NCBI RefSeq assembly: GCF_029227855.1
Contig: NZ_CP074356.1
Strand: one strand, 5' to 3'
Length of the DNA: 64,000 nucleotides
DNA from: Escherichia coli
GTDB taxonomy: Bacteria > Pseudomonadota > Gammaproteobacteria > Enterobacterales > Enterobacteriaceae
In this document: in pieces, positions 1 to 64,000 of the stretch
Position numbering within the stretch: position 1 is the first letter of the stretch
Layout of the letters: each line of letters starts with the position of its first letter
Notes under the pieces: model-generated
What the model was told of the DNA's origin: nothing
Databases searched by the model: none
The model's input: the letters and a program-made list of their open reading frames with translations, nothing else
Program-made: the position numbers and the translations under genes

Positions 1-1
1 C

Positions 2-2974
2 GCTGCGGACCGGATCATCCGCTGGTCCGATAACGACCAGACGTGGAGCCGTTTCACCTACGATGAACAGGGCCGGTGCGTGAATGTCACCGGGGCGGAG
101 GGCTATTACAACGCCACGCTGGACTATGGTGACGGCTGCACCACCGTGACGGACGGCAAGGGCATTCACCGTTATTACTATGATCCTGACGGCAATATTC
201 TGCGGGAAGCAGCGCCGGACGGCAGCACCACCACGTATGAATGGGATGAATTCCATCACCTGCTGGCCCGTCACTCCCCTGCCGGGCGGGTGGAGAAATT
301 TGAATACAACGCCGCACACGGTCAGTTAAGCCGTTACACGGCGGCAGACGGCGCGGAGTGGCAGTACCGCTATGATGAGCGCGGCCTGCTCAGCAACATC
401 ACCGACCCTGCCGGGCAGACGTGGACACAGCAGTGTGATGAACGCGGCCTGCCGGTAAGTCTGGTGTCGCCACAGGGCGAAGAGACCCGGCTGGCATACA
501 CCGCTCAGGGGCTGCTGTCGGGAATATTCCGCCAGGATGAACGGCGTCTGGGCATAGAGTACGACCACCACAACCGGCCGGAAACACTCACCGACGTGAT
601 GGGCCGTGAACACCACACCGAATACAGCGGTCACGACCTGCCGGTGAAGATGCGCGGCCCCGGCGGTCAGTCAGTGCGGTTGCAGTGGCAGCAGCACCAT
701 AAACTGAGTGGCCTTGAGCGCACTGGCACCGGCGCGGAAGGGTTCAGCTATGACCGCCACGGCAACCTGCTGGCCTGGACGGACGGCAATGGTGTTGTCT
801 GGACAATGGAGTACGGCCCGTTCGATTTGCCGGTGGCGCGAACGGACGGTGAAGGCCACCGCTGGCAGTACCGCTATGATAAAGACACGCTGCAACTGAC
901 AGAAGTCATTAACCCGCAGGGTGAGTCATATCTTTATGTTCTGGATAACTGCGGCCGGGTGACGGAAGAGCATGACTGGGGCGGCGTGGTCTGGCGTTAC
1001 CGCTATGACGCCGATGGCCTGTGTACCGCCAGGGTCAACGGCCTGGAGGAAACCATCCTCTACAGCCGGGACGACGCAGGCCGCCTGGCAGAAGTCATCA
1101 CGCCGGAAGGCAAAACGCAGTATGCGTATGACAAATCCGGCAGGCTGACGGGTATCTTCAGCCCGGACGGCACATCACAGCGCACCGGCTATGACGAACG
1201 CGGGCGGGTGAATGTCACCACTCAGGGCCGACGGGCCATTGAATACCACTACCCCGATGAACACACCGTCATCCGCTGTATCCTGCCACCGGAAGATGAA
1301 CGCGACAGACACCCCGGTGAATCCCTGCTGAAAACCACGTACCGCTACAACGCAGCCGGAGAACTGGCAGAGGTCATCCTGCCGGAGGATGAGACGCTGA
1401 CGTTCAGCCGTGATGAGGCAGGACGTGAAGTGCTCCGGCACAGTAACCGGGGTTTTGCCTGTGAGCAGGGCTGGAATGCAGCCGGTCAGCTTACCAGCCA
1501 GCGCGCCGGACTTTTCCCGGCAGAAGCCACATGGGGCGGGCTGCTCCCCTCACTGGTACGGGAGTACCGTTACGACAGCGCGGGCAATGTGTCGGCTGTC
1601 ACCAGCCGGGAAGATTACGGACGGGAAACTCGCCGGGAGTACCGGCTGGACCGGAACGGCCAGGTCACGGCGGTGACAGCCTCAGGCACCGGGCTGGGCT
1701 ATGGCGAAGGCGATGAGTCCTATGGCTATGACAGTTGTGGCTACCTGAAGGCGCAGTCTGCGGGCAGGCACCGGATAAGTGAAGAGACTGAGCGGTATGC
1801 CGGAGGCCACCGGCTGAAACAGGCCGGAAACACGCAGTATGACTATGACGCCGCAGGCCGGATGGTCAGCCGCACCAGACACCGTAACGGCTATCGCCCG
1901 GAAACAGAGCGGTTCCGGTGGGACAGCCGGGACCAGCTGACCGGGTATTGCAGCGCACAGGGTGAACAGTGGGAATACCGCCACGACGCCAGCGGCAGAC
2001 GGACGGAAAAACGCTGCGACCGGAAGAAAATCCGCTTCACGTACCTGTGGGACGGCGACAGTATTGCGGAAATCCGGGAATACCGCGATGATAAACTGTA
2101 CAGCGTAAGGCACCTGGTGTTTAACGGCTTTGAGCTGATAAGCCAGCAGTTTAGCCGGGTACGGCAGCCGCACCCGTCCGTGGCCCCGCAGTGGGTGACG
2201 CGGACGAATCATGCGGTGAGCGATCTGACGGGCCGTCCGCTGATGCTCTTTAACAGTGAAGGTAAAACCGTCTGGCGACCGGGACAGACCAGCCTGTGGG
2301 GGCTGGCACTCAGCCTGCCCGCGGACACCGGCTACCCGGACCCGCGCGGGGAACTGGACGCGGAAGCCGACCCCGGCCTGCTGTATGCAGGACAGTGGCA
2401 GGATGCGGAATCCGGGCTGTGCTATAACCGGTTCCGGTATTACGAGCCGGAAACAGGGATGTACCTGGTGAGTGATCCGCTGGGGTTGCTGGGGGGTGAG
2501 CAGACTTACCGGTATGTGCCGAATCCGTGTGGGTATGTTGATCCTTTGGGATTAGCAACATGTCCCATAATCAGACAACGGGTGCTGGCTAACCTTGAAG
2601 CCAGTCGGGCAGCAAGGGCTGCATCTAATTTTGGTAAGAAAAATATCTATGATTTTATCAAGGCAACTCAATCTGCTATCCCTGGCACCTCTATCCCAAA
2701 ATCTTTTGAGATTATAACTGCTAATGGTACTTTCTGGGTACACCCAAATGCTACAAAACATATGGCTGAATATTTGACTCGGAACGGTCTCTCACATTCA
2801 ACTTCTGTAGAGAGCCAAATAATGTTAACAAGTTTTCACGAAGCTGTAAGTTTGGCTAGTGCTCAAGGTATAAAGTATGAAGAAATGATGAATGTTGGCG
2901 GCTGGGAACTAGTATTTAGTCAAGCTAAATCTGACTCGGCTTTATCAGTTATTAAACATGCTCTTTATAAATGA
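2..2974 (+). CDS. Rhs-family polymorphic toxin, 5'-truncated by the window edge; YD-repeat core ending in a DPLGL motif, then a ~140-aa C-terminal toxin domain of unassigned family
   Basis: The reading frame is open from position 2 to the stop at 2974. Repeated YDxxGR(L/V) motifs run throughout, and the core ends with RYYEPETGMYLVSDPLGL...YVDPLGL followed by a lower-GC extension (ATCPIIRQ...KHALYK). Confidence 0.85.
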   Translation, partial: AADRIIRWSDNDQTWSRFTYDEQGRCVNVTGAEGYYNATLDYGDGCTTVTDGKGIHRYYYDPDGNILREAAPDGSTTTYEWDEFHHLLARHSPAGRVEKFEYNAAHGQLSRYTAADGAEWQYRYDERGLLSNITDPAGQTWTQQCDERGLPVSLVSPQGEETRLAYTAQGLLSGIFRQDERRLGIEYDHHNRPETLTDVMGREHHTEYSGHDLPVKMRGPGGQSVRLQWQQHHKLSGLERTGTGAEGFSYDRHGNLLAWTDGNGVVWTMEYGPFDLPVARTDGEGHRWQYRYDKDTLQLTEVINPQGESYLYVLDNCGRVTEEHDWGGVVWRYRYDADGLCTARVNGLEETILYSRDDAGRLAEVITPEGKTQYAYDKSGRLTGIFSPDGTSQRTGYDERGRVNVTTQGRRAIEYHYPDEHTVIRCILPPEDERDRHPGESLLKTTYRYNAAGELAEVILPEDETLTFSRDEAGREVLRHSNRGFACEQGWNAAGQLTSQRAGLFPAEATWGGLLPSLVREYRYDSAGNVSAVTSREDYGRETRREYRLDRNGQVTAVTASGTGLGYGEGDESYGYDSCGYLKAQSAGRHRISEETERYAGGHRLKQAGNTQYDYDAAGRMVSRTRHRNGYRPETERFRWDSRDQLTGYCSAQGEQWEYRHDASGRRTEKRCDRKKIRFTYLWDGDSIAEIREYRDDKLYSVRHLVFNGFELISQQFSRVRQPHPSVAPQWVTRTNHAVSDLTGRPLMLFNSEGKTVWRPGQTSLWGLALSLPADTGYPDPRGELDAEADPGLLYAGQWQDAESGLCYNRFRYYEPETGMYLVSDPLGLLGGEQTYRYVPNPCGYVDPLGLATCPIIRQRVLANLEASRAARAASNFGKKNIYDFIKATQSAIPGTSIPKSFEIITANGTFWVHPNATKHMAEYLTRNGLSHSTSVESQIMLTSFHEAVSLASAQGIKYEEMMNVGGWELVFSQAKSDSALSVIKHALYK

Positions 2975-3504
2975 CGATTATGCTTACATTAGAAAATGAA
3001 ACAAACTACAAAGATGTTGTTGTTAATATAGATGAATTTGTACCTTTTGATATAACTTTTGGAAAGGGGAGCGAACAGTGTTTGTACTGGAGAGGCGGCA
3101 ATGGTAAAAGTTCTTTGGTTGAAGTTGGGTTAAATATGTACAGCGGAGAAGTAAGTAACATCACACTAGCAAATATCGATTCAGGTGAAATTAACATTAC
3201 AGATGAGATGTTAGCCAACAACCTTCCTGAAATACAAGGGTCTGTTATATTTCAGACAAGCGAGTGGCTTAATAAAGACATTTCCGAATACTCAAACAGA
3301 TTTATTGATGATTTTGATTGCAATATCAAGTTAATAATTGGTAGTAATTACATTAAATTATTATTTAAAAAAGCAACAAATCCCATTTGTTATATCATTA
3401 ATAGGAATATAAGATTTGGTTTTTCTTTGAGTAGGGAACTTTCGACATTGGAAATATTAGACCTCAATCAAGAAAAATTAGATATTCTAAAGTTATTTAA
3501 ATAG
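2971..3504 (+). CDS. Putative cognate immunity protein for the upstream Rhs toxin domain
   Basis: A 177-aa ORF whose ATG overlaps the toxin stop (ATGA at 2971-2974). It is AT-rich and sits immediately downstream of the toxin, the usual toxin-immunity arrangement. Confidence 0.55.
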   Translation: MTIMLTLENETNYKDVVVNIDEFVPFDITFGKGSEQCLYWRGGNGKSSLVEVGLNMYSGEVSNITLANIDSGEINITDEMLANNLPEIQGSVIFQTSEWLNKDISEYSNRFIDDFDCNIKLIIGSNYIKLLFKKATNPICYIINRNIRFGFSLSRELSTLEILDLNQEKLDILKLFK

Positions 3505-3995
3505 TTTTAGTGTTTGAAACTTACCGAGAGATGATAGCTATGAATGAATACAAAAACATCCATCTTGGAGGAAACAATGGAATGTTAATCCATTAAAAAA
3601 CATACTTCAATATCTTTAGTGAAGAAAGAGTTGTATGAAAGAAATATATCTTATGTGAGCGACATGATGCATGCTAATTATATTATTGGCCGGAAATTTT
3701 ATGATGATAGCAAAAAGGAGGGGTTATTTCTGTAAGAATGGATATACCCGCAGGGTTTGAACCAGACATTTATTTGTTGAAGTCTAAGATCCAAATGGAA
3801 GCATTTATATCCCTCAGATATTATGCGTTGACGGGTTGATAAAGATACTTTTAGAGGGTTAATAAATGGAGAACGTATAATAAATCTCTTAAACAAACTA
3901 TAACCTGTACTAATGAAAAAAATGGGAATAGATAAGTTAATAGCCTATTCTAAAAATGGTAAAGTGGTTTTACTTCCAAAATAATGGAGTTTAGT

Positions 3996-4427
3996 ATGAA
4001 AATCGAAGCTAATTCCCTTACTCATCCCTATGACTACAACGCCTCACTGAACAATTATTTACATTATTTTGAGAATTTCTCTCGTAATGACTGGAATAAA
4101 GATTCATGTGGAGGATATTTTACTTTTAGAGATGATGACAGAGAGTGTGTTTTGTTTTTTGTGAATTATGGTGATAATTTTTCATTGCGCTATGATTGTA
4201 CACAAAGTTCTGATGGAATAGTGTCATGCTGGTATAGTAACCATGAAGATGATAAAATGAATATCATCGTCGATGCTGATACAGAACAATTTATCCCTTT
4301 AGGTTCTTGCTTACCTCCTGATATTACTTTATCAGTAATAAAAGATTTTTTCAAAAATCCTTTAGAGAAATCAAAAAAAGTAAAATGGATGAATGCAGAT
4401 GACATTGACTGGTCATCTGTGTATTAA
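3996..4427 (+). CDS. Hypothetical protein, possible orphan immunity protein
   Basis: An ORF of ~143 aa (from MKIEANS; an upstream ATG at 3984 is also possible) with AT-rich composition, lying in the island downstream of the Rhs toxin. No recognisable catalytic motif. Confidence 0.4.
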   Translation: MKIEANSLTHPYDYNASLNNYLHYFENFSRNDWNKDSCGGYFTFRDDDRECVLFFVNYGDNFSLRYDCTQSSDGIVSCWYSNHEDDKMNIIVDADTEQFIPLGSCLPPDITLSVIKDFFKNPLEKSKKVKWMNADDIDWSSVY

Positions 4428-5289
4428 AGTTGGATTGGATAATTATCTGTTTCAAAAATCATTAAATTTAGAACCTATCTGTTCAACAGAGCTGCCTTGA
4501 ACAGCAGGTTCTTTTATGATGTCCAGGAGCGAATATGCCTGTGATGTCTGGCACTCAGCATCTGACTGACCTGGACTACTGATCCTACTCACACAGGGAG
4601 CTAGACCTGGAAGCAACCTACTGTAAGCAGTGCAGTAGCAGCCCACCTCACATCAGTCCTTGCAAGGTGTGGGCCTTTGTGATCTTGCTCTGTATTGCTG
4701 AGATCCTCAGGAAGGACTCGAAATTTAATCAGGAAGGCCGTTGCTAAAAATCAAAAAATAAATTCAAGAGCAATTTCTAAAACTTTTGAATCTACTGTAT
4801 CGGATGAGGTTTTCACTCCTTTCCAAAAGGTGAGTTTTCAAGCATTCAAGTTTCTGTTATGACCAAAACTTCACCATTTAACACTAATCCGAGTATTATG
4901 TTACCATGAAGAAAAAAGATATTAGATTTGCAATATCCATTAACTCCAACTCAAGTAAGATAGAATTAATGGAAAAATTAAAAACATAATCCCAGGGCTT
5001 ATTGAAATAACTCCCAGTGCATTAAGAGAAGAAAAAACATGGTAGTTATTGAAGATAATGATCTTTATGACTCTATAAAAGCAGAGGGAGTTGATGGATG
5101 GATGTATTATAAATTCATATTATCCATATTCCCATTAAAGGGAGTAGACACAACATTAGAATATCAACGGAAATTATCTTTTCTTTTCTTAAAGAAATTA
5201 AAAGATGCGGGTCTGTTAGGTGAACTTATATGCGAGGATGATTTTCATGACTGATGACCTCTACATATATCCTCAGTTCGTGGCTGGTA

Positions 5290-5631
5290 TTACATGATCT
5301 GACAGGGAAAGATCGTAGCGAAATCAAAAAAGACGTGGATTTCCCGGAAGCCGGTGAAGACACGGCGCTCTGCGACAAGGAGACTAAACCGCCGAGGATA
5401 GCCCAGGGCAGCAGCAACGTTTTTATCAACAATCAGCCTGCCGCACGCCAGGGAGACAAACTGGAGTGCAGTGCGGCGATCGTGGAAGGTTCGCCGGACG
5501 TCTTTATTGGGGGTGAGCAGGTCACCTATCTGGATATCCAGCCGGAGTTCCCGCCGTGGCAGAGAATGATCCTGGGGGGAATAACGATAGCCAGCTATCT
5601 TCTGCCGCCAGCGCAGGGAAAGATCACGTAA
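5290..5631 (+). pseudogene. PAAR-domain fragment, probably the C-terminal part of the N-terminal PAAR region of a T6SS-type Rhs or PAAR protein
   Basis: A GC-rich segment inside the 5254..5631 ORF encodes IAQGSSNVFINNQPAARQGDKLECSAAIVEGSPDVFIGG, matching the PAAR motif pattern. The composition shifts abruptly near 5290, and no credible N-terminus or Rhs core follows. Confidence 0.5.
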
Positions 5632-5700
5632 CGCTGCTTTTTTGTACTAAATAATTCGCACTAAATGTTCAATAATTGAGATATTCCTTATTACCTAAAT
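5614..5700 (+). repeat. Direct repeat copy 1 (~90 bp; cagggaaagatca...tttgtactaaataattcgca...gatattcc.tattacctaaa)
   Basis: About 80% identical by eye to 7645..7738. It lies at the 3' junction of the PAAR fragment. Confidence 0.6.
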
Positions 5701-5750
5701 ACAGTTCCACCAAGATTACCTAAACCCAAATGAGGTAAAAGATAGTGGGT

Positions 5751-6112
5751 ATGAATAAAAATGAAATCCATTTCCCTATAGGATATGGTTGGTTGAATGA
5801 AAAAAAATTATTGGCACCAGTGAATTTAGCCAATTAGAACCATGGTTTTATCTAGATGAGAACAGGTGTTTTTTTGCGAATAAAAAATGGCCAAATGTCA
5901 TAGGTGAACAATTATTCGCTTTTGCTAAACGTCAAGATAATGATGAATTGGCTTGTTTCAAAATTAATGAATCTGGAGTCTGTGAGGGTGTTTATTTAAT
6001 TAATGGGTGGACTCCTAACGGGTTTGATATTATACAATTTTACCCTGATTTTTGGGAATGGGTACATTTGGTTATACAAGATGTCTCGGAGTGGATTGAT
6101 AATAAAGGATAA
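5751..6112 (+). pseudogene. Frameshifted immunity-like gene; any family resemblance (e.g. SMI1/KNR4-like) is tentative
   Basis: ATG at 5751 gives MNKNEIHFPIGYGWLNEKKLLAPVNLAN then a stop. The +1 frame continues KKIIGTSEFSQLEPWFYLDENRCFF...EWIDNKG to 6112. The frame break coincides with an A8 homopolymer near 5803-5810. Confidence 0.35.
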
Positions 6113-6141
6113 TTTGAAACAAAAGTAAAAAACCGCCTTCA

Positions 6142-6840
6142 TTGAAGGTAACGTGGAGTGGTGGGCGGAGCAGCCTGCCCGCAGACACAGACTACCCGGA
6201 CCCGCGCGGGGAGCGGGACGCGGAAGCCGACCCCGGCCTGCTGTATGCAGGACAGTGGCAGGATGCGGAATCCGGACTGTGCTATAACCGGTTCCGGTAT
6301 TACGAGCCGGAAACCGGGATGTACCTGGTGAGTGATCCCCTGGGGTTGCTGGGGGGTGAGCAGACTTACCGGTATGTGCCTAATCCTAGTGGGTATGTTG
6401 ATCCTCTGGGATTAGCAACGTGTCCTATACTCAGACAGTGGGCGCTGACTAACCTTGAAGCCAGTCGGGCAGCAAGGGCTGCATCTAATTTTGGTAAGCC
6501 TCTGGTCCAGCGAAATAAAACGATTGGCGATAAAGTAAGGGATATGATTGCCAAAGAGAGGGGAACCACTCTAATTGAACAAAATTATAGAGTGACAGGA
6601 GGATTAAAGCGTATTGACGTTGTTGATGGAGTAACGGGTATAGAATCTAAAGTCGATCGAACAGGGTTAACAACCCGAGTACGGCAAGAGGTAGCGCGGG
6701 ATATTAAGATTTTGAGAAGTGAGCAACTTGATCAAATTGAATGGGTGTTTACAAGAAGTTCAACTACAGGGAAGATTGGGCCAACTAAACCACTTGAAGA
6801 TCTTTTAAATAAACATGGTATACCGATTATTTATCGATAA
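6142..6840 (+). CDS. Orphan Rhs C-terminal module: core-end repeat (DPLGL) plus an alternative toxin domain, possibly a PD-(D/E)xK-like nuclease
   Basis: Positions ~6176-6500 are near-identical to 2310-2630 (the end of the first Rhs core plus 26 codons). The sequences then diverge into a different C-terminal domain containing RIDVVDGVTGIESKVDRTG. The reported ATG at 6142 is probably not the native start. Confidence 0.7.
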   Translation: MKVTWSGGRSSLPADTDYPDPRGERDAEADPGLLYAGQWQDAESGLCYNRFRYYEPETGMYLVSDPLGLLGGEQTYRYVPNPSGYVDPLGLATCPILRQWALTNLEASRAARAASNFGKPLVQRNKTIGDKVRDMIAKERGTTLIEQNYRVTGGLKRIDVVDGVTGIESKVDRTGLTTRVRQEVARDIKILRSEQLDQIEWVFTRSSTTGKIGPTKPLEDLLNKHGIPIIYR

Positions 6841-6851
6841 GGAGTGATAGT

Positions 6852-7409
6852 GTGAAACTCAAACCGATTGGTGACTTTTTAAACAAAAATGGGTTTATAA
6901 AAAATGGTAACAATGATTTTTATAAAGTTCATGATAAGTTTGTAAATTGTATAAATTTTCAAAAAAAGAGTACAGGTGATATTTTTTTTATAAACACAGG
7001 TGTTCATCCTGTGTTCGAAAATTTTTGCAATGAACCACCGAAAAAAGAAATAGATTGTTACATCCGTAACCGTGTGTGTGATGGACTAAGTATATCTTTG
7101 CTGCATTCTTTTGAAGGTAGTGAGTTTGTTATCAGTGAGATAAAAAACAAAGCGTTTTGTTTTTTTGAATACTTTGATTCATTGAATAAAATATTCGATG
7201 CTATTCGTGTTGTAGATATTGAAGAGAGAAATATTTGCGATGAGCTAAGTGGTGTAAGCAGCGTAAGATTAGCTTTGATGTGTATGAACTACCAGTATGA
7301 GAAAAAAAAATTTAGCCTTGTTTCTGATTTTGCGAACTATGGTCTTGCTATATCTAGAGGCCCGGTACCGAAAAAAGCATTTAAGGATATGATAAAAATA
7401 ACAGAGTGA
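6852..7409 (+). CDS. Putative immunity protein for the orphan Rhs toxin module
   Basis: A 185-aa ORF with a GTG start 12 bp after the toxin stop, preceded by AGGAG at 6841-6845. AT-rich. Confidence 0.5.
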   Translation: MKLKPIGDFLNKNGFIKNGNNDFYKVHDKFVNCINFQKKSTGDIFFINTGVHPVFENFCNEPPKKEIDCYIRNRVCDGLSISLLHSFEGSEFVISEIKNKAFCFFEYFDSLNKIFDAIRVVDIEERNICDELSGVSSVRLALMCMNYQYEKKKFSLVSDFANYGLAISRGPVPKKAFKDMIKITE

Positions 7410-7419
7410 TACCTAATCC

Positions 7420-7650
7420 GGTGTAATACTTGCTGCCTGTGTACCGCGAAGATTAACGGCCGGGAGGAAACTATTCTCTACAACCGGGACGCCACAGGCC
7501 GCCTGGCAGAAGTCATCACGCCGGAAGGCAAAACGCAGTATGCGTATGACAAATCCGGCAGGCTGACGGGTATCTTCAGCCCGGACGACACATCACAGCG
7601 CACCGGCTATGAAGAACGCGGGCGGGTGAATGTCACCACTCAGGGCAGGG
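7420..7650 (+). pseudogene. Internal Rhs core fragment
   Basis: About 215 bp nearly identical to 1021-1230 of the first Rhs core (encoding ...EETILY..RLAEVITPEGKTQYAYDKSGRLTGIFSPD...). Homology is lost at the cagggaaagatca junction. Confidence 0.6.
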
Positions 7651-7738
7651 AAAGATCATCCAAAGTACACTTTTTGTACTAAATAATTCGCATTTTATGT
7701 TTAAAAATGGAGATATTCCTCATTACCTAAAGCTGTTT
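7645..7738 (+). repeat. Direct repeat copy 2 (~90 bp), immediately upstream of the ISAs1-family transposase
   Basis: Matches 5614..5700 in sequence. It may be the left end of the H-repeat element or a recombination scar. Confidence 0.6.
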
Positions 7739-7739
7739 T

Positions 7740-8940
7740 TTATTGCTTATACATGATCAAATACTCCTTACATAATTAAGGAGAACAAAATGGAACTTAA
7801 AAAATTGATGGAACATATTTCTATTATCCCCGATTACAGACAAGCCTGGAAAGTGGAACATAAATTATCGGATATTCTGCTGTTGACTATTTGTGCCGTT
7901 ATTTCGGGTGCAGAAGGCTGGGAAGATATAGAGGATTTTGGGGAAACACATCTCGATTTTTTGAAGCAATATGGTGATTTTGATAATGGTATTCCTGTTC
8001 ACGATACCATCGCCAGAGTTATATCCTGTATCAGTCCTTCAAAATTTCACGAGTGTTTTATTAACTGGATGCGAGATTGCCATACTTCAGATGATAAAGA
8101 CGTCATCGCAATTGATGGAAAAACACTCCGGCATTCTTATGACAAGAGTCGCCGCAAGGGAGCGATTCATGTCATTAGTGCGTTCTCAACAATGCACAGT
8201 CTGGTCATCGGACAGATCAGGACGGATGAGAAATCCAATGAAATTACAGCTATCCCTGAACTTCTTAACATGCTGGATATTAAAGGAAAAATCATCACAA
8301 CTGATGCGATGGGTTGCCAGAAAGATATTGCAGAGAAGATACAAAAACAGGGCGGTGATTATTTATTCGCTGTAAAAGGAAACCAGGGGCGGCTAAATAA
8401 AGCCTTCGAGGAAAAATTTCCGCTGAAAGAATTAAATAATCCAGAGCATGACAGTTACGCCATTAGTGAAAAGAGTCACGGCAGAGAAGAAATCCGTCTT
8501 CATATTGTTTGCGATGTCCCTGATGAACTTATTGATTTCACGTTTGAATGGAAAGGACTGAAGAAATTATGCGTGGCAGTCTCTTTTCGGTCAATAATAG
8601 CAGAACAAAAGAAAGAGCCAGAAATGACGGTCAGATATTATATCAGTTCTGCTGATTTAACCGCAGAGAAGTTCGCCACAGCAATCCGAAACCACTGGCG
8701 CGTGGAGAATAAGCTGCACTGGCGTCTGGACGTGGTAATGAATGAAGACGACTGCAAAATAAGAAGAGGAAACGCCGCAGAATTATTTTCAGGGATACGG
8801 CACATCGCTATTAATATTTTAACGAATGATAAGGTATTCAAGGCAGGGTTAAGACGTAAGATGCGAAAAGCAGCCATGGACAGAAACTATCTCGCGTCAG
8901 TCCTTGCGGGGAGCGGGCTTTCGTAATCTTGCCCTGCGTT
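7740..8940 (+). mobile_element. ISAs1-family (H-repeat) insertion element; boundaries approximate
   Basis: Contains one intact transposase ORF. The terminal inverted repeats could not be delimited by eye. Confidence 0.4.
7790..8926 (+). CDS. ISAs1-family transposase (H-repeat-associated protein; YhhI/YdcC/YbfD-like)
   Basis: A 378-aa ORF ([32 protein letters not shown]...[31 protein letters not shown]) recognised as the H-repeat protein family found inside Rhs elements. Confidence 0.85.
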
Positions 8941-43375: not shown

Positions 43376-44254
43376 TCAGGCCAGTTTATGGTTAGCCATT
43401 AATTCCAGCGCCTGCACTAACGCAGAGTGATCCAACTGGCTGCCACCGTTTGCCGCACAGGTATTAAACAATTCCTGGCAGGTCGCGGTGTTTGGCAGGT
43501 TCAGCGCCAGTGCTTTCGCACTTTGCAGTGCCAGGTTGAGATCTTTCTGGTGCAGCGCAATTTTAAAACCTGGATTAAAGGTGCGTTTAATCATGCGCTC
43601 ACCGTGAACTTCCAGAATACGTGAGGAAGCAAAGCCGCCCATCAGCGCCTGGCGCACACGTACCGGATCTGCACCGGCTTTTGAAGCAAACAGCAGGGCT
43701 TCAGAAACCGCTTCAATATTGAGCGCCACGATAATCTGATTTGCCACTTTGCAGGTTTGACCGTCGCCGTTACCGCCCACGAGGGTGATATTTTTACCGA
43801 GCAGTTCAAACAGCGGTTTAACACGTTCAAATACCGCTTCGTCACCGCCAACCATAATCGACAACGTCCCTTCACGCGCGCCGATTTCACCGCCGGAGAC
43901 TGGTGCATCGAGATAATCGCCGTCCAGTTCATTCACCTGACGAGCGAAACGCTTAGTTTCAATCGGGGAAATGGAGCTCATATCAACAATGGTTTTGCCC
44001 TTCAGCGAGGCTTTGGTACAACCATTTTCACCGAACAGAACTTCTTCAACCTGTGGCGTATCCGGCACCATAATAAAAATGATGTCCGCTGCTTCCGTTA
44101 CCTGGCGCGCAGTTTCAACACTGACGGCACCCAGTGACAGTAATTCATCAGCAACCGGACCAATGGTTGTGACATGCAGTTGATGACCGGCACGCGCCAG
44201 ATTAATGGCCATCGGTGTACCCATAATGCCTAAGCCAATAAATCCCAGTTTCAT
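43376..44254 (-). CDS. glxR: Tartronate semialdehyde reductase
   Basis: 292 aa with an N-terminal Rossmann motif GFIGLGIMG. Confidence 0.9.
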   Translation of the reverse strand: MKLGFIGLGIMGTPMAINLARAGHQLHVTTIGPVADELLSLGAVSVETARQVTEAADIIFIMVPDTPQVEEVLFGENGCTKASLKGKTIVDMSSISPIETKRFARQVNELDGDYLDAPVSGGEIGAREGTLSIMVGGDEAVFERVKPLFELLGKNITLVGGNGDGQTCKVANQIIVALNIEAVSEALLFASKAGADPVRVRQALMGGFASSRILEVHGERMIKRTFNPGFKIALHQKDLNLALQSAKALALNLPNTATCQELFNTCAANGGSQLDHSALVQALELMANHKLA

Positions 44255-44353
44255 AATTAACCTCTTTTAAATTTCGCTTTTCCTGAATTCAGACAACACG
44301 ATCCCCTGCCAACTTAGCGGCCTAAAAAAGCATTGTCTGAATAGCGTTACGTT

Positions 44354-45130
44354 TTAACGGTACGGATCCATCCAGCGTAAACCGGCTTCCGTGGTGGTTT
44401 GGGGTTTATATTCACACCCAACCCAACCGTTGTAGTCAGAATTTTCGATTACCTTAAAGAGATAATCATAATTAATTTCTCCGGTCCCCGGTTCGCCGCG
44501 ATGCGGATTATCGGCAATTTGCAGGTGACCAATTTTATCGGCCCATTGCGTCATAGTGTTGGTTAATTCACCTTCCATCCGCTGCATGTGATAAATGTCA
44601 TACTGAATTTTCAAATTGCAGCAACCAACATCATCAATCAATTTCAGCGCCTGCCGAGTTCCGGTGAGATGGAAACCAGGAATATCAAAATGGTTAATAG
44701 GTTCAATCAGTAATAAAATATCTTCTTTCATCAGCATATTCGCGGCATAACGCAGGTTTTCTACAAGCGTTGCGTGAATCTGTTCACTGCTGAAACCAGC
44801 CGGCGTTTTACCGACCAGACAGTTAATTTTTTTATTACCCAGCGCACGGGCATAACGAATCGCTGCTGCTACGCCATCCCGAAACTCTTCTTCACGGCCA
44901 GGAATACAGGCAATACCCCGCTCGCCCGCCGCCCAGTCACCTGCCGGTAAATTGTGCAGCGTATGTTCGAGTTTATTACTCGCCAGCACCTGTTTTAATT
45001 CTTCAATGTCGTAGTCATAAGGGAACATAAATTCAACGCCGCGAAAACCACACTGCGCAGCTTTCTCAAAACGGGCGAGAAAATCATATTCACCAAATAA
45101 CATCGATAAATTAGCAGAGAAACGTAACAT
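44354..45130 (-). CDS. hyi: Hydroxypyruvate isomerase
   Basis: 258 aa. Confidence 0.9.
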   Translation of the reverse strand: MLRFSANLSMLFGEYDFLARFEKAAQCGFRGVEFMFPYDYDIEELKQVLASNKLEHTLHNLPAGDWAAGERGIACIPGREEEFRDGVAAAIRYARALGNKKINCLVGKTPAGFSSEQIHATLVENLRYAANMLMKEDILLLIEPINHFDIPGFHLTGTRQALKLIDDVGCCNLKIQYDIYHMQRMEGELTNTMTQWADKIGHLQIADNPHRGEPGTGEINYDYLFKVIENSDYNGWVGCEYKPQTTTEAGLRWMDPYR

Positions 45131-45142
45131 TATTTATCTCCC

Positions 45143-46924
45143 TTATTCATAGTGCATGAAGCAGGTTTCAGTTGGTGCATCCACTGCGTTATCGGCGATA
45201 TCTTCAAATTCCATGACATTATCCAGTTCGCTGCCCATCGAAATATTGGTCACACGCTCGAGAATAACTTCCACGACTACCGGTACCCGATATTGCGCCA
45301 TTAAGGTTTTCGCCTGTTCAAAGGCTGGTGCAATATCTTCCGGTTTGAAGACCCGAATCGCTTTACAACCTAAACCTTCCGCTACTTTTACGTGGTCGAC
45401 GCCGTACCCGTTCACTTCACTGGAGTTAATATTTTCGAACGCGAGCTGTACGCAGTAATCCATATCAAACGCGCGCTGCGACTGGCGAATCAGACCCAGA
45501 TAGGCGTTATTGACCAGTACATGGATGTACGGAATGTTGAACTGTGCGCCAACGGCTAATTCTTCAATCAGAAACTGGAAGTCGAAGTCACCGGAAATCG
45601 CCACCACTTTGCGCTCTGGATCAGCGGCACAAACCCCCAGCGCCGCCGGAATGGTCCAGCCCAGCGGGCCTGCCTGCCCACAGTTGATCCAGTGGCGGTC
45701 TTTAAAGACATGCAGCATTTGTGCCGCAGCGATTTGTGACAGGCCAATGGTGGTGACATAACAAACATCGCGACCAAAGGCTTTGTTCATCTCTTCATAC
45801 ACGCGCTGCGGTTTCACCGGCACGTTGTCGAAGTGGGTTTTGCGCAGCAAAGTGCGTTTGCGCTGCTGGCAGTCGGCGACCCATTCTTTACGACACGGCA
45901 GACGACCCGCTTTTTGCATCTCCTGCGCCACTTCAACCAGCAGTGTCAGCGCCGCTTTAGCATCAGAGACAATGCCGAGATCCGGACACAGCACGCGGCC
46001 AATTTGCGTCGGCTCAATATCGATATGAACGATTTTTCGCCCTTCGGTGTATTTCTCTACCGAACCGGTATGACGGTTAGCAAAACGGTTACCGATACCA
46101 AACACCATGTCGGACGCCAGCAACGTTGCGTTACCGTAACGATGCGCGGTTTGCAGACCCACCATCCCGGCCATCAGTTCATGATCGTCCGGGATACAGC
46201 CCCAGCCCATCAGCGTTGGGATCACCGGAACGCTGGTCAGTTCAGCAAACTGTTGTAACAGTGCAGCTGCGTCAGCATTAATTACCCCGCCCCCGGCAAC
46301 AATCACCGGACGTTCGGCCTGGATTAACATTTCTACCGCTTTTTCGATCTGCATACGGCTGGCAGCAGGTTTGTAGACCGGCAGCGGTTCGTACATGTCA
46401 GGATCAAACTCGATTTCCGCAACCTGAACGTCGAACGGTAAATCCACCAGTACCGGCCCCGGACGACCAGAACGCATCAGGTGAAATGCCTGTTGCAGCA
46501 CGCGAGGCACCAGCGCCGCTTCACGAACTGTAACCGCCATTTTGCTGACCGGTTTAGCAATTGCTTCAATATCTACGGCCTGAAAATCTTCTTTATGCAG
46601 ACGGGCGCGCGGTGCCTGGCCGGTAATGCACAGAATAGGAATGGAATCAGCAGAAGCGGAATAGAGCGCGGTGATCATGTCCGTGCCCGCAGGACCGGAA
46701 GTCCCCAGACATACGCCGATATTCCCTGCCGTTGCGCGGGTATAACCTTCCGCCATGTGCGAAGCACCTTCCACATGACGCGCCAGAATGTGACGAATAC
46801 CGCCGTGCTTACGCATCGCTGAGTAGAACGGATTGATTGCAGCTCCCGGAACGCCGAAGGCGGTGGTGATACCTTCTTTCTCCAGCACATACATTGCCGC
46901 GTCAACGGCTCTCATTTTTGCCAT
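45143..46924 (-). CDS. gcl: Glyoxylate carboligase (tartronate-semialdehyde synthase)
   Basis: 593 aa from [13 protein letters not shown], ThDP enzyme family. The upstream in-frame extension in the ORF track is probably untranslated. Confidence 0.93.
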
Positions 46925-47013
46925 TTTATTCCTACCTCTATTAATTGGAAAAATTTTCCAACTTTCAAATTTTGTCAAAAAAACCCGCTCCGCAGAGCGG
47001 GATGCGACAGACA

Positions 47014-47829
47014 CTATGGATGTGCTTTCAGTCCCAACGCCGTGCTGATATCGCGGGCGGTGTCTCTGACCAGCTCACCCTGACTGACAAAACGATCTTC
47101 TGTCAGTCTTGATGAAGGCCCGGAGATGGAGATAGCGGCAACAACACTACCTACATCATCGTAAATTGCTGAAGCTATACAATTCAGGCCGACAACATGC
47201 TCTTCTTTATCTACGGTATAGCCCAGTTCACGCGCTTGTTCCAGGTCCTTCAGCAAGGTGGGCATATCCACAAGCGTCGTTGGCGTAAACTGCTGCAAAC
47301 CGGTTTGCAGAATGATGCTCATCAACTCTTCTTCCGCCAGCGGATAAAGCAGCGCCTTGCCCGCTCCGGAAGCATGCAGCGGCAGACGACTGCCCAGTGG
47401 CGCACACATCCTGACCATCGATTTACACTCTAACTGACCAATTAATACTGCTTCATTGCCGTTACGGATCGCGACATTGACCGTTTCGCCGGAAAGTAAC
47501 ATCAGGCGGCGCATAAACGGCCCGGCGACGGAGAGGACATCGCGGTTATGGATGTACGCCGCACCGACGTTAAAGACACCTAATCCTATATGCCACCAGC
47601 CTAACTGACTGTCCTGATAGACAAAATCCGCTGCCTGTAAAACCTTCAGCAAGCGAAAGGTCGTGGAGAGCGGCAAATCCAGATTGAGAGAGATATCGCT
47701 AACCGACGAACTTCCCCCACTTTTTTCCAGATATTGCAGAATCGCAATTCCCCGCTCTAACGCCTGTGCGCCCTTCTGTGCCACAGGCTCCGCCTGTCCT
47801 GGCCTGCCGCGCCGTCTAACTTCCGTCAT
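47014..47829 (-). CDS. allR: AllR, IclR-family repressor of the allantoin regulon
   Basis: 271 aa. Confidence 0.9.
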
Positions 47830-47906
47830 ACCTACGTTAACTCCGACCTACAAGTGAGCATAAACAATGAACAATTCGTTTATCTTATGCAAGTCGGTTG
47901 CAGGCG

Positions 47907-48389
47907 TCACGCAAAACAGAGTTCCTGTTCAGGAATACTTTCAACATCACAGTTGTCACTGCCGCCGCGATCGATGGTCAGAAAATCGGTGACGCGCTGC
48001 CAGGCGAAAAGTGGATGATGCCAGACGTTACGATGGTAATTCACCCCCTGTTCGCCGTTGGTAATAAACACCCGCAGCGTTGACAGGTCTGGTTTGTCGT
48101 CACCTAACGCCACGACCACCACAAACACTTCACCTTTCATCGGTATAAAGGCCTGAGTGCCCAGCGGATGACGTTCGAGTTCGTGAATGGTCAGCGGCAG
48201 ATTCGCCGGTTGCGCGCGGTTAATGCTGATAAGCGTACGGTCTTGCTCAAGAATCTCAACCAGCGCCAAATCGTGGTAACGCTCTACCAGGCCATTGTTA
48301 ATATGGAAAAAATCCCGTTGCTGCGTTTCGATTACGTCGCCATAAGCACTAAAGGCTTCCTGACTTAACGGTAATACCTGAAGTTTCAT
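47907..48389 (-). CDS. allA: Ureidoglycolate lyase
   Basis: 160 aa. Confidence 0.9.
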
Positions 48390-48618
48390 CTTTTTGTCCT
48401 TGCAACATAATTCCGTTCAACCACCGCCGACCGGTCAGCTTGGTTTCAATAACAGGCAATCTAAAACCTTAAGAGAACAACATCAACACAAAAGTTGGAA
48501 TATTTTTCCAAAACTAGATTTAGTCCACAAATTGAACAGGGTTATCATGTAAAAATACTGATAAATCAGAGGATAAGAAAATCACGCAACTTGCGGATTT
48601 AAAAGGGGATACCTGAAG
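48390..48618. promoter_or_regulatory. Divergent allA/allS promoter region, expected to carry AllR operator(s)
   Basis: A 229-bp AT-rich intergenic region between divergently transcribed allA and allS. Assigned by position; the operators were not pinpointed. Confidence 0.4.
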
Positions 48619-49545
48619 ATGTTCGATCCAGAAACCTTGCGGACTTTCATTGCGGTTGCTGAAACAGGAAGTTTTTCAAAAGCGGCAGAACGATTATGTA
48701 AAACGACGGCGACCATCAGTTATCGCATTAAGCTTCTGGAAGAGAATACCGGAGTGGCGCTGTTTTTCCGCACGACTCGCAGCGTAACGTTGACAGCGGC
48801 TGGCGAACATCTGCTTTGTCAGGCCAGAGACTGGCTGAGCTGGCTGGAAAGCATGCCCAACGAGCTACAACAGGTGAATGATGGCGTGGAACGCCAGGTG
48901 AATATTGTCATCAACAACCTGCTCTATAATCCCCAGGCCGTCGCCCAGTTGCTGGCGTGGCTGAATGAACGTTACCCCTTTACCCAGTTTCACATCTCCC
49001 GACAAATCTATATGGGCGTCTGGGATTCGCTATTATACGAAGGTTTTTCACTGGCTATCGGCGTCACGGGAACCGAGGCGCTGGCAAATACCTTTAGTCT
49101 TGATCCCTTAGGATCGGTGCAATGGCGCTTTGTCATGGCGGCGGATCATCCGCTGGCGAACGTTGAAGAGCCGCTAACAGAAGCGCAGTTGCGGCGCTTT
49201 CCTGCGGTCAATATTGAAGACAGCGCTCGCACCTTAACCAAACGCGTCGCCTGGCGTTTGCCGGGGCAAAAGGAGATTATTGTTCCTGATATGGAAACGA
49301 AAATCGCCGCCCATCTGGCGGGCGTTGGCATTGGTTTTTTGCCAAAATCACTTTGCCAGTCAATGATCGATAATCAACAACTGGTCAGCCGGGTAATCCC
49401 AACTATGCGCCCTCCTTCGCCATTGAGTCTGGCATGGCGCAAATTTGGCAGCGGCAAAGCGGTAGAAGATATTGTGACCTTGTTTACCCAGCGCAGGCCG
49501 GAAATCAGCGGATTTTTAGAAATTTTCGGCAACCCACGCAGTTAA
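48619..49545 (+). CDS. allS: AllS, LysR-family activator of allD
   Basis: 308 aa with an N-terminal LysR helix-turn-helix. Confidence 0.9.
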
Positions 49546-49598
49546 AAATCAAGTTTCCTTGCGCGTTGGCGCGTAAAATAGCGCGCAAGCTGATTTGA

Positions 49599-50708
<1,110 letters not shown>

Positions 50709-50823
50709 TGAGGGACGTATTTGTATTAGTCGCGACTTGATCTGACACATGGCCTTGAAAGGTTGAGAGTTACCGGTTTTGATATGAGTGTCGAATCCTT
50801 ATCCAAAACAAGAGGTAACTCTC

Positions 50824-51195
50824 ATGCTTCATACTGCCAATCCCGTCATCAAACACAAAGCCGGTTTGCTCAATCTGGCTGAAGAACTCAGCAACGTATC
50901 AAAAGCCTGTAAAATCATGGGCGTTTCGCGTGAAACGTTTTATCGTTACCGCGAACTGGCCGCTGAAGGCGGTGTGGATGCGCAGATTAATCGTAGTCGC
51001 CGCGCTCCTAACCTTAAGAACCGTACCGATGAGGCAACTGAACAGGCTGTTGTTGATTACACCGTCGCTTTCCCGACACATGGTCAGCACCGGGCCAGCA
51101 ACGAGCTGCGTAAACAGGGGGTTTTTATCTCCGACAGTGGTGTCCGTTCTGTCTGGTTACTCCATAACCTTGAGAATCTCAAAAGACGATACTGA
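50824..51195 (+). pseudogene. ylbG: ylbG-like helix-turn-helix fragment (N-terminal remnant of an IS-type transposase/regulator)
   Basis: About 123 aa from MLHTANPVIKHKAGLLNLAEEL, an HTH-only protein with no catalytic domain. Confidence 0.6.
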
Positions 51196-51261
51196 ACAAA
51201 TTTTATCAGGTGACGTTCCGTAAAAAGTTGTATGGAGTTCTCGATGCAGTCGGCGCGACTA

Positions 51262-51343
51262 TCAGTACCCCCGCTGAACCCTGGACTATCGGGCCGCCGT
51301 ACTGGAGCATGTCACCCTGGCGTGCCGCTGGTTTTCCGCTAAT
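51262..51343 (-). pseudogene. Remnant of an Rhs 5' end (PAAR-like N-terminal codons), start codon lost
   Basis: About 80 bp resembling 56315-56393, the first ~25 codons of the full-length Rhs, with ATG replaced by ATT and a stop after ~40 codons. Confidence 0.45.
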
Positions 51344-51709
51344 GGTTTATTTCCTCTTTCTTTCCCGGCGAGAATTTATTTTAATCCGGAAGGATTATTT
51401 ATTTTCAGATAGGGACTCACATTAAACACGAAACATTTTAATTAATGCATGGCTGAATATGTATTACACAATGTCAGATATCGTAAAAGACCAGTGCAAT
51501 TCTATGTAAACTCTCTGACTGTTCATTTTATTTGTTGTTTCAGGGTCGGAACTCACCCTCAATAAACAACTGAATACGAGTAGATATTCATCGTCTGAGC
51601 TATATGGCTTTACACAATAGCCGACATGTCTTTTCTCAGTCAGGGATTTTACTTTTCCTCACTACGAAGTTGACGACTTCGATATGGGATAGACTCTTAA
51701 TTCAAGCAA

Positions 51710-52201
51710 TTACTCTGCACAAGCATCAGGCAATCCAGCTCCAATATTTGTTATAAAATAATGCGTAACATTAATTTCACCAACAAAAAAAAGGTTTACG
51801 CTATCCCCTTGCCCTGGTATTTTACCATATTTACACCACACTTTTTTTGTATCTGGATCATTCTCTGATACGATTTTCGCCACTTGTTCCCTGGCCCTCA
51901 CCGTCAATGTTTTCTTAAACCTCCCCCCATCATCGATTGTTAGGGAAAAATAAGAAAAAAAATAATCACCTTCTACATTTGTGGATATTGATATATCCAC
52001 CGCTACATGCGGAAAAAAATCTGGGAGCCATGTAAAAACCCCATCACTTTCTGGTATTGCCATATAGTTTATGTAATGCTTACTTACAAGAGATTCATCT
52101 TTGTGTAAATAAAGATAAGTAGTCACGCATAAAAAAACAACGATTATAATAGCAAAAATAAATATTACCATCTTTGAGATGTTACTTGAGATAGCCAGCA
52201 T
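51710..52201 (-). CDS. Putative immunity protein for the rhsD-locus Rhs toxin, with an N-terminal transmembrane helix
   Basis: An AT-rich ORF of 153-163 aa directly downstream of the Rhs stop, overlapping it or separated by ~10 bp depending on the start. Hydrophobic segment [21 protein letters not shown]. Confidence 0.55.
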
Positions 52202-55200
52202 CTTGTAAAGCCTTTATCGTTTTTTTATGCTCTGGATTAATATAATCAATACATCTATTTGAGCAATCTTGTGTTAATGGACATGTCAACCCATGTTCAT
52301 TTACAGCCAAGTCTTTTTTATTATCTTCAATCATCTCAGAATGGGATAACTTTACTTTTCTGCCGTACATACCGAACATATTTAACCCGTAATCTCTAAT
52401 CTCTTTTTCATAACCCAGCCCTTTCGCTGATCGGCTAACACCAGCGTCATTTAATTTAGACACTCGACAAAATGCCATACAATGGAAAAATTGATCAGTC
52501 CCACCTAAATTTAATCTCTTCATATCATCATAAGTATCAGATAATATATCCCATGCTCTTTGATGGTTTAGTTGTTCTTTTTTTCGCATTAACGCTACAT
52601 CTGCAGGACTTAACCCTAATGGATCAATACCATTCACCGGATTCAGCGGATACGCATACAGACTCCATCCCCCCGCCAGCCCAATCGGGTCCTGAGCAAT
52701 ATATCGTCCCAGCAACGGATTGTAGTACCGGTTCCGGTTATAATACAGCCCTGACTCCTCATCGTGTTGCTGCCCTGGCAGACGGTACGGCTGGTGCAGG
52801 TGATGCGGGTTTTCCTCATTCAGCAGGTTTCCCCACTCATCATACTCCCCGCTCCACGCCGTATTGCCGTCTTCGCTGATGAGCGCCAGCGGCAGCCCCC
52901 GGTGGTCACAGTGATAAAGATGAATTTTTCGCTCAGGTAAATAAACCGGCTCTATCTGTGCCGCCAGCCGCTCCACCGTCAGCCCGCACTGTGCCAGCCA
53001 CTGGCGGCTTTCACTGCTCACGCGGTCTGCCCGGATTTCCCCCTCCAGCCTGTCCAGCAGCCGCACCAGTTCAGCCGGGAACACCACGCCGTGTCCGTCC
53101 TCGCTCCCTTCCTGCTGGAGCTTCTCCGCCAGGCTGCGGCGCTGCGCTTTCTCCCGCTCGCCGTTCTCTGTCTCGACCCGGATGAGCGGCGTGAAGCTTC
53201 CCGGCTGGTACACCGTCTGGATACGCGTGGTGTCGGTCTGTACTGTCGCCAGCCTGTCGCCGTCCCACCCGTACCACGTTACCTCCGGTTTACGCGACAG
53301 CGACATCCACCCCGTCAGGTCACGCTCCCGCCGCCATACCCGTTTCGCCATTCGCCATCCCAGCGGGTCGTAGAGGTAGCGGCTCTCGACCAGTGGCTCG
53401 CCATGCTGTATCCGCGTGTAGAACACCAGGCGGTGCTGGCTGTCGTAGTGGTAGTGGTGGGTCCGCTCGTCGTCCGTCCGTATCACACCCGCCGGGATGC
53501 GGTCCGTCTTCTCTGTCAGCCTGCCGTATTCATCGTGGCGGTAGACATAGTGCGCATCCTCCGCGATGCGGTTATCCGGCCACGCCGTGAGTGTACTGTC
53601 CGGGTGCAGCTCCGGGTCCGGCAGCCGGTTGCCCGCCGGGTCCGTGGCATACGGGATGCGGATGTCCAGGTCCGGTGCGAGGGTGCGTACACTCGCCAGC
53701 CTGCCCGTGGCACTGTAGCCGTATTCCCGCGTCTGTCGCGGGCCGCTGATGCGCACAAGGTCGCCGTTGTCATTCCACCCGTAGTCACGGTCATACACCA
53801 GGCTGTTCAGGTGCTGGCTCTGTAACTGGCCTGCAGGGGTGTATGTGCTGGTCAGTTCGTATGCGGCATTACTGCCTGCCATGCTGCCAAAGCTGCGCAC
53901 CGTTTCTCTGTGCAGGCGGTCGCGCGCGTACTCCAGCAGCGGCGTGTCGCCCAGCTTCATGCCCGCCAGATAACCGCTACCGTAGGTCAGCCACTCCACC
54001 GGCGGCAGGCTGTCCGGCGTGACGCGGTTTGCCAGCCCCTGTTCGTTGTATGCCTGTTTCGTCTCATGCTGCCACAGCAGTTCCCCCGTCTCCGGGTTCT
54101 TCACCGTCTGGTGCTCACTGGTCAGACGGCCTTTATCGTCATAGCCGTAGTGGACCGCCACACGGTGGCCTTCGCTCAGGTGGCTGATTTCTCTCAGCCA
54201 GCCGTGGCCATCATACTGCCACTGCTCTGCCGGTTCGCCGTTCACCGTGCGGTGAGTGAGGCGGTCCGATTCGTCGTAGTGCCAGAGGGTGACAAGCCCC
54301 TCATCTTCACTCTGCGTGAGTTTTCCGGTCAGGTCATAATGATAACGTTGCGTCCGCCCGTCAAAGCCGCTCTGCTGTACCAGCCGGTCCAGTGCGTCGT
54401 AACGGAAGGCGCTGTCACTGCCGTTCTCGTTGGTCAGCGTGGCGACACGTCCTGCCGCGTCATACTCCATACTGCGCGTCAGCCCGCCCTGCGTGGTGCT
54501 GACCGCTTTTCCCCACGCATCGTACTGTGTCTCGCTCCGGTTGCCGCCCGGGGTGATAACGGCAGTCAGGTCGCCTGCGGCGTTGTACTCATACTGCGTT
54601 TCACGGCCCTGTGCGTCTTTCACCGAGGTTAACCGGCCACGGTTGTCATAGTGGCGGTAAAGGCTGATGCCTTCCTCGCGGTGGACCGCCGTCATCTGGC
54701 CGAAGCGGTCATACTCATAGCGGGTCTGGTAGCCCGAGCAGTCGGTGAACGCCAGCAACTGACCGTAGCGGCTCCAGGTCATCTGCCGGGTGCTGCCCGT
54801 CGCATCTGTTGTCGTGGCCGGTAATTCACTGTGCGGATTATCATAAGCATACCGGATGACGTCCCCACTGCGCGATGTCTCCGATACCAGCCTGTCCCGC
54901 TCATCATACGCCCGGCGGCTCTCCAGCCCGTCCGGGTACACCACCGCCGTCACCAGGTTCCCGTCGTTATAGTAAAATTTCGTCTCCCGCCCGTCCGGCG
55001 TGGTGATGTCCGTGATGTCGCCTGACACCACATTCAGACCGTACTCTGTCCGCCGTCCCGCCGCGTCCGTCTGCGCCGTAAGCCGCCCCACCGGGTCATA
55101 CCCGCTGCGCGTGACGCTGCCGTCCGCCAGTTCTTTTTTCACCACCCGCTTCAGCCCGGCCCCGCCTTCTGTATGCAGCACCTCACGCCGGTTCAGGCTG

Positions 55201-56393
55201 TCCGTGACGGTGATGCGGTCCTGCTCATACTGGTAGCGGTAACTCAGGCCTGCCGGGTTCAGCTGCTCCACCACCCGCCCCGCATCGTCGTAGCGGTAGC
55301 GCATCTCCGGCCTTCCCGCGTAACGGTGCGCCACCATCCGGCCCGGGTGCTGCGCGTCATACGTGAAAGCGCGCACCTGCGTATTGCTGCGGTCATATAC
55401 CGCCAGCAGTTCACCGGCTTCCGTATACGTGTACCGCACCAGTGGCGCACCGGGCAGGCTCTCCGGGTATGCCGGGTCGTGCATCAGCCACACCGCCGAA
55501 AGACGGATGCCCCTGTCGGGGCCGTATTCGGTACCGGGCAGTGTGTCGGGGAACGCTGAGGCTGAAAGAGGGCGGGGGGTGTCAGGGGAAAATAAGGAAG
55601 CGGTGTGCTGTTTACGGGCCTCTTCCGCCCGCTGCGCCTGCGTGGTCAGCACCAGACGGAACTCCCGCCCGGCACCGTCCGTCACGCCGGTGATTTCCCC
55701 GGCCAGGTCACCGGCGGCCTCACGCCGGTACGTCAGCGTCTGCCCGAAGCGGTCCGCCAGCCCGGTAAGCACCCGGTACGGCGGCAGCGGCGCTGGCAGT
55801 ACGTCCTCAGTGCCCGGCACCCGCTCTGACCACCCCAGTATCCACCACGGTCCCTGTGCGCTGTTGGTCGCCAGGTAAAGATGCGGGCTTAACCGGATAT
55901 CCGGCGGCAGCGACGCCCACAGCCGTGCCAGCGTGTGGCCGTCCGGCTGCGCTGCCTTACCACCGCGAACCAGCCACATTGACTCGCTGCGGCTGTACAC
56001 CGCCCCCCCCGGCAGCAGCGGCTCAAAGTGAATGCTCCGTCCGCCGTTGTCGTTGAGTACCAGTGCATCATCGCGTATCTGTAAGCGGATATCAGAAGGC
56101 GCTTTCCAGCCGGGGCCAAAAATCCCCACCGGCGCAGGCGTCTTCGTCCGGTAGCTGCTGTAGGTGCGGGAGAGAATGAACGGCAGCGGGCCGGGCAGCG
56201 CAAGGTCCGTCTCGCCGGGCAGCACCTTCGCCCCCAGCAGCGGATTTACCGGGTTGCCCGAAGTCATCCTGCCCGGACACACCGAGCACGCCACGCCGGT
56301 GGGCGCGCCAATTCTTACACCTGCCGAACCCTGGACAATGGGACCGCCATACTGAGTCATATCTCCCTGACGCGCCGCTGGTTTTCCGCTCAT
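52182..56393 (-). CDS. Full-length Rhs polymorphic toxin at the K-12 rhsD position, with a Cys/His-rich C-terminal toxin domain of unassigned family
   Basis: 1403 aa with a PAAR-like N-terminus [33 protein letters not shown], extensive YD repeats, a DPIGL...DPLGL core end, then a ~145-aa tail with a compositional drop. It lies next to ybbP, as rhsD does in K-12. Confidence 0.9.
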
Positions 56394-56821
56394 ATAAAGT
56401 GCCCTTTTAGTTATTGTTCATATTCCTGTGTTAGCAACAAAAAAATAAAATGACACACAAGACCAGCTAATGTATTTATATATTTTTCACATAAACTTAT
56501 TTGTTCTCAATCAACAACAACTGTTATTACAGGTCACTTTCAATATTTTATTAAACTAACATTTTTAGCACAGATGAATTCATCATCAACAAATTCACTA
56601 TATGGATAATATCCATTCAACGCATATGGTTTATGATTTTATTAGTCTGAGTTATTTTTGTAGGGCTATATTTAAAATTATTAAACTCCACCGATTCAGA
56701 TTAATATCAGCAATAGAAAGATAGGAAATCACCAATTCAATAACATCATCAATGAAACATATTGTAGAATTAATTTAAACAAGGCGTTCCATTCAACCAG
56801 AACGCCCCTTATTTACTCTCA

Positions 56822-64000: not shown

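Follow-up and report, generated by a model that had tools for sequence, protein, structure and literature searches.

Organization of the locus

The window is a 64,000-nucleotide stretch of Escherichia coli DNA (contig NZ_CP074356.1), and its beginning carries, on one strand, the 3′ end of an rhs gene followed by a small AT-rich gene (Table 1). From window position 2 the Rhs reading frame runs uninterrupted to a TGA at 2972–2974, giving 991 visible, intact codons. RefSeq labels the two products "RHS repeat-associated core domain-containing protein" (the toxin carrier) and "hypothetical protein" (the downstream ORF). The GC content drops from 0.62 in the Rhs core through 0.51 in the linker to 0.37 in the part specific to the toxin, and the downstream ORF has 0.31.

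Table 1. Features of the rhs 3′ end and the adjoining gene (window coordinates)
Feature	Position	Strand	Remarks
Rhs/YD-repeat shell, C-terminal 851 codons	2..2554	+	truncated at window edge; ends in DPLGL-x17-DPLGL autoproteolysis motif
28-aa linker ATCPIIRQRVLANLEASRAARAASNFGK after the cleavage site	2555..2638	+	common to the downstream orphan rhs-CT; outside the nuclease fold
Predicted EC869-type BECR-fold tRNA nuclease domain and stop codon	2639..2974	+	tail residues 29-139, Rhs residues about 1499-1609; 7vmc_B match
His codon, tail H69 / Rhs H1539 (CdiA-CT(EC869) His216)	2759..2761	+	invariant motif PNATKHM
His codon, tail H135 / Rhs H1605 (CdiA-CT(EC869) His281)	2957..2959	+	C-terminal motif VIKHALYK
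Predicted immunity gene (rhsI), CdiI(EC869) family, 174 aa	2980..3504	+	7vmc_C match; RefSeq start 2980; alternative ATG 2971 gives 177 aa

Window positions 1–2974 match, at 100% identity, the 3′ end of an intact gene for a 1609-aa PAAR-Rhs protein in strain JNEC-KY178. That protein matches the YD_repeat, RHS_core, Rhs_assc_core, and PAAR models (PAAR E 5e-11) and contains a prePAAR motif (AARLGDEIQH), TM helices, PAAR, and YD repeats. Upstream of it lie a gene recognized by VgrG models and a DcrB/DUF1795 (Eag) gene (PF08786, E 1.7e-27). The N-terminal prePAAR/PAAR half of the present Rhs, its companion vgrG and eag genes, and any T6SS core genes fall outside the window; we infer them from this genome, with which the window agrees at every one of the 2974 shared bases. 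In the translation, YD repeats and DPLGL come before the toxin, and a VENN motif is absent. A CdiA carrier, with its FHA repeats and VENN pre-toxin motif, is ruled out by this arrangement, even though the toxin cassette itself is common to CdiA proteins.

The first DPLGL (2474–2488) and the second (2540–2554) are separated by 17 residues in the translation and constitute the DPxGx18DPxG cleavage motif. An earlier reading made from the sequence alone had marked a tail of ~140 aa after DPLGL, starting at 2552; the tail is 139 aa (codons 2555–2971) and reads exactly as quoted there, and 2552 marks the final Leu codon of the motif. The toxin proper begins about 28 residues past DPLGL rather than at DPLGL itself. 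Positions 2311–2638 of the main gene are 94% identical to positions 6171–6498 of the orphan copy and the two diverge abruptly past 2638, and the residues modeled in the crystal structure of the related toxin (7VMC, residues 175–285) correspond to tail residues 28–139. Tandem Repeats Finder reports no array in the linker of the window; a repeat expansion of the linker is present only in other strains.

The C-terminal nuclease domain

A phmmer comparison with the PDB matches the tail to 7vmc_B, "tRNA nuclease CdiA", with E 8.1e-41 and tail residues 15–139 aligned to chain residues 182–306. This chain belongs to the solved toxin/immunity/EF-Tu complex of CdiA-CT(EC869)/CdiI(EC869) from enterohaemorrhagic E. 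coli EC869 (Wang et al. 2022, PMC9071432), where Jones et al. 2017 (PNAS) is cited for CdiA-CT(EC869). Over the nuclease domain the two proteins are about 63–65% identical, with 73 of 113 aligned columns occupied by the same residue.

Predicted structure agrees with this assignment. The AF2 model of the toxin (pLDDT 91.2) has a β3-α-α-β3 layout (elements E-E-E-H-H-E-E-E), which corresponds to the BECR fold, in which two three-stranded antiparallel sheets are flanked by two helices. Structure prediction followed by Foldseek, one of the checks that the sequence-only reading had proposed for the tail, retrieves 7vmc_B at TM 0.93 (rmsd 1.4 Å, E 5.6e-15), followed by ParE toxins, which belong to the same fold superclass. 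The same earlier reading had named a known non-toxic accessory domain as an outcome that would overturn its proposal; that identity is ruled out by the 7VMC matches.

Both histidines needed for EC869 toxicity are retained. HMMER residue mapping finds EC869 H216, H281, K215, Y220, L221, Q235, M237, and Y284 all identical in the tail. The two histidine positions are invariant in family alignments of 18 and 77 sequences, and K215 is invariant in the 18-sequence alignment. H216A reduces EC869 toxicity, and H281A is a catalytically dead mutant (PMC9071432). The same study sets out the EF-Tu contacts of CdiA-CT(EC869), and all five of the residues that touch EF-Tu domain II (Y220, L221, Q235, M237, and Y284) recur in the tail. 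Two arginines are less well preserved. Opposite Arg271, the HMMER alignment has Ala with a Lys one position on, and the MAFFT family alignment puts this Lys in the Arg column; the Arg263 position is Gly. In EC869, R271A reduces toxicity and R263A had little effect (PMC9071432).

The tail and the downstream ORF were also scanned with Pfam, NCBIfam, and PADLOC, and no model matches either; the sole Pfam line (LisH_2, E 0.12) is noise. That neither protein matches a Pfam or NCBIfam model explains why the sequence-only reading could assign no motif by eye. In that reading the toxin was left without a family and its function was taken as unknown. The missing family models and the generic RefSeq names are what such a view has in its favor. 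The strong homology, in sequence as well as in fold, to a toxin/immunity pair that is solved and biochemically characterized refutes it, and we consider it extremely improbable: the tail is assigned here to the CdiA-CT(EC869) class of BECR tRNA nucleases, whose activity and cofactors have been published together with a structure (PMC9071432).

The immunity gene

The downstream ORF, compared with the PDB by phmmer, matches 7vmc_C, "Contact-dependent inhibitor I" (E 3.4e-18). Its AF2 model is mostly β (pLDDT 77), and the only Foldseek match with E ≤ 0.001 is again 7vmc_C (TM 0.81 over 173 columns, E 1.7e-14). Homology to CdiI(EC869) extends over the full length at about 30% identity. On this sequence and model evidence the product is assigned to the CdiI(EC869) family as a predicted two-sheet β-sandwich immunity protein, and a chance AT-rich frame is ruled out by the 7VMC matches. 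The toxin-plus-immunity interpretation put forward earlier from gene arrangement is thereby backed by homology to both partners of the 7VMC complex.

Proteins of this family also accompany the toxin elsewhere. Immunity homologs of 171–181 aa lie directly 3′ of toxin homologs in three unrelated loci, one of them a CdiA orphan array and another an array from Faucicola, with 29–31% identity and E values of 2e-19, 3e-21, and 4e-9. These distant homologs were recovered through the neighbors of toxin homologs; a word-indexed search with the immunity protein itself retrieves near-identical Escherichia proteins only.

The start codon departs from the earlier account, which described a 177-aa AT-rich ORF overlapping the toxin stop by 4 bp (ATGA). 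Such an ORF is present at 2971–3504 (GC 0.31), and its ATG at 2971–2973 does overlap the Rhs stop by 4 bp (aATGa). A second in-frame ATG, 9 nt downstream at 2980, leaves a 5-nt gap after the toxin and is the RefSeq start (WP_001370340.1, 174 aa); three distant homologs also start with "ML(K/T)L" at this position. Because RefSeq and these homologs begin at 2980, the overlap, real as it is in the sequence, is probably not the start that is used, and 2980 is favored. No Shine-Dalgarno sequence is seen before either ATG. A promoter and terminator scan of positions 2300–4100 places no promoter-like site before the immunity gene; it finds only one such site in total, where six are expected by chance.

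Proposed mechanism

The locus is likely the 3′ end of a gene for a T6SS PAAR-Rhs effector that carries an EC869-type EF-Tu-assisted tRNase, followed by its immunity gene. By analogy with established Rhs biology, the Rhs shell would enclose the C-terminal region, and the aspartyl-protease motif DPLGL-x17-DPLGL would cut after the second DPLGL, freeing a 139-aa fragment. The sequence shows this fragment to consist of the 28-aa linker and a 111-aa nuclease domain. In the target cell, the homology suggests, the toxin would dock on EF-Tu, for which EF-Ts and GTP would provide a scaffold, and would cut the 3′ acceptor stem of particular tRNAs, such that translation stops. The targets of EC869 are tRNA-Gln and tRNA-Asn, which are cut between nucleotides 71 and 72 in a reaction stimulated by EF-Tu, EF-Ts, and GTP (PMC9071432). 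The immunity protein presumably covers the active site when bound, so that the producer cell is protected. The tail has no counterpart of the ~170-aa cytoplasm-entry domain found in the CdiA version, which fits T6SS delivery by a prePAAR/Eag-chaperoned Rhs protein.

The tRNA specificity and cofactor dependence could differ from those of EC869, since 35% of the domain residues differ. Carried further, the domain may share fold and family with EC869 and still act differently, by cleaving other tRNAs or other RNA or by working independently of EF-Tu and EF-Ts, with the EF-Tu-contact residues serving only a structural role. Beyond the ~35% divergence of the domain, the lack of conservation at R271 and R263 is compatible with such a shift, as is the identity of just 29–33% between the immunity proteins, which suggests a diverged surface, and related EF-Tu-binding BECR CDI toxins vary in substrate and factor use (PMC9071432; PMC5737660). 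Against it stand the two key histidines and the five residues that contact EF-Tu, all of them identical, and a predicted backbone that lies 1.4 Å from the crystal structure; we judge this alternative unlikely. The EC869-type EF-Tu-assisted tRNase remains the preferred reading.

Relationship to known toxin systems

The closest parallel is CdiA-CT(EC869), with which the tail shares a 65% identical nuclease, the predicted BECR fold, both histidines, and the EF-Tu contact residues, and, as with CdiI(EC869), a homologous immunity protein is encoded directly 3′ of the toxin. The differences are (i) the carrier, which is PAAR-Rhs (T6SS) here and CdiA (T5SS) in EC869, (ii) the region ahead of the nuclease, where a 28-aa linker after DPLGL replaces VENN and the ~170-aa cytoplasm-entry domain, and (iii) the arginines, with R271 shifted to A-K and R263 replaced by G. 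The immunity protein has diverged so far that cross-protection is doubtful.

The genetic setting resembles the vgrG-eagR(DUF1795)-PAAR-Rhs-CT effector modules of E. coli (Ma et al. 2017, summarized in PMC6730261). In the closest genomes the order is VgrG, a DcrB/DUF1795 chaperone, PAAR-Rhs with a polymorphic toxin, immunity, and orphan CT/immunity cassettes. In that summary only Rhs-CT1, CT3, and CT5 are assigned domains (metallopeptidase, REase-3, and Toxin_55), and CT3–CT8 are classed as putative DNase or RNase; the terms "tRNase" and "CdiA" are absent from it.

Rhs2-SciX of Salmonella Typhimurium (bioRxiv 10.64898/2026.05.10.723254) is likewise a T6SS Rhs effector with a BECR-fold putative RNase whose immunity protein resembles CdiI, and its C-terminal domain binds EF-Tu. 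It differs from the present pair in sequence family (Ntox47), in its closest PDB entry (5T86), and in an unrelated immunity fold. CdiA-CT(NC101), CdiA-CT(Kp342), and CdiA-CT(EC3006) share the BECR fold and acceptor-stem tRNA cleavage, and NC101 and Kp342 use EF-Tu. These three toxins have no detectable sequence similarity to the present domain, have unrelated immunity proteins, and dock differently on EF-Tu.

Distribution and state of the module

In 895 cluster representatives the toxin domain lies at the very C-terminal end; their carriers include Rhs, PT-VENN/CdiA, PT-TG, PT-HINT, LXG, Mu-F, DUF4280, and eCIS proteins, among others. Judged by sequence, it is a widespread polymorphic-toxin cassette. 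Of 5426 complete E. coli genomes, 135 (~2.5%) carry the Rhs-borne module, and many of these are human clinical isolates. A further 35 E. coli genomes carry 70%-identical DNA annotated "cdiA: contact-dependent inhibition effector tRNA nuclease", and none of the 170 carriers has the Rhs and CdiA versions together.

Nine genomes with the same module were sampled, and in five the rhs gene has a premature stop, so the toxin is not deployed in every carrier. In eight of the sampled genomes the main rhs gene carries the module, and among these there are three different nonsense mutations, at Rhs codons 198, 740, and 950; in the ninth the module has been displaced and is an orphan. Eight of the nine encode exactly the same immunity protein, WP_001370340.1. 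Intact rhs copies with the module occur in strains A11, FWSEC0006, and JNEC-KY178.

This pattern raises the alternative that the locus chiefly preserves an immunity gene, beside a decaying toxin, and that selection keeps it for protection against EC869-class toxins of neighbors. The three nonsense codons, the displaced orphan, and the unchanging immunity protein would accord with that picture, and orphan CdiI(EC869)-like genes have been proposed to be kept for protection in Salmonella Typhi (PMC9086364). As an account of the present locus it is very improbable: the 991 visible codons of the window are intact and identical to the intact gene for the 1609-aa protein, and the copies in A11 and FWSEC0006 are intact too. 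It bears moreover on deployment and not on identity, and is compatible with the preferred assignment as a PAAR-Rhs effector with an EC869-type tRNase and its immunity gene.

Repeated independent nonsense mutations in rhs, an unchanged immunity protein, and the lack of co-occurrence in the 170 carriers would suggest that immunity is retained for defense and that the two delivery routes of this one toxin class are mutually exclusive. Combined with what would be the first description of an EC869-class EF-Tu/EF-Ts-activated tRNase on a T6SS PAAR-Rhs protein without a cytoplasm-entry domain, this forms a broader proposal that we offer tentatively, as something less than probable. The literature searched contains no description of an EC869-type toxin on Rhs or of WP_001370340; Jones et al. 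2017 (PMC5347540) may mention Rhs homologs.

Significance

By sequence and predicted structure the pair is best described as an ordinary, uncharacterized member of a known toxin-immunity family, and the understanding of Rhs or CDI biology is unchanged by it. One toxin cassette appears across T5SS, T6SS, T7SS-type (LXG), and phage-like carriers. Although a crystal structure is available, the toxin family and the immunity family both lack a model in Pfam and NCBIfam; adding one would correct thousands of annotations. For E. coli, a "hypothetical" pair present in ~2.5% of complete genomes gains a specific predicted mechanism, EF-Tu-assisted cleavage of the tRNA acceptor stem.

Toxin identity and functional residues

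By every feature tested, the toxin-immunity pair at the end of the main Rhs gene belongs to the EC869 toxin/immunity family, represented by the crystal structure of EF-Tu, CdiA-CT, and CdiI of E. coli EC869 (PDB 7VMC; PMC9071432). The 139-aa tail that follows the second DPLGL (codons 2555-2971; tail numbering is used for its residues) translates as quoted in the sequence-only reading, which had left its family unassigned. That label no longer holds. Pfam, NCBIfam, and PADLOC return no match for the tail, and phmmer against PDB sequences pairs it with 7vmc_B, "tRNA nuclease CdiA" (E 8.1e-41), the final 125 residues of which align with tail residues 15-139 at 60% identity, rising to 65% within the nuclease domain. 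The structure prediction proposed by the same reading points to the same protein: an AlphaFold2 model built from 18 homologues (pLDDT 91.2) superposes on 7vmc_B with a TM of 0.93 and an rmsd of 1.4 Å. The next structural matches of the model are ParE toxins (E about 0.1), consistent with a BECR/RelE-like fold class.

In CdiA-CT(EC869), H281A is catalytically dead, H216A and R271A each reduce toxicity, R263A has little effect, and Y220, L221, Q235, M237, and Y284 touch Phe218 and Glu259 of EF-Tu domain II (PMC9071432). The numbering of the 7vmc chain and that of the paper are offset by 21, a value validated by the nine named residues, each of which is found where the mapping places it. Both histidines are present in the tail and invariant in alignments of 18 and 77 sequences, the lysine preceding the first is invariant in the 18-sequence alignment, and the five residues that contact EF-Tu are all identical. 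R271 faces an alanine, with a lysine one position on that a MAFFT family alignment puts in the arginine column; the R263 position is a glycine. In strain FWSEC0006 (L010), whose Rhs is otherwise intact, KHALYK reads KHTLYK at the equivalent of window 2960-2962, a change adjoining the C-terminal catalytic histidine.

Features of the Rhs toxin-immunity module
Feature	Coordinates	Strand	Remarks
DPLGL, first copy	2474-2488	+	17 residues before second copy
DPLGL, second copy	2540-2554	+	end of Rhs core
H216 equivalent, tail H69	2759-2761	+	mapped onto 7vmc_B
H281 equivalent, tail H135	2957-2959	+	mapped onto 7vmc_B
Downstream ORF	2971-3504	+	177 aa; ATG overlaps Rhs stop by 4 bp

Rhs carrier and cassette boundary

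The + strand Rhs frame, with YD-repeat sequence, is open from window position 2 to the TGA at 2972-2974, and its paired DPLGL copies form the enterobacterial DPxGx18DPxG autoproteolysis motif. Positions 1-2974 match the end of an Rhs gene of strain JNEC-KY178 at 100% identity. That gene is intact and encodes a 1609-aa protein with a prePAAR motif (AARLGDEIQH), hydrophobic helices, a PAAR domain, and YD repeats; upstream of it are genes for VgrG and for a DcrB/DUF1795 protein (Eag-type chaperone). This order matches the vgrG-eagR-PAAR-Rhs-CT architecture known for E. coli T6SS effectors (PMC6730261); for the Rhs gene studied here, the prePAAR, PAAR, VgrG, and Eag parts would lie beyond the window edge and are inferred. 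The locus is chromosomal, in the region between cusS and nfrBA.

The GC content falls from 0.62 in the Rhs core to 0.51 at 2555-2638, 0.37 at 2639-2974, and 0.31 at 2971-3504. Positions 2311-2638 are 94% identical to 6171-6498 of a downstream orphan rhs fragment, and the two copies part abruptly past ...ASNFGK, so the polymorphic cassette starts at 2639, with its junction 28 aa beyond the motif at which the boundary is commonly placed. By this comparison, tail residues 1-28 (2555-2638) are a linker common to the main rhs and the orphan (6415-6498). The residues modelled in 7VMC (175-285) correspond exactly to tail residues 28-139, the cassette that the orphan comparison delimits independently.

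Within the linker, a 9-bp unit GCAAGGGCT (in the context GCA GCAAGGGCT GCA at 2609-2623) encodes an "RAA" stretch. Its copy number differs between strains, always in frame, with one unit in the window, two in the 1612-aa Rhs of A11, and an apparent twelve in UC4316, where a real array and an assembly artefact are both possible (A11 and UC4316 are L008 and L011).

The orphan rhs-CT (6142-6840) comprises a core end, DPLGL, the shared linker, and a different 113-aa tail, followed by a DUF4304 gene (RefSeq annotation, 6852-7409). Pfam finds nothing in this tail, and no PDB sequence matches it below E 0.05; on these searches it is the really unassigned putative toxin. The interval from the immunity gene to the orphan region holds an AT-rich 147-aa ORF (3984-4427, 0.32 GC). 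NCBIfam, PADLOC, and PDB searches returned no match for this ORF, and Pfam gave just a faint hint of Imm1 (E 0.15); the ORF is possibly an orphan immunity gene left stranded there. Further Rhs debris (5254-5631, 7435-7646) includes a PAAR-domain fragment 95% identical to the main-rhs PAAR region of comparison locus L001 together with a 212-bp core fragment that shares 94% identity with window 1017-1228, and an ISAs1-family transposase gene follows at 7790-8926. A second full-length Rhs ORF (52182-56393, - strand, 1403 aa) carries a DPLGL of its own and ends in a cysteine-rich tail that is unrelated.

Immunity protein and its start

The AT-rich downstream ORF matches 7vmc_C, "Contact-dependent inhibitor I", by phmmer (E 3.4e-18, 33% identity over 134 columns). 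Its AlphaFold2 model (pLDDT 77) is mostly beta, and 7vmc_C is the sole significant PDB match (TM 0.81, 173 columns). In three unrelated loci, namely a CdiA orphan array (E 2e-19), a Faucicola mancuniensis array (E 3e-21), and a third genome (E 4e-9), a toxin-domain homologue is directly followed by a homologous 171-181-aa ORF, which independently supports the proposed toxin-immunity arrangement. The ATGA overlap taken as its hallmark is present in the sequence, but is probably not the initiation site, since the homologues start with "ML(K/T)L" aligned to the second ATG at 2980, which is also the RefSeq start (WP_001370340.1). No obvious Shine-Dalgarno sequence precedes either ATG (2971 or 2980), and a promoter scan gave no promoter-like site upstream of them. 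Newer RefSeq records (L006, L009, L011) name WP_001370340.1 "RNA-binding protein" and older ones "hypothetical protein"; no NCBIfam model matches it. The former name looks misleading because the homologue of known structure acts as an immunity protein and binds the toxin, not RNA.

Family and distribution

With sequences clustered at 50% identity, a profile of the toxin domain matches 895 cluster representatives at E<=1e-3, of which 654 pass E<=1e-10. It occupies the extreme C terminus in 150 of the 150 matches listed, on carriers whose lengths span about 100 to 3400 aa. Among 77 carriers scanned with Pfam, the domains found were RHS repeats (11-13), PT-VENN/CdiA (6), PT-TG (5), PT-HINT (3), LXG (3), phage Mu-F (2), DUF4280 (2), eCIS core (2), SpvB/TcdB, and TPS. 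The EC869-type domain is a typical polymorphic-toxin cassette for which the libraries have no model.

Of 5426 complete E. coli genomes, 135 contain the toxin and immunity DNA (2639-3504) at >=99% identity, in every case as a single chromosomal copy. In another 35 genomes the toxin DNA is about 70% identical and is annotated "cdiA: contact-dependent inhibition effector tRNA nuclease" or "VENN motif pre-toxin domain-containing protein", and none of the 170 holds both versions. Among nine inspected carriers, rhs is intact in three (JNEC-KY178, A11, FWSEC0006), interrupted by a nonsense codon in five (L001, L005, L007, L009, L012), and in one (UC4316) the module is displaced to an orphan position. 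The nonsense codons fall at three sites: codon 740 in three strains (window 362-364, CAG to TAG), codon 950 (window 992-994), and codon 198, upstream of the window; both in-window sites are sense codons here. The immunity protein stays identical in related genomes with rhs nonsense codons.

Proposed mechanism and significance

The analysis itself shows the homology and fold, the residues for catalysis and EF-Tu contact, the pairing of toxin with immunity gene, and the limits of the cassette. From established Rhs and T6SS knowledge, autoproteolysis after DPLGL would release the C-terminal fragment, and the T6SS would deliver it on VgrG with an Eag chaperone. By homology (PMC9071432), the toxin would dock on EF-Tu domain II and cut tRNA acceptor stems with EF-Ts/GTP assistance, and the immunity protein would block it by active-site occlusion. 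The tail lacks the CdiA-CT cytoplasm-entry domain, as expected of a T6SS prePAAR effector. In our assessment, the main uncertainties are the predicted substrate specificity, EC869-like elongation-factor dependence, and cross-protection by CdiI(EC869).

Unlike CdiA, the Rhs protein has neither a VENN motif nor FHA repeats and is therefore not a CdiA protein. The sharing of C-terminal toxins between Rhs and CdiA is a general principle known since 2011 (PMC3150448), and a very recent report describes a different Rhs toxin from Salmonella that is of BECR type and binds EF-Tu; our literature searches found no paper describing an EC869-type toxin on an Rhs carrier. The value of the finding lies mainly in the corrected annotation and in a population pattern in which rhs is inactivated while immunity is retained.

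Follow-up and report, generated by a model that had tools for sequence, protein, structure and literature searches.

A short helical segment between core and toxin in two Rhs tips of Escherichia coli is a likely copy of a widespread pre-toxin motif

The rhs locus described here raises the question of where the constant part of an Rhs protein ends and its exchangeable toxin begins. It lies in a stretch of 64,000 nucleotides of Escherichia coli DNA (contig NZ_CP074356.1), called the window below, and carries two toxin tips, one on the main rhs gene and one on an orphan fragment. According to the literature on other Rhs proteins, autoproteolysis directly after DPxGL releases the C-terminal tip. 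The rule that the variable region starts right after DPxGL does not hold for the two tips of the window, because an identity of 77/84 bases runs 28 codons further. The features concerned are as follows.

1..2554, + strand: 3' part (YD-repeat core) of the main rhs gene, which runs off the window start (ORF 80-2974; from the translation)
2540-2554, + strand: DPLGL of the main rhs gene, at the core end PNPCGYVDPLGL
2555..2638, + strand: linker copy 1, ATCPIIRQRVLANLEASRAARAASNFGK, fused directly to the DPLGL cleavage site; a likely copy of the pre-toxin helix motif
2639..2974, + strand: toxin domain 1, homologue of the tRNase domain of CdiA-CT EC869 (match to 7vmc_B)
2971..3504, + strand: immunity gene 1, CdiI homologue, WP_001370340.1 (phmmer to 7vmc_C; RefSeq annotation)
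5314..5613, + strand: PAAR-proximal 5' rhs fragment (similarity to the full-length rhs of locus L001)
6171..6414, + strand: orphan rhs fragment, comprising the last 81 core codons (ORF 6142-6840; identity to the main gene)
6400-6414, + strand: DPLGL of the orphan, at the core end PNPSGYVDPLGL
6415..6498, + strand: linker copy 2, ATCPILRQWALTNLEASRAARAASNFGK (translation; alignment to copy 1)
6499..6840, + strand: toxin domain 2, with the D...E-x-K signature IDVVDGVTGIESK (ORF 6142-6840)
6852..7409, + strand: immunity gene 2, DUF4304 protein (ORF; RefSeq annotation of loci L001 and L005)

The main rhs gene belongs to an island of vgrG, a DcrB-like chaperone gene and PAAR-rhs, flanked by cusS and nfrB (RefSeq annotation of the near-identical locus L001). 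Both core ends fit PxxxxDPxG(L/W/F), as PNPCGYVDPLGL up to 2554 and PNPSGYVDPLGL up to 6414. The arrangement of a GC-rich core, an AT-rich tip and a small immunity gene directly downstream is present for both tips, with a GC content that falls from 0.62 in the core to 0.37-0.40 in the toxins and 0.31 in the immunity genes; that of the linker is intermediate between core and toxin (0.51). The homology of the orphan to the main gene is confined to the 3' core end and the linker. The fragment of the PAAR region at 5314-5613 is separate from it, shows 94% identity to nt 718-1017 of the full-length rhs of L001 and is annotated as a partial PAAR pseudogene; it appears to be the remnant of a second, internally deleted rhs copy.

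The main-gene and orphan copies align in register with a shift of 3860 bases, and the segment that they share after DPLGL reads ATCPI(I/L)RQ(R/W)(V/A)L(A/T)NLEASRAARAASNFGK. Upstream of it, 232/249 bases of the core end (2306-2554) agree with the orphan, and in the 84 bases past the linker the identity is at chance level (18/84). The last matching base is the g of aag at 2638, which is followed by seven mismatches in a row, and the total homology between main gene and orphan amounts to 328 bp (2311-2638 vs 6171-6498). The 3' 50 bases of the linker (2589-2638) do not differ at all between the copies; the seven differences all fall in codons 1-12, and because four of them change an amino acid and three are synonymous, constraint on these first 12 codons is weak. 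The earlier note had rightly recognized both the near-identical segment and the abrupt end of DNA identity. Its positions for the segment, 2552-2635 and 6421-6500, have to be moved by 3 to 6 bases to 2555-2638 and 6415-6498, the offset of 3869 that these positions implied gives way to 3860, and the 26 codons that it had counted past DPLGL are 28. The note had also placed the junction inside the cleaved C-terminal fragment, and this agrees with our alignment: the likeness of the two genes stops 28 codons downstream of DPLGL and therefore within the fragment that autocleavage of the Rhs C-terminus would set free.

The two toxins are unrelated, and a Pfam scan of both tips gave no match. Toxin domain 1 can be aligned to PDB 7vmc_B (64% identity, TM 0.92; phmmer E = 8e-41, chain residues 182-306), and this alignment begins only near tip residue 29, i.e. 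past the linker. We consider toxin 1, from sequence and modelled fold, to be a homologue of the tRNase domain of CdiA-CT EC869, an EF-Tu-dependent tRNA nuclease (PMC9071432), with the same activity predicted. Immunity protein 1 matches 7vmc_C, the "Contact-dependent inhibitor I" (phmmer E = 3e-18); it is labelled "RNA-binding protein" in RefSeq (WP_001370340.1) and is probably the RhsFI of EHEC (PMC7618764). The AlphaFold2 model of toxin 2 is weakly similar in fold to T7 endonuclease I and BamHI, and toxin 2 is probably a nuclease of the restriction-endonuclease fold, an assignment that is tentative because the model confidence is low (pLDDT 65). Both toxin families are found elsewhere without the linker: the homologues of toxin 1 in other bacteria are preceded by unrelated Gly/Ala-rich regions, and in Pectobacterium, Yersinia, Morganella and Proteus, members of the family of toxin 2 have only 7-8 residues between DPxGL and the toxin.

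The linker is rare in complete E. coli genomes (136/5426), where it is attached only to the two toxins of the window, and these E. coli data alone would fit simple shared ancestry as well. According to the source records of the matches of the profile search described below, and of one earlier match, Rhs tips with a variant of the linker after DPxGL are found in E. coli, Salmonella, Superficieibacter, Serratia, Dickeya, Photorhabdus and Xenorhabdus. Nor does the linker covary with one toxin family, since at least eight unrelated enterobacterial Rhs toxins follow it, including TNT, RNase A-like and HNH-like domains as well as several of unknown type. A third toxin, at locus L007, departs from the window DNA right past the F codon. 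A 67-residue query (core end and linker) against a set of 5.8 billion proteins returned 19 candidates, all of them short fragments, and gave the third toxin as well as tips that lack the linker. When species-representative genomes were searched with an alignment of the linker, 0/17 pattern sites were upheld by tblastn, and the strict pattern L[AT]NLEASRAAR occurred at one site, in an actinobacterial MAG, probably by chance; the scarcity of the strict pattern tells us only that the exact form found in E. coli is uncommon, and a relaxed pattern (see below) yielded far more.

A profile search, exhaustive over 1.84 billion representative proteins, placed the linker in a larger family. Its core motif is [KR]-x-x-[VI]-L-x-N-[LIV]-x-x-S-[KR]-x-A-R-x-[SA]-S-[NK]-F, and a longer form can be written as P-x3-[KR]-[QE]-x-[VI]-L-x-N-[LIV]-[EA]-x-S-[KR]-x-A-R-x-[SA]-S-[NK]-F. 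Apart from Rhs proteins, LXG (type VII) and CdiA-like (type V) toxins also carry the core motif, in them always about 100-290 residues from the C-terminus, and Streptococcus LXG toxins have it in tandem copies. Whole-library E-values for the Gram-positive link were 2.5e-5 and 4.6e-4; the link rests on a motif of 17-24 residues, at which length convergence of short helices may have occurred. No Pfam model covered the motif in any protein scanned, NCBIfam holds no model for it, the motif profile met only sub-threshold HMG-CoA reductase matches among PDB sequences, and nothing relevant was found in the literature under the motif strings or under descriptions of such a linker. The motif is apparently unannotated.

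Metagenomes were scanned with a relaxed degenerate DNA pattern, and at least 143 in-frame copies of the motif were found on at least 120 contigs. One LXG-like group dominates this sample (101/143 copies among the matches listed). Six motif positions are fixed by the pattern itself, but positions that it leaves free are also conserved among the matches listed, namely a basic residue at -3 (97%) and Q or R at -1 (87%). From the motif to the end of the ORF, the 130 copies with a complete 3' end among the matches listed have a median of 166 residues (10-90% range, 106-253). The C-terminal regions of the matches listed fall into 29 clusters; because these include a few incomplete fragments, we speak of more than 25 distinct toxin families. 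The last 100 residues were used for this clustering, as clusters built from the downstream regions lumped several toxins together by way of repeat units that they share. The carriers of the motif include LXG, RHS and DUF637 with haemagglutinin repeats, and the toxins behind it include EndoU, deaminases, an ADP-ribosyltransferase, a barnase-type RNase, Ntox15/30/46 and TNT; all identifiable families among these downstream toxins exert their effect in the cytoplasm. P0060, a eukaryotic Gar1/Naf1-like repeat protein, was discarded as a low-complexity false match.

Paralogous toxin genes bear on the nature of the boundary. On contigs L058, L065 and L124, the identity of paralogues is 92-95% ahead of the motif and 88-94% inside it and drops to 7-11% from +10 on, and in the window as well as in unrelated LXG loci the similarity of paralogues stops about 0-10 residues past the SNF end of the motif. 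The earlier note had spoken of a recombination breakpoint; the boundary as such is real, but the single event in this strain that the term implies is not borne out, since the boundary recurs at the motif end in unrelated toxin loci. The data show a general boundary, with constant sequence on one side and variable sequence on the other, rather than one event in this strain.

The explanation that best accounts for these observations, and the one we think likely, is that the 84-bp segment is a self-contained pre-toxin module, one copy of a widespread motif that, in many polymorphic toxins, ends the constant sequence before a variable toxin. Its narrower part, that the linker is an autonomous junction module, we hold to be very probable. 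Core and toxins alike occur without the linker, which can thus be separated from both, and it is combined with many unrelated toxins.

The alternative that survives best, though we still regard it as improbable, is that the linker extends the core, as the P' side of the Rhs aspartyl-protease site or as a cage plug, and so belongs to the constant scaffold. The linker abuts DPLGL directly, its GC content lies between those of core and toxin, and its A-x-C-P start is also seen in tips without the helix (AICPVMYD... in L002, AVCPKSES... in P0029); moreover, a partly ordered linker between core and toxin has been reported for Vibrio RhsP (as cited in bioRxiv 10.1101/2024.02.26.582050). However, the core end PNPCGYVDPLGL is also present in L005, where it is followed by AKTSVPV... 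and a tip without the linker, and other linker-less tips at the same locus start with AICPVMYD..., AASSKISS... or NKGG.... Because identical core ends carry linker-less tips, the linker is not simply core. The observation thus withstands both refuting outcomes named in the earlier note, namely a linker that belongs to the core and one that covaries with a single toxin family. The short connector of the toxin 2 family likewise shows that Rhs proteins work without it, the motif is present in LXG and CdiA-like proteins, which have no Rhs cage, and in other Rhs proteins it lies about 200 residues beyond the core end.

A neutral leftover is strongly disfavoured by the wider alignment, and we rate it as less probable still. 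It would mean that both tips derive from one recent ancestral tip, that a later replacement broke 28 codons in and that the segment has no function. The confinement of the linker in complete E. coli genomes to these two toxins, usually adjacent in one locus, agrees with it, as do the four replacement against three silent differences in the first 12 linker codons and a three-codon slippage duplication that the orphan copy in L002 tolerates. Against this, the segment precedes at least eight unrelated toxins in seven or more enterobacterial genera and varies there only by conservative changes (I/L, R/K, A/S, E/A), its core motif recurs in LXG and CdiA-like toxins, and breakpoints cluster at the motif end in independent loci. 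The DNA and flanks of the other occurrences are not alike, which argues against recent horizontal copies of one segment.

It is also quite unlikely that the conserved 50 bp act not as peptide but as DNA or RNA, be it a hairpin resembling a terminator, a promoter inside the gene or a hotspot of recombination. The perfectly conserved block of both copies does contain a 5-bp hairpin, GCAGCAAGGGCTGC, followed by a T-rich run, and internal promoters in rhs 3' regions have been reported in the literature for EHEC and Salmonella. However, terminator-like sites were as frequent as in shuffled sequence (4 seen vs 3.9 expected), the RNA folding z-score of the linker was -0.74, comparison of the linker with Rfam gave no match and a promoter scan of it found no promoter-like site. 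The hairpin, promoter, Rfam and RNA-fold readings were all at chance level and were dropped; other taxa keep the protein sequence while the codons differ. Least credible of all is that the helix is an integral N-terminal element of both toxin domains, e.g. one that helps them to fold or to bind the immunity protein. The helix is indeed made as one chain with the toxin and remains attached after cleavage, but this reading is already contradicted, because the homologue of toxin 1 with a solved structure has no such helix and the relatives of toxin 2 use the short connector, and the model confidence of the helix is below that of toxin domain 1.

We return to the pre-toxin module and to what it might do. 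AlphaFold2 predicts a lone helix at residues 4-23 in linker copy 1 (pLDDT 51-61, compared with >90 for most of toxin domain 1) and a helix at the same residues in copy 2 (pLDDT 69-75); the linker is thus modelled as an alpha-helix of about 20 residues with short flanks. At the DNA level, it would extend the 244 bp of core sequence that main gene and orphan have in common by another 84 bp, of which 50 bp match perfectly, and a RecA-type crossover at any point of these 328 bp would join toxin 2 to the full-length Rhs. At the protein level, cleavage at DPLGL would make the helix the N-terminus of the released toxin. Because type V, VI and VII toxins all conserve the motif as protein sequence, the helix would most likely serve a step that is independent of the secretion machine. 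We favor a toxin-proximal adaptor, which might keep the toxin separable from its carrier or act after release, e.g. in entry into the target cytoplasm. This function is the least certain part of the explanation, and a delivery or entry role for the helix specifically, a delivery or translocation role having been suggested in the earlier note, is plausible but less likely than not; conservation across secretion systems and the cytoplasmic action of the identified toxins speak for it indirectly. In the metagenome protein P0059, the motif lies upstream of a HINT domain; if HINT cuts at the N-terminal edge of its own domain, the carrier would keep the motif, which does not fit a role that travels with the toxin. 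A bolder possibility, which we would not yet bet on, is that the linker represents, for enterobacterial Rhs proteins, a universal pre-toxin helix of type V/VI/VII toxins, a portable delivery tag and cassette-exchange junction for a machine-independent step that cytoplasm-acting toxins need; such a helix could engage a conserved factor of the target cell or help in crossing the target cytoplasmic membrane.

A motif of 24 residues in front of nucleases, deaminases, NADases and ADP-ribosyltransferases in three delivery systems would offer a small, mutable handle on how cytoplasm-acting toxins of types VI and VII reach their targets after release, and on what sets the point of cassette exchange outside CdiA (VENN) and Rhs (DPxGL). 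Where Rhs proteins are cut in silico at DPxGL, the motif redefines the start of the tip. Searches with it could lead to new toxin domains and to orphan cassettes, and it suggests a natural fusion point for payload engineering.

Among known systems, RhsP of Vibrio parahaemolyticus (Tang et al. 2022, as cited in bioRxiv 10.1101/2024.02.26.582050) resembles the present case in having a linker between core and toxin that is partly ordered inside the cage; no PDB chain matches the linker motif profile. The main and orphan tips of Rhs systems (Jackson 2009, Poole 2011, Koskiniemi 2014) share with the window the GC-rich core, the AT-rich tip and the immunity gene, as well as an orphan core piece that forms a direct repeat able to recombine, here 328 bp long and 3.9 kb apart. 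In those systems DPxGL is taken as the sharp boundary between constant and variable sequence, whereas here the boundary comes 28 codons later, after an extra module. PT-VENN and DUF637 in CdiA, PT-TG and PT-HINT (Zhang et al. 2012, PMC3482391) also lie between delivery scaffold and toxin, are promiscuous with unrelated toxins, mark cassette exchange and are kept at the 5' end of orphan cassettes. The linker differs from them in sequence, lacks a Pfam or NCBIfam model and has about 24 residues in one helix, which is sometimes in tandem with a period of 55-58 residues; VENN is restricted to type V, whereas the linker motif occurs with three secretion systems. Since none of the described models (PT-VENN, PT-TG, PT-HINT, DUF637) matches it, the motif would be an additional pre-toxin module. 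Willett and colleagues reportedly described in 2015 an N-terminal domain of CdiA-CT for cytoplasm entry that selects the inner-membrane protein used. Like the linker, this entry domain is a shared N-terminal part of the cleaved toxin fragment that can be joined to different toxins, and the family of toxin 1 is delivered by CdiA of EC869 behind such a domain. The entry domain is a folded unit of about 100-150 residues, whereas the linker comprises 28 residues with a single predicted helix of about 20.

The two toxin tips of the island carry a near-identical segment directly after DPLGL, as the earlier note had observed, and the DNA identity ends abruptly behind it. That observation stands as such and needs only small corrections: the positions proposed for the two copies give no alignment, the correct register being an offset of 3860 bases, and the segment is 28 codons long instead of 26 (2555-2638 in the main gene and 6415-6498 in the orphan). 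Between the main gene and the orphan, 232 of 249 bases are identical at the core end, 77 of 84 in the linker, and 18 of 84 directly after it. The final 50 linker bases are the same in both copies and are followed by seven consecutive mismatches past base 2638. Core (244 bp) and linker (84 bp) make up a direct repeat of 328 bp, whose longest perfect blocks are 60 bp (core) and 50 bp (linker 3' end). A crossover inside this repeat would delete toxin 1 together with its immunity gene, fusing toxin 2 to the full-length Rhs. A main/orphan crossover fusion of the same kind has reportedly been described in a Salmonella study.

Features of the island and the second Rhs gene
end at 2974, + strand: main rhs ORF (ORF call)
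5314-5613: PAAR-proximal rhs fragment (300 bp, upstream of the orphan; 94% identity with the full gene at nt 718-1017)
5614-6170: unrelated AT-rich DNA (~550 bp) between the PAAR-region fragment and the orphan
6142-6840, + strand: orphan rhs ORF (ORF call)
7790-8926: ISAs1-family transposase gene, directly after the orphan cassette and before nfrB; right bound of the island
52182-56393, - strand: second, classical Rhs gene (1403-codon ORF), no linker motif

The window starts within the rhs core, and its bases 1-7500 are 99.8% identical to the E. coli chromosome of strain JNEC-KY178, where the region is bounded by cusS and nfrB and contains, in order, vgrG, a DcrB-like chaperone gene, a 1609-codon PAAR-rhs gene, an immunity gene, fragments, the orphan rhs tip, a DUF4304 gene, and an ISAs1 transposase gene. 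The main gene is translated as ...PNPCGYVDPLGL (core end), ATCPIIRQRVLANLEASRAARAASNFGK (linker), and KNIYDF... (toxin 1), and the orphan as ...PNPSGYVDPLGL (core end), ATCPILRQWALTNLEASRAARAASNFGK (linker), and PLVQRNK... (toxin 2). The GC content falls stepwise from the core (0.62) through the linker (0.51-0.52) and the toxins (0.37-0.40) to the immunity genes (0.31). Because a PAAR-region fragment lies upstream, the orphan looks like a second rhs copy without its central part rather than a tip that was simply displaced; it would be the remnant of such a copy after an internal deletion. In strain 362, most of the main rhs gene is gone (annotated as a truncated PAAR pseudogene) and the orphan is kept.

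The conserved segment might act as a DNA or RNA element, as its AARAAS codons (2609-2622 and 6469-6482) form a small hairpin, GCAGC-AAGG-GCTGC, followed by ATCTAATTTT, which was scored as terminator-like in a scan. However, terminator-like sites are no commoner than in shuffled sequence, and this reading is not supported. An orphan toxin 1 copy in E. coli strain 503440 (L002, 6001-6093) carries a 9-bp tandem duplication (GCAAGGGCT) in the linker, giving AARAARAAS; it is because of such a duplication that some E. coli linker matches cover bases 1-69 only.

The linker could also be regarded as an extension of the core, for which it can be said that A-x-C-P may belong to the cleavage-site context, being found without the helix. 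This is contradicted by non-Rhs carriers of the motif and by linker-free tips on the same core end, which rule out the linker as core: the same locus in another E. coli strain has an identical core end (PNPCGYVDPLGL) followed by AKTSVPVSIV..., L002 has a near-identical one followed by AICPVMYDWYK..., and fragments from the protein collection continue as AASSKISS..., NKGG..., or GILPQN.... A-[TIV]-C-P forms the first four residues after DPLGL (window 2555-2566 and 6415-6426) and is also present in helix-free tips (AICPVMYD... in the L002 main tip and AVCPKSES... in the protein P0029); it may have to do with the cleavage site, as a feature of its own.

That the linker is an element of the toxin fold is contradicted as well. 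In the AlphaFold2 predictions, residues 4-23 of both tips form one helix followed by a connector of 6-7 residues, with a helix confidence of 51-75, well under that of toxin domain 1. The solved homologue of toxin 1 has no such helix, and the homology of the toxin 1 tip to that CdiA-CT EC869 construct begins at about residue 29; elsewhere, the toxin 1 family, this construct included, sits behind Gly/Ala-rich "...TGTVFDSIKATQ" regions. In Rhs proteins of Pectobacterium, Yersinia, Morganella, and Proteus, the toxin 2 family is only 7-8 residues from DP(F/L)GL (connectors DKKGAAS-QVQKNK, SGTSQLST-VQKNK, and AVCPKSES-QVQKNK), and it was found with the linker in one Salmonella fragment and one E. 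coli Rhs whose core end differs. The linker as toxin is thus ruled out by relatives of both toxins that lack it. The test set beforehand, whether the linker belongs to the core or to one toxin family, came out in favor of neither, with linker-free tips on the same core and unrelated toxins downstream. These results show the linker to be a module separable from core and toxin, and the last constant element ahead of the exchangeable toxin.

A Pfam search of both tips gave no match. For the AlphaFold2 model of toxin 1 (pLDDT of 83.6 overall and >90 over most of the domain), the match is PDB 7vmc chain B, with 64% identity and a TM score of 0.92; this chain is the EF-Tu-dependent tRNA nuclease of CdiA-CT EC869 (PMC9071432). 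For the ORF downstream, it is the CdiI chain in the 7vmc entry (E = 3e-18). Toxin 1 and its immunity gene (2639-3504) are clear homologues of this tRNase and CdiI. The immunity protein, named "RNA-binding protein" in RefSeq, appears to be RhsFI of EHEC; the available text of PMC7618764 compares the toxin paired with RhsFI with BpuSI/FokI-type nucleases, finds it non-toxic, and does not mention the relationship to EF-Tu-dependent tRNases. Toxin 2 has a D...E-x-K signature, and its fold matches T7 endonuclease I and BamHI weakly, from a poor model.

Four linker variants were combined into a profile, with which 1.84 billion representative proteins were searched without a word filter. The segment DPxGL-A[TG]CP-x-I-[KR]-Q-R-[VI]-L-[AD]-N-[LIV]-[EA]-[AS]-S-[KR]-A-A-R-x-x-S-[NK]-F is present in Rhs tips, which, including one earlier Salmonella fragment, come from E. 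coli, Salmonella, Superficieibacter, Serratia fonticola, Dickeya oryzae, Photorhabdus, and Xenorhabdus; the variants differ by conservative substitutions (I/L/V, R/K, A/S, and E/A). The domains behind it are mutually unrelated: toxin 1, toxin 2, RNase A-like (PF18431), TNT (PF14021), HNH-like, and three unknowns. In the RNase A-like case, the DNA resembles that of the window up to and including the F codon of SKF, and no further. Few complete E. coli genomes have the linker (136 of 5426, in 246 places), and toxin 1 (135 places) and toxin 2 (114 places) account for these.

The same search gave LXG (type VII) toxins of Streptococcus ruminantium with two tandem copies (...REQILKNLEESRLARESSNF...) before Ntox15 or another toxin, further proteins in which the motif is present three times, and one in which two copies precede a PT-HINT domain. 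Metagenome contigs were searched with the degenerate DNA pattern of [VI]-L-x-N-x-[EAD]-x-S-x-x-A-R-[EAD]-x-S-[NK]-F, which matched at least 120 contigs. The motif is short and this sample is biased to one LXG group. The matches listed contain at least 143 copies, all of them in frame within ORFs, with a median distance of 166 residues to the ORF end, and positions left free by the pattern are conserved too (-3 basic, 97%; -1 Q or R, 87%; +19 Y, 79%). The C-terminal regions of these matches form at least 29 clusters, a few of which are truncated fragments, leaving more than 25 distinct ones; Pfam identified EndoU, two deaminase families, ADP-ribosyltransferase, barnase-type ribonuclease, Ntox30, Ntox46, and TNT among them, all toxins with cytoplasmic substrates. 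The upstream carriers among the matches listed include LXG, RHS repeats, and a CdiA-like type V protein that has DUF637 together with haemagglutinin repeats. Where the Rhs protein is not enterobacterial, the motif is found ~200 residues beyond the core end. No Pfam or NCBIfam model and no PDB sequence covers the motif, and literature text searches found no description of it. Neutral shared ancestry of the two linker copies is contradicted by this wide distribution.

On the contigs L058, L065, and L124, two motif-bearing ORFs carry unlike toxins, and these paralogues are 92-95% identical for 60 residues ahead of the motif, 88-94% inside it, 56-89% over the next 9 residues, and 7-11% beyond. The arrangement is the same as in the window, and the junction is general. 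In 27 of the 79 ORFs whose 5' end is complete, fewer than 130 residues precede the motif, some of these ORFs beginning at the motif itself, which is the pattern expected of orphan cassettes. LXG-type toxins often carry the motif in 2-3 tandem repeats that recur every 55-58 residues (unit ...SLNKSPLVSRELPKVKG.HDVE.PKYNREQILKNLEES+LARESSNFDQYLAKEK...; loci L009, L023, L030, L036, L040, L045, L052, L065, L097, L099, and L108-L110), and the copy number varies among related ORFs of this type, which suggests unequal crossing-over at the junction. At L063, the motif directly follows a HINT C-terminal ...LLVHNTAEC junction.

The finding of the earlier note is correct, and wider than was proposed there. 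Rhs tips are cleaved at DPLGL according to the literature, and the helix would then form the N-terminus of the free toxin. Since conservation at the protein level spans three secretion systems, a function independent of the Rhs cage is argued for. Judged from the alignment, the conserved face N13-S17-A20/R21-S24 plus F26 resembles a surface for binding more than an inert spacer, and the putative delivery or translocation role suggested in that note is plausible. P0059, a protein in which two motif copies lie directly ahead of the HINT N-terminal Cys, is at odds with a role that requires the motif to travel with the toxin. Compared with the known pre-toxin junction modules, the linker belongs to the same class and is a new member of it.

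What the first reader, a model, noticed from the sequence alone, without database searches (positions are those of the whole stretch)
4440..4905. ORF-free, CpG-poor stretch with composition unlike the surrounding island
About 450 bp with no credible ORF on either strand. GC content is intermediate, CG dinucleotides are very few, and the local sequence texture (for example ggtgagttttcaag, runs of cctgg/cagcag) resembles neither the AT-rich immunity genes nor the core genome. It could be a non-coding RNA, a heavily degraded gene or a foreign or chimeric insert.
Basis: seen in the sequence. Interest (0 to 1): 0.4.

Follow-up and report, generated by a model that had tools for sequence, protein, structure and literature searches.

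The report
Gene and IS remnants, Rhs island
The ORF-free, CpG-poor stretch is an ordinary recombination scar in an E. coli Rhs toxin island: the tail of one immunity module, the last ~160 bp of a diverged ISAs1-family insertion sequence, and the frameshifted end of a toxin gene.

Summary
Window 4428-4905 has no ORF above 64 aa, and its CpG content is the lowest in the 64 kb. It is not one object and not an artefact: the same DNA sits at the same place in 167 of 5,426 complete E. coli chromosomes.

It has three parts:
1. **4428-4531:** spacer, a conserved hairpin, and the first ~10 codons of a lost DUF4303-family gene. These travel with the upstream deaminase-immunity gene.
2. **4532-4692:** 160 bp at 52% GC with zero CpG (10.7 expected). 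This is the right-terminal remnant of a diverged ISAs1-family insertion sequence. It ends in the family's terminal inverted repeat exactly at the junction.
3. **4693-4909:** the last ~71 codons of a nucleotidyltransferase-type Rhs toxin gene, frameshifted. Its cognate immunity gene follows and is also broken here. Intact parents exist in strains GF43 and O121.

Rfam finds nothing, and the IS remnant folds no better than shuffles, so a non-coding RNA is not supported. Its homology to a bacterial IS makes a non-bacterial origin very unlikely.

One oddity remains unexplained: every aligned CpG of the E. coli IS copies is non-CpG in the remnant, and the five in the well-aligned end are TpG or CpA. 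Overall this is ordinary decayed sequence and of low interest.

The parts
3903..3984 (+). Stub of the MafB19-type deaminase Rhs toxin tip (last ~26 codons and the stop). This is all that remains of toxin B in this lineage.
   Evidence: It translates to ...MKKMGIDKLIAYSKNGKVVLLPK*, matching the end of the full-length Rhs-deaminase gene of strain GF8. Homology to loci with the intact gene begins at 3903. Pfam PF14437 is recorded on the intact homologues.
3984..4427 (+). Cognate immunity gene of the deaminase tip (immunity B), intact.
   Evidence: It directly follows the deaminase tip in E. coli AR_0019 and GF8, in Salmonella and in other loci. Homologues were listed.
4428..4469 (+). AT-rich spacer after immunity B.
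   Evidence: Shared with a second, diverged deaminase/immunity module (L017-L019), with 7 differences in 42 positions.
4470..4512 (+). Conserved hairpin (AGAACCTATCTGTTCAA / TTGAACAGCAGGTTCT). It may be a terminator or a translational-control element; its function is untested.
   Evidence: Fold z-score is -3.4 (plus strand) and -5.1 (minus strand) against dinucleotide shuffles. Only 1 of 43 positions, in the loop, differs between the two modules, against 7 of 42 in the adjacent spacer (Fisher P=0.03). The terminator scan did not call it.
4500..4531 (+). 5' end (about the first 10 codons) of a lost DUF4303-family gene. It overlaps the 3' arm of the hairpin.
   Evidence: Window frame 0 reads NSRFFYDVQER; the intact L017 ORF begins MNSRFFYDVLERLVEHIK and matches PF14136 (30.3 bits against a cutoff of 23). 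DNA homology to L017 ends at 4531; beyond it 55 of 82 positions differ.
4532..4692 (+). Right-terminal remnant (~160 bp) of a diverged ISAs1-family insertion sequence: the pseudogenised 3' end of the transposase gene plus the right inverted repeat. This is the CpG-free, ~52% GC core of the finding.
   Evidence: Bases 4647-4692 match the right end of the window's own ISAs1 (8891-8936) at 36/46, local score 42 against shuffles 19.0±2.2 (max 29). The match ends exactly at the junction, in GATCTTGCTCTG (IS right repeat GATCTTGCCCTG; left end CAGGGAAAGATC). The whole remnant is collinear with the last ~155 bp of four ISAs1 copies (97/149 identity, z 11-14). Peptide motifs VMSGTQHL and HLTSVLARCG match LFSGIRHI and [10 protein letters not shown] with the same spacing. 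It also matches the right end of a complete ISAs1-family element on an Enterobacter plasmid at 81% over 48 nt, E=5e-9. Zero CpG against 10.7 expected.
4693..4909 (+). 3' remnant (last ~71 codons and the stop) of a nucleotidyltransferase-fold (PF01909) Rhs toxin tip gene, frameshifted and lacking the catalytic motif.
   Evidence: It matches the C-terminus of E. coli Rhs protein P0001 at 89%. The intact parent gene in strain GF43 aligns from 4692/4693 onward. It is 73% identical to intact tips in L004-L006. The intact tip passes Pfam NTP_transf_2 (28.6 bits against a cutoff of 21). There is a +1 at 4703, shared by the aligned window and O121 copies, and a -1 near 4817 in the window lineage.
4906..5254 (+). 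Cognate immunity gene of the nucleotidyltransferase toxin (immunity C). It is a pseudogene in this lineage.
   Evidence: It is intact (116 aa) in O121 and GF43 and conserved next to the toxin in L004-L007. The window copy has two 1-bp deletions in poly-A runs.

Best explanation
The stretch is a non-functional recombination scar in the orphan array of a vgrG-linked Rhs toxin island. It is built from three leftovers.

**Shown:**
1. 4428-4531 is the 3' flank of the deaminase-immunity module: spacer, hairpin, and the start of a DUF4303-family gene.
2. 4532-4692 is the right end of a diverged ISAs1-family insertion sequence, finishing with its terminal inverted repeat.
3. 4693-4909 is the last ~71 codons of a nucleotidyltransferase-type Rhs toxin gene. 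Its partner immunity gene follows.

**Inferred history:**
- An ISAs1-family element inserted into the toxin gene ~71 codons before its stop.
- A later deletion ran from about codon 10 of the DUF4303 gene to a point ~160 bp from the IS right end. It removed the rest of the DUF4303 gene, whatever lay between, the 5' part of the toxin gene and most of the IS.
- This composite already existed while the deaminase tip was still on the full-length rhs gene, as in strain GF8.
- In the window's lineage a newer tip/immunity pair then displaced the deaminase tip, leaving a 26-codon stub.
- Small indels have since accumulated in the toxin remnant and in the downstream immunity gene.

The odd composition is simply that of the IS fragment, which comes from a family member 65-80% identical to E. 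coli's own ISAs1 copies and lacks CpG. The stretch most likely does nothing. It may be carried passively on read-through transcripts of the rhs operon, which is an inference from the co-transcription of orphan modules reported for the CDI system of E. coli EC93 (PMC3150448).
For: **Context.** A vgrG/Rhs island with ISAs1, next to nrfB/nfrA.

**Not an artefact.** Single copy, chromosomal, in 167 of 5,426 complete genomes, and in 4 metagenome contigs with the same island.

**Left part.** 85.5% DNA identity to a second module as far as 4531, where an intact DUF4303 gene follows.

**Right part.** The intact parent Rhs tip and immunity gene are present in GF43 and O121, and intact homologues in L004-L007.

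**Middle part.**
- Significant alignment to the ISAs1 right end, terminating in the inverted repeat exactly at the junction.
- Whole-length collinearity with four IS copies, and transposase C-terminal motifs with matching spacing.
- An independent match to the terminus of a complete ISAs1-family element on an Enterobacter plasmid.

**History.**
- Variable sites step from 1.5% (immunity B and 4428-4691) to 5-7% from 4692 onward.
- ISAs1 activity at this very locus: in L022/L023 an ISAs1 left end abuts position 4517.
- GF8 shows the order of events.

**No sign of function.** No Rfam hit, fold z +1.0/-0.9 for the middle part, and no conserved ORF.
Against: - The IS homology is strong only over the last 46-48 bp (78-81%). 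Over the other ~110 bp identity is low, and the alignment rests on collinearity and two short peptide motifs.
- No closer ISAs1-family relative was found. ISfinder could not be searched.
- No pre-deletion allele was recovered (immunity B followed by an intact DUF4303 gene at high identity, or the toxin gene carrying a complete IS), so the order and number of events are inferred.
- The complete absence of CpG in the remnant is not explained by the scar model itself.
- Transcription was not tested.
Confidence: 0.85

Rival explanations
1. The CpG-free core is a fragment of eukaryotic (host or dietary) DNA captured at an illegitimate-recombination junction. The precedent is the 685-bp human L1 fragment in Neisseria gonorrhoeae.
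For: - Zero CpG with excess CA/TG and CT/AG.
- It is the top-scoring of 3,192 windows for a human-like dinucleotide table, at +17 bits (the table is from memory).
- No relative turned up in two 22-mer scans of 100,044 species genomes, in plasmids, phages or viral contigs, or in protein searches.
- The precedent is described in PMC3042738.
Against: - The core is homologous to the right end of bacterial ISAs1-family elements and ends in their inverted repeat at the junction.
- An ordinary 230-aa E. coli ORF reaches +9.7 bits in the same composition test.
- AA/TT is strongly under-represented (0.47), unlike bulk vertebrate DNA (the comparison is from general knowledge).
Confidence: 0.01
2. The stretch encodes a small non-coding RNA or a regulatory RNA element.
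For: - The region is ORF-free.
- A strong hairpin lies at 4470-4512 (z -3.4/-5.1) and is well conserved between two diverged modules.
- The 281-nt stretch 4470-4750 gave z=-3.2 on the minus strand.
Against: - The fold signal comes only from the hairpin in the spacer. The CpG-poor core has z +1.0/-0.9.
- Rfam has no hit at the gathering threshold, and only E>1 hits at permissive thresholds.
- No promoter or terminator excess.
- Divergence in 4428-4691 (1.5%) equals that of the neighbouring gene (1.6%).
- IS3 and ISAs1 cut the stretch in many strains.
Confidence: 0.03
3. The similarity of the core to ISAs1 is restricted to the terminal ~46 bp. The remaining ~110 bp (4532-4646) would then be a remnant of some other, unsampled gene or element.
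For: Identity upstream of 4647 is low. The local alignment and BLAST pick up only 4645-4693.
Against: - The semi-global alignment of the whole remnant scores z 11-14 against four IS copies.
- Two transposase motifs occur in the correct order with 34 against 35 codons of spacing, followed by the stop codon at the homologous place.
- The zero-CpG character is uniform across all 160 bp.
Confidence: 0.08
4. The stretch is an assembly chimera or contamination in the source genome.
For: Its composition is unlike its surroundings.
Against: Identical or near-identical sequence lies at the same locus in 167 independently assembled complete chromosomes from many hosts and countries. It has lineage-specific variants and IS interruptions, and it is also in four metagenome contigs.
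Confidence: 0

Closest known systems
Orphan toxin/immunity modules and gene fragments downstream of rhs and cdiA genes (Poole et al. 2011, PMC3150448; the 'C-terminal displacement' model of Rhs evolution, from my own knowledge)
   Same: It lies downstream of a full-length rhs gene in a vgrG-linked island. It contains the 3' part of a toxin tip that is fused to a full-length Rhs in another strain, followed by its cognate immunity gene, and it is interrupted by IS elements. PMC3150448 describes such arrays, including fragments that lack the demarcating motif and orphans disrupted by IS elements.
   Different: The toxin remnant here keeps only the last ~71 codons. It has no Rhs core or demarcation motif and no catalytic motif. 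Both the toxin remnant and, in this lineage, the immunity gene are dead, so this is a scar rather than a reusable module.
ISAs1-family insertion sequences of E. coli (ISEc1, the 'H-repeat' classically associated with Rhs elements; the association is from my own knowledge)
   Same: The remnant has the family's right terminal inverted repeat and homology to the transposase 3' end. Complete ISAs1 copies sit in the same island (window 7790-8926), and one abuts this very stretch in L022/L023.
   Different: Only ~160 bp remain. It is 65-80% identical to the E. coli copies, so it derives from a different family member. It has lost every CpG that the E. coli copies carry at aligned positions.
Human L1 fragment in Neisseria gonorrhoeae (Anderson & Seifert 2011, PMC3042738)
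   Same: A short, compositionally foreign, non-coding insert fixed in a subset of strains of a host-associated bacterium.
   Different: That fragment is 98-100% identical to a human element. The present one is homologous to a bacterial IS, and no eukaryotic match could be sought or shown.

Membership tests
ISAs1-family insertion sequence (as a remnant) | Terminal inverted repeat of the family at the element boundary | tested here: met
   4681-4692 GATCTTGCTCTG against the IS right end GATCTTGCCCTG (window 8925-8936) and ATCTTACCCTG (L031). It is the reverse complement of the left end CAGGGAAAGATC seen in L022. The match ends exactly at the junction with the toxin gene.
ISAs1-family insertion sequence (as a remnant) | Collinear homology to the 3' end of the transposase gene | tested here: met
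   97/149 identity, z 11-14 against four copies. Motifs [16 protein letters not shown] and [20 protein letters not shown] have matching spacing and the stop at the homologous place. The homology is weak upstream of 4647.
ISAs1-family insertion sequence (complete element) | DDE transposase gene (PF13808 + PF01609) and both ends | tested here: not met
   No Pfam hit in any frame of 4520-4700. Only the last ~48 codons' worth of sequence remains, so this is a remnant and not an element.
Rhs orphan toxin/immunity module | Homologous to the C-terminal tip of a full-length Rhs protein in another strain | tested here: met
   GF43 WP_170987160.1 and P0001.
Rhs orphan toxin/immunity module | Followed immediately by the cognate immunity gene | tested here: met
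   The ATG at 4906 overlaps the toxin stop. The same pairing is seen in GF43, O121 and L004-L007. In the window the immunity gene is frameshifted.
Rhs orphan toxin/immunity module | Retains the Rhs core fragment / DPxGL demarcation that allows recombination onto the main gene | tested here: not met
   Homology to the intact tip begins only ~71 codons before the stop. The DPLGL motif and the whole N-terminal half of the tip are absent.
Nucleotidyltransferase-fold toxin domain (Pfam PF01909) | Domain match above the curated cutoff, with the catalytic GS...DxD region | tested here: not met
   The intact tip scores 28.6 bits against a cutoff of 21. The matched region (HGSRARGDAVSGVSDIDI) lies upstream of the breakpoint and is missing from the window.
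Structured non-coding RNA (any Rfam family) | Covariance-model match at the gathering score, or thermodynamic stability beyond shuffles | tested here: not met
   Every hit in 3400-5700 has E>1. No gathering-level hit lies in the stretch. The core's z is +0.99/-0.91.
Intrinsic terminator (hairpin 4470-4512) | GC-rich stem-loop followed by a T run | tested here: inconclusive
   The stem-loop is stable (z -3.4) and conserved. Its loop is 10 nt, the stem is AT-rich and only TTTTAT follows, and the scan called no terminator.
Vertebrate/host-derived DNA | Near-identical match to a eukaryotic genome | not testable with these tools
   No eukaryotic nucleotide database was available. The compositional resemblance is outweighed by homology to a bacterial IS.

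The most novel reading that the evidence does not exclude
The IS remnant's total loss of CpG could be a footprint of methylation-driven CpG decay in a former host. At all 10 aligned CpG sites of the E. coli ISAs1 copies the remnant is non-CpG, and the 5 in the well-aligned end are all CpG-to-TpG/CpA transitions. On this reading the fragment descends from an ISAs1-family element that lived for a long time in an organism with CpG-specific cytosine methylation or strong CpG avoidance, before reaching the E. coli Rhs island. That would make it a small compositional fossil pointing to an unusual donor lineage for Rhs accessory DNA.
Probability: 0.12. Interest if true: 0.3.

Novelty: already known. 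Interest (0 to 1): 0.1.

Why it matters
It matters little biologically. It is one more worked example of how Rhs orphan arrays build up debris through IS insertion, deletion and tip displacement.

It is useful for annotation. In 167 complete genomes this ~480 bp is left blank, and it could be labelled as an ISAs1-family remnant plus a toxin pseudogene.

It also carries a methodological caution. A short IS end from a diverged family member can look like 'eukaryote-like' DNA by composition, and it can escape standard similarity searches.

The uniform CpG loss is a minor curiosity about the donor lineage.

Tried and rejected
**Searches for relatives of the core that found nothing useful**
- Rfam at permissive and gathering thresholds: nothing.
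- Distant blastn in E. coli genomes: only the same locus.
- blastn and six-frame tblastn against phages and plasmids: nothing at protein level. Two weak plasmid DNA hits I first dismissed as noise; they later proved to be the ISAs1 signal.
- Exact 22-mers in 100,044 species genomes: 0 hits, twice.
- 20-mers in viral contigs: 0 hits.
- Metagenome 22-mer: only the same E. coli island.
- Six-frame search of 5.8 billion proteins: only the toxin tip.
- Exhaustive phmmer of 1.84 billion representatives: only spurious ORF calls on E. coli copies of the stretch itself.
- Pfam on all frames: nothing.
- Peptide-pattern scan of viral contigs: one chance hit, rejected.
- Sequence strings in the paper library: 0.

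**Searches for a pre-rearrangement allele**
- None among 165 complete genomes or draft contigs. The variants found are IS3- or ISAs1-truncated forms.

**Ideas considered and rejected**
- Local hypermutation by the neighbouring deaminase toxin: the core is GC-richer, not AT-richer, than its surroundings.
- A hidden reading frame in the core: CTG/CAG are spread over all phases and every frame has stops.
- A dispersed repeat or MITE: the stretch is single copy.
- Host DNA capture: see the rival explanations.

**Technical note**
- My first shuffle script hung. I rewrote it, and the results agree with the tool's z-scores.

Full report
**1. The observation**

Window 4428-4905 lies between the stop of an immunity-type ORF (3984-4427) and the ATG (4906) of the next small ORF. 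Its longest ORFs are 64 and 55 aa. The reported span holds 5 CpG in 466 bp (observed/expected 0.26), and the lowest-CpG 300-bp windows of the entire 64 kb all fall here. Among 2,588 GC-matched windows, only those overlapping this spot have 3 or fewer CpG. The depletion is concentrated in 4536-4691: GC 0.53, 0 CpG against 11.0 expected, P=1.7e-5. The flanks 4428-4535 and 4692-4907 are not significantly depleted (P=0.16 and 0.23). CpG positions are 4530, 4719, 4739, 4801 and 4890.

**2. Not an artefact**

The 483-bp stretch occurs once per genome, on the chromosome, in 167 of 5,426 complete E. coli genomes. Of these, 109 are at 99% identity or more and 58 at 95-99%. It always lies in the same vgrG/DcrB/Rhs island next to an ISAs1 element and nrfB/nfrA. 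Four metagenome contigs carrying a core 22-mer are the same island. Thirty genomes carry only 4428-4606, cut by IS3.

**3. Right third: a toxin gene remnant**

A six-frame search hit one protein, an E. coli Rhs protein (P0001). Its last ~70 residues match window ~4698-4907 across two frames.
- Its tip passes Pfam NTP_transf_2, at 28.6 bits against a cutoff of 21.
- Intact homologues, each followed by a 111-116 aa partner gene, were recovered. They align with window 4692-5248 at 73% (E=1e-85).
- Strain GF43 has the intact parent arrangement: a full-length Rhs with this tip, a 116-aa immunity gene and the same PAAR fragment. Base-level identity starts at 4692/4693 (G|TATTGCTGAG).
- The remnant lacks the catalytic HGS...DID region. 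It carries a +1 at 4703, shared by the aligned window and O121 copies, and a -1 near 4817 in the window lineage.
- The downstream immunity gene is intact in O121 and GF43. In the window it is broken by two 1-bp deletions in poly-A runs.

**4. Left quarter: the trailing end of the upstream module**

The ORF 3984-4427 is the cognate immunity gene of a MafB19-type deaminase Rhs tip (PF14437). In AR_0019 and GF8 that tip is still part of the full-length Rhs gene. The window keeps only its last ~26 codons, at 3903-3983.

A second, diverged module (L017-L019, whose immunity protein is 47% identical) shares DNA with window 4290-4531 at 85.5%. There an intact DUF4303-family gene follows, beginning MNSRFFYDVLERLVEHIK; the window reads NSRFFYDVQER and then diverges.

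The spacer holds a hairpin at 4470-4512. It is thermodynamically exceptional (z -3.4/-5.1) and better conserved than the adjacent spacer (1/43 against 7/42 differences, P=0.03). It is not a dispersed repeat.

Variable-site density among E. coli copies is 1.6% in the immunity gene and 1.5% in 4428-4691, but 5-7% from 4692 onward. So 4692 is a seam between DNA segments with different histories.

**5. The core: an ISAs1-family remnant**

- E. coli distant blastn;
- phages;
- species-representative genomes;
- viral contigs;
- Pfam;
- tblastn against plasmids and phages;
- the 5.8-billion protein collection.

By composition it looked vertebrate-like: CG 0, CA/TG 1.71, AG/CT 1.66. It scored +17 bits for a human-like dinucleotide table, the top of 3,192 windows, although an ordinary ORF elsewhere reaches +9.7.

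The exhaustive representative search returned only spurious ORF calls on E. coli copies of the stretch. Aligning one of those contigs (L028) exposed a match between 4647-4692 and the 3' end of the window's own ISAs1 element at 8891-8936. The follow-up tests gave:
- 36/46 identity, local score 42 against 19.0±2.2 (max 29) in 500 shuffles. The match ends exactly at the junction, in GATCTTGCTCTG. That is the IS right inverted repeat (GATCTTGCCCTG), complementary to the left end CAGGGAAAGATC seen in L022.
- The whole 161 bp is collinear with the last ~155 bp of four ISAs1 copies (97/149 identity, z 11-14). Two transposase C-terminal motifs occur in the right order and spacing, followed by the stop.
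- An independent, complete ISAs1-family element on an Enterobacter plasmid (84.9% transposase identity to the window's copy) matches 4645-4692 at 81% (E=5e-9), again ending at its terminus. This is the weak hit I had wrongly dismissed.

The core is therefore the right-terminal remnant of a diverged ISAs1-family element.

**6. Mechanism**

Shown: the identity of the three pieces and their junctions, and that the composite already existed with the deaminase tip on the main rhs gene (GF8).

Inferred:
- An ISAs1-family element inserted into the nucleotidyltransferase tip gene.
- A deletion from about codon 10 of the DUF4303 gene into the IS left only ~160 bp of its right end.
- A new tip/immunity pair (window ~2500-3504) later displaced the deaminase tip in this lineage.

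ISAs1 is demonstrably active here. In L022/L023 an ISAs1 left end abuts position 4517, and IS3 cuts at 4606 in other strains. This fits published descriptions of orphan arrays disrupted by IS elements (PMC3150448). It also fits the view that illegitimate recombination is a major source of small variable segments in E. coli (PMC2884548).

There is no evidence of function for the core: fold z +1.0/-0.9, no Rfam hit, and no excess conservation.

**7. What remains unexplained**

At every aligned CpG of the E. coli ISAs1 copies the remnant is non-CpG. The five in the well-aligned terminal 46 bp are all CpG-to-CpA/TpG transitions. E. coli is not known to methylate CpG (general knowledge), so this probably reflects the donor lineage of this IS family member rather than decay in place. 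The tools here could not identify that lineage.

**8. Verdict**

This is ordinary decayed sequence of a well-known kind: Rhs orphan-array debris plus an IS remnant. It is not a non-coding RNA or an assembly chimera, and a non-bacterial origin is very unlikely. Interest is low.

Noticed in passing
window 4470-4512: A stable hairpin sits just after the immunity gene and overlaps the start of the lost DUF4303 gene. It is almost invariant between two modules whose flanks differ by ~15%. It could be a terminator or a translational-control element; its function is unknown.
   Followed up: partly
window 3505-3902: A second unannotated, AT-rich, ORF-free gap (~400 bp) lies between the first immunity-type ORF (2971-3504) and the deaminase-toxin stub. 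It is probably more module debris. None of the loci held explained it beyond the same island.
   Followed up: partly
window 5302-5313: The 12-mer CAGGGAAAGATC at the start of the PAAR-domain fragment is identical to the ISAs1 left-end sequence seen in L022. It may mark another IS-related junction, or it may be coincidence.
   Followed up: no
L022/L023 3500-3700 (E. coli draft assemblies): In these strains an ISAs1 element begins immediately after window-equivalent position 4517, right after the hairpin. Everything up to the IS has been deleted.
   Followed up: yes
L028 1-218 (639-bp metagenome contig): To the left of window-equivalent 4495, the hairpin's left arm and the immunity gene are replaced by unrelated DNA. 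That DNA encodes, on the other strand, a small very acidic peptide (…DDDKDDDHDDDDDDDESDSEKSQK) followed by a terminator-like hairpin. This is either a real rearrangement or an assembly join.
   Followed up: no
window 21341-22033 (minus-strand 230-aa ORF): It contains a 159-bp CpG-free run at 44% GC. It is the second most 'human-like' window by dinucleotide score, which shows that ordinary genes can approach this signal.
   Followed up: partly
L001 (strain AR_0067) 1718-6547 and 12698-14935: In this close relative of the window, both the main Rhs gene and nrfB are annotated as pseudogenes with internal stops.
   Followed up: no
window 37684-37750 (-) and 16201-16277 (-): The only Rfam gathering-level hits in the window are the enterobacterial sRNA STnc480 and a tRNA-Arg (TCT).
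   Followed up: no

What the first reader, a model, noticed from the sequence alone, without database searches (positions are those of the whole stretch)
5290..5631. Stranded PAAR-domain fragment in the orphan island
A GC-rich ~340-bp segment encodes two PAAR-type motifs (IAQGSSNVFINNQPAARQGDK and SPDVFIGG) but has no plausible start and no Rhs core after it. It appears to be a relic of the N-terminus of a PAAR-Rhs type VI effector. It implies the main Rhs gene, whose 5' end lies outside the window, is PAAR-tipped and T6SS-delivered.
Basis: partly seen in the sequence, partly recalled or inferred. Interest (0 to 1): 0.5.

Follow-up and report, generated by a model that had tools for sequence, protein, structure and literature searches.

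The report
Dead PAAR stump of displaced Rhs gene
This is a 300-base dead remnant of a type VI secretion Rhs toxin gene, cut off by an insertion sequence; it is ordinary debris in a known E. coli Rhs locus and is already annotated as a pseudogene.

Summary
Window 5314-5613 is GC-rich (57% against about 30% in the flanks) and encodes a significant PAAR match (Pfam PF05488, E 3e-11).

The window is identical to E. coli JNEC-KY178, at the known rhs locus between cusS and nfrB. The fragment aligns without gaps to codons 240-339 of the resident main rhs gene, 6.45 kb upstream, at 94.3% identity. That gene is a class I prePAAR Rhs effector preceded by vgrG and a DcrB/DUF1795 chaperone gene. The genome also carries a complete T6SS cluster.

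The fragment is the 5' stump of a long, N-terminally truncated orphan rhs. The same 5' junction occurs in 139 of 5426 complete E. coli genomes. In some it runs on into a 3.8-4.1 kb rhs with toxin tip and immunity gene. In 110 genomes, including this one, an ISAs1 (H-rpt) left end cuts it after codon 339. An 11-nt ISAs1 end also sits at the 5' junction.

The fragment lacks prePAAR, the transmembrane segment, the first PAAR motif and all Rhs repeats. It is most likely non-functional. RefSeq already annotates it as a partial PAAR pseudogene. Low interest.

The parts
5314..5613 (+). Rhs-derived PAAR fragment (pseudogene). Equivalent to codons 240-339 of a class I prePAAR Rhs effector. Carries the 2nd and 3rd PAAR motifs plus the following hydrophobic segment PPWQRMILGGITIASYLLPPA.
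   Evidence: Ungapped 300-bp match, 94.3% identical, to main rhs at L001 13663-13962. Pfam PAAR_motif E 3.1e-11. RefSeq annotates it as 'PAAR domain-containing protein, incomplete, missing N-terminus and C-terminus'.
5303..5313 (+). 11-nt tip of an ISAs1-family (H-rpt) left inverted repeat, CAGGGAAAGAT, directly abutting the 5' end of the fragment.
   Evidence: Exact match to the first 11 nt of the IS copies at 5614 and 7646. There are 9 matches with up to 1 mismatch in the window, against 0.85 expected. The same junction is present in L003 and L006.
5614..5699 (+). 86-bp left-end remnant of an ISAs1-family element that truncates the fragment after codon 339. It supplies the codons QGKIT and the stop.
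   Evidence: 96.5% identical to nt 1-86 of the IS in L004 and 81% to the resident ISEc1 copy at 7646; nothing further matches.
5254..5631 (+). Mechanical 125-aa ORF made of an AT-rich flank, the IS tip, the PAAR fragment and the IS remnant. Its ATG overlaps the stop of ORF 5039..5254.
   Evidence: Not annotated as a gene in RefSeq.
4693..5302 (+). AT-rich 610-bp spacer with a small ORF (5039..5254). It lies between an IS right end and the IS left-end tip and always travels with the 5' junction.
   Evidence: Window 3903-5613 is colinear with L003 and L006 at 96.6-97.1%. 137 genomes hold at least 80% of 4400-5313.
4647..4692 (+). 46-bp right-end remnant of a divergent ISAs1-family element.
   Evidence: 78% identical to nt 1246-1291 of the ISEc1 copy, E 1.5e-6. 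The terminal repeat is intact in L003 and L006.
1..2974 (+). 3' two-thirds of the resident main rhs gene (codons 620-1609), ending in toxin tip CT1. The gene starts 1856 bp upstream of the window.
2971..3504 (+). Presumed immunity gene of CT1 (WP_001370340.1).
   Evidence: Position directly after the main rhs. The same pair occurs as an orphan module in L007 and as the main module in L010.
3984..4427 (+). Orphan immunity-like gene. In L003 and L006 its homologue directly follows the main rhs.
6171..6840 (+). Short orphan rhs: the last roughly 300 bp of the core plus toxin tip CT2 (ORF 6142..6840).
   Evidence: 94% identical to 2311-2638. TIGR03696 Rhs_assc_core, E 1e-18.
6852..7409 (+). DUF4304 protein, presumed immunity gene for CT2.
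   Evidence: RefSeq product name and its position.
7435..7646 (+). A second stranded rhs core fragment, also cut by an ISAs1 left end.
   Evidence: 94% identical to 1017-1228; abuts the IS at 7646.
7646..8937 (+). Complete 1292-bp ISAs1-family element (ISEc1 / H-rpt) with an intact transposase gene at 7790..8926.
   Evidence: NF033564 transpos_ISAs1, E 5e-125. Boundaries taken from alignments to L002, L003 and L005. Terminal repeats shown.

Best explanation
The segment is a non-functional relic: the 5' stump of a long 'orphan' rhs gene.

Step 1 (inferred). An incoming rhs segment that began at codon 239/240, inside the split PAAR domain, recombined with the resident vgrG-eag-rhs gene at the cusS-nfrB locus. 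It carried its toxin tip, an immunity gene and some ISAs1 debris. The result was a functional main gene followed by a displaced, N-terminally truncated rhs copy. This fits the C-terminal displacement / circular-intermediate model of Jackson et al. 2009.

Step 2 (shown by comparison). That long orphan survives nearly intact in some genomes and has decayed in different ways in others.

Step 3 (junction shown; order of events inferred). In this lineage an ISAs1/H-rpt element landed after codon 339. Everything downstream was then lost or replaced by a foreign module: an 86-bp IS remnant, a small immunity-like gene, a short orphan rhs tip and a DUF4304 gene. Only 300 bp remain.

The stump lacks the prePAAR motif, the transmembrane segment bound by the Eag chaperone, the first PAAR motif, the Rhs cage and any toxin. 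It cannot cap VgrG or deliver anything. It persists by clonal descent.
For: - The window is identical to NZ_AP045174.1.
- The locus reads cusS | vgrG - DcrB-family chaperone - rhs (1609 aa) - immunity ... ISAs1 - nfrB. Jackson et al. 2009 list this as rhs locus 4.
- The fragment aligns without gaps to main-gene codons 240-339 at 94.3% identity, with 17 nt and 3 aa differences. Homology stops exactly at 5313/5314 and 5613/5614.
- The same 5' junction, with the 610-bp AT-rich flank and the IS tip, occurs in 139 of 5426 genomes.
- After that junction, 90-9280 has a 4142-bp rhs with an AHH tip plus immunity gene. WP2-W18-CRE-03 has a 3783-bp rhs. O121:H19 has a 654-bp piece fused to a 135-bp core end.
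- Among the sampled copies, the fragment is closest to the 90-9280 orphan (8 nt differences).
- The 3' junction with the ISAs1 left end occurs in 110 genomes. The following 471 bp occurs only in those same 110, at 99% identity or more.
- The main gene has prePAAR_I at 54-100 and a first PAAR motif at 132-153. Both lie upstream of the breakpoint.
- In the solved relative Tre23 (7PQ5) the two PAAR halves are contiguous, and the fragment matches only the second.
- prePAAR is required for PAAR function and VgrG binding (Ahmad et al. 2020).
- Promoter-like sites are no more frequent than in shuffles.
- NCBI's pipeline calls it a partial pseudogene.
Against: - The reading frame is still open, with no internal stop or frameshift in the 300 bp.
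- An in-frame ATG at 5254 overlaps the stop of the upstream ORF, so some translation cannot be excluded.
- No expression data were available.
- The recombination history is reconstructed from present-day arrangements in a handful of genomes, not from a phylogeny.
- The 11-nt IS tip at the 5' junction has the rhs DNA on the 'inside' of the IS end. Simple insertion does not explain that orientation, so part of the history is unresolved.
Confidence: 0.88

Rival explanations
1. The 125-aa ORF 5254..5631 is a live small gene. It would make a half-PAAR protein, translated by coupling to the upstream ORF. It could act as a decoy or modulator of VgrG loading, or as a membrane peptide through its hydrophobic tail.
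For: The frame is open and the ATG overlaps the upstream stop (TGATG). The sequence is 99-100% conserved in 110 genomes.
Against: - The conservation is within what looks like one clonal lineage, so it carries no information.
- The ORF's start and end come from unrelated DNA: an AT-rich flank at one end and an IS remnant at the other.
- The only PAAR match covers model positions 53-94 of 94, at 35 bits against a cut-off of 124.
- prePAAR and the first PAAR motif are absent.
- Two amino-acid changes (G to S, N to T) were seen in none of the seven intact copies compared.
- There is no promoter signal above background.
Confidence: 0.04
2. The fragment descends from a second complete vgrG-eag-rhs cassette that once lay in tandem downstream of an ISAs1 copy. 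A deletion running from nt 12 of that IS to rhs codon 239 removed vgrG, eag and the rhs 5' end. Under this reading no circular rhs segment was inserted.
For: An IS left-end tip of 11-12 nt sits exactly at the 5' junction, with only 1 nt of microhomology. That is what an illegitimate deletion starting inside an IS would leave.
Against: The 610 bp outside the IS tip matches neither the DNA normally found upstream of the terminal ISEc1 nor nfrB-proximal DNA in L002 or L005. No sampled genome shows tandem vgrG-eag-rhs cassettes at this locus. This rival changes only the origin of the long orphan, not what the fragment is now.
Confidence: 0.1
3. The fragment is a recent duplication of the resident main gene's own PAAR region.
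For: It lies in direct orientation in the same locus and its translation is nearly the same.
Against: It has 17 nt differences in 300 from the resident gene, more than from main genes of other strains (14) or from the 90-9280 orphan (8). The junction is shared with distant serotypes such as O121:H19 and O114:H49.
Confidence: 0.02

Closest known systems
Dissociated ('orphan') rhs tips produced by C-terminal displacement (Jackson et al. 2009, BMC Genomics 10:584; rhs locus 4 between nfrB and cusS)
   Same: Same locus. A GC-rich piece homologous to rhs sits among AT-rich tips and immunity genes downstream of a full-length rhs. Sister genomes show the piece attached to a full core, tip and immunity gene.
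   Different: Typical orphans keep only the 3' end of the core. This one reached back to codon 240, into the PAAR domain. In this lineage it has lost its core and tip, so what remains is the 5' end of an orphan rather than a tip.
Class I prePAAR Rhs effectors with Eag (DUF1795) chaperones (Ahmad et al. 2020, eLife 9:e62816). Closest solved relative: Photorhabdus Tre23, PDB 7PQ5.
   Same: The parent gene family. The resident main gene has prePAAR (AARLGDEIQH), one transmembrane region, PAAR, YD repeats, an adjacent DcrB-family gene and vgrG. Tre23 matches at E 2e-33.
   Different: The fragment keeps only the second half of PAAR. The E. coli proteins also carry an insertion of about 100 aa, partly proline-rich, between the two PAAR halves. 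Tre23 has no such insertion.
H-rpt / ISAs1-family insertion sequences of E. coli Rhs elements (ISEc1)
   Same: The terminal sequence CAGGGAAAGATCA... bounds the fragment on both sides. A complete copy lies 2 kb downstream.
   Different: The two copies next to the fragment are debris of 11 nt and 86 nt, with no transposase gene.

Membership tests
PAAR domain (Pfam PF05488 / NCBIfam NF033420 T6SS_PAAR_dom) | Significant match to the PAAR profile | tested here: met
   PF05488 i-Evalue 3.1e-11, residues 42-91. NF033420 E 1e-8.
PAAR domain (Pfam PF05488 / NCBIfam NF033420 T6SS_PAAR_dom) | Complete domain, with all three PAAR motifs that build the cone (Shneider et al. 2013; from my own knowledge) | tested here: not met
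   Only model positions 53-94 of 94 are matched, at 35 bits against a cut-off of 124. The first motif (main gene residues 132-153, NINGKPAARAA) lies upstream of the breakpoint. Only the second Tre23 PAAR half is matched.
Class I prePAAR Rhs effector (Ahmad et al. 2020) | prePAAR motif AARxxDxxxH followed by one transmembrane region | tested here: not met
   Absent from the fragment. Present in the resident main gene (AARLGDEIQH; PF25799 at 54-100, E 3.7e-5).
Class I prePAAR Rhs effector (Ahmad et al. 2020) | Rhs / YD-repeat cage and C-terminal toxin downstream of PAAR | tested here: not met
   The fragment ends at an IS left end at 5614. Sister copies in L003 and L006 do continue into YD repeats.
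Class I prePAAR Rhs effector (Ahmad et al. 2020) | Adjacent eag (DUF1795 / DcrB-family) chaperone gene and vgrG | tested here: not met
   None lies next to the fragment. Both lie upstream of the resident main gene.
Orphan rhs module (Jackson et al. 2009) | GC-rich rhs-homologous piece downstream of a full-length rhs in the same orientation | tested here: met
Orphan rhs module (Jackson et al. 2009) | Attached AT-rich C-terminal tip followed by an immunity gene | tested here: not met
   Lost in this lineage. Present behind the same 5' junction in 90-9280 and WP2-W18-CRE-03.
ISAs1-family insertion sequence (flanking debris) | Terminal inverted repeat sequence | tested here: met
   CAGGGAAAGAT is exact at 5303, 5614 and 7646. 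The right end at 8926-8936 matches with 1 mismatch.
ISAs1-family insertion sequence (flanking debris) | Transposase gene between two ends | tested here: not met
   The remnants are 11 nt and 86 nt. Only the copy at 7646-8937 is complete.

The most novel reading that the evidence does not exclude
Both breakpoints of the fragment, and that of a second stranded core piece at 7646, are ISAs1/H-rpt left ends in one orientation. At the 5' junction the rhs DNA sits on the 'inside' of an 11-nt IS tip. The evidence does not exclude that H-rpt elements, for which I know of no demonstrated transposition (from my own knowledge), are the agents that cut rhs genes, or that they generate the circular intermediates postulated for C-terminal displacement. 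In that case they would be more than passive passengers of Rhs elements.
Probability: 0.08. Interest if true: 0.45.

Novelty: already known. Interest (0 to 1): 0.1.

Why it matters
It matters little. It confirms that the partly visible rhs gene is a VgrG/Eag-dependent PAAR-Rhs T6SS effector in a strain with a complete T6SS. It also gives a clear decay series for a displaced rhs copy: 4.1 kb, then 3.8 kb, then 0.65 kb, then 0.3 kb. This shows that displacement can reach back into the PAAR domain and that ISAs1/H-rpt ends mark several breakpoints. In practice the fragment and its two junctions serve as a lineage marker, present in 110 of 5426 complete E. coli genomes. It is also a reminder that a PAAR hit in an orphan array should not be counted as an extra T6SS spike tip.

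Tried and rejected
- **Stand-alone PAAR gene.** Rejected. The profile coverage is partial, the ORF ends are chimeric, and NCBI's pipeline calls it a pseudogene.
- **Recent copy of the resident gene.** Rejected on 17 nt differences in 300.
- **Tandem-cassette origin.** I looked for the 610-bp flank (4693-5302) upstream of the terminal ISEc1 or next to nfrB in L002 and L005. There was no match.
- **Larger IS remnant upstream.** I tried to extend the remnant at 4450-4692. Only 46 bp are recognisable by blastn, and blastx against the transposase gave nothing.
- **Extension of the 86-bp remnant beyond 5699.** Nothing found.
- **Promoter and terminator scan of 4600-6200.** Counts equal the shuffles.
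- **The fourth exact CAGGGAAAGAT at 63420.** It lies in what reads as coding sequence (not checked by ORF list or annotation). I took it as a chance match.
- **Literature on H-rpt with Rhs and ISAs1.** Nothing found that describes this junction.
- **Lineage identity.** Strain names among the 110 genomes hint at ST405. I did not test this and do not claim it.
- **Not run, judged unnecessary:** structure prediction, Rfam, and the large protein databases.

Full report
**1. What is in the sequence**

GC content is 0.57-0.575 at 5301-5600, between flanks of 0.29-0.36. Pfam PAAR_motif (PF05488) matches ORF residues 42-91 with i-Evalue 3.1e-11. NCBIfam T6SS_PAAR_dom matches with E 1e-8, but only model positions 53-94 of 94 and 35 bits against a curated cut-off of 124.

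**2. Where the window comes from**

Window 1-9200 is 100% identical to E. coli JNEC-KY178 (NZ_AP045174.1), locus L001 positions 14802-24001. The annotated order there is:

- cusS
- vgrG
- a 'DcrB-related' gene
- rhs (4830 bp, 1609 aa)
- immunity-like genes
- 'PAAR domain-containing protein; incomplete; missing N-terminus and C-terminus' (window 5314-5613)
- a partial rhs
- a DUF4304 gene
- a partial gene
- an ISAs1 transposase gene
- nfrB

Jackson et al. 2009 list the site between nfrB and cusS as rhs locus 4 of E. coli. The main rhs gene starts 1856 bp upstream of the window.

**3.

I checked this directly.

- The VgrG gene scores E 4e-188 against TIGR03361.
- The small gene after it is Pfam DcrB PF08786, E 1.7e-27. 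From my own knowledge this is the family formerly called DUF1795, the Eag chaperones of Ahmad et al. 2020.
- The first 400 residues of the main Rhs contain three features: prePAAR_I (PF25799) at 54-100, with the visible motif AARLGDEIQH followed by a hydrophobic stretch; a weak PAAR motif at 132-153 (NINGKPAARAA); and a strong PAAR motif at 266-310.
- The closest solved protein is the T6SS Rhs effector Tre23 (7PQ5, E 2e-33). Its two PAAR halves are contiguous. The E. coli protein therefore carries an insertion of about 100 residues between them.
- The same genome has a fully annotated T6SS cluster about 390 kb away, at 3.999-4.031 Mb. It includes tssB, C, E, F, G, J, K, H, A, M, DotU, hcp and vgrG.

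The main gene is therefore a class I prePAAR Rhs effector in a T6SS-positive strain. Delivery itself is inferred, not shown.

**4. Exact anatomy of the fragment**

BLASTN and an in-register comparison show an ungapped 300-bp match of window 5314-5613 to main-gene codons 240-339, at 94.3% identity (17 nt and 3 aa differences). Similarity stops abruptly on both sides.

- On the 3' side, the next base (5614) starts CAGGGAAAGATCACG.... This is the left terminal repeat of an ISAs1-family (H-rpt) element.
- 86 bp of that element remain (5614-5699). They are 96.5% identical to the IS in L004 and 81% to the complete ISEc1 copy at window 7646-8937.
- On the 5' side, the 11 nt immediately before the fragment (5303-5313) are again CAGGGAAAGAT, the tip of the same kind of IS end.
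- This 11-mer occurs exactly four times in the window. Three of them are these IS ends. With one mismatch allowed there are 9 matches against 0.85 expected.
- 610 bp further upstream, 4647-4692 is a 46-bp right-end remnant of a divergent ISAs1 element.

The ORF's start codon lies in the AT-rich spacer. Its last five codons and its stop come from the IS remnant. The ORF is a chimera of four unrelated pieces.

**5. What it used to be**

The 5' junction (spacer plus IS tip plus PAAR) occurs in 139 of 5426 complete E. coli genomes. The 3' junction (PAAR plus IS end) occurs in 110.

In genomes that have only the 5' junction, the same reading frame continues:

- In O114:H49 strain 90-9280, it runs into a 4142-bp rhs ending in an AHH toxin tip, followed by an immunity-like gene and three further orphans.
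- In WP2-W18-CRE-03, it runs into a 3783-bp rhs.
- In O121:H19 FWSEC0006, it is a 654-bp piece fused to the last 135 bp of a core.

Translation from the equivalent ATG in 90-9280 is open through PAAR into YD repeats. Window 3903-5613 is colinear with these genomes at 96.6-97.1%. Among the copies compared, the fragment is closest to the 90-9280 orphan (8 nt differences) and furthest from its own resident gene (17).

So the fragment is the 5' stump of a long, N-terminally truncated orphan rhs. It is not a recent copy of the resident gene.

The 471 bp after the IS remnant (5700-6170) are found only in the same 110 genomes, at 99% identity or more. The IS-bounded truncation and the downstream module therefore arose once and are inherited clonally.

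**6. Likely history (inferred)**

The arrangement in 90-9280 reads:

- main rhs and immunity gene
- IS right-end remnant
- 607 bp
- IS left tip
- rhs from codon 239 onward, with tip and immunity gene

This is what a single crossover would produce between the resident rhs and a circular molecule carrying that cargo: an rhs segment starting at codon 239, a tip, an immunity gene, IS debris and a spacer. That is the circular-intermediate version of C-terminal displacement proposed by Jackson et al. 2009.

A tandem-cassette-plus-deletion origin is not excluded. I found no supporting arrangement.

One point remains unexplained. The rhs DNA lies on the inner side of an 11-nt IS tip, with only 1 nt of microhomology.

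Later, in this lineage, an ISAs1 element inserted after codon 339. The orphan's core and tip were then lost or replaced.

**7. Function**

Ahmad et al. 2020 report that prePAAR is needed for PAAR function and VgrG binding, and that Eag chaperones bind the N-terminal transmembrane region. The fragment lacks prePAAR, that region, the first PAAR motif, the Rhs cage and any toxin.

It carries two amino-acid changes (G to S and N to T) seen in none of seven intact copies. Promoter-like sites around it are no more frequent than in shuffled sequence.

I conclude that it is an inert pseudogene fragment, with confidence about 0.88. The residual doubt comes from the still-open frame and the ATG that overlaps the stop of the upstream ORF.

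**8. Novelty**

None of kind. The locus, the orphan arrays and the H-rpt association are classical. RefSeq already labels this exact segment as a partial PAAR pseudogene in this and sister genomes.

The mildly instructive points are two. A displaced rhs copy can extend back into the PAAR domain. Its decay can also be followed through four states in different lineages.

Noticed in passing
window 5753-6112: A 120-aa immunity-like ORF (WP_001038643.1 in sister genomes) is frameshifted here by loss of one A in a homopolymer: A8 here against A9 in strain AR_0067. Most sister genomes listed have the 472-bp intact form; strain ST2747 matches this window's 471-bp form at 100%.
   Followed up: yes
window 7435-7646: A second stranded rhs core piece (212 bp, 94% identical to 1017-1228). 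It also ends exactly at an ISAs1 left end, that of the complete ISEc1 at 7646-8937. The 5 nt before the two IS ends are similar: CAGCG at 5609 and CAGGG at 7641.
   Followed up: partly
window 3984-4427: Orphan immunity-like gene. In 90-9280 and WP2-W18-CRE-03 its homologue (WP_000687356.1) directly follows the main rhs. Here the CT1 plus immunity module (about 2550-3900) lies in between. This indicates a separate replacement of the main gene's toxin tip. The same CT1 immunity gene (WP_001370340.1) belongs to an orphan module in strain 503440.
   Followed up: partly
L001 12946-14145 (main rhs N-terminus, upstream of the window): The PAAR domain of this E. coli Rhs is split by an insertion of about 100 residues, containing PPPPPPGAIPEIPQGEP. 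The closest solved relative, Tre23 (7PQ5), has no such insertion. The orphan's breakpoint (codon 239/240) falls at the end of this insertion.
   Followed up: partly
window 6142-7409: A short orphan rhs tip (232-aa ORF; toxin type not determined) with a DUF4304 gene after it. Together with 5614-6170, this module was found only in the same 110 E. coli genomes, so it was probably imported from outside the species.
   Followed up: partly
window 63420-63432: An exact 13-nt match to the ISAs1 left end (CAGGGAAAGATCA) in what reads as coding sequence, with no other IS sequence nearby. Probably a chance match.
   Followed up: partly
window 5226 (from hits H171-H173): In a few sister genomes the match to 4400-5313 breaks at about 5226 and resumes elsewhere in the record. 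This suggests an additional insertion in the spacer in those strains.
   Followed up: no

What the first reader, a model, noticed from the sequence alone, without database searches (positions are those of the whole stretch)
5303..7738. Recurrent junction motif cagggaaagatc(a) at three breakpoints, two followed by a ~90-bp direct repeat
The 12-13-mer occurs at 5303-5314 (start of the PAAR fragment), 5614-5626 (end of the PAAR fragment) and 7645-7657 (end of the Rhs core fragment). Three copies within 2.4 kb are very unlikely by chance. The latter two are each followed by a related ~90-bp sequence (tttgtactaaataattcgca...attacctaaa), one of which abuts the ISAs1 transposase. This could be an IS end, a site-specific recombination site or a microhomology used in repeated template switching.
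Basis: seen in the sequence. Interest (0 to 1): 0.5.

Follow-up and report, generated by a model that had tools for sequence, protein, structure and literature searches.

The report
ISEc1 (H-rpt) insertion-sequence end relics
The recurring 12-base motif is the outer tip of a very common E. coli insertion sequence (ISEc1, also called H-rpt), present here once as a whole element and twice as leftover stubs, so toxin-gene fragments stop exactly at it; this is ordinary and already known.

Summary
CAGGGAAAGATC occurs exactly at 5303, 5614 and 7646. A fourth copy at 63420 is an unrelated coding coincidence in fetA.

The motif is the first 12-13 bp of the left terminal inverted repeat of ISEc1/H-rpt (ISAs1 family).
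- 7646-8936 is a complete 1291-bp copy, 96.4% identical to K-12 H-rptB. Its transposase scores 416.8 bits against NF033564, and its inverted partner ends at 8936.
- The "~90-bp repeat" is the non-coding left end of the IS.
- 5614-5699 is an 86-bp left-end stub. It matches 83/86 to the complete ISEc1 at the same locus in O157 Sakai.
- 5303-5314 is a 12-bp stub.

Homology of the Rhs fragments to the intact rhs gene stops exactly at the motif. In more than ten copies with different flanks, IS homology starts exactly at CAGGG. In other strains the junctions at this island also sit at IS ends; one example is a ~71-bp flank deletion that begins at the right end.

The site-specific-recombination and template-switch readings are not supported. 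How the two stubs arose is inferred only, and no intermediates were found in 5,426 genomes.

Defective H-rpt copies inside Rhs loci, such as K-12 RhsC, are long known. Interest is low.

The parts
7646..8936 (+). Complete ISEc1 / H-rpt insertion sequence (ISAs1 family), 1291 bp
   Evidence: 96.4% identical over its full length to K-12 H-rptB (L002 6235-7525, gene yhhI). It is 95-98% identical to copies in 09-00049, GF43, Sakai, F138 and K-12 RhsC/RhsE, and homology starts and stops at these coordinates despite unrelated flanks. RefSeq calls the orthologous gene 'ISAs1-like element ISEc1 family transposase', and Sakai annotates 'ISEc1 Family: ISAs1'.
7646..7658 (+).
   Evidence: The first 13 bp are invariant in 12 of 13 left ends compared. 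It pairs with the right-end tip at 11 of 13 positions (read).
8924..8936 (-). Right terminal inverted repeat tip (IRR); the reverse complement reads CAGGGCAAGATTA
   Evidence: The transposase stop codon (8924-8926) lies inside it.
7790..8926 (+). ISAs1-family DDE transposase gene (378 aa)
   Evidence: NCBIfam NF033564 'ISAs1 family transposase', 416.8 bits against a cut-off of 70, E = 5e-125. ORF.
7659..7789 (+). Non-coding left end of the IS between the IRL tip and the transposase ATG.
   Evidence: Alignment of 10 IS copies. There is no Rfam match and no significant fold or promoter enrichment.
5614..5699 (+). 86-bp left-end relic of a second ISEc1 subtype (motif copy 2 plus the repeat)
   Evidence: 83/86 identical to the first 86 bp of the complete ISEc1 upstream of nfrB in O157 Sakai, 80/86 to GF43 and K-12 C2, and 70/86 to the resident copy at 7646. 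Similarity ends at 5699.
5303..5314 (+). 12-bp left-tip relic (motif copy 1). Its inner side is fused to rhs nt 718.
   Evidence: 12/12 match to the IS tip exactly at the breakpoint. The same junction is conserved in 09-00049 (L004 12300) and GF43 (L005 9614) with different downstream structures. That it derives from the IS is inferred from position and identity; 12 bp cannot be proven by sequence alone.
4650..4692 (+). Right-end relic of a diverged ISAs1-family element (…ATCTTGCTCTG)
   Evidence: About 75% identical to the last ~45 bp of ISEc1 and ends in a degenerate CCCTG tip. The sequence to its right (from 4693) is the 3' end of the toxin plus the immunity gene of the main rhs gene in GF43.
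5314..5613 (+). rhs fragment (PAAR region) equal to nt 718-1017 of the full-length rhs gene, bracketed by motif copies 1 and 2
   Evidence: 94.3% identical to L001 5663-5962 (gene 4946-9775). PGAP annotates it 'PAAR domain-containing protein, incomplete'.
7435..7645 (+). rhs core fragment that ends at the IRL of the complete IS
   Evidence: 94.3% identical to L001 7818-8029. Homology ends at the first base of the IS.

Best explanation
The motif is the outermost 12-13 bp of the left terminal inverted repeat of ISEc1, the E. coli 'H-repeat' (H-rpt) of the ISAs1 family. The ~90-bp repeat is the non-coding left end of that IS. The window holds one complete copy (7646-8936), an 86-bp left-end stub of a sister subtype (5614-5699) and a 12-bp left-tip stub (5303-5314). 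It also holds a right-end stub of a more diverged relative (about 4650-4692). By analogy with other DDE insertion sequences, the tip is where the transposase binds and cuts. Insertions and IS-associated deletions or recombinations therefore begin exactly there, which is why rhs fragments in this orphan toxin/immunity array stop at the first base of the motif. The stubs are what remained after later events removed the rest of those IS copies. What is shown: the identity of the element, its exact ends, its inverted partner, the transposase family, and the coincidence of junctions with IS ends in several strains. What is inferred: transposase action at the tip, and the events and their order that produced the stubs. 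The leading candidates for those events are an IS insertion into a 5'-truncated rhs gene, followed by deletion or replacement with one end inside the IS.
For: Identity: 7646-8936 is 96.4% identical to K-12 H-rptB over 1291 bp. The transposase scores 416.8 bits against NF033564. The inverted partner is at 8926-8936.
Exact ends: copies in K-12 RhsB/RhsC/RhsE, 09-00049, GF43 (two copies), Sakai, F138 and Bone4 sit in unrelated flanks. In all of them homology begins at CAGGGAAAGATC and ends at ATCTT(G/T)CCCTG.
Relic 5614-5699 matches complete ISEc1 left ends at 83/86.
Breakpoints: rhs homology stops at the motif.
Other strains: the 12-mer junction is followed by a 3.8-kb rhs gene in 09-00049, by 150 bp and then a full IS in GF43, and by 300 bp and then the stub here. 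The terminal IS has five different left flanks. The window and GF43 lack about 71 bp that lie immediately beside the right end in Sakai, 09-00049 and F138.
Precedent: K-12 RhsC carries truncated H-rpt copies (bp 1-381; bp 25-911 plus 1225-1291) next to a full copy.
Family-level support: an ISAs1-family member has inverted repeats starting CAGGG (PMC6305408). H-rpt is reported within Rhs tips (PMC3032704).
Against: None of about 12 copies examined has a target-site duplication, so no junction here can be shown to be a primary insertion. No genome among 5,426 has the predicted intermediates: left flank followed by a full IS, or IS right end followed by rhs nt 718. The 12-bp stub is too short for homology to be proven. 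Transposition of H-rpt has reportedly never been observed (PMC3032704). The ISfinder reference sequence could not be consulted.
Confidence: 0.93

Rival explanations
1. The stubs are scars of IS-anchored cassette acquisition rather than of insertion followed by deletion. In this reading, incoming DNA that ended in an ISEc1 copy recombined homologously within the resident terminal IS. At its other end it joined illegitimately 12 bp, and later 86 bp, inside that resident IS. Each event would add a new orphan cassette and leave a left-tip scar upstream of it.
For: All scars are left tips in the same orientation, lying upstream of successive cassettes, and a complete IS always closes the array next to nfrB. 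The 86-bp scar is the Sakai subtype while the current terminal IS has a different left end. Cassette 5700-7645 is absent from the 09-00049 arrangement, so deletion alone cannot derive one array from the other. IS copies are mosaic: the type of the bp 14-25 block does not track the rest of the IS, and the window and GF43 share the right flank but differ at the left end. The cassettes begin at arbitrary points, such as rhs nt 718 and upstream of an immunity gene.
Against: No donor or intermediate was found. The 5700-7645 cassette with its IS junction occurs only in the same 110 genomes. The mosaic signal is weak outside bp 14-25. The same data fit an insertion plus separate deletion and gene-replacement events. 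In K-12 RhsC and in GF43 copy b, a stub is followed directly by a whole IS, which looks more like IS-into-IS insertion.
Confidence: 0.2
2. The motif is the core site of a site-specific recombinase (integron-, Xer- or shufflon-like) that shuffles rhs cassettes.
For: There are three direct copies at cassette boundaries.
Against: No tyrosine or serine recombinase gene lies in the island. The motif is the tip of an IS with an inverted partner and a DDE transposase. Other cassette boundaries in the same array (about 5700, 6171, 7435) lack it. The stub lengths are irregular: 12, 86, 110 and 381 bp.
Confidence: 0.02
3. The 12-mer is a microhomology used in repeated replication template switching between rhs copies.
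For: It is a short identical sequence at three junctions.
Against: The intact rhs gene has no such sequence at the positions where the fragments break, so there was no homology to switch on. Two copies continue into 73 further bases of IS sequence. Only 1 nt (C) is shared at the 5314 joint.
Confidence: 0.02
4. The motif is a recurrent coding context with no link to breakpoints.
For: The fourth copy at 63420 is exactly that: the antisense of fetA codons LIFPW, conserved in K-12. The 5303 copy is also read in frame (T-G-K-D) by ORF 5254-5631.
Against: The three copies in the island lie outside rhs homology, and two lie in the non-coding IS end.
Confidence: 0.01

Closest known systems
H-rpt (H-repeat) / ISEc1 of E. 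coli K-12 (H-rptB = yhhI, H-rptE = ydcC, H-rptC1-C3 = ybfQ/ybfL/ybfD), ISAs1 family
   Same: Same element: 1291 bp, 96.4% nucleotide identity, the same CAGGGAAAGATCA tip, a 378-aa transposase, the same location at the distal end of an Rhs locus, the same orientation as rhs, and no target duplication. K-12 RhsC already shows truncated copies beside a full one. From memory, these were described by the Hill laboratory in the early 1990s; those papers are not held in the library.
   Different: Only the particular stubs (12 bp and 86 bp) and their junctions with a 5'-truncated PAAR-rhs gene differ. These are specific to a lineage of about 110-170 of the 5,426 complete genomes.
ISAs1 family in general (for example ISArsp11 of Arthrobacter plasmids; prototype ISAs1 of Aeromonas salmonicida)
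   Same: Single DDE transposase ORF, about 1.3 kb, and terminal inverted repeats that begin with CAGGG (PMC6305408).
   Different: ISArsp11 has a 10-bp direct repeat. None of the E. coli copies examined here has one.
Orphan rhs toxin/immunity arrays formed by 'C-terminal displacement' (Jackson et al. 2009, PMC2935791)
   Same: The setting is the same: a full-length PAAR-rhs gene followed by displaced core-tip/toxin/immunity modules.
   Different: That model uses homologous recombination in the conserved core. Its main text has no match for 'insertion sequence', 'transposase' or 'H-rpt', and 'IS element' occurs only once, in a general remark on genome rearrangements. Here several module boundaries are IS ends, not core sequence.
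IS-mediated adjacent deletions and solo IS-end remnants (classical for IS1, IS10 and IS903; from general knowledge)
   Same: A fixed IS end is joined to variable flanking DNA without a target duplication. The ~71-bp loss starts exactly at the right end, and there are five different left flanks.
   Different: The mechanism has not been demonstrated for ISEc1. The stubs also need a break inside the IS, which adjacent deletion does not give.

Membership tests
ISAs1 family / ISEc1 (H-rpt) | Encodes an ISAs1-family DDE transposase | tested here: met
   NF033564, 416.8 bits against a cut-off of 70, covering profile positions 1-314 of 314.
ISAs1 family / ISEc1 (H-rpt) | Size of about 1.2-1.5 kb with a single ORF filling most of the element | tested here: met
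   1291 bp (7646-8936) with one 378-aa ORF at 7790-8926.
ISAs1 family / ISEc1 (H-rpt) | Imperfect terminal inverted repeats that begin with CAGGG | tested here: met
   IRL is CAGGGAAAGATCA and the reverse complement of IRR is CAGGGCAAGATTA, matching at 11/13. Some copies have a perfect 11-bp repeat, for example GF43 with ATCTTTCCCTG. A family example is in PMC6305408.
ISAs1 family / ISEc1 (H-rpt) | Target-site duplication of 8-10 bp flanking the element | tested here: not met
   No direct repeat flanks the window copy or 11 other copies. This fits flanks that were reshuffled after insertion. It does not bear on the identity of the element, but no junction can be called a primary insertion.
ISAs1 family / ISEc1 (H-rpt) | Near-identity to the named reference element | tested here: met
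   96.4% identical to K-12 H-rptB. Curated labels read 'ISEc1 family' in 09-00049 and 'ISEc1 Family: ISAs1' in Sakai. The ISfinder entry itself could not be queried.
ISAs1 family / ISEc1 (H-rpt) | Demonstrated mobility (transposition) | not testable with these tools
   Reported as never observed for H-rpt (PMC3032704). Multiple positions among strains are indirect evidence only.
IS-end relic (86-bp stub at 5614-5699) | Colinear identity with the terminus of complete copies, starting at the exact tip | tested here: met
   83/86 to the Sakai ISEc1 and 80/86 to GF43 and K-12 C2.
IS-end relic (12-bp stub at 5303-5314) | Derived from an IS end rather than a chance or native sequence | tested here: inconclusive
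   It is a 12/12 match placed exactly at a breakpoint and is absent from the intact rhs gene there. Shuffles expect 0.02 exact copies per window. However, no ancestral full IS was found at that site in 5,426 genomes, and fetA shows that a chance copy can occur.
Site-specific recombination site | A cognate recombinase nearby and a site shared by all cassette boundaries | tested here: not met
   No recombinase gene is present in the island. Boundaries at about 5700, 6171 and 7435 lack the motif.

The most novel reading that the evidence does not exclude
ISEc1/H-rpt may not be just debris. It may act as the downstream homology anchor through which E. coli Rhs islands take up new toxin/immunity cassettes. 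Incoming DNA ending in an H-rpt would cross over within the resident terminal H-rpt, while its other end joins illegitimately a few bases inside that H-rpt. This would leave a ladder of left-tip scars (here 12 bp and 86 bp) between successive orphan cassettes. It would explain why H-rpt is near-universal in E. coli, co-oriented with rhs, lacks target duplications and is mosaic at its left end.
Probability: 0.15. Interest if true: 0.4.

Novelty: already known. Interest (0 to 1): 0.12.

Why it matters
It matters little beyond annotation. It explains why three breakpoints in this Rhs orphan array share a sequence: they are ends of ISEc1/H-rpt. It also gives exact coordinates for one complete IS and three unannotated stubs, which PGAP leaves blank. 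The comparative data document that IS termini, not only the conserved rhs core, mark module boundaries in the cusS-nfrB type VI effector island. That is a modest addition to the usual 'C-terminal displacement' picture. If the IS-anchored acquisition idea were true, it would give the enigmatic, seemingly immobile H-rpt a role in the turnover of polymorphic toxins.

Tried and rejected
Approaches that led nowhere:
- RNA or structure reading of the 90-bp repeat. There was no Rfam hit at E <= 1 in 4400-9200. The folds are not better than shuffles, with z-scores of -1.5, +1.6 and -0.4.
- Promoter or terminator role. 5 promoter-like sites were found against 6.1 expected.
- Ancestral intermediates for the 12-bp stub. 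A chimeric query of the left flank plus the full IS left end found no one-piece match in 5,426 genomes. A chimeric query of the IS right end plus rhs nt 718 found none either.
- Independent contexts for cassette 5700-7645 or for the core-fragment|IS junction. Only the same 110 genomes carry them.
- Target-site duplications. None was found in 12 copies, including 'plasmid' records, two of which (Bone4, F138) carry chromosomal gene context.
- Scans of species-representative genomes. The 12-mer|rhs junction was absent. The IS left-end pattern mostly hit E. coli-like contigs in metagenome bins and gave no complete flanked copy.
- A recurrent inner breakpoint that would suggest a specific cleavage. 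Stub lengths are 12, 86, 110 and 381 bp, and one copy starts at bp 25, so there is no fixed site.
- Microhomology at the joints. Only 1 nt is shared at 5314. A nearby ATTACCTAAA duplicate (5690-5699 and 5715-5724) does not fit a simple microhomology deletion.
- The original Hill-laboratory papers on H-rpt are not held. Statements about them rest on memory.
Full report
**Observation.** The 12-mer CAGGGAAAGATC occurs exactly at 5303-5314, 5614-5625 and 7646-7657 on the + strand. There is a fourth exact copy at 63420-63431. Dinucleotide-preserving shuffles give 0.02 exact copies per window. The second and third copies are followed by related sequence: 5609-5699 against 7641-7731 is 91 nt at 81% identity. 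The fourth copy lies on the antisense strand of fetA, where it encodes L-I-F-P-W. It is identical in K-12 and has no IS similarity around it, so it is a coding coincidence.

**Setting.** The window is E. coli chromosome, 100% identical to strain JNEC-KY178. Bases 1 to about 8982 are the distal part of a type VI effector island (vgrG, DcrB-like chaperone, a 4.8-kb PAAR-rhs gene, immunity genes and orphan modules). The island is inserted between cusS and nfrB, where K-12 has only 24 bp.

**Fragments and junctions.** Comparison with the full-length rhs gene of the same island (L001 4946-9775) gives three matches:
- 5314-5613 equals nt 718-1017 (PAAR region), 94.3% identical.
- 7435-7645 equals a core segment, 94.3% identical.
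- 6171-6498 equals the core tip.

Base-by-base alignment shows that homology to the intact gene ends at the first base of the motif at 5614 and at 7646. It begins at the last base of the motif at 5303. The intact gene has unrelated sequence where the motifs sit. The motifs are therefore foreign to rhs and lie exactly at the junctions.

**What the motif is.**
- ORF 7790-8926 (378 aa) is an ISAs1-family transposase: NF033564, 416.8 bits against a cut-off of 70.
- Just past its stop codon, the reverse complement of 8926-8936 reads CAGGGCAAGAT.
- 7646-8936 (1291 bp) is 96.4% identical over its full length to K-12 H-rptB (yhhI).
- I compared copies from K-12 RhsB, RhsC and RhsE, strain 09-00049, GF43 (two copies), O157 Sakai, F138 and Bone4, all in unrelated flanks. 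In every case similarity starts at CAGGGAAAGATC and ends at ATCTT(G/T)CCCTG.
- RefSeq and the Sakai record label the element ISEc1, ISAs1 family.
- Another ISAs1-family member has inverted repeats that begin with CAGGG (PMC6305408).

The motif is therefore the tip of the left inverted repeat (IRL) of ISEc1/H-rpt. The '~90-bp repeat' is the non-coding left end that precedes the transposase start codon.

**The two other copies are stubs.**
- 5614-5699 matches the first 86 bp of complete ISEc1 copies. The match is 83/86 to the Sakai copy at the same locus and 80/86 to GF43 and K-12 C2. It is only 70/86 to the resident copy at 7646. It therefore comes from a different subtype and ends at 5699.
- 5303-5314 retains only the invariant 12 bp.
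- A further right-end stub of a diverged relative ends at 4692.

**Other strains.** They do.
- The joint immunity gene – 48 bp – 12-mer – rhs nt 718 is shared by three arrangements. In 09-00049 it is followed by a 3.8-kb rhs gene that lacks only its 5' end. In GF43 it is followed by 150 bp and then a complete IS. In this lineage it is followed by 300 bp and then the 86-bp stub. The 12-mer joint is therefore older than the IS joints downstream of it.
- The IS next to nfrB has five different left flanks in five strains.
- The window and GF43 lack about 71 bp that lie immediately beside the right IS end in Sakai, 09-00049 and F138. The loss starts exactly at the IS end.
- K-12 RhsC carries a 381-bp left stub, a full copy, and a copy starting at bp 25 with an internal deletion. 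GF43 has a 110-bp stub followed by an IS with a degenerate tip. Truncated H-rpt copies are thus a regular feature of Rhs loci, and their inner breakpoints are irregular.

**Mechanism.**
- Shown: the identity of the element, its ends, and the coincidence of junctions with those ends.
- Inferred from general knowledge of DDE insertion sequences: the tip is the transposase binding and cleavage site. Insertions and IS-associated deletions or recombinations therefore start there.
- Inferred for the stubs: a second break inside the IS is needed. One route is deletion after insertion. The other is integration of incoming DNA that crossed over in the resident IS on one side and joined illegitimately inside it on the other.

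I could not discriminate between the two routes for the stubs. No genome of 5,426 has the left flank followed by a whole IS, or an IS right end joined to rhs nt 718. The downstream cassette occurs only in the same 110 genomes. No copy has a target duplication. IS copies are mosaic at bp 14-25. That is compatible with recombination within the IS but does not prove it.

**Rejected readings.**
- Site-specific recombination site. There is no recombinase, and other module boundaries lack the motif.
- Template-switch microhomology. The intact gene lacks the motif at those positions.
- RNA element or promoter.

**Comparison with what is known.** This is the H-rpt/ISEc1 element of E. coli. Its left end is present in 5,335 of 5,426 complete genomes, with a median of about five places per genome. 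H-rpt within Rhs tips, with no observed transposition, is noted in PMC3032704. From memory, the defective H-rptC1-C3 copies were described by the Hill laboratory, but those papers are not held. The C-terminal displacement paper does not discuss insertion sequences at the boundaries.

**Verdict.** The feature is already known and of low interest.

Noticed in passing
window 63420-63431: Fourth exact copy of the 12-mer (13-mer with the following A). It lies on the antisense strand of fetA, codons L-I-F-P-W, and is identical in K-12. It is a chance coding match, which shows that a solo 12-mer is not by itself proof of IS origin.
   Followed up: yes
window 4650-4692 (possibly from about 4607): Unannotated right-end relic of a diverged ISAs1-family element (…GTGATCTTGCTCTG). 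It is fused to the 3' part of a toxin gene plus its immunity gene (4693-5254), which in strain GF43 form the end of the main rhs gene.
   Followed up: partly
window 5254-5631; L004 12251-16093: An ORF starts at a TGATG stop/start overlap with the upstream immunity gene and reads in frame through the 12-bp IS stub (T-G-K-D) into the PAAR fragment. In strain 09-00049 the same ORF is 1280 aa: a 5'-truncated PAAR-Rhs-toxin with a new 20-aa N-terminus. Expression is unknown.
   Followed up: partly
window 8937 onward, compared with L004 20668-20738, L009 10246 onward and L012 2997 onward: The window and GF43 lack about 71 bp that lie directly next to the right IS end in Sakai, 09-00049 and F138. The deletion begins exactly at the IS terminus.
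   Followed up: yes
window 7659-7670 and 5627-5638 (IS bp 14-25): Behind the invariant 13-bp tip is a 12-bp block with two discrete types, TCCAAAGTACAC-like and CGTAACGCTGCT-like. The type does not track the rest of the IS sequence among copies. The first type can pair with the following TGTACT.
   Followed up: partly
L005 15809-17209 (GF43); L007 9303-11926 (K-12 RhsC): These loci show nested or tandem IS remains. In GF43 a 110-bp left stub is followed directly by an IS whose tip is degenerate (TAGGAAAAGATC). In K-12, H-rptC1 (bp 1-381), C2 (full) and C3 (bp 25-911 plus 1225-1291) lie head to tail.
   Followed up: partly
window about 5753-6113: An immunity-like gene downstream of the 86-bp stub appears frameshifted here; the longest ORF is 54 aa and PGAP annotates no CDS. 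It is annotated intact (363 bp) in the closely related strain FDAARGOS_448 (L006 10019-10381).
   Followed up: no
window 5690-5699 and 5715-5724: ATTACCTAAA, the last 10 bp of the 86-bp stub, recurs 15 bp downstream in the non-IS flank. It may be a trace of the joining event or chance.
   Followed up: no
L001 22195-23953 (about window 15400-17150): envY, tRNA-Arg (argU) and fimZ are adjacent in the annotation of the identical strain. From memory, K-12 carries the DLP12 prophage at argU, so it appears to be absent here.
   Followed up: no
L006 6818-9433 (strain FDAARGOS_448): In a few sister genomes an IS66-family element (ISCro1-like) is inserted at the position equivalent to window 5226, just upstream of the 12-bp stub.
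   Followed up: no

What the first reader, a model, noticed from the sequence alone, without database searches (positions are those of the whole stretch)
5751..6112. Immunity-like gene interrupted at an A8 homopolymer
The reading frame shifts exactly at a run of eight adenines, producing a 28-codon N-terminus followed by ~100 codons in the +1 frame. Homopolymer tracts of this kind can be slipped-strand hotspots, or the frameshift could be a sequencing error.
Basis: seen in the sequence. Interest (0 to 1): 0.3.

Follow-up and report, generated by a model that had tools for sequence, protein, structure and literature searches.

The report
Frameshifted orphan Rhs immunity gene
A small E. coli gene that once protected the cell from a neighbouring toxin has lost one adenine from a run of nine, so it is now an ordinary broken gene whose partner toxin had already been deleted.

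Summary
An ORF starts at ATG 5751, meets A8 at 5800-5807 and stops at 5835-5837 after 28 codons. A second frame is open from 5801 to the TAA at 6110-6112 (103 codons). That frame is displaced by -1 (+2), not +1. One extra A (A9) gives a 120-aa protein identical to RefSeq WP_001038643.1.

Of 5426 complete E. coli genomes, 110 carry the locus: 108 have A9 with an intact annotated gene, and 2 have A8.

The window is nearly identical to one A8 genome, JNEC-KY178 (3 SNPs and no indels in 44 kb). The tract is its only indel against an A9 relative over 16 kb. The A8 is therefore most likely a real, inherited 1-nt deletion, though reads could not be checked. A7 alleles elsewhere come from assemblies with widespread homopolymer compression. 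A10 alleles look real.

The gene belongs to a small, Pfam-less family with a SUKH (SMI1/KNR4)-like predicted fold. In two other organisms it sits directly after an Rhs C-terminal toxin tip with a predicted ParB/sulfiredoxin fold. Here only the last 10 codons of that toxin survive (5701-5733), next to an ISAs1 end remnant.

Verdict: an ordinary pseudogene in an rhs orphan-module array. Interest is low.

The parts
5751..6112 (+). Whole frameshifted orphan immunity gene. With A9 it would encode the 120-aa protein WP_001038643.1. An alternative GTG start at 5745 gives the 122-aa form.
   Evidence: (intact CDS in CP007393).
5751..5837 (+). 5' segment in the zero frame: 28 codons, then TAG 5835-5837. 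Only the first 19 codons match the family.
5800..5807 (+). A8 tract, the site of the 1-nt deletion relative to A9 in orthologues. In the zero frame it reads GA-A AAA AAA, an in-phase A_AAA_AAA heptamer.
5801..6112 (+). 3' segment in the -1 frame: 103 codons plus TAA. It carries the conserved core FAFAKRQDNDELACF...GW...FW.W...D..EW.
5701..5733 (+). Relic of the cognate toxin gene. It encodes TVPPRLPKPK*, identical to the last 10 residues of the Rhs-CT toxin that precedes the homologue in L011. The 17-nt spacer to the immunity ATG is the same.
5614..5699 (+). Truncated ISAs1 (H-repeat) left-end-like sequence, about 88% identical to 7646-7731. It marks the breakpoint that removed the toxin gene.
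5314..5613 (+). PAAR-domain fragment, 94% identical to part of the 5' region of the main rhs gene. It is not the partner toxin of this gene.
1..2974 (+). 3' part of the main rhs gene of the vgrG-DcrB-rhs cluster, which heads the orphan-module array.
6171..6840 (+). The next orphan module: an Rhs core-end and C-terminal toxin fragment.
6852..7409 (+). DUF4304 immunity gene of the next orphan module. It is intact and contains T8 and A9 runs.
7790..8926 (+). ISAs1-family transposase that closes the rhs array before nfrB/nfrA.

Best explanation
The gene is an orphan immunity gene of an Rhs polymorphic-toxin module. It encodes a 120-aa cytoplasmic protein with a SUKH (SMI1/KNR4)-like fold. By inference, this protein would bind and neutralise one specific Rhs C-terminal toxin tip with a ParB/sulfiredoxin-like fold. 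In this E. coli lineage the module sits in the orphan array downstream of vgrG-DcrB-rhs. The toxin gene has been deleted down to its last 10 codons at an ISAs1-end breakpoint. The ancestral state of the gene carries an A9 run (GAA AAA AAA ATT). In the window's small clade one A was lost, most likely by replication strand slippage. Translation now ends after 28 codons, and the conserved 100-residue core is out of frame with no usable internal start. The result is an ordinary, recently formed pseudogene of a gene that no longer has a partner toxin in the genome. Shown here: the frame break, A9 in orthologues, the toxin relic, homologue contexts and fold similarity. Inferred: the slippage mechanism, that the call is genuine, and the toxin-neutralising function.
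Against: No reads were available, so a shared systematic under-call of A9 in two related assemblies cannot be excluded. The second apparent A8 occurrence (CP007394) is unreliable, because that assembly differs from its sister by dozens of homopolymer indels. The immunity function rests on gene context and fold only. No Pfam model reaches threshold, Foldseek against the PDB found nothing, and profile searches found no sequence link to SUKH proteins. The family is tiny (14 clusters), and only two contexts show an adjacent toxin.
Confidence: 0.7

Rival explanations
1. Sequencing or assembly artefact. The strain really has A9 and an intact gene, and the consensus under-called one A in the homopolymer.
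For: Homopolymer under-calls at exactly this tract exist in public assemblies. Four genomes with A7 also compress other runs. CP007394 (A8) differs from CP007393 only by single-base homopolymer indels. 108 of 110 complete genomes have A9.
Against: The window has no other indel against an A9 relative over 16.2 kb. Its other A9 and T8 runs are intact. A separately deposited genome from Japan shares A8 and has 0 indels over 44 kb. PGAP flags no frameshifted CDS in that 50-kb stretch.
Confidence: 0.2
2. A functional switch or recoding site. Either the A-run acts as a phase-variable contingency tract turning immunity ON (A9) or OFF (A8/A10), or the A8 allele is still expressed through -1 ribosomal frameshifting or RNA-polymerase slippage on A_AAA_AAA. 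Either route would recreate exactly the wild-type protein.
For: The heptamer A_AAA_AAA is in phase, and a -1 shift gives ...NEKKIIGTSEF..., identical to the A9 product. Length variants A8, A9 and A10 exist in apparently clean sequences. The 73%-identical homologue also carries an in-frame A8 run. In E. coli, AAA-AAA supports -1 frameshifting (PMC1851650), and long A runs support transcriptional slippage (PMC1088944).
Against: Out-of-frame alleles are rare: 2 of 110 complete genomes, and a handful of contigs against more than 1000 intact ones. More distant homologues have no A-run. There is no stimulatory downstream structure (z = -0.38) and no upstream SD-like element. E. coli RNAP needs more than 7 As for detectable slippage and inserted at only about 0.4% on an A7 run (PMC6260861), so any rescue would be minor. 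With no partner toxin there is nothing obvious to regulate.
Confidence: 0.07
3. The gene is not an immunity gene but an unrelated small protein that happens to lie in the rhs array, so its loss says nothing about toxin defence.
For: There is no significant Pfam, PDB-sequence or HH match to any immunity family. Two distant homologues (L008, L009) lie beside a transposase fragment rather than a toxin.
Confidence: 0.08

Closest known systems
SUKH (SMI1/KNR4) superfamily immunity proteins of polymorphic toxin systems (PMC3113570, PMC3482391), for example RhsPI in PDB 8bd1 and YobK in 2prv
   Different: No Pfam SUKH model reaches threshold; the best E-value is 0.023, in 3 of 15 members. Profile searches gave no hit and Foldseek gave no hit. 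At 120 aa it is shorter than typical SUKH proteins. The family is very small (14 clusters).
Orphan toxin/immunity modules downstream of rhs genes in Enterobacteriaceae, formed by C-terminal displacement (named from my own knowledge, not from a paper read here); orphan immunity genes as acquired defence (PMC12247911 was listed in the search but not read)
   Same: Lies in an AT-rich cassette array after a vgrG-chaperone-rhs cluster, flanked by rhs fragments and an ISAs1/H-repeat element.
   Different: Typical orphans keep an rhs core-end fragment plus the toxin tip. Here the toxin is deleted to its last 10 codons, and the immunity gene itself is now frameshifted.
Homopolymer slippage frameshifts, both mutational and transcriptional (PMC1088944; the Citrobacter tssM poly-A case in PMC4256274 is known here from its title and abstract only)
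   Same: A single-base length change in a 9-A run inside a coding region. The site is an in-phase slippery heptamer, so some read-through is conceivable.
   Different: The frameshifted arrangement is not conserved, there are no stimulators, and out-of-frame alleles are rare. It looks like a sporadic mutation rather than a mechanism the cell uses.

Membership tests
SUKH / SMI1-KNR4 immunity superfamily | Sequence match to a Pfam SUKH model (SMI1_KNR4, SUKH_5, SUKH_6 and relatives) above the gathering score | tested here: not met
   no hit for the repaired protein; only 3 of 15 family members touch PF09346, best E 0.023; no profile hit to PDB sequences or to a neighbouring SUKH_5 protein.
SUKH / SMI1-KNR4 immunity superfamily | SUKH alpha+beta fold | tested here: met
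   [not shown]
SUKH / SMI1-KNR4 immunity superfamily | Gene lies immediately downstream of a polymorphic-toxin C-terminal domain or in a poly-immunity array | tested here: met
   L007: 2 nt after an Rhs tip. L011: 17 nt after a homologous tip. L005/L006: array with SUKH_5, DUF4284 and Macro genes beside T6SS genes. The window keeps the toxin's last 10 codons.
SUKH / SMI1-KNR4 immunity superfamily | Binds and neutralises its cognate toxin | not testable with these tools
   Needs co-expression or binding experiments.
rhs orphan toxin/immunity module | Located distal to a full-length rhs gene in the same orientation, as a low-GC cassette | tested here: met
   vgrG-DcrB-rhs lies upstream. GC is 0.33, against 0.59 for the rhs core.
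rhs orphan toxin/immunity module | Retains an rhs core-end fragment with a toxin tip in front of the immunity gene | tested here: not met
   Only 33 nt of the toxin's 3' end remain. Upstream are an ISAs1-end remnant and an unrelated PAAR fragment. tblastn of the toxins against the window hits only rhs core ends.
Phase-variable contingency locus (slipped-strand mispairing) | ON and OFF tract lengths both common among close relatives | tested here: not met
   108 A9 against 2 A8 in complete genomes. The intact protein is on over 1000 contigs, against a handful with A10.
Phase-variable contingency locus (slipped-strand mispairing) | Tract conserved across homologues | tested here: not met
   Only the 73%-identical homologue has an A8 run, and it is in frame. 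More distant homologues have none.
Programmed -1 ribosomal frameshift site | In-phase X_XXY_YYZ slippery heptamer | tested here: met
   The zero frame reads GA-A AAA AAA TTA.
Programmed -1 ribosomal frameshift site | Downstream stimulatory structure, and a two-frame arrangement conserved in orthologues | tested here: not met
   Fold of 5808-5880: -12.3 kcal/mol, z = -0.38. Orthologues are single-frame A9.

The most novel reading that the evidence does not exclude
The A8 allele is not fully dead. A_AAA_AAA is in phase, and a -1 shift (or insertion of one A by RNA polymerase) recreates exactly the wild-type 120-aa protein. A few percent of full-length immunity protein could therefore still be made. 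The run would then act as a heritable dimmer (A9 full, A8/A10 low) for an orphan immunity gene kept as defence against ParB-fold Rhs toxins from other species.
Probability: 0.08. Interest if true: 0.35.

Novelty: new member of a known kind. Interest (0 to 1): 0.12.

Why it matters
It matters little on its own. This is one more decaying cassette in an rhs orphan array, produced by the commonest kind of frameshift. There are three modest by-products. First, the 'hypothetical protein' WP_001038643.1 can be annotated as a SUKH-like immunity protein. Its partner is an un-annotated Rhs toxin tip with a predicted ParB/sulfiredoxin fold, and neither has a Pfam model. Second, the locus shows how an immunity gene can outlive its toxin through an ISAs1-linked deletion and then start to decay. 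Third, the tract is a handy local quality indicator. A7 calls and the 104-aa 'MKKIIG...' RefSeq protein arise from homopolymer compression in noisy assemblies.

Tried and rejected
1. I first took CP007394 to be the window's source because of a 100% match over 501 bp. That was wrong: it differs from the window by 85 SNPs in 13 kb.

2. I considered CP007394 against CP007393 as evidence that A8 arose twice independently. I rejected this because the two 'ST2747' assemblies differ by dozens of 1-nt homopolymer indels.

3. Pfam scans of the repaired protein and of all family members gave nothing above threshold. Pfam and PDB-sequence searches of the toxin tip also gave nothing.

5. A profile search of the family against PDB sequences, and hhalign against a neighbouring SUKH_5 protein, gave no link.

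6. Exact look-ups of the truncated A8 products (28, 30 and 54 aa) in the protein collection found nothing, so short-read assemblies carrying A8 could not be found this way.

7. A metagenome scan across tract lengths 6-12 returned only two contigs, both A9.

8. No frameshift-stimulating structure lies downstream of the tract. The promoter and terminator scan was no better than shuffled sequence.

9. A search for the cognate toxin's DNA in E. coli complete genomes gave no match.

Full report
**1. The observation**

- An ORF begins at ATG 5751. An upstream GTG at 5745, with GAGG at 5732-5735, is an alternative start.
- The ORF runs into A8 at 5800-5807 and stops at TAG 5835-5837 after 28 codons.
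- A second frame is open from 5801, directly after TGA 5798-5800, to TAA 6110-6112. That is 103 codons.
- 5751 is 0 mod 3 and 5801 is 2 mod 3.
- Adding one A (A9) fuses the two parts into a 120-aa ORF.
- In the A8 state the first possible start in the downstream frame is TTG 5948. No near-full-length product can start internally.

**2. Orthologues**

- 110 of 5426 complete E. coli genomes carry this locus, always once and always on the chromosome.
- Searches with 68/69-nt probes carrying A8 or A9 give an exact count of 108 A9 and 2 A8.
- In A9 genomes the gene is annotated as an intact 'hypothetical protein', WP_001038643.1.
- The intact protein occurs on more than 1000 contigs in the large protein collection.
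- Two metagenome contigs also have A9.
- A9 is therefore the ancestral, functional state, and the window carries a 1-nt deletion allele.

**3. Real mutation or error?**

Reads were not available, so I used assembly-level controls.
- The window is not CP007394, despite a 100% match over 501 bp. The two differ by 85 SNPs in 13 kb.
- The window is nearly identical to JNEC-KY178 (Japan). There are 3 SNPs and no indels in 44,166 bp, both have A8, and no CDS in that stretch is flagged as frameshifted.
- Against the A9 genome CP007393, the tract is the only indel in 16,248 bp. The other long runs nearby, T8 at 6982 and A9 at 7302, are unchanged.
- Four genomes with A7 give a 104-aa 'MKKIIG...' protein. 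They also compress many other runs, including that second A9. These are artefacts.
- CP007394 (A8) differs from its sister CP007393 by dozens of 1-nt homopolymer indels and almost no SNPs. Its A8 is not trustworthy.
- Three sequences with A10, two of them metagenome scaffolds, have the tract as their only indel. Genuine length polymorphism at this run probably exists.

I put about 0.7-0.75 on a real, inherited A9-to-A8 deletion in the window's clade, and about 0.2 on a shared under-call.

**4. What the gene is**

- The family is small, with 14 clusters at E of 0.001 or better, but it is well conserved. Its motifs are P9, Y12 and W14, then L-PW-YL, FAFAKRQDNDELACF, GW, FW-W and D--EW.
- No Pfam model reaches threshold.
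- An AlphaFold model built from the alignment is confident, with pLDDT 91.5.
- Foldseek against the PDB found nothing.
- Context agrees with an immunity role. In Segetibacter (L007) the homologue starts 2 nt after an Rhs protein that ends with the DPIGL...VWGL motif and a roughly 130-aa tip. In metagenome contig L011 a 73%-identical homologue starts 17 nt after a tip that is 54-69% identical to the Segetibacter one.
- In L005/L006 the homologue sits in an array with SUKH_5, DUF4284, DUF5958 and Macro genes, next to T6SS membrane-complex genes.
- The toxin tip has no Pfam or PDB sequence match.
- ParB-fold toxin domains on Rhs and other polymorphic toxins are described in PMC3482391.

**5. Local history**

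- The gene lies in the orphan array downstream of vgrG-DcrB-rhs and upstream of an ISAs1 element and nfrBA.
- Its GC content is 0.33, against 0.59 for the rhs core.
- The ORF just upstream (5254-5631) is a PAAR fragment. It is 94% identical to part of the main rhs gene and is not a toxin tip.
- Between them, 5614-5699 parallels the left end of the ISAs1 element at 7646-7731.
- 5701-5733 still encodes TVPPRLPKPK*, identical to the last ten residues of the L011 toxin. The same 17-nt spacer precedes the immunity ATG.
- The toxin gene was therefore removed at an ISAs1-associated breakpoint, leaving a toxin-less immunity gene.
- No complete E. coli genome has DNA resembling that toxin tip.

**6. 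Mechanism and rivals**

The best-supported reading is replication slippage on the A9 run of an orphan immunity gene under weak or no selection. This gives a plain pseudogene.

A switch or recoding role is unlikely.
- Out-of-frame alleles are rare.
- The run is absent from more distant homologues.
- There is no stimulatory structure downstream.
- The zero frame does present an in-phase A_AAA_AAA heptamer, and a -1 shift would regenerate exactly the wild-type sequence.
- E. coli can frameshift on AAA-AAA (PMC1851650) and slip transcriptionally on long A runs (PMC1088944). However, its RNAP needs more than 7 As for detectable slippage and inserts at well under 1% on A7 (PMC6260861).
- Low-level leakiness is therefore possible but untested.

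**7. Verdict**

- The feature is ordinary: a frameshifted, toxin-less orphan Rhs immunity gene.
- The only mildly new items are the assignment of this unannotated family to a SUKH-like fold and its pairing with an unannotated ParB-fold Rhs toxin tip.
- Interest is 0.12.

Noticed in passing
window 5701-5733: The last 10 codons (TVPPRLPKPK*) of a deleted Rhs toxin gene survive. They are identical to the C-terminus of the toxin that precedes the homologue in metagenome contig L011, with the same 17-nt spacer to the immunity start.
   Followed up: yes
window 5614-5699 and 7646-7731: Two copies of the ISAs1 (H-repeat) left-end sequence, about 88% identical. The first is truncated and fused to the toxin tail. 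Each abuts an rhs-derived fragment (the PAAR fragment 5314-5613, and the rhs fragment 7435-7646) at a shared CAGGGAAAGATCA junction.
   Followed up: partly
[not shown]
   Followed up: partly
window 51710-56393 (minus strand): A second, complete rhs gene (1403 aa, 52182-56393) with an intact 163-aa downstream ORF (51710-52201). That ORF contains two 8-nt homopolymers (51785, 51955) with no frame break. There is also a C8 run at 56003 inside the rhs gene.
   Followed up: no
NZ_CP007392-CP007394 (loci L001, L002, L022, L023): The three 'strain ST2747' complete assemblies differ from each other by dozens of single-base homopolymer indels and almost no SNPs. This produces several 'frameshifted' annotations, including the main rhs gene in CP007394. 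These look like assembly noise.
   Followed up: yes
L012-L015 (GCA_045618685.1, CP163883.1, CP164475.1, CP164789.1): A7 alleles yield a 104-aa 'MKKIIGTSEF...' protein that has its own RefSeq accession (WP_407230567.1). These assemblies show general homopolymer compression, so the protein is probably an artefact.
   Followed up: yes
L016-L018: A10 alleles (105-aa 'MKKKIIG...' calls) occur in one draft genome and two metagenome scaffolds, with no other indel. This is probably genuine +1 slippage at the same run.
   Followed up: partly
L010:853-1284 and L011:974-1405 (minus strand): In the metagenome contigs the toxin/immunity pair is followed by a convergent SymE-toxin-family gene. In E. coli, SymE is an SOS-induced toxin.
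   Followed up: no

Follow-up and report, generated by a model that had tools for sequence, protein, structure and literature searches.

Toxin tips left behind by rearrangement of rhs genes are best known from Salmonella Typhimurium LT2, where the orphan rhs-CT/rhsI module is found 3' of a full-length, T6SS-linked rhs gene and comprises a tip fused to a short stretch of core, with an immunity gene of its own behind it (PMC3967940, PMC7043789). The LT2 orphan is without initiation or export signals, and can be mobilised by recombination between shared core segments; fusion of the orphan tip to the main core, and its activation by this route, have been shown experimentally (PMC3967940). In S. 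Typhimurium, transcription of both the main and the orphan tips starts from an internal promoter, 89 nt before the PxxxxDPxGL codons, translation starts at a CTG, and the tips behave in a toxin-antitoxin-like manner; this promoter has been reported in E. coli rhs genes too (PMC7043789). A second point of comparison is the set of clades Tox-REase-1 to -10 of Zhang et al. 2012 (PMC3482391), restriction-endonuclease-fold tips carried by RHS and other polymorphic toxins. The stretch of Escherichia coli DNA analyzed here (64,000 nt, hereafter the window) holds an orphan of the LT2 type, but in another species, at another locus (between cusS and nfrB) and with different toxin and immunity families. 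Recombinants were obtained by experiment in Salmonella and none at the cusS-nfrB locus; at the E. coli locus the full-length ancestral form can be seen directly in two natural isolates. In our reading, to which we give a probability of about 75%, positions 6171-7409 once formed the tip of the T6SS-associated PAAR-Rhs effector gene in the cusS-nfrB island and were later displaced; they encode a predicted PD-(D/E)xK nuclease and a DUF4304 protein that is its predicted immunity protein.

Bases 5900-7700 of the window are 100% identical to the chromosome of E. coli JNEC-KY178 (NZ_AP045174.1), where the region, bounded by cusS and nfrB, holds vgrG, a DcrB-related gene, an rhs gene of 4830 nt, several small ORFs, rhs fragments and an ISAs1-family (H-repeat) transposase gene. 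In that genome vgrG and the DcrB-related gene are found directly upstream of the rhs gene, in the part that lies outside the window, which marks the region as a T6SS PAAR-Rhs effector locus. The DcrB-related gene (Eag/DcrB-type, DUF1795) presumably has a chaperone role. All features described below are on the + strand. The window begins within the main rhs gene (4830 nt in NZ_AP045174.1), of which the 3' part, 1-2974, comprises core followed by the installed C-terminal tip at 2639-2974. An ORF of 177 aa at 2971-3504 is, by its position, the candidate immunity gene of this tip. No match was found to the main tip (2555-2974; installed toxin of ~112 aa) in Pfam or NCBIfam, nor to the 177-aa ORF in NCBIfam; PGAP names the product of the latter 'RNA-binding protein'. 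At the other end of the element, a 212-nt mid-core rhs fragment (7435-7646), a 94% copy of 1017-1228, lies 3' of the orphan's immunity gene, as it already does in the full-length arrangement described below, and the transposase gene (7790-8926) closes the rhs element before nfrB.

The space between the main module and the orphan contains low-GC ORFs at 3984-4427 and 5039-5254 and an ORF remnant at ~5800-6112, all of them possible orphan immunity genes or what is left of such genes. ORF 3984-4427 had no match in NCBIfam, and Pfam gave no support for the remnant at ~5800-6112 as a truncated SUKH/SMI1 immunity gene. In the same space, the 300 nt at 5314-5613 repeat, at 95% identity, PAAR-proximal sequence from the 5' part of rhs (L003 5234-5533), and a 91-nt sequence that follows this fragment (5609-5699) recurs, at 81% identity, at 7641-7731 just before the ISAs1 element. 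The fragment and the recurrence look like the remnant of an earlier H-repeat junction.

The orphan is tied to the main gene by a 328-nt direct repeat. Base-by-base comparison of 2311-2638 with 6171-6498 gave 94.2% identity, far beyond chance, with longest exact runs of 60, 50 and 41 nt; a repeat search alone returned 6171-6470 as a 94% copy of 2311-2610. Outside either end of the repeat, identity drops to about 27%, the random level, and the boundaries are sharp. The two copies are in the same orientation, 3.86 kb apart, with the orphan downstream of the end of the main gene at 2974. In the main gene the repeat is made up of the final 244 nt of core and an 84-nt linker after DPLGL. In the orphan it covers the retained 3' end of the core, in which the PxxxxDPxGL motif is encoded at 6385-6414 (PNPSGYVDPLGL), within the last 81 core codons carried by the repeat, and a linker of 28 codons, ATCPILRQ..NFGK, at 6415-6498. 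These 28 codons past DPLGL (ATCPI[L/I]RQ..ASNFGK) are common to the main and the orphan tips, and beyond them divergence is complete. Because the repeat extends 28 codons beyond DPLGL, two different toxins have a common N-terminal linker. The sequence-only reading had described ~6176-6500 as a duplicate of the end of the first Rhs core; the duplication is confirmed, at 6171-6498, but it is not confined to the core end and takes in the linker codons. The post-DPLGL segment, ATCPI.RQ..L.NLEASRAARAASNFGK (2555-2638 and 6415-6498), is also present in the Salmonella homologue, and in the Pectobacterium, Yersinia, Morganella and Proteus homologues DPFGL is joined directly to the toxin, without the 28-residue segment. 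The segment may serve as a linker, a plug or an aid to entry.

The orphan ORF extends from a nominal TTG at 6142 to the stop codon at 6838-6840 and would encode 232 aa. No Shine-Dalgarno sequence was found before this TTG, and comparison with the main gene base by base found no rhs homology upstream of 6171. The fragment is without a credible start of its own, and in the orphan state the toxin has neither start nor export signals. PGAP annotates it as an rhs pseudogene 'missing N-terminus'. The arrangement is that of an orphan Rhs module, as had been proposed from the sequence alone: all that is kept of the core and linker is the final 328 nt, including PxxxxDPxGL, the N-terminal PAAR/shell part and initiation signals are absent, and a full-length rhs gene lies upstream. 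The extent of the PGAP pseudogene varies: in NZ_AP045174.1 it covers only the core remnant (L001 12273-12528, window 6172-6427), leaving the toxin domain at 6499-6840 without a feature, and in other strains it reaches the stop codon.

The history of the locus can be followed in other genomes. Of 5426 complete E. coli genomes, 114 (about 2%) carry the toxin and immunity DNA (6490-7409), always on the chromosome. Two of these, PapRG-06-3 (from a baboon, Gambia) and A15 (from an otter, Mexico), encode a full-length Rhs protein of 1611 aa that ends in the orphan's toxin (97% nucleotide identity), with the same DUF4304 gene next to it and in the same cusS-vgrG-DcrB-rhs / cusS-nfrB locus. When the window was compared by BLAST with the PapRG-06-3 locus, 1-2638 ran collinear with the core as far as the linker end, and 6171-7600 was collinear from 328 nt before the linker end through the toxin, the immunity gene and the 212-nt mid-core fragment. 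The window thus differs from the PapRG-06-3 arrangement by 3.5 kb of inserted DNA (2639-6170) with a copy of the 328-nt direct repeat on either side. Within this insertion are the present tip, its putative immunity gene (2971-3504), unassigned ORFs, the 300-nt rhs copy (5314-5613) and an H-repeat end remnant. The orphan form was found in 110 of the 114 genomes, and a junction-spanning query placed its left boundary at exactly the same base in every one. In the other four the tip is contiguous with more core: two are the full-length genes, one (WL297) is 5'-truncated and one (2013C-4282) matched WL297 identically in the junction query. A common left boundary in 110 genomes argues for a single displacement event that was then inherited. 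Taken with the full-length form at the same locus in two genomes, it indicates that the orphan is a displaced ancestral tip which recombination could restore, a history in keeping with the classical model for the displacement of Rhs tips.

The sequence-only reading had also suggested that homologous recombination could swap the orphan tip onto the main gene. This possibility is supported by the occurrence of the same tip and immunity gene on full-length Rhs in PapRG-06-3 and A15, by the collinearity of the window with that locus apart from a repeat-flanked insertion, and by the Salmonella precedent (PMC3967940). Exact runs of 41-60 nt are on hand for such an exchange; no recombinant was observed in the source strain itself.

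The toxin domain occupies residues 120-232 of the orphan ORF (6499-6840), 113 aa with a basic pI of 9.9. The peptide quoted in the sequence-only reading as a nuclease-like signature, RIDVVDGVTGIESKVDRTG, is found at residues 157-175. Residues 120-232 had no significant match in Pfam, NCBIfam, PHROGs or PDB sequences, and Pfam searches with the whole ORF, 9 close homologues and 52 diverse members gave no significant match either. The best sub-threshold Pfam hits were DpnII-MboI (2e-3, in 3 of the 52 members) and Tox-REase-3 (i-E 0.062, in 1 of 52), none reaching E<=1e-3. Searches of the PDB by sequence, with the single sequence and with the family profile, returned only designed proteins at E>0.05. 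The match to a Tox-REase-type model that the sequence-only reading had put forward as a check was therefore not obtained: Tox-REase-2, -3, -5, -7 and -9 had no significant match to the ORF, to the 9 close homologues or to the 52 diverse members.

A word-indexed protein search found 14 relatives of the domain, all short, in E. coli, Salmonella, Pectobacterium, Yersinia, Morganella and Proteus. The hint from these that the domain might exist solely as orphans was dismissed once 1.84 billion representatives had been searched exhaustively with a profile; this search found carriers of up to 3630 aa and a total of 937 matches at E<=1e-3, 306 of them at E<=1e-10. Of the 161 proteins retrieved, 158 have the domain no more than 12 residues from the C-terminus, and its carriers are most often Rhs/YD proteins; in the large members tested, RHS/YD-shell or Rhs-core models were found. 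In four members (P0044, P0094, P0060 and P0043) the Rhs core ends 130-320 residues before the toxin domain, from which it appears that these proteins have extra modules between the cleavage site and the nuclease. Across 142 members N125, G129, D159, E168, K170, F203 and G213 are invariant, and E146, G154, R156, S169, G172, D187, W201, S206, T209 and P214 are nearly so. The invariance of the D, ExK, N, G, F and G positions holds over sets of 52 to 142 diverse members.

The fold of the domain was predicted with AlphaFold2 from a 52-sequence alignment, giving pLDDT 96.4 and pTM 0.88; an earlier run with 9 sequences had given the identical topology at pLDDT 83. The elements of the model follow in the order helix, three strands, helix, strand, helix, strand, and contain the alpha-beta-beta-beta-alpha-beta core. 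The top 39 structural matches all have the PD-(D/E)xK fold and are mostly nucleases. The closest are NucS/EndoMS, SfsA, nicking and type II restriction enzymes and the DNase CdiA-CT EC869, and the remaining matches are made up of restriction enzymes, nicking enzymes and CRISPR ancillary nucleases; Foldseek with the toxin-domain model was uninformative. The predicted catalytic residues are D159 (6616-6618), E168 (6643-6645) and K170 (6649-6651), with the near-invariant E146 at 6577-6579. In the model D159 lies on the second strand (E35-43) and E168-x-K170 on the third (E46-52), the canonical geometry, and all three residues are the same in 142 of 142 members. From the fold of the 39 neighbours and the canonical placement of D159 and E168-x-K170, we accept the predicted domain as PD-(D/E)xK in its fold and active-site motif. 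The PD-(D/E)xK-like signature noted from the sequence alone, with its D, E and K, is well supported to this extent.

At the level of sequence the domain stands apart from the toxins of this fold that have been described. It has no detectable sequence similarity to CdiA-CT EC869 (4g6u), TseT/Tox-REase-5 (7dym, 9oz0) or CdiA-CT YPIII (4zqu); its signature of N..GD, G.RR.DV, IESKVGRT and W.F..S..TG..GP differs from theirs, and the immunity families differ too. Its best structural neighbours are AF1548 and NucS, which are not toxins, rather than the known PD-(D/E)xK toxins. AF1548 and NucS (EndoMS) (1y88, 2vld, 5gke) come from archaea, serve in housekeeping or repair and have extra domains; they are not secreted as toxins, and gave no sequence-profile match. 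The Tox-REase clades share the concept, but those represented by Pfam models (Tox-REase-2, 3, 5, 7 and 9) do not match the domain, and the comparison with Tox-REase-1, 4, 6, 8 and 10, which are not in Pfam, was limited to one-line motif summaries. The summary for Tox-REase-1/-6, 'E, D, ExK, Q', is compatible with E146, D159, E168-x-K170 and Q/E at 181-182 without being diagnostic, and the immunity partners of these two clades, Imm-PA2201 and Imm49 (PMC3482391), are not DUF4304. The dual-immunity nuclease reported in JBC in 2026 (PMC13392607) was considered as a relative and discarded; it is a beta-beta-alpha-metal DNase and is unrelated.

The toxin domain is followed by the gene for a 185-aa protein (6852-7409; WP_000769435.1) with a GTG start and an AGGAG ribosome-binding site at 6840-6844, 7 nt before the GTG. 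The ORF and the ribosome-binding site are as the sequence-only reading had stated, but the gap to the toxin ORF is 11 nt, not 12. PGAP names the product a DUF4304 domain-containing protein. The PF14137 match (i-E 6.7e-10) joins residues 7-75 to positions 2-75 of the 115-position model and so concerns the N-terminal part only. That this gene is the dedicated immunity gene, as had been proposed, is made more credible by its DUF4304 identity, since DUF4304 genes also lie 3' of distant members of the toxin family; in E. coli the adjacency of toxin and DUF4304 gene is found in all copies. Among seven distant relatives of the toxin viewed in their own contigs, three have a DUF4304 gene 0-12 nt downstream, and the two of these three neighbours that were retrieved are similar to the 185-aa protein (phmmer 3e-9 and 1e-5). 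Two further relatives have a pair of homologous 104-110-aa proteins downstream (L005:7254-7586, L006:11752-12066), and the last two have a pair of homologous 172-188-aa proteins there (L007:2915-3481, L009:7874-8392). The proteins of these pairs are unannotated, match within their pairs by BLASTP at 6e-24 and 2e-25, each occur in two unrelated contigs, and are candidates for alternative immunity families. With DUF4304 in three of the seven relatives and the two small-protein pairs in two each, the toxin family appears to use at least three immunity types, DUF4304 being a recurrent partner and not the only one. Several immunity types for one toxin family are usual among polymorphic toxins. No mention of DUF4304 was found in the set of papers searched. 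We would go further only tentatively, at slightly less than even odds, and propose that the tip belongs to a large, undescribed or uncurated family of polymorphic-toxin nucleases (at least 937 clusters at 50% identity) with the signature N-x3-GD ... G-x-RR-x-DV ... IESKVGRT ... W-x-F-x2-S-x2-TG-x2-GP, distinct from all ten Tox-REase clades, which would give DUF4304 its first function, as immunity, and would have at least two further unnamed immunity families as partners.

On the orphan as a displaced tip, several aspects of its activity can be viewed in more than one way. PD-(D/E)xK-fold CdiA-CT toxins of Burkholderia pseudomallei provide a precedent for an RNA substrate, and a toxin with the fold and module described here could likewise attack RNA, such as tRNA, instead of DNA. 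We think this unlikely: the nearest neighbours in structure have DNA as their substrate or come from families of DNA repair or restriction, and Zhang et al. 2012 argued that most toxin REase clades with the classical D-(E/Q)xK site attack DNA (PMC3482391). These neighbours and this argument make DNA the more likely substrate. Whether expression from within the core fragment could give the orphan a life of its own, as a type II toxin-antitoxin-like module with its immunity protein, is a separate matter and one compatible with the displaced-tip reading. The Salmonella tips are transcribed in this way and start at CTG (PMC7043789); the orphan keeps 125 nt upstream of ~6296, the equivalent of the Salmonella P2 start, and has an extended -10-like motif, TGcTATAAC, at 6280-6288, some ~7-9 nt upstream of that position by analogy with the Salmonella promoter (PMC7043789). 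The motif is also in the main copy of the repeat, at 2420-2428. In-frame CTG/GTG/ATG codons, possible starts, are found at 6319-6330. A sigma-70 consensus scan of 5600-7800, however, gave no more sites than shuffled sequence and did not list the 6280-6288 motif, and the Salmonella toxin is of a different family; self-expression of the orphan is improbable on this evidence.

Somewhat greater weight, though still well short of an even chance, is due to the view that the toxin fragment is a functionless, decaying pseudogene and that only the DUF4304 gene is maintained, against E. coli that fire the toxin. The TTG at 6142 without a Shine-Dalgarno sequence, rhs homology that begins only at 6171 and the PGAP pseudogene call all favour it, as does a change private to the source strain. 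Codon 172 (6655-6657) is GAT (Asp) here and GGT (Gly) in all other copies examined, sister orphan copies included, and 141 of 142 family members have Gly. Over 1801 nt the G-to-A change at 6656 is all that separates the source strain from ST2747; it falls in the IESKVGRT motif, two residues past the predicted catalytic lysine K170. Residue 156 is Lys in the source strain and in the sister orphan copies, and Arg in 138 of the 142 members. Given Asp at a near-invariant glycine and Lys in place of the consensus Arg, the strain's copy is possibly inactive, and Gly172Asp may be what disarms it. All three amino-acid changes from the full-length copy (R to K, G to D and P to S) lead away from the family consensus. 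Decay of the fragment as a whole is harder to reconcile with a frame that stays open through its 232 codons in 110 genomes, with Gly172 in the sister orphan copies, and with the kind of substitutions seen: 7 of the 10 that separate the toxin from the full-length copy are synonymous (pN/pS 0.14), and pN/pS is 0.23 for the immunity gene, a pattern that, on small counts, does not suggest free decay.

The displaced-tip reading would then take the following form. An incoming 3.5-kb segment with a new toxin tip and a new immunity gene would have been inserted at the 3' end of the core, leaving downstream the DUF4304 gene and the old tip, the latter still joined to 328 nt of core and linker. On a full-length Rhs protein the tip would be injected by the T6SS and released at the DPxGL autoproteolytic site. 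The released domain would probably cleave nucleic acid of the target cell, most likely DNA, with metal ions held by D159 and E168 together with K170, and, in the producing cell and its kin, the DUF4304 protein would bind the toxin and block it. While the tip is an orphan, the immunity gene could still protect against neighbours that fire the same toxin, and RecA-dependent recombination between the 328-nt repeats could return the tip to the main gene.

The module is a standard orphan Rhs toxin/immunity pair, with a toxin from a large PD-(D/E)xK family that lies outside the libraries searched. Since both the architecture of an orphan Rhs tip with its immunity gene and the PD-(D/E)xK fold are well known, the general understanding of such systems is unchanged. 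The domain is nonetheless carried by about 2% of complete E. coli genomes and by hundreds of clusters elsewhere, where it is unannotated or called a pseudogene, and a family model could be made from the family alignment. DUF4304 acquires a function that can be tested, that of immunity protein for this toxin family. Finally, the natural before-and-after states at one site, full-length in 2 strains and orphan with a fixed boundary in 110, make this locus a clean system for the turnover of Rhs tips in E. coli.

What the first reader, a model, noticed from the sequence alone, without database searches (positions are those of the whole stretch)
51262..51343. Rhs 5'-end remnant stranded between ylbG and the immunity gene
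About 80 bp on the minus strand resemble the first ~25 codons of the full-length Rhs 5 kb away, but with ATG changed to ATT. This marks a past duplication or deletion event at this locus and provides a short homology patch that could mediate rearrangement with the intact gene.
Basis: seen in the sequence. Interest (0 to 1): 0.35.

Follow-up and report, generated by a model that had tools for sequence, protein, structure and literature searches.

The report
Known dead Rhs gene stub (ylbI)
The ~95-base patch is real, but it is the already-annotated E. coli pseudogene ylbI: the dead first 32 codons of a second Rhs toxin gene that once followed the present one and was almost entirely deleted.

Summary
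Window 51343..51249 (minus strand) aligns with the 5' end of the full-length Rhs gene (56393..56299). Identity is 74/96 nt, the peptide is nearly identical, and the alignment score is 88 against 17±2 for shuffles. ATG is replaced by ATT.

It is the orthologue of E. coli K-12 pseudogene ylbI (b4632). It shows 99% identity over 521 nt at the same position, and 2751 of 5426 complete E. coli genomes carry it.

It is not a copy of the neighbouring gene:
- 14 of the 18 differing codons are synonymous.
- Its 230-nt upstream flank differs from that of the resident Rhs gene.
- One E. coli contig (L020) has the same flank, after an unrelated immunity gene, leading into an ATG-started rhs gene that runs 1.2 kb.

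ylbI is therefore the stub of a second rhs gene that lay in tandem.

Its broken end abuts the interior (transposase residue ~298) of a degraded IS481-family element, which is annotated as ylbG. That makes the junction a deletion endpoint.

The suggestion that the patch mediates rearrangement is not supported. The longest exact match with the intact gene is 17 nt, and none of the 5426 genomes carries the predicted deletion product.

Overall this is an ordinary, already-annotated scar of low interest.

The parts
51249..51343 (-). ylbI: the first 32 codons of a lost rhs gene. The start codon has mutated to ATT. Codon 13 is CTC here.
   Evidence: Searches give the alignment to rhs 5' ends. Searches show annotation as pseudogene ylbI/b4632 in K-12 and as an 'incomplete, missing C-terminus' CDS by PGAP. 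One search shows the match to RHS_core positions 1-33. One search gives 63% G+C.
51344..51574 (-). Conserved 5' flank (ribosome-binding site and about 230 nt upstream) of the lost rhs gene.
   Evidence: The stretch 51574-51392 is 86% identical to DNA downstream of an unrelated 150-aa immunity gene in L005. It aligns throughout to L020, where the last 60 nt are 51/60 identical ungapped and the flank leads into an ATG-started rhs gene. The ribosome-binding-site region also resembles that of the second rhs gene at the yafV locus.
51241..51249 (.). Junction between the rhs stub (codon 32/33) and the interior of the IS481-family element. This is a deletion endpoint, possibly with AGTCGG microhomology.
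   Evidence: IS homology ends at about 51245 (transposase residue ~298 of 346) and rhs homology ends at 51249. No IS terminal repeat is present here.
50721..51245 (+). ylbG, a degraded IS481-family insertion sequence. The left inverted repeat and transposase residues 1-122 occupy 50721-51196. An internal ~460-bp deletion follows, at a short direct repeat. Residues 278-298 occupy 51183-51245. The right end is missing.
   Evidence: Comparison was with full ~1.2-kb copies on plasmids (L003, L004), giving 95% and 83% identity for the two pieces.
51575..51709 (-). Remainder of the spacer downstream of ybbD. It is not shared with L005 or L020. It contains the TCGTCA-19-TAAAAT motif that Shimada 2014 lists as a promoter for ylbI.
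   Evidence: (sequence read from alignment A1).
51710..52201 (-). Intact YbbD-family gene (163 aa) immediately downstream of rhs, in the position of a putative immunity gene for the Rhs tip.
   Evidence: NF011298, 370 bits against a cut-off of 326.
52182..56393 (-). Full-length Rhs (1403 aa). It is the K-12 rhsD-type core joined directly to the ylbH-type C-terminal tip.
50716..56815 (.). The whole Rhs island. It replaces the 228-bp REP-containing selU-ybbP spacer seen in strains without it.
   Evidence: LF82 empty site. Searches show other occupants of the same hotspot.

Best explanation
The patch is a non-functional scar. It is the ribosome-binding site and first 32 codons (ylbI), plus about 230 nt of upstream flank, of a second rhs toxin gene. 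That gene once lay in tandem downstream of the present rhs-ybbD pair, in the same orientation.

An IS481-family element sat further downstream, next to selU. A deletion with one end inside the IS (transposase residue ~298) and the other at rhs codon 32/33 removed three things: the right end of the IS, nearly all of the second rhs gene, and whatever toxin tip and immunity genes followed it.

The stub then decayed. ATG became ATT, and codon 13 drifted from ACC to CCC to CTC. The IS suffered a further internal deletion, leaving the fragment annotated as ylbG.

What is shown:
- identity with K-12 ylbI;
- the homology to rhs 5' ends;
- the IS-interior junction;
- the same junction in four lineages compared base by base, and the flank-plus-stub block in half of complete E. 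coli genomes;
- the same flank leading into a longer rhs gene elsewhere.

What is inferred:
- that a full-length second rhs gene once existed at this particular locus;
- that one deletion, rather than several steps, made the junction;
- the order of events.
For: Identity with K-12 ylbI:
- 99.2% over 521 nt at the same position.
- The same ATT start and the same junction are seen in K-12, L012, L015 and L016.
- The flank-plus-stub block is present in 2751 of 5426 genomes.

A diverged functional parent, not a local copy:
- 14 synonymous against 4 non-synonymous codon differences from the resident rhs; P about 2e-5 under an assumed 28% chance of a synonymous change.
- Rhs-core-like G+C content.
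- A rare database allele still reads [13 protein letters not shown]..., that is M at codon 1 and T at codon 13, with the same IS-derived tail.

The parent was the second gene of a tandem pair:
- In L020 the same flank follows an unrelated immunity gene and leads into an ATG rhs gene that runs 1.19 kb until an ISAs1 element.
- The last 60 nt of that flank are 51/60 identical ungapped to the window (48 of the final 49). The coding part is 72/81 identical outside a variable patch at codons 12-16.

An independent analogue exists at the yafV locus:
- An intact vgrG-rhs-immunity-(76 nt)-rhs array is seen in L017 and L018.
- In L010 and the MAG contig L014 the second rhs gene is cut at codon 12 by ISAs1. 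1080 genomes hold that query stretch at 80% coverage or more, and nearly all the rows sampled list only the immunity gene under it.
- ylbI shares its ribosome-binding-site region and the VLI.APT residues with that second gene.

The junction lies inside the IS:
-.
Against: - No genome among the 5426 shows an intact second rhs gene at the ybbP-selU locus itself. The tandem ancestor at this site is therefore inferred from other loci.
- L020 is a 3-kb unlocalised contig, so its chromosomal position is unknown.
- ylbI is a mosaic of its relatives: codons 13-22 are closest to the L006 Rhs and codons 26-32 to L020/L017. No single parent lineage is identified.
- The whole scarred block could have been imported ready-made, rather than formed in place.
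- The 83% identity of the second IS piece is lower than the 95% of the first piece. I have no explanation for this.
Confidence: 0.85

Rival explanations
1. Local partial duplication: the stub is a copy of the 5' end of the resident rhs gene, made by a duplication at this locus and since decayed.
For: The two share orientation and lie 5 kb apart in the same island. The peptides are nearly identical.
Against: - Nucleotide identity is 77%, while the flanking DNA is 96-99% conserved between strains.
- The differences are overwhelmingly synonymous, which is the signature of two functional lineages and not of a decaying copy.
- The upstream flank is unrelated to the resident gene's flank (8/25 identical) and is instead shared with L020's rhs gene.
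Confidence: 0.03
2. Functional homology arm: rhs 5' stubs downstream of immunity genes are retained because they serve as the right-hand homology for swapping toxin-tip/immunity cassettes, or for rearrangements with the intact gene.
For: - The arrangement recurs at more than one locus.
- Tandem rhs arrays would flank each cassette with conserved rhs sequence on both sides.
- The stub is widespread.
Against: - The longest exact run with the resident gene is 17 nt.
- 0 of 5426 genomes have the predicted recombinant.
- The one large deletion seen at this locus (FT130, L019) does not use ylbI as an endpoint.
- The stub's wide distribution is explained by descent from a single event.
Confidence: 0.05
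3. Expressed micro-gene or regulatory element: the retained promoter region, strong Shine-Dalgarno sequence and rare AUU start yield a 45-residue PAAR-like peptide. Alternatively, a transcript runs antisense into the IS remnant.
For: - A good AGAGGA ribosome-binding site lies 8 nt upstream.
- Genomic SELEX lists a constitutive sigma-70 promoter for ybbD>ylbI (PMC3946193).
- An FNR ChIP peak is assigned to ylbI (PMC1802558).
Against: - Codon 13 is T, P or L in different strains.
- The last 13 residues are read from IS antisense sequence.
- A simple promoter scan of the spacer finds nothing.
- There is no Rfam family above threshold.
- A 32-residue piece cannot form a PAAR domain (Pfam 19 bits against a cut-off of 27).
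Confidence: 0.04
4. Remnant of a stand-alone small PAAR gene rather than of a full-length rhs gene.
For: The retained residues include the PAAR motif.
Against: - The match to the RHS_core model N-terminus (47 bits) is far better than to the T6SS PAAR-domain model (16.5 bits).
- Nucleotide identity to rhs 5' ends is 74-82%.
- The identical flank in L020 leads into an rhs gene that PGAP annotates as DUF6531 domain-containing.
Confidence: 0.02

Closest known systems
E. coli K-12 pseudogene ylbI (b4632), NC_000913.3 529497-529592
   Same: It occupies the same position between ybbD and ylbG. Identity is 99.2% over 521 nt including flanks. It has the same ATT first codon and the same junction to the IS remnant.
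   Different: There is one substitution in codon 13 (CTC here, CCC in K-12) and one in the flank. The neighbouring Rhs also differs. K-12 has an extra rhsD tip plus ybbC, which leaves ylbH as an orphan and ybbD as a pseudogene. Here the ylbH-type tip is on the main gene and ybbD is intact.
Second rhs gene of tandem rhs arrays, and its ISAs1-truncated stub at the E. coli yafV/T6SS locus (downstream of dsORF-h1)
   Same: The layout is immunity gene, short spacer, then an rhs start with a similar ribosome-binding-site region (AAAGAAA(G)AGGAA(A)TAAACC). In L010/L014 the gene is reduced to a 5' stub abutting an insertion sequence at the edge of the island.
   Different: It is a different locus, a different IS (ISAs1 inserted at codon 12, with an IS terminus at the junction) and a different coding lineage (71/96 nt identical).
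Displaced 'orphan' rhs C-terminal tips with immunity genes (C-terminal displacement model, Jackson et al. 2009, PMC2935791)
   Same: [quoted passage not shown]
   Different: Orphans are 3' fragments (core end, toxin tip and immunity gene) that can be re-used by recombination. ylbI is a 5' fragment with no toxin or immunity content. A term search of that paper found no mention of N-terminal fragments or remnants.
IS481-family insertion sequences (full ~1.2-kb copies on Escherichia plasmids, L003/L004)
   Same: ylbG matches the left inverted repeat and transposase residues 1-122 at 95% nucleotide identity, and residues 278-298 at 83% nucleotide identity.
   Different: Most of the transposase (residues 123-277, by position the catalytic region), the C-terminus and the right inverted repeat are missing, so the element cannot move.

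Membership tests
Orthologue of K-12 ylbI (b4632) | Same genomic position (between ybbD and ylbG, next to selU) and near-identical sequence | tested here: met
   99.2% identity over 521 nt. The gene order allS-selU-ylbG-ylbI-ybbD is conserved.
Orthologue of K-12 ylbI (b4632) | Same truncation junction and same ATT first codon | tested here: met
   identical junction and ATT in K-12, L012, L015 and L016.
Rhs (RHS element core protein) gene | N-terminal sequence matching the Rhs core family | tested here: met
   NF041261 positions 1-33, 47 bits, E 8e-13; 71-79 of 96 nt identical to five rhs 5' ends.
Rhs (RHS element core protein) gene | Full-length ORF with YD repeats, the core-end motif, a toxin tip and a functional start codon | tested here: not met
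   ATT start, only 32 rhs codons, then 13 codons of IS antisense sequence and a stop. It is a fragment, not a gene.
Rhs (RHS element core protein) gene | G+C-rich core composition within an A+T-rich setting | tested here: met
   63% G+C against 34% in the flank. The Rhs core is 64%.
PAAR domain protein (PF05488) | Complete PAAR domain above the Pfam gathering score | tested here: not met
   19.1 bits against a cut-off of 27, covering only profile positions 21-50 of 70.
Orphan rhs tip/immunity module | 3' core fragment followed by a variable toxin tip and a cognate immunity gene | tested here: not met
   the homology is to positions 1-33 of the core (the 5' end). No tip or immunity gene follows; the IS481 remnant does.
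IS481-family insertion sequence (for the adjoining ylbG) | IS481-type transposase N-terminal helix-turn-helix region and left terminal inverted repeat | tested here: met
   NF033577 positions 2-112; the left end is aligned from the first base of the plasmid copies.
IS481-family insertion sequence (for the adjoining ylbG) | Intact catalytic domain and right inverted repeat | tested here: not met
   residues 123-277 and 299-346 and the right repeat are absent.

The most novel reading that the evidence does not exclude
Rhs 5' stubs with their conserved ~230-nt flank are not just debris. They might be retained because they keep an active promoter and ribosome-binding site, giving a low-level AUU-initiated peptide or an antisense transcript over the IS remnant. 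Alternatively they might serve as the downstream homology arm that lets tandem rhs arrays exchange toxin/immunity cassettes. Recurrence of the same layout at several loci is compatible with either reading.
Probability: 0.05. Interest if true: 0.4.

Novelty: already known. Interest (0 to 1): 0.12.

Why it matters
This matters little on its own. The feature is an annotated pseudogene of the best-studied bacterial genome, shared by about half of complete E. coli genomes.

The modest added value is a more exact natural history:
- ylbI derives from a separate rhs gene that lay in tandem, not from the neighbouring one.
- ylbI and ylbG, two K-12 genes of unknown function, are the two sides of one deletion scar: the first is an rhs stub and the second a degraded IS481-family element.
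- Insertion sequences repeatedly erode the second gene of rhs tandems, with different elements and cut points in the window, L005, L010 and L020.

This helps annotation, since neither feature should be treated as a gene. It is also a caution against reading short homology patches as recombination substrates.

Tried and rejected
- A protein search with the 45-residue translation returned only short Rhs N-terminal fragments. It could not identify a parent lineage, but it did reveal the rarer [13 protein letters not shown]... allele (P0001). No encoding contig for P0001 was on record.
- A scan of 100,044 species-representative genomes for the ylbI-type ribosome-binding site plus start (AATAAACCATKAGCGGAAAACC) found only two E. 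coli-like contigs inside metagenome bins. No relative from another species was found that way.
- I first read the spacer as part of the ybbD cassette, because part of it recurs downstream of another immunity gene. I rejected this once that immunity gene proved unrelated to YbbD and the shared block was seen to continue into an rhs start in L020. The block belongs to the lost rhs gene.
- I first suspected that the IS had inserted into rhs at codon 32, because plasmid copies matched up to exactly that point. I rejected this when the match turned out to end inside the transposase gene, with no terminal repeat.
- The top hit for an 'intact parent' query (FT130) was a false lead. It is an internal deletion of the resident rhsD that brings two separate matches close together.
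- An Rfam search of 50600-52300 gave only a sub-threshold psRNA2 hit over the IS end.
- The promoter scan of the spacer found nothing.
- A literature search for ylbI and b4632 found only table entries.

Full report
**1. Observation**

The minus strand of window 51343..51249 reads ATT AGC GGA AAA CCA GCG GCA CGC CAG GGT GAC ATG ... The full-length Rhs gene (52182..56393, minus strand, 1403 aa) begins ATG AGC GGA AAA CCA GCG GCG CGT CAG GGA GAT ATG ....

- A local alignment scores 88; 500 shuffles gave 16.9 ± 2.1, maximum 29.
- Over the first 32 codons, 74 of 96 nt are identical.
- The peptides are [32 protein letters not shown] and [32 protein letters not shown].
- The NCBIfam RHS_core model matches positions 1-33, E 8e-13.
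- The 95 nt are 63% G+C, like the Rhs core (64%), inside 34% G+C DNA.

**2. Identity**

The window is E. coli (100% identity to strain JNEC-KY178).

The K-12 MG1655 record annotates a 96-bp pseudogene, ylbI (b4632, 529497-529592), between ybbD and ylbG. PGAP annotates the same 96 bp in other strains as an incomplete CDS missing its C-terminus. Window 51720..51200 is 99.2% identical to that K-12 stretch. K-12 has the same ATT first codon and the same downstream junction. The finding is therefore an already-annotated pseudogene.

The flank plus stub is present at 80% coverage or more in 2751 of 5426 complete E. coli genomes. These include K-12, O157:H7, O26 and O111 strains. It is absent from, for example, LF82.

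**3. Locus**

On the plus strand the order is:

| Feature | Coordinates | Strand |
|---|---|---|
| allS | 48619-49545 | + |
| selU/mnmH | 49614-50708 | + |
| ylbG | 50824-51189 | + |
| ylbI | 51249-51343 | - |
| A+T-rich spacer | 51344-51709 | |
| YbbD-family gene, 163 aa, intact | 51710-52201 | - |
| Rhs | 52182-56393 | - |
| ybbP | 56822-59236 | - |

Compared with K-12, this Rhs is the rhsD-type core joined directly to the ylbH-type tip. The K-12 unit carrying the rhsD tip and ybbC is absent, and a 212-bp core segment that is duplicated in K-12 is single here.

Strains without the island have a 228-bp REP-containing selU-ybbP spacer. The island occupies window 50716-56815. The same gap holds a dinQ-like gene in some strains, or an Hcp-fused effector with three DUF2931 genes in others.

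**4. What abuts the stub**

ylbG matches the N-terminal third of IS481-family transposases. Full ~1.2-kb copies on Escherichia plasmids (L003, L004; transposase 346 aa) align as follows:

- Window 50721-51196 matches the left inverted repeat and residues 1-122, at 95% nucleotide identity.
- About 460 bp are then missing, at a short direct repeat.
- Window 51183-51245 matches residues 278-298, at 83% nucleotide identity.

IS homology stops at about 51245 and rhs homology stops at 51249. No IS terminal repeat is present at this point, and the IS right end and residues 299-346 are missing. The junction is therefore a deletion endpoint that joins the IS interior to rhs codon 32/33. A possible AGTCGG microhomology lies at the join. 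It is not an IS insertion site.

The IS left end lies within six bases of the island boundary next to selU.

**5. Origin of the stub**

It is not a copy of the neighbouring gene.

- Of the 18 codons that differ, 14 differ synonymously; P about 2e-5 under an assumed 28% chance of a synonymous change.
- Two of the four non-synonymous differences look like later decay. A rare database allele still reads M at codon 1 and T at codon 13, with the same IS-derived tail. K-12 has CCC at codon 13 and this window has CTC.
- The sequence upstream of the start is unrelated to that of the resident rhs gene (8/25 identical).

Window 51574-51392 is 86% identical to DNA downstream of a 150-aa immunity gene at a vgrG-linked Rhs locus (L005). 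There an ISAs1 element interrupts it 45 nt before the expected start.

In contig L020, the same 150-aa immunity gene is followed by the same flank. That gene is unrelated to YbbD. The last 60 nt of the flank are 51/60 identical ungapped to the window. The flank is followed by an ATG-started rhs gene, [38 protein letters not shown]..., which runs 1.19 kb until another ISAs1. Outside a variable patch at codons 12-16, ylbI and this gene are 72/81 identical.

The shared block is therefore the 5' region of an rhs gene that sits second in a tandem pair. L020 is the only record among the 5426 genomes in which a ylbI-type gene continues beyond codon 33.

**6. An independent analogue**

At the yafV/T6SS locus some strains carry an intact array: hcp-vgrG-rhs-immunity(dsORF-h1)-76 nt-rhs-immunity-ISAs1 (L017, L018).

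In L010, and in the MAG contig L014, the second rhs gene is cut at codon 12 by ISAs1. The query stretch spanning the end of dsORF-h1 and this rhs start is held at 80% coverage or more by 1080 genomes. Nearly all the rows sampled list only the immunity gene under it.

ylbI shares its ribosome-binding-site region and the VLI.APT residues with that second gene.

The start of this same window also holds another Rhs element, in which a PAAR-containing N-terminal fragment runs into an ISAs1 end fragment. Erosion of the downstream gene of rhs tandems by insertion sequences is thus recurrent.

**7.

The stub and the intact gene are direct repeats 5 kb apart, so recombination between them would delete rhs-ybbD.

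- The longest exact run they share is 17 nt. From my own knowledge, efficient RecA-dependent exchange in E. coli needs roughly 23-27 bp, and 23% divergence is further opposed by mismatch repair.
- A synthetic query joining the rhs upstream region to ylbI and the IS found no genome, out of 5426, with one place covering 80% or more of it.
- The one large deletion seen at this locus (FT130) has other endpoints.

The rearrangement idea is therefore not supported.

**8. Function**

No function is indicated by the sequence evidence.

- The first codon is ATT.
- Codon 13 varies between T, P and L among strains.
- The frame ends in 13 codons of IS antisense sequence.
- 32 residues cannot form a PAAR domain.
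- No Rfam family reaches threshold, and a simple promoter scan is empty.

Two genome-wide studies list the region. Genomic SELEX reports a constitutive sigma-70 promoter for ybbD>ylbI (PMC3946193). An FNR ChIP peak is assigned to ylbI with no site given (PMC1802558). Either would be compatible with residual promoter activity of the lost gene, but neither demonstrates a role.

**9. Verdict**

This is a real, correctly located Rhs 5' remnant, and it is already known as K-12 ylbI. The best explanation, at confidence 0.85, is that it is the stub of a second rhs gene that lay in tandem. That gene was lost by a deletion whose other end lies inside an IS481-family element, itself left as the fragment called ylbG. 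Novelty: already known. Interest is low.

Noticed in passing
window 80-8934: A second, different Rhs element lies next to nfrB. It comprises an Rhs gene cut by the window start (80-2974) and a 125-aa PAAR-containing N-terminal fragment (5254-5631) that runs into an 85-nt ISAs1 end fragment (5612-5696). It also has an orphan Rhs C-terminal piece (6142-6840) with a following ORF (6852-7409), and a full ISAs1 (7645-8934). This is the same theme of a downstream rhs-type gene gutted by an IS.
   Followed up: partly
window 52182-56393 and 51710-52201: The main Rhs carries the tip that is the orphan ylbH in K-12, with an intact 163-aa YbbD. K-12's rhsD tip plus ybbC unit is absent, and the 212-bp core segment 52648-52859 is single here but duplicated in K-12. 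This is either the state before C-terminal displacement or a deletion between the repeats.
   Followed up: partly
window 50716 and 56815 (island boundaries); L007, L008, L009: The selU-ybbP gap is a variable hotspot. It is an empty REP-containing spacer in LF82, holds a dinQ-like type I toxin gene in strain E41, and holds an Hcp-fused effector with three DUF2931 genes in ESC53083. Here it holds the Rhs island.
   Followed up: partly
window 51182-51196: The internal ~460-bp deletion of the IS481 element lies at a short imperfect direct repeat (AAAAACG-T-CTGAA / AAAACAATCCTGAA in the full copy). This suggests slippage or microhomology-mediated loss. The piece beyond it is only 83% identical to plasmid copies, against 95% for the first piece; I have no explanation for the difference.
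   Followed up: partly
window 50650-50821 (minus strand): There is a sub-threshold Rfam match to psRNA2 (RF02349, 31 bits against a gathering score of 65, E 2e-5). It spans the selU 3' end and the IS481 left end.
   Followed up: no
L019 (E. coli FT130) 10001-11265: In this strain the resident rhsD is reduced to its first 852 nt and ylbI follows about 320 nt later. This is a large deletion that removed most of rhs and ybbD without using ylbI as an endpoint.
   Followed up: partly
L005 6185, L010 6054, L020 ~2706: ISAs1 (H-repeat) elements cut the second rhs gene or its flank at three different positions in different strains: 45 nt upstream of the start, at codon 12, and at about nt 1190.
   Followed up: partly
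window 29484-29585: REP-type repeat similar (77-97% identity) to the REP units of the empty selU-ybbP spacer of LF82.
   Followed up: no

What the first reader, a model, noticed from the sequence alone, without database searches (positions are those of the whole stretch)
51710..52620. rhsD-locus Rhs carries a Cys/His-rich toxin tip with a membrane-anchored immunity candidate
After DPLGL the tail reads [13 protein letters not shown]...[16 protein letters not shown]...[25 protein letters not shown], which is cysteine/histidine-rich and suggests metal binding or a Cys-His catalytic pair. I cannot assign a family. The downstream AT-rich ORF has an N-terminal transmembrane helix. Only one downstream immunity-like ORF is present before ylbG.
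Basis: partly seen in the sequence, partly recalled or inferred. Interest (0 to 1): 0.55.

Follow-up and report, generated by a model that had tools for sequence, protein, structure and literature searches.

The report
Serum-amyloid-A-like Rhs toxin with immunity
The tip of this E. coli Rhs protein is a bacterial relative of human serum amyloid A, a toxin family described by computer analysis in 2025. It is paired with a membrane-anchored immunity protein, and the same module sits in about half of all E. coli genomes, so it is a real but already catalogued kind of toxin whose chemistry nobody has tested.

Summary
A 1403-aa Rhs protein (52182..56393, -) ends in a 142-aa AT-rich tail after DPLGL. 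A 163-aa ORF with one N-terminal transmembrane helix follows (51710..52201, -).

The tail can be assigned to a family. It is a prok-SAA domain of the Lipocone superfamily (eLife 2025). A 75-sequence family profile hits only serum amyloid A in the PDB (E 1e-15). The AlphaFold model (pLDDT 96) matches only SAA structures.

The invariant residues are D39, H43, E70, D100, N104 and G107, which include the predicted Lipocone active site. The cysteines are not a metal or Cys-His site. They covary as two disulfide pairs, C44-C120 and C48-C116, in 57 of 61 published family members. Only one of the five histidines is conserved.

The ORF is YbbD (Pfam YbbD_head). TM- or lipoprotein-anchored ORFs sharing its motif follow all six diverged Rhs-SAA toxins examined, which points to action in the periplasm.

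The module is not strain-specific. It is the K-12 orphan pair ylbH/ybbD at 96.5% identity, present in 2727 of 5426 complete genomes. It is fused to a full-length rhs, as here, in 964 of them.

The mechanism is untested. It is either lipid head-group cleavage or OmpA binding.

The parts
52182..56393 (-). Full-length Rhs protein, 1403 aa: DUF6531 header, RHS repeats, RHS core, then the toxin tip
   Evidence: ORF. Pfam hits: DUF6531 at residues 46-123 (E 6e-18), at least 10 RHS_repeat hits, and RHS core PF03527 at 1157-1193 (E 5e-17). The PAAR hit is only faint and partial (E 0.29). The DNA is 100% identical to WP_275877351.1 'RHS element core protein' of strain JNEC-KY178.
52639..52890 (-). Last 252 nt of the conserved rhs core. 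K-12 has this stretch twice, at the end of rhsD and as the core remnant at the start of orphan ylbH, so it is the likely recombination substrate.
   Evidence: blastn: window 57500..52639 matches K-12 rhsD up to the end of its core (94.4%), and window 52890..50001 matches K-12 from ylbH onward (96.9%).
52611..52625 (-). DPLGL motif, the Rhs self-cleavage and demarcation motif that precedes the toxin tip
   Evidence: Sequence. The role of the motif is established knowledge for Rhs/Tc proteins; a paper with 'autocleavage' in its title was listed (PMC8636562) but I did not open it. The GC break is at about 52640.
52185..52610 (-). 142-aa toxin domain of the prok-SAA family (Lipocone superfamily). 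Six helices. Invariant D39, H43, E70, D100, N104, G107. Cys 44/48/116/120 are predicted to form two disulfides.
   Evidence: Pfam SAA i-E 2.5e-4 for the tail alone, and 54 of 75 relatives at E<=1e-3. Family profile against PDB hits only SAA, E 1.1e-15. AlphaFold2 pLDDT 96.4. Foldseek top 7 PDB hits are all SAA. Close relatives appear in the eLife Prok-SAA list. Conservation. Cysteine covariation.
51710..52201 (-). ybbD, 163 aa: predicted cognate immunity protein, intact here. One TM helix followed by a YbbD_head domain that is predicted to face the periplasm.
   Evidence: NCBIfam NF011298, 370 bits against a cutoff of 326, covering residues 1-163. The 98%-identical cluster representative P0136 carries Pfam PF26610, which names YbbD_head. 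RefSeq calls it 'YbbD family protein'. The same motif is found downstream of 6 of 6 diverged Rhs-SAA toxins.
52109..52180 (-). Transmembrane anchor of YbbD, about residues 8-31 ([24 protein letters not shown])
   Evidence: The Kyte-Doolittle 19-residue mean is at or above 1.9 for every window starting at residues 1-16, with a maximum of 3.03.
51249..51343 (-). 95-nt remnant of an rhs 5' end ([20 protein letters not shown]..), debris of the Rhs element
   Evidence: 78% identical to the rhs start codon region. Annotated as a partial pseudogene.

Best explanation
This is a two-gene polymorphic-toxin module at the classical rhsD locus.

The Rhs shell carries a 142-residue C-terminal domain, which by analogy with other Rhs proteins is released by self-cleavage at DPLGL. 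This domain is a bacterial serum-amyloid-A homologue of the prok-SAA family (SAA-Wnt clade of the Lipocone superfamily).

It is most likely delivered by a type VI secretion system into the periplasm of neighbouring E. coli. There two disulfides, C44-C120 and C48-C116, would lock helix 5 onto helix 2. The pocket formed by H43, E70, D73, D96/D100 and N104 would then attack a phosphate-linked lipid head group. The best guess for the substrate is an undecaprenyl-diphosphate-linked cell-envelope intermediate, as for the distant relative TelC, and the result would be a block in envelope synthesis.

YbbD is held in the inner membrane by one helix, with its YbbD_head domain in the periplasm. It would bind and neutralise the toxin in the producing cell and its kin.

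The gene arrangement is an rhs core joined directly to the CT/immunity pair that K-12 keeps as a silent orphan (ylbH/ybbD). It is explained by recombination across the 252-nt repeat of the core end, with loss or absence of the RhsD-CT/ybbC pair.

Shown here: family membership, fold, conserved residues, cysteine covariation, toxin-immunity synteny, anchoring of the immunity protein, and population distribution.

Inferred: self-cleavage, T6SS delivery, periplasmic site of action, disulfide formation, and the enzymatic reaction with its substrate.
For: Rhs architecture.

SAA homology:
- Pfam SAA is the only significant hit for the tail.
- The 75-sequence profile hits SAA chains at E 1.1e-15 to 2.7e-8 and nothing else below 0.1.
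- 54 of 75 relatives hit Pfam SAA, best 1.4e-26.
- The full-length Rhs P0101 carries a precomputed Pfam SAA hit.

Fold:
- AlphaFold2 pLDDT 96.4, pTM 0.89, six helices.
- The top 7 Foldseek PDB hits are mouse SAA3 and human SAA1 at probability 1.0 and target-normalised TM about 0.7; the next hits have probability below 0.15.
- AFDB50 returns Rhs tips, MuF-fused and standalone bacterial proteins, then animal SAAs.

Active site: D39, H43, E70, D100, N104 and G107 are invariant, and D73 and D96 are at least 95% conserved, in 75 sequences that are 21-93% identical to the tail. These match the His (helix 2), Glu (helix 3), Asp/Asn (helix 4) pattern and the sNxxG motif described for the clade.

Published family: near relatives HAU8267270.1 and WP_074823867.1 (DQFFHC.AFCRVSK) are in the eLife Prok-SAA source data. 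The paper lists T6SS and RHS contexts and a TM-anchored 'Imm-SAA'.

Disulfides: 57 of 61 published sequences fit the C44-C120 and C48-C116 pairing, with no cross-type cases.

Immunity:
- YbbD matches NF011298, and the 98%-identical P0136 carries Pfam PF26610, named YbbD_head.
- ORFs following six diverged Rhs-SAA toxins all share GW[IL]P.f.P..s.NI...nlD.N after a TM helix (4 cases) or a lipoprotein signal (2 cases).
- An HMM built from four members recovers L009 at E 5e-7 and L003 at E 0.007.
- The paper notes that all Lipocone immunity proteins are TM or lipoproteins, and that TelC is toxic only outside the cytoplasm.

Solubility: the tail is soluble, GRAVY -0.68.

Recombination.

Distribution.

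T6SS in the strain: a vgrG, Eag-like gene and rhs island lies 45 kb away in the same strain.
Against: - No prok-SAA toxin has ever been assayed. TelC, the only characterised Lipocone toxin, belongs to a different clade.
- The clade motif sNxxGR lacks its Arg here (VNEHGL). Arg is found in only 8 of my 75 sequences.
- No T6SS gene flanks this rhs; its neighbours are ybbP, ybbA and tesA. Its N-terminus gives only a faint partial PAAR hit. K-12 keeps Rhs genes without any T6SS.
- The YbbD Cys pair is conserved in only about 5 of 8 immunity sequences.
- The periplasmic orientation of YbbD rests on lipoprotein homologues and on charge distribution, not on an experiment.
Confidence: 0.6

Rival explanations
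1. The module and the compartment are the same, but the toxin is not an enzyme. Like the Bacteroides fragilis T6SS effector BteO, it would use its helical groove to bind the peptidoglycan-binding C-terminal domain of OmpA-family proteins and so upset cell-wall and outer-membrane homeostasis. YbbD would protect by occupying the same groove.
For: - BteO is toxic only in the periplasm and has a secreted immunity protein.
- The residues whose mutation abolishes BteO toxicity are R143/H144, H167/E168, D187 and D191. They come in the same order as the invariant H43, (K)E70, D96/D100/N104 here, and the two Asp have the same i/i+4 spacing.
- Human SAA is reported to bind E. coli OmpA (cited in the eLife paper).
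Against: - There is no sequence-level link: the family profile does not find 9uu0 even at E 10.
- Strict invariance of a His/Glu/Asp/Asn set across 21-93% identity looks more like a catalytic site than a protein-binding surface that must track a target.
- The BteO study tested only glycosidase and amidase activity, not lipid-linked substrates, so BteO itself may be an unrecognised Lipocone enzyme.
- YbbD shows no OmpA-like Pfam hit.
Confidence: 0.2
2. The tail would be a cysteine/histidine metal-binding domain or a Cys-His catalytic-dyad enzyme such as a papain-like peptidase.
For: - There are five Cys and five His in 142 residues.
- There is a weak Pfam Peptidase_C7 hit, E 0.03-0.07.
- H43 and C44 are adjacent and both invariant in my 75-sequence set.
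Against: - Four of the five His are not conserved.
- C44 is replaced by Ala, Ser or Thr in 13 of 61 published family members, always with H43 kept. In 9 of those 13, C120 is lost as well.
- Animal SAA and some bacterial members have no cysteines at all yet keep H/E/D/N.
- The fold is an all-helical SAA bundle, not a papain or zinc-finger fold.
- The Peptidase_C7 hit is seen in 0 of 75 members at E<=1e-3.
Confidence: 0.04
3. The locus is decaying Rhs debris with no current function. The tip and ybbD would simply be hitch-hiking, as the K-12 pseudogene annotation of ylbH/ybbD suggests.
For: - K-12 carries the same DNA as an orphan lacking the rhs N-terminus, with ybbD frameshifted by a 1-nt deletion in a T-run.
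- IS and Rhs fragments lie next to it.
- No T6SS genes are adjacent.
Against: - Here both ORFs are intact, and the tip is in frame with a complete 1403-aa Rhs.
- The same fused arrangement is found in 964 complete genomes, including O157:H7 and O111 strains.
- All family-invariant residues are present.
- YbbD matches its NCBIfam model end to end and above the cutoff.
Confidence: 0.1

Closest known systems
prok-SAA family, SAA-Wnt clade of the Lipocone superfamily (Burroughs, Nicastro, Aravind, eLife 2025, PMC12419801)
   Same: - Helical core with a short fifth helix.
- Invariant His (helix 2), Glu (helix 3), and Asp...Asp...Asn-x-x-Gly (helix 4).
- Soluble domain.
- Found as the tip of RHS, T6SS and MuF polymorphic toxins with TM- or lipoprotein-anchored immunity proteins.
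- Close enterobacterial relatives of this exact tail are in the paper's sequence list.
   Different: - This enterobacterial subgroup has Leu instead of the motif Arg (VNEHGL).
- It has a longer helix 3-helix 4 loop ([13 protein letters not shown]).
- It ends in an extra helix, [20 protein letters not shown], in place of the 'YRPxGLP.Y' ending shared by other bacterial members and animal SAA.
- The searchable text and supplements of the paper do not name ylbH, ybbD or YbbD_head.
- No member of the family has been tested experimentally.
Animal serum amyloid A (SAA1/SAA3; PDB 4ip8, 6pxz, 4q5g)
   Same: Homologous by profile (E 1e-15 to 1e-12) and by fold (Foldseek probability 1.0, target-normalised TM about 0.7). 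The shared motifs are MR.AN..G.DKYFH, RE, and D...D..AN..G.
   Different: SAA is a secreted acute-phase apolipoprotein with no cysteines, no Rhs carrier and no immunity gene. The E. coli tail has two predicted disulfides and about 35 extra residues.
E. coli K-12 orphan pair ylbH / ybbD (rhsD locus)
   Same: It is the same DNA: 96.5% identity over 1297 nt. The toxin parts differ at 10 of 142 residues. The flanks are the same: the rhs 5' fragment, ylbG and mnmH.
   Different: In K-12 the module is an orphan behind rhsD-ybbC, lacks the Rhs N-terminus, and has ybbD broken by a -1 frameshift. Here it is joined to a complete rhs, ybbD is intact, and the RhsD-CT/ybbC pair is absent.
TelC / TipC of Streptococcus intermedius (lipid II phosphatase; prok-TelC Lipocone family)
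   Same: It is the only biochemically characterised Lipocone toxin. It is active only outside the cytoplasm, has a membrane/periplasm-side immunity protein, and is assigned by the eLife authors to the same superfamily with the same active-site logic.
   Different: It belongs to a different clade and uses a different carrier (LXG/T7SS, Gram-positive). I found no direct sequence or Foldseek match from this tail. The substrate of the E. coli toxin is unknown.
BteO / BtiO of Bacteroides fragilis (PNAS 2025, PMC12541434; PDB 9UU0)
   Different: No sequence similarity is detectable. BteO is a standalone effector with its own TM helix, not an Rhs tip. It is reported as a non-enzymatic binder of the OmpA C-domain.

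Membership tests
Rhs / YD-repeat polymorphic toxin | RHS/YD repeats forming the shell, plus the conserved RHS core domain | tested here: met
   Pfam RHS_repeat hits in multiple copies, and RHS PF03527 at residues 1157-1193, E 5e-17.
Rhs / YD-repeat polymorphic toxin | A DPxGL-type motif separating the conserved core from a variable C-terminal tip of different base composition | tested here: met
   DPLGL lies at 52611..52625. GC drops from 0.60-0.65 to 0.35 at about 52640. K-12 rhsD diverges at exactly this point.
Rhs / YD-repeat polymorphic toxin | A small immunity gene immediately downstream of the tip | tested here: met
   ybbD overlaps the rhs stop by 20 nt. Synteny is conserved in 6 of 6 diverged loci.
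Rhs / YD-repeat polymorphic toxin | An N-terminal PAAR or other adaptor linking the protein to a T6SS spike | tested here: inconclusive
   The PAAR_motif hit covers only residues 3-20 at E 0.29, and DUF6531 is present. No T6SS genes are adjacent. The strain has a vgrG-Eag-rhs island 45 kb away.
prok-SAA (Lipocone superfamily, SAA-Wnt clade) | Significant profile similarity to SAA / prok-SAA sequences | tested here: met
   The family profile hits SAA chains in the PDB at E 1.1e-15. 54 of 75 members hit Pfam SAA. Near relatives are listed in the published Prok-SAA set.
prok-SAA (Lipocone superfamily, SAA-Wnt clade) | A four-helix cone plus a short fifth helix packed between H2 and H4 | tested here: met
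   The model has pLDDT 96.4 with helices at 2-33, 39-51, 56-78, 90-108, 116-123 and 129-137. Only SAA structures match, at target-normalised TM about 0.7. Packing of H5 against H2 is supported indirectly by the Cys covariation. I could not inspect coordinates.
prok-SAA (Lipocone superfamily, SAA-Wnt clade) | Conserved polar triad: His (H2), Glu (H3), Asp/Asn (H4), plus an acidic residue at the end of H3 | tested here: met
   H43, E70, D100 and N104 are invariant, D73 is 71/75 and D96 is 72/75.
prok-SAA (Lipocone superfamily, SAA-Wnt clade) | The sNxxGR motif in helix 4 | tested here: inconclusive
   The tail has V-N-E-H-G-L: the small residue, Asn and Gly are present and Arg is absent. Arg is present in only 8 of 75 of my sequences, mostly those nearest to animal SAA.
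prok-SAA (Lipocone superfamily, SAA-Wnt clade) | A soluble (non-membrane) domain | tested here: met
   GRAVY is -0.68 and the maximum 19-residue hydropathy is 0.55.
prok-SAA (Lipocone superfamily, SAA-Wnt clade) | Cleavage or exchange of phosphate-linked lipid head groups | not testable with these tools
   This is predicted for the superfamily. It has been shown only for TelC and PTDSS1/2.
YbbD family / Pfam PF26610 YbbD_head (immunity) | Match to the curated family model over its full length | tested here: met
   NF011298: E 1.2e-111, 370 bits against a cutoff of 326, residues 1-163 of 163. The 98%-identical P0136 carries PF26610. The Pfam library available to profile_search did not return this family.
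YbbD family / Pfam PF26610 YbbD_head (immunity) | Extracytoplasmic anchoring by a TM helix or lipobox | tested here: met
   The window protein has a TM helix. Homologues at L003, L005, L007 and L008 have a TM helix with basic residues on its N-terminal side. L004 (LSGC) and L009 (LSAC) have lipoprotein signals.
YbbD family / Pfam PF26610 YbbD_head (immunity) | Neutralises the cognate toxin | not testable with these tools
   This is inferred from conserved gene order only.
BteO-like non-enzymatic OmpA-binding effectors | Structural similarity to BteO | tested here: inconclusive
   [not shown]
BteO-like non-enzymatic OmpA-binding effectors | Sequence relatedness to BteO | tested here: not met
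   The profile does not find 9uu0 at E<=10.
   Only H43 of the 5 His is conserved. The Cys covary in pairs and are dispensable in relatives that keep H/E/D/N.

The most novel reading that the evidence does not exclude
The E. coli tail, BteO and animal SAA may share one mechanism that current papers describe in incompatible ways. One possibility is that the H/E/D groove of the SAA fold is a protein-binding surface for OmpA-type peptidoglycan-binding domains, in which case prok-SAA toxins are non-enzymatic. The other is that BteO is an unrecognised Lipocone enzyme and the 'non-enzymatic' label is wrong.

This toxin is carried by half of all E. coli, and K-12 is a natural immunity-defective target. 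It would therefore be the tractable system to settle what the SAA fold actually does.
Probability: 0.2. Interest if true: 0.7.

Novelty: new member of a known kind. Interest (0 to 1): 0.4.

Why it matters
The most widespread Rhs toxin module of E. coli is a homologue of human serum amyloid A, an acute-phase protein whose molecular activity is still debated. In K-12 the module survives as the pseudogene pair ylbH/ybbD. In O157:H7 and about 960 other complete genomes it is the active tip.

Three things follow from this.
- Two long-unannotated K-12 genes get a function.
- K-12, whose ybbD is frameshifted, should be sensitive to strains like this one.
- It offers an easy genetic system (toxin, immunity, point mutants, a DsbA dependence test) for deciding between the predicted lipid head-group chemistry of the Lipocone superfamily and the OmpA-binding mode reported for BteO and for SAA itself.

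The family-level idea is already published, so the gain is in assignment and testability, not in a new kind of system.

Tried and rejected
- NCBIfam on the tail gave no family.
- Pfam on YbbD gave nothing useful in the library available to me. The YbbD_head name came only from precomputed annotations.
- The first AlphaFold run, with a 5-sequence alignment, was poor (pLDDT 66.9). I replaced it with the 75-sequence run.
- Pairwise BLASTP between YbbD and the ORFs downstream of diverged toxins was near noise, and those ORFs hit no NCBIfam model. The relationship rests on a shared motif, a small HMM (L009 at E 5e-7, L003 at E 0.007, L008 and L004 not significant) and Pfam annotations for L005 and L007.
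- A literature search for ylbH/ybbD found no functional study. Searches for YbbD_head, PF26610 or 'SAA-like toxin' found only the Lipocone paper.
- I checked whether the weaker NCBIfam hit NF007301 meant the K-12 rhsC orphan pair ybfO/ybfC is a paralogue. It is not: no match to either HMM.
- The contig look-up for P0032 failed.
- My first count of fused versus orphan arrangements was confounded because the tool joined the two K-12 pieces. A shorter 801-nt query solved this.
- My first regular expression for the cysteine table mis-parsed nine sequences. The corrected count is.
- I considered a nuclease reading because one AFDB entry is named 'Deoxyribonuclease RhsC'. I rejected it as name propagation: there is no nuclease family hit, and the immunity protein is extracytoplasmic.


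Full report
**What is there.**

On the minus strand a 1403-aa ORF (52182..56393) has the standard Rhs build. It carries a DUF6531 header, many RHS repeats and the RHS core domain at residues 1157-1193. After ...[11 protein letters not shown] the sequence changes character.

A 163-aa ORF (51710..52201) starts 20 nt before the rhs stop. It has one very hydrophobic segment near its N-terminus. Nothing else that could encode a protein lies before the ylbG remnant, only a 95-nt copy of an rhs 5' end (51249..51343).

**Where it comes from.**

The window is 100% identical to E. coli JNEC-KY178. The flanking genes (ybbP, ybbA and tesA on one side; ylbG, mnmH, allS and allA on the other) show this is the classical rhsD locus.

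In K-12 the locus reads rhsD - ybbC - ylbH - ybbD - ylbG. The window's core matches K-12 rhsD only up to the end of the conserved core (94.4%). From 52890 downward it matches K-12 from ylbH onward (96.9%). The two matches overlap in a 252-nt stretch that K-12 has twice.

So the tail and the ORF are not the K-12 RhsD tip and ybbC. They are the K-12 orphan pair ylbH/ybbD, here joined to a full-length rhs. This is what recombination across the repeated core end would produce.

K-12 ybbD differs by a 1-nt deletion in a run of T at ORF position 240, which truncates it. The window copy is intact.

The module is present in 2727 of 5426 complete E. coli genomes. The fused arrangement is present in 964, among them O157:H7 and O111 strains. 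It is therefore common, not strain-specific.

**What the tail is.**

- Pfam gives one significant hit for the tail, serum amyloid A (i-E 2.5e-4 to 5.8e-4).
- A profile search of 1.84 billion representative proteins found 116 relatives.
- Seventy-five near-full-length domains, 21-93% identical to the tail, align with human SAA1 over the whole domain.
- The profile of these 75 hits only SAA chains in the PDB (E 1.1e-15 to 2.7e-8).
- Fifty-four of the 75 hit Pfam SAA on their own, best 1.4e-26.
- With this alignment AlphaFold2 gives a confident six-helix model (pLDDT 96.4, pTM 0.89).
- The top seven Foldseek matches in the PDB are all mouse SAA3 or human SAA1, at probability 1.0 and target-normalised TM about 0.7. 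After them the list drops to noise.
- AFDB50 returns Rhs tips from Escherichia, Shigella, Hafnia, Salmonella, Gallibacterium and Delftia, small Xanthomonas proteins and MuF-fused proteins, then animal SAAs.

This is the 'prok-SAA' family of the Lipocone superfamily defined by Burroughs, Nicastro and Aravind (bioRxiv and eLife 2025). They list it among toxin tips of polymorphic toxins in T6SS, RHS and MuF contexts. They predict that it cuts or exchanges phosphate-linked lipid head groups. Two sequences in their Prok-SAA source file (HAU8267270.1 and WP_074823867.1) are obvious close relatives of this tail. The family is thus known, and this subgroup is already inside it. The paper's searchable text and supplements do not mention ylbH, ybbD or YbbD_head.

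**The residues.**

Invariant across my 75 sequences are D39, H43, C44, E70, D100, N104, G107, C116 and C120. Nearly invariant are M30, C48, D73 and D96. H43, E70 (with D73) and D100/N104 correspond to the His (helix 2), Glu (helix 3) and Asp/Asn (helix 4) positions that the paper proposes as the active site. The A/V-N-x-x-G part of the clade motif is present, though the Arg that usually follows is Leu here. The other four histidines of the tail are not conserved.

I tabulated 61 sequences from the published prok-SAA list:
- 25 have all four cysteines.
- 21 have only C44 together with only C120.
- 9 have only C48 together with only C116.
- 2 have none.
- There is not a single mixed case, and only 4 sequences do not fit.

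Cys 44/48 lie one helical turn apart on helix 2, and Cys 116/120 lie one turn apart on helix 5. This pattern is what two disulfides stapling antiparallel helices would give. Animal SAA lacks all of them but keeps the polar set. The cysteines are therefore structural, and they argue for an oxidising compartment. A metal site or a Cys-His dyad is not supported.

**The immunity protein.**

The ORF matches the NCBIfam YbbD model end to end and above its cutoff. Its 98%-identical cluster representative carries Pfam PF26610, named YbbD_head.

I examined the gene after six diverged Rhs-SAA toxins whose tips are 24-53% identical to this one.
- Two carry the precomputed YbbD_head annotation (L005, L007).
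- All six share the motif GW[IL]P.f.P..s.NI...nlD.N, placed just after either a transmembrane helix (L003, L005, L007, L008) or a lipoprotein signal with a lipobox (L004 LSGC, L009 LSAC).
- A four-sequence HMM recovers L009 at E 5e-7 and L003 at E 0.007. L004 and L008 rest on the motif alone.

The lipoprotein versions place the domain outside the cytoplasm. The TM versions have basic residues before the helix. This agrees with the paper's statement that all Lipocone immunity proteins are membrane or lipoprotein-anchored, and with the finding that TelC is toxic only outside the cell.

**How it most likely works.**

- Shown here: an Rhs carrier, an SAA-fold tip with an intact conserved polar pocket, two covarying cysteine pairs, and a conserved toxin-immunity gene pair with an extracytoplasmic immunity domain.
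- Inferred from established knowledge of Rhs and T6SS: self-cleavage at DPLGL and delivery by a T6SS into the target periplasm.
- Inferred from the Lipocone analysis: attack on a phosphate-linked lipid head group, with undecaprenyl-PP-linked envelope intermediates as the leading candidates by analogy with TelC.

No T6SS gene is adjacent, and the PAAR signal is only a faint remnant. The strain does carry a vgrG - Eag-like - rhs island 45 kb away, whose rhs runs into the start of the window.

**A rival worth taking seriously.**

The residues needed for its toxicity are R143/H144, H167/E168, D187 and D191. They come in the same order as H43, K69/E70 and D96/D100/N104 here, and the two Asp show the same i/i+4 spacing. 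Human SAA is also reported to bind OmpA.

**Verdict.**

This is a real toxin-immunity module that was correctly spotted. It belongs to a family that is already catalogued but biochemically untested, and it is widespread in E. coli.

The value lies in three things: giving ylbH/ybbD a function, the disulfide and immunity evidence for periplasmic action, and the link to BteO and SAA, which makes the mechanism question directly testable in K-12.

Noticed in passing
window 1..8926 (+): The window begins inside a second, unrelated Rhs gene (3' part at 1..2974). Its upstream neighbours, just outside the window, are a T6SS vgrG and a DcrB-related (Eag-type) gene. It is followed by a gene annotated 'RNA-binding protein' (2980..3504, a likely immunity gene), a PAAR fragment (5314..5613), an Rhs fragment (6172..6427), a DUF4304 gene (6852..7409) and an ISAs1 transposase (7790..8926). 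This looks like an orphan toxin/immunity array inserted between cusS and nfrB.
   Followed up: partly
window 51249..51343 (-): A 95-nt fragment, 78% identical to the first codons of rhs ([20 protein letters not shown]), lies between ybbD and ylbG. It is also present in K-12 and annotated as a partial pseudogene.
   Followed up: partly
L001 6496..6986 (K-12 W3110), homologous to window 51710..52201: K-12 ybbD is split by a single-base deletion in a T-run at ORF position 240, while the K-12 ylbH toxin part is intact (10 differences in 142 residues). K-12 therefore probably lacks immunity to this toxin.
   Followed up: yes
[not shown]
   Followed up: partly
AFDB entry A0ABD7W963 (E. coli), 92% identical to the window tail: A protein carrying this SAA-like tip is named 'Deoxyribonuclease RhsC' in UniProt/AFDB. 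Others are named 'type IV secretion protein Rhs'. Both look like names propagated from other Rhs proteins.
   Followed up: no
L005 / L006 (CP029992.1 and DAJBZT010000018.1), around 1800..5700: In another enterobacterial genome the SAA-like tip (P0031, 53% identical) is an orphan within a longer array: an Ntox16 fragment, DUF6714, the orphan Rhs-SAA tip, YbbD_head, then TseH and Imm58.
   Followed up: no
window 50788..51195 (+): This ORF, with a helix-turn-helix N-terminus, is the ylbG remnant: a truncated IS-type transposase/HTH gene annotated as a pseudogene. It marks the edge of the Rhs element next to mnmH (selU).
   Followed up: no
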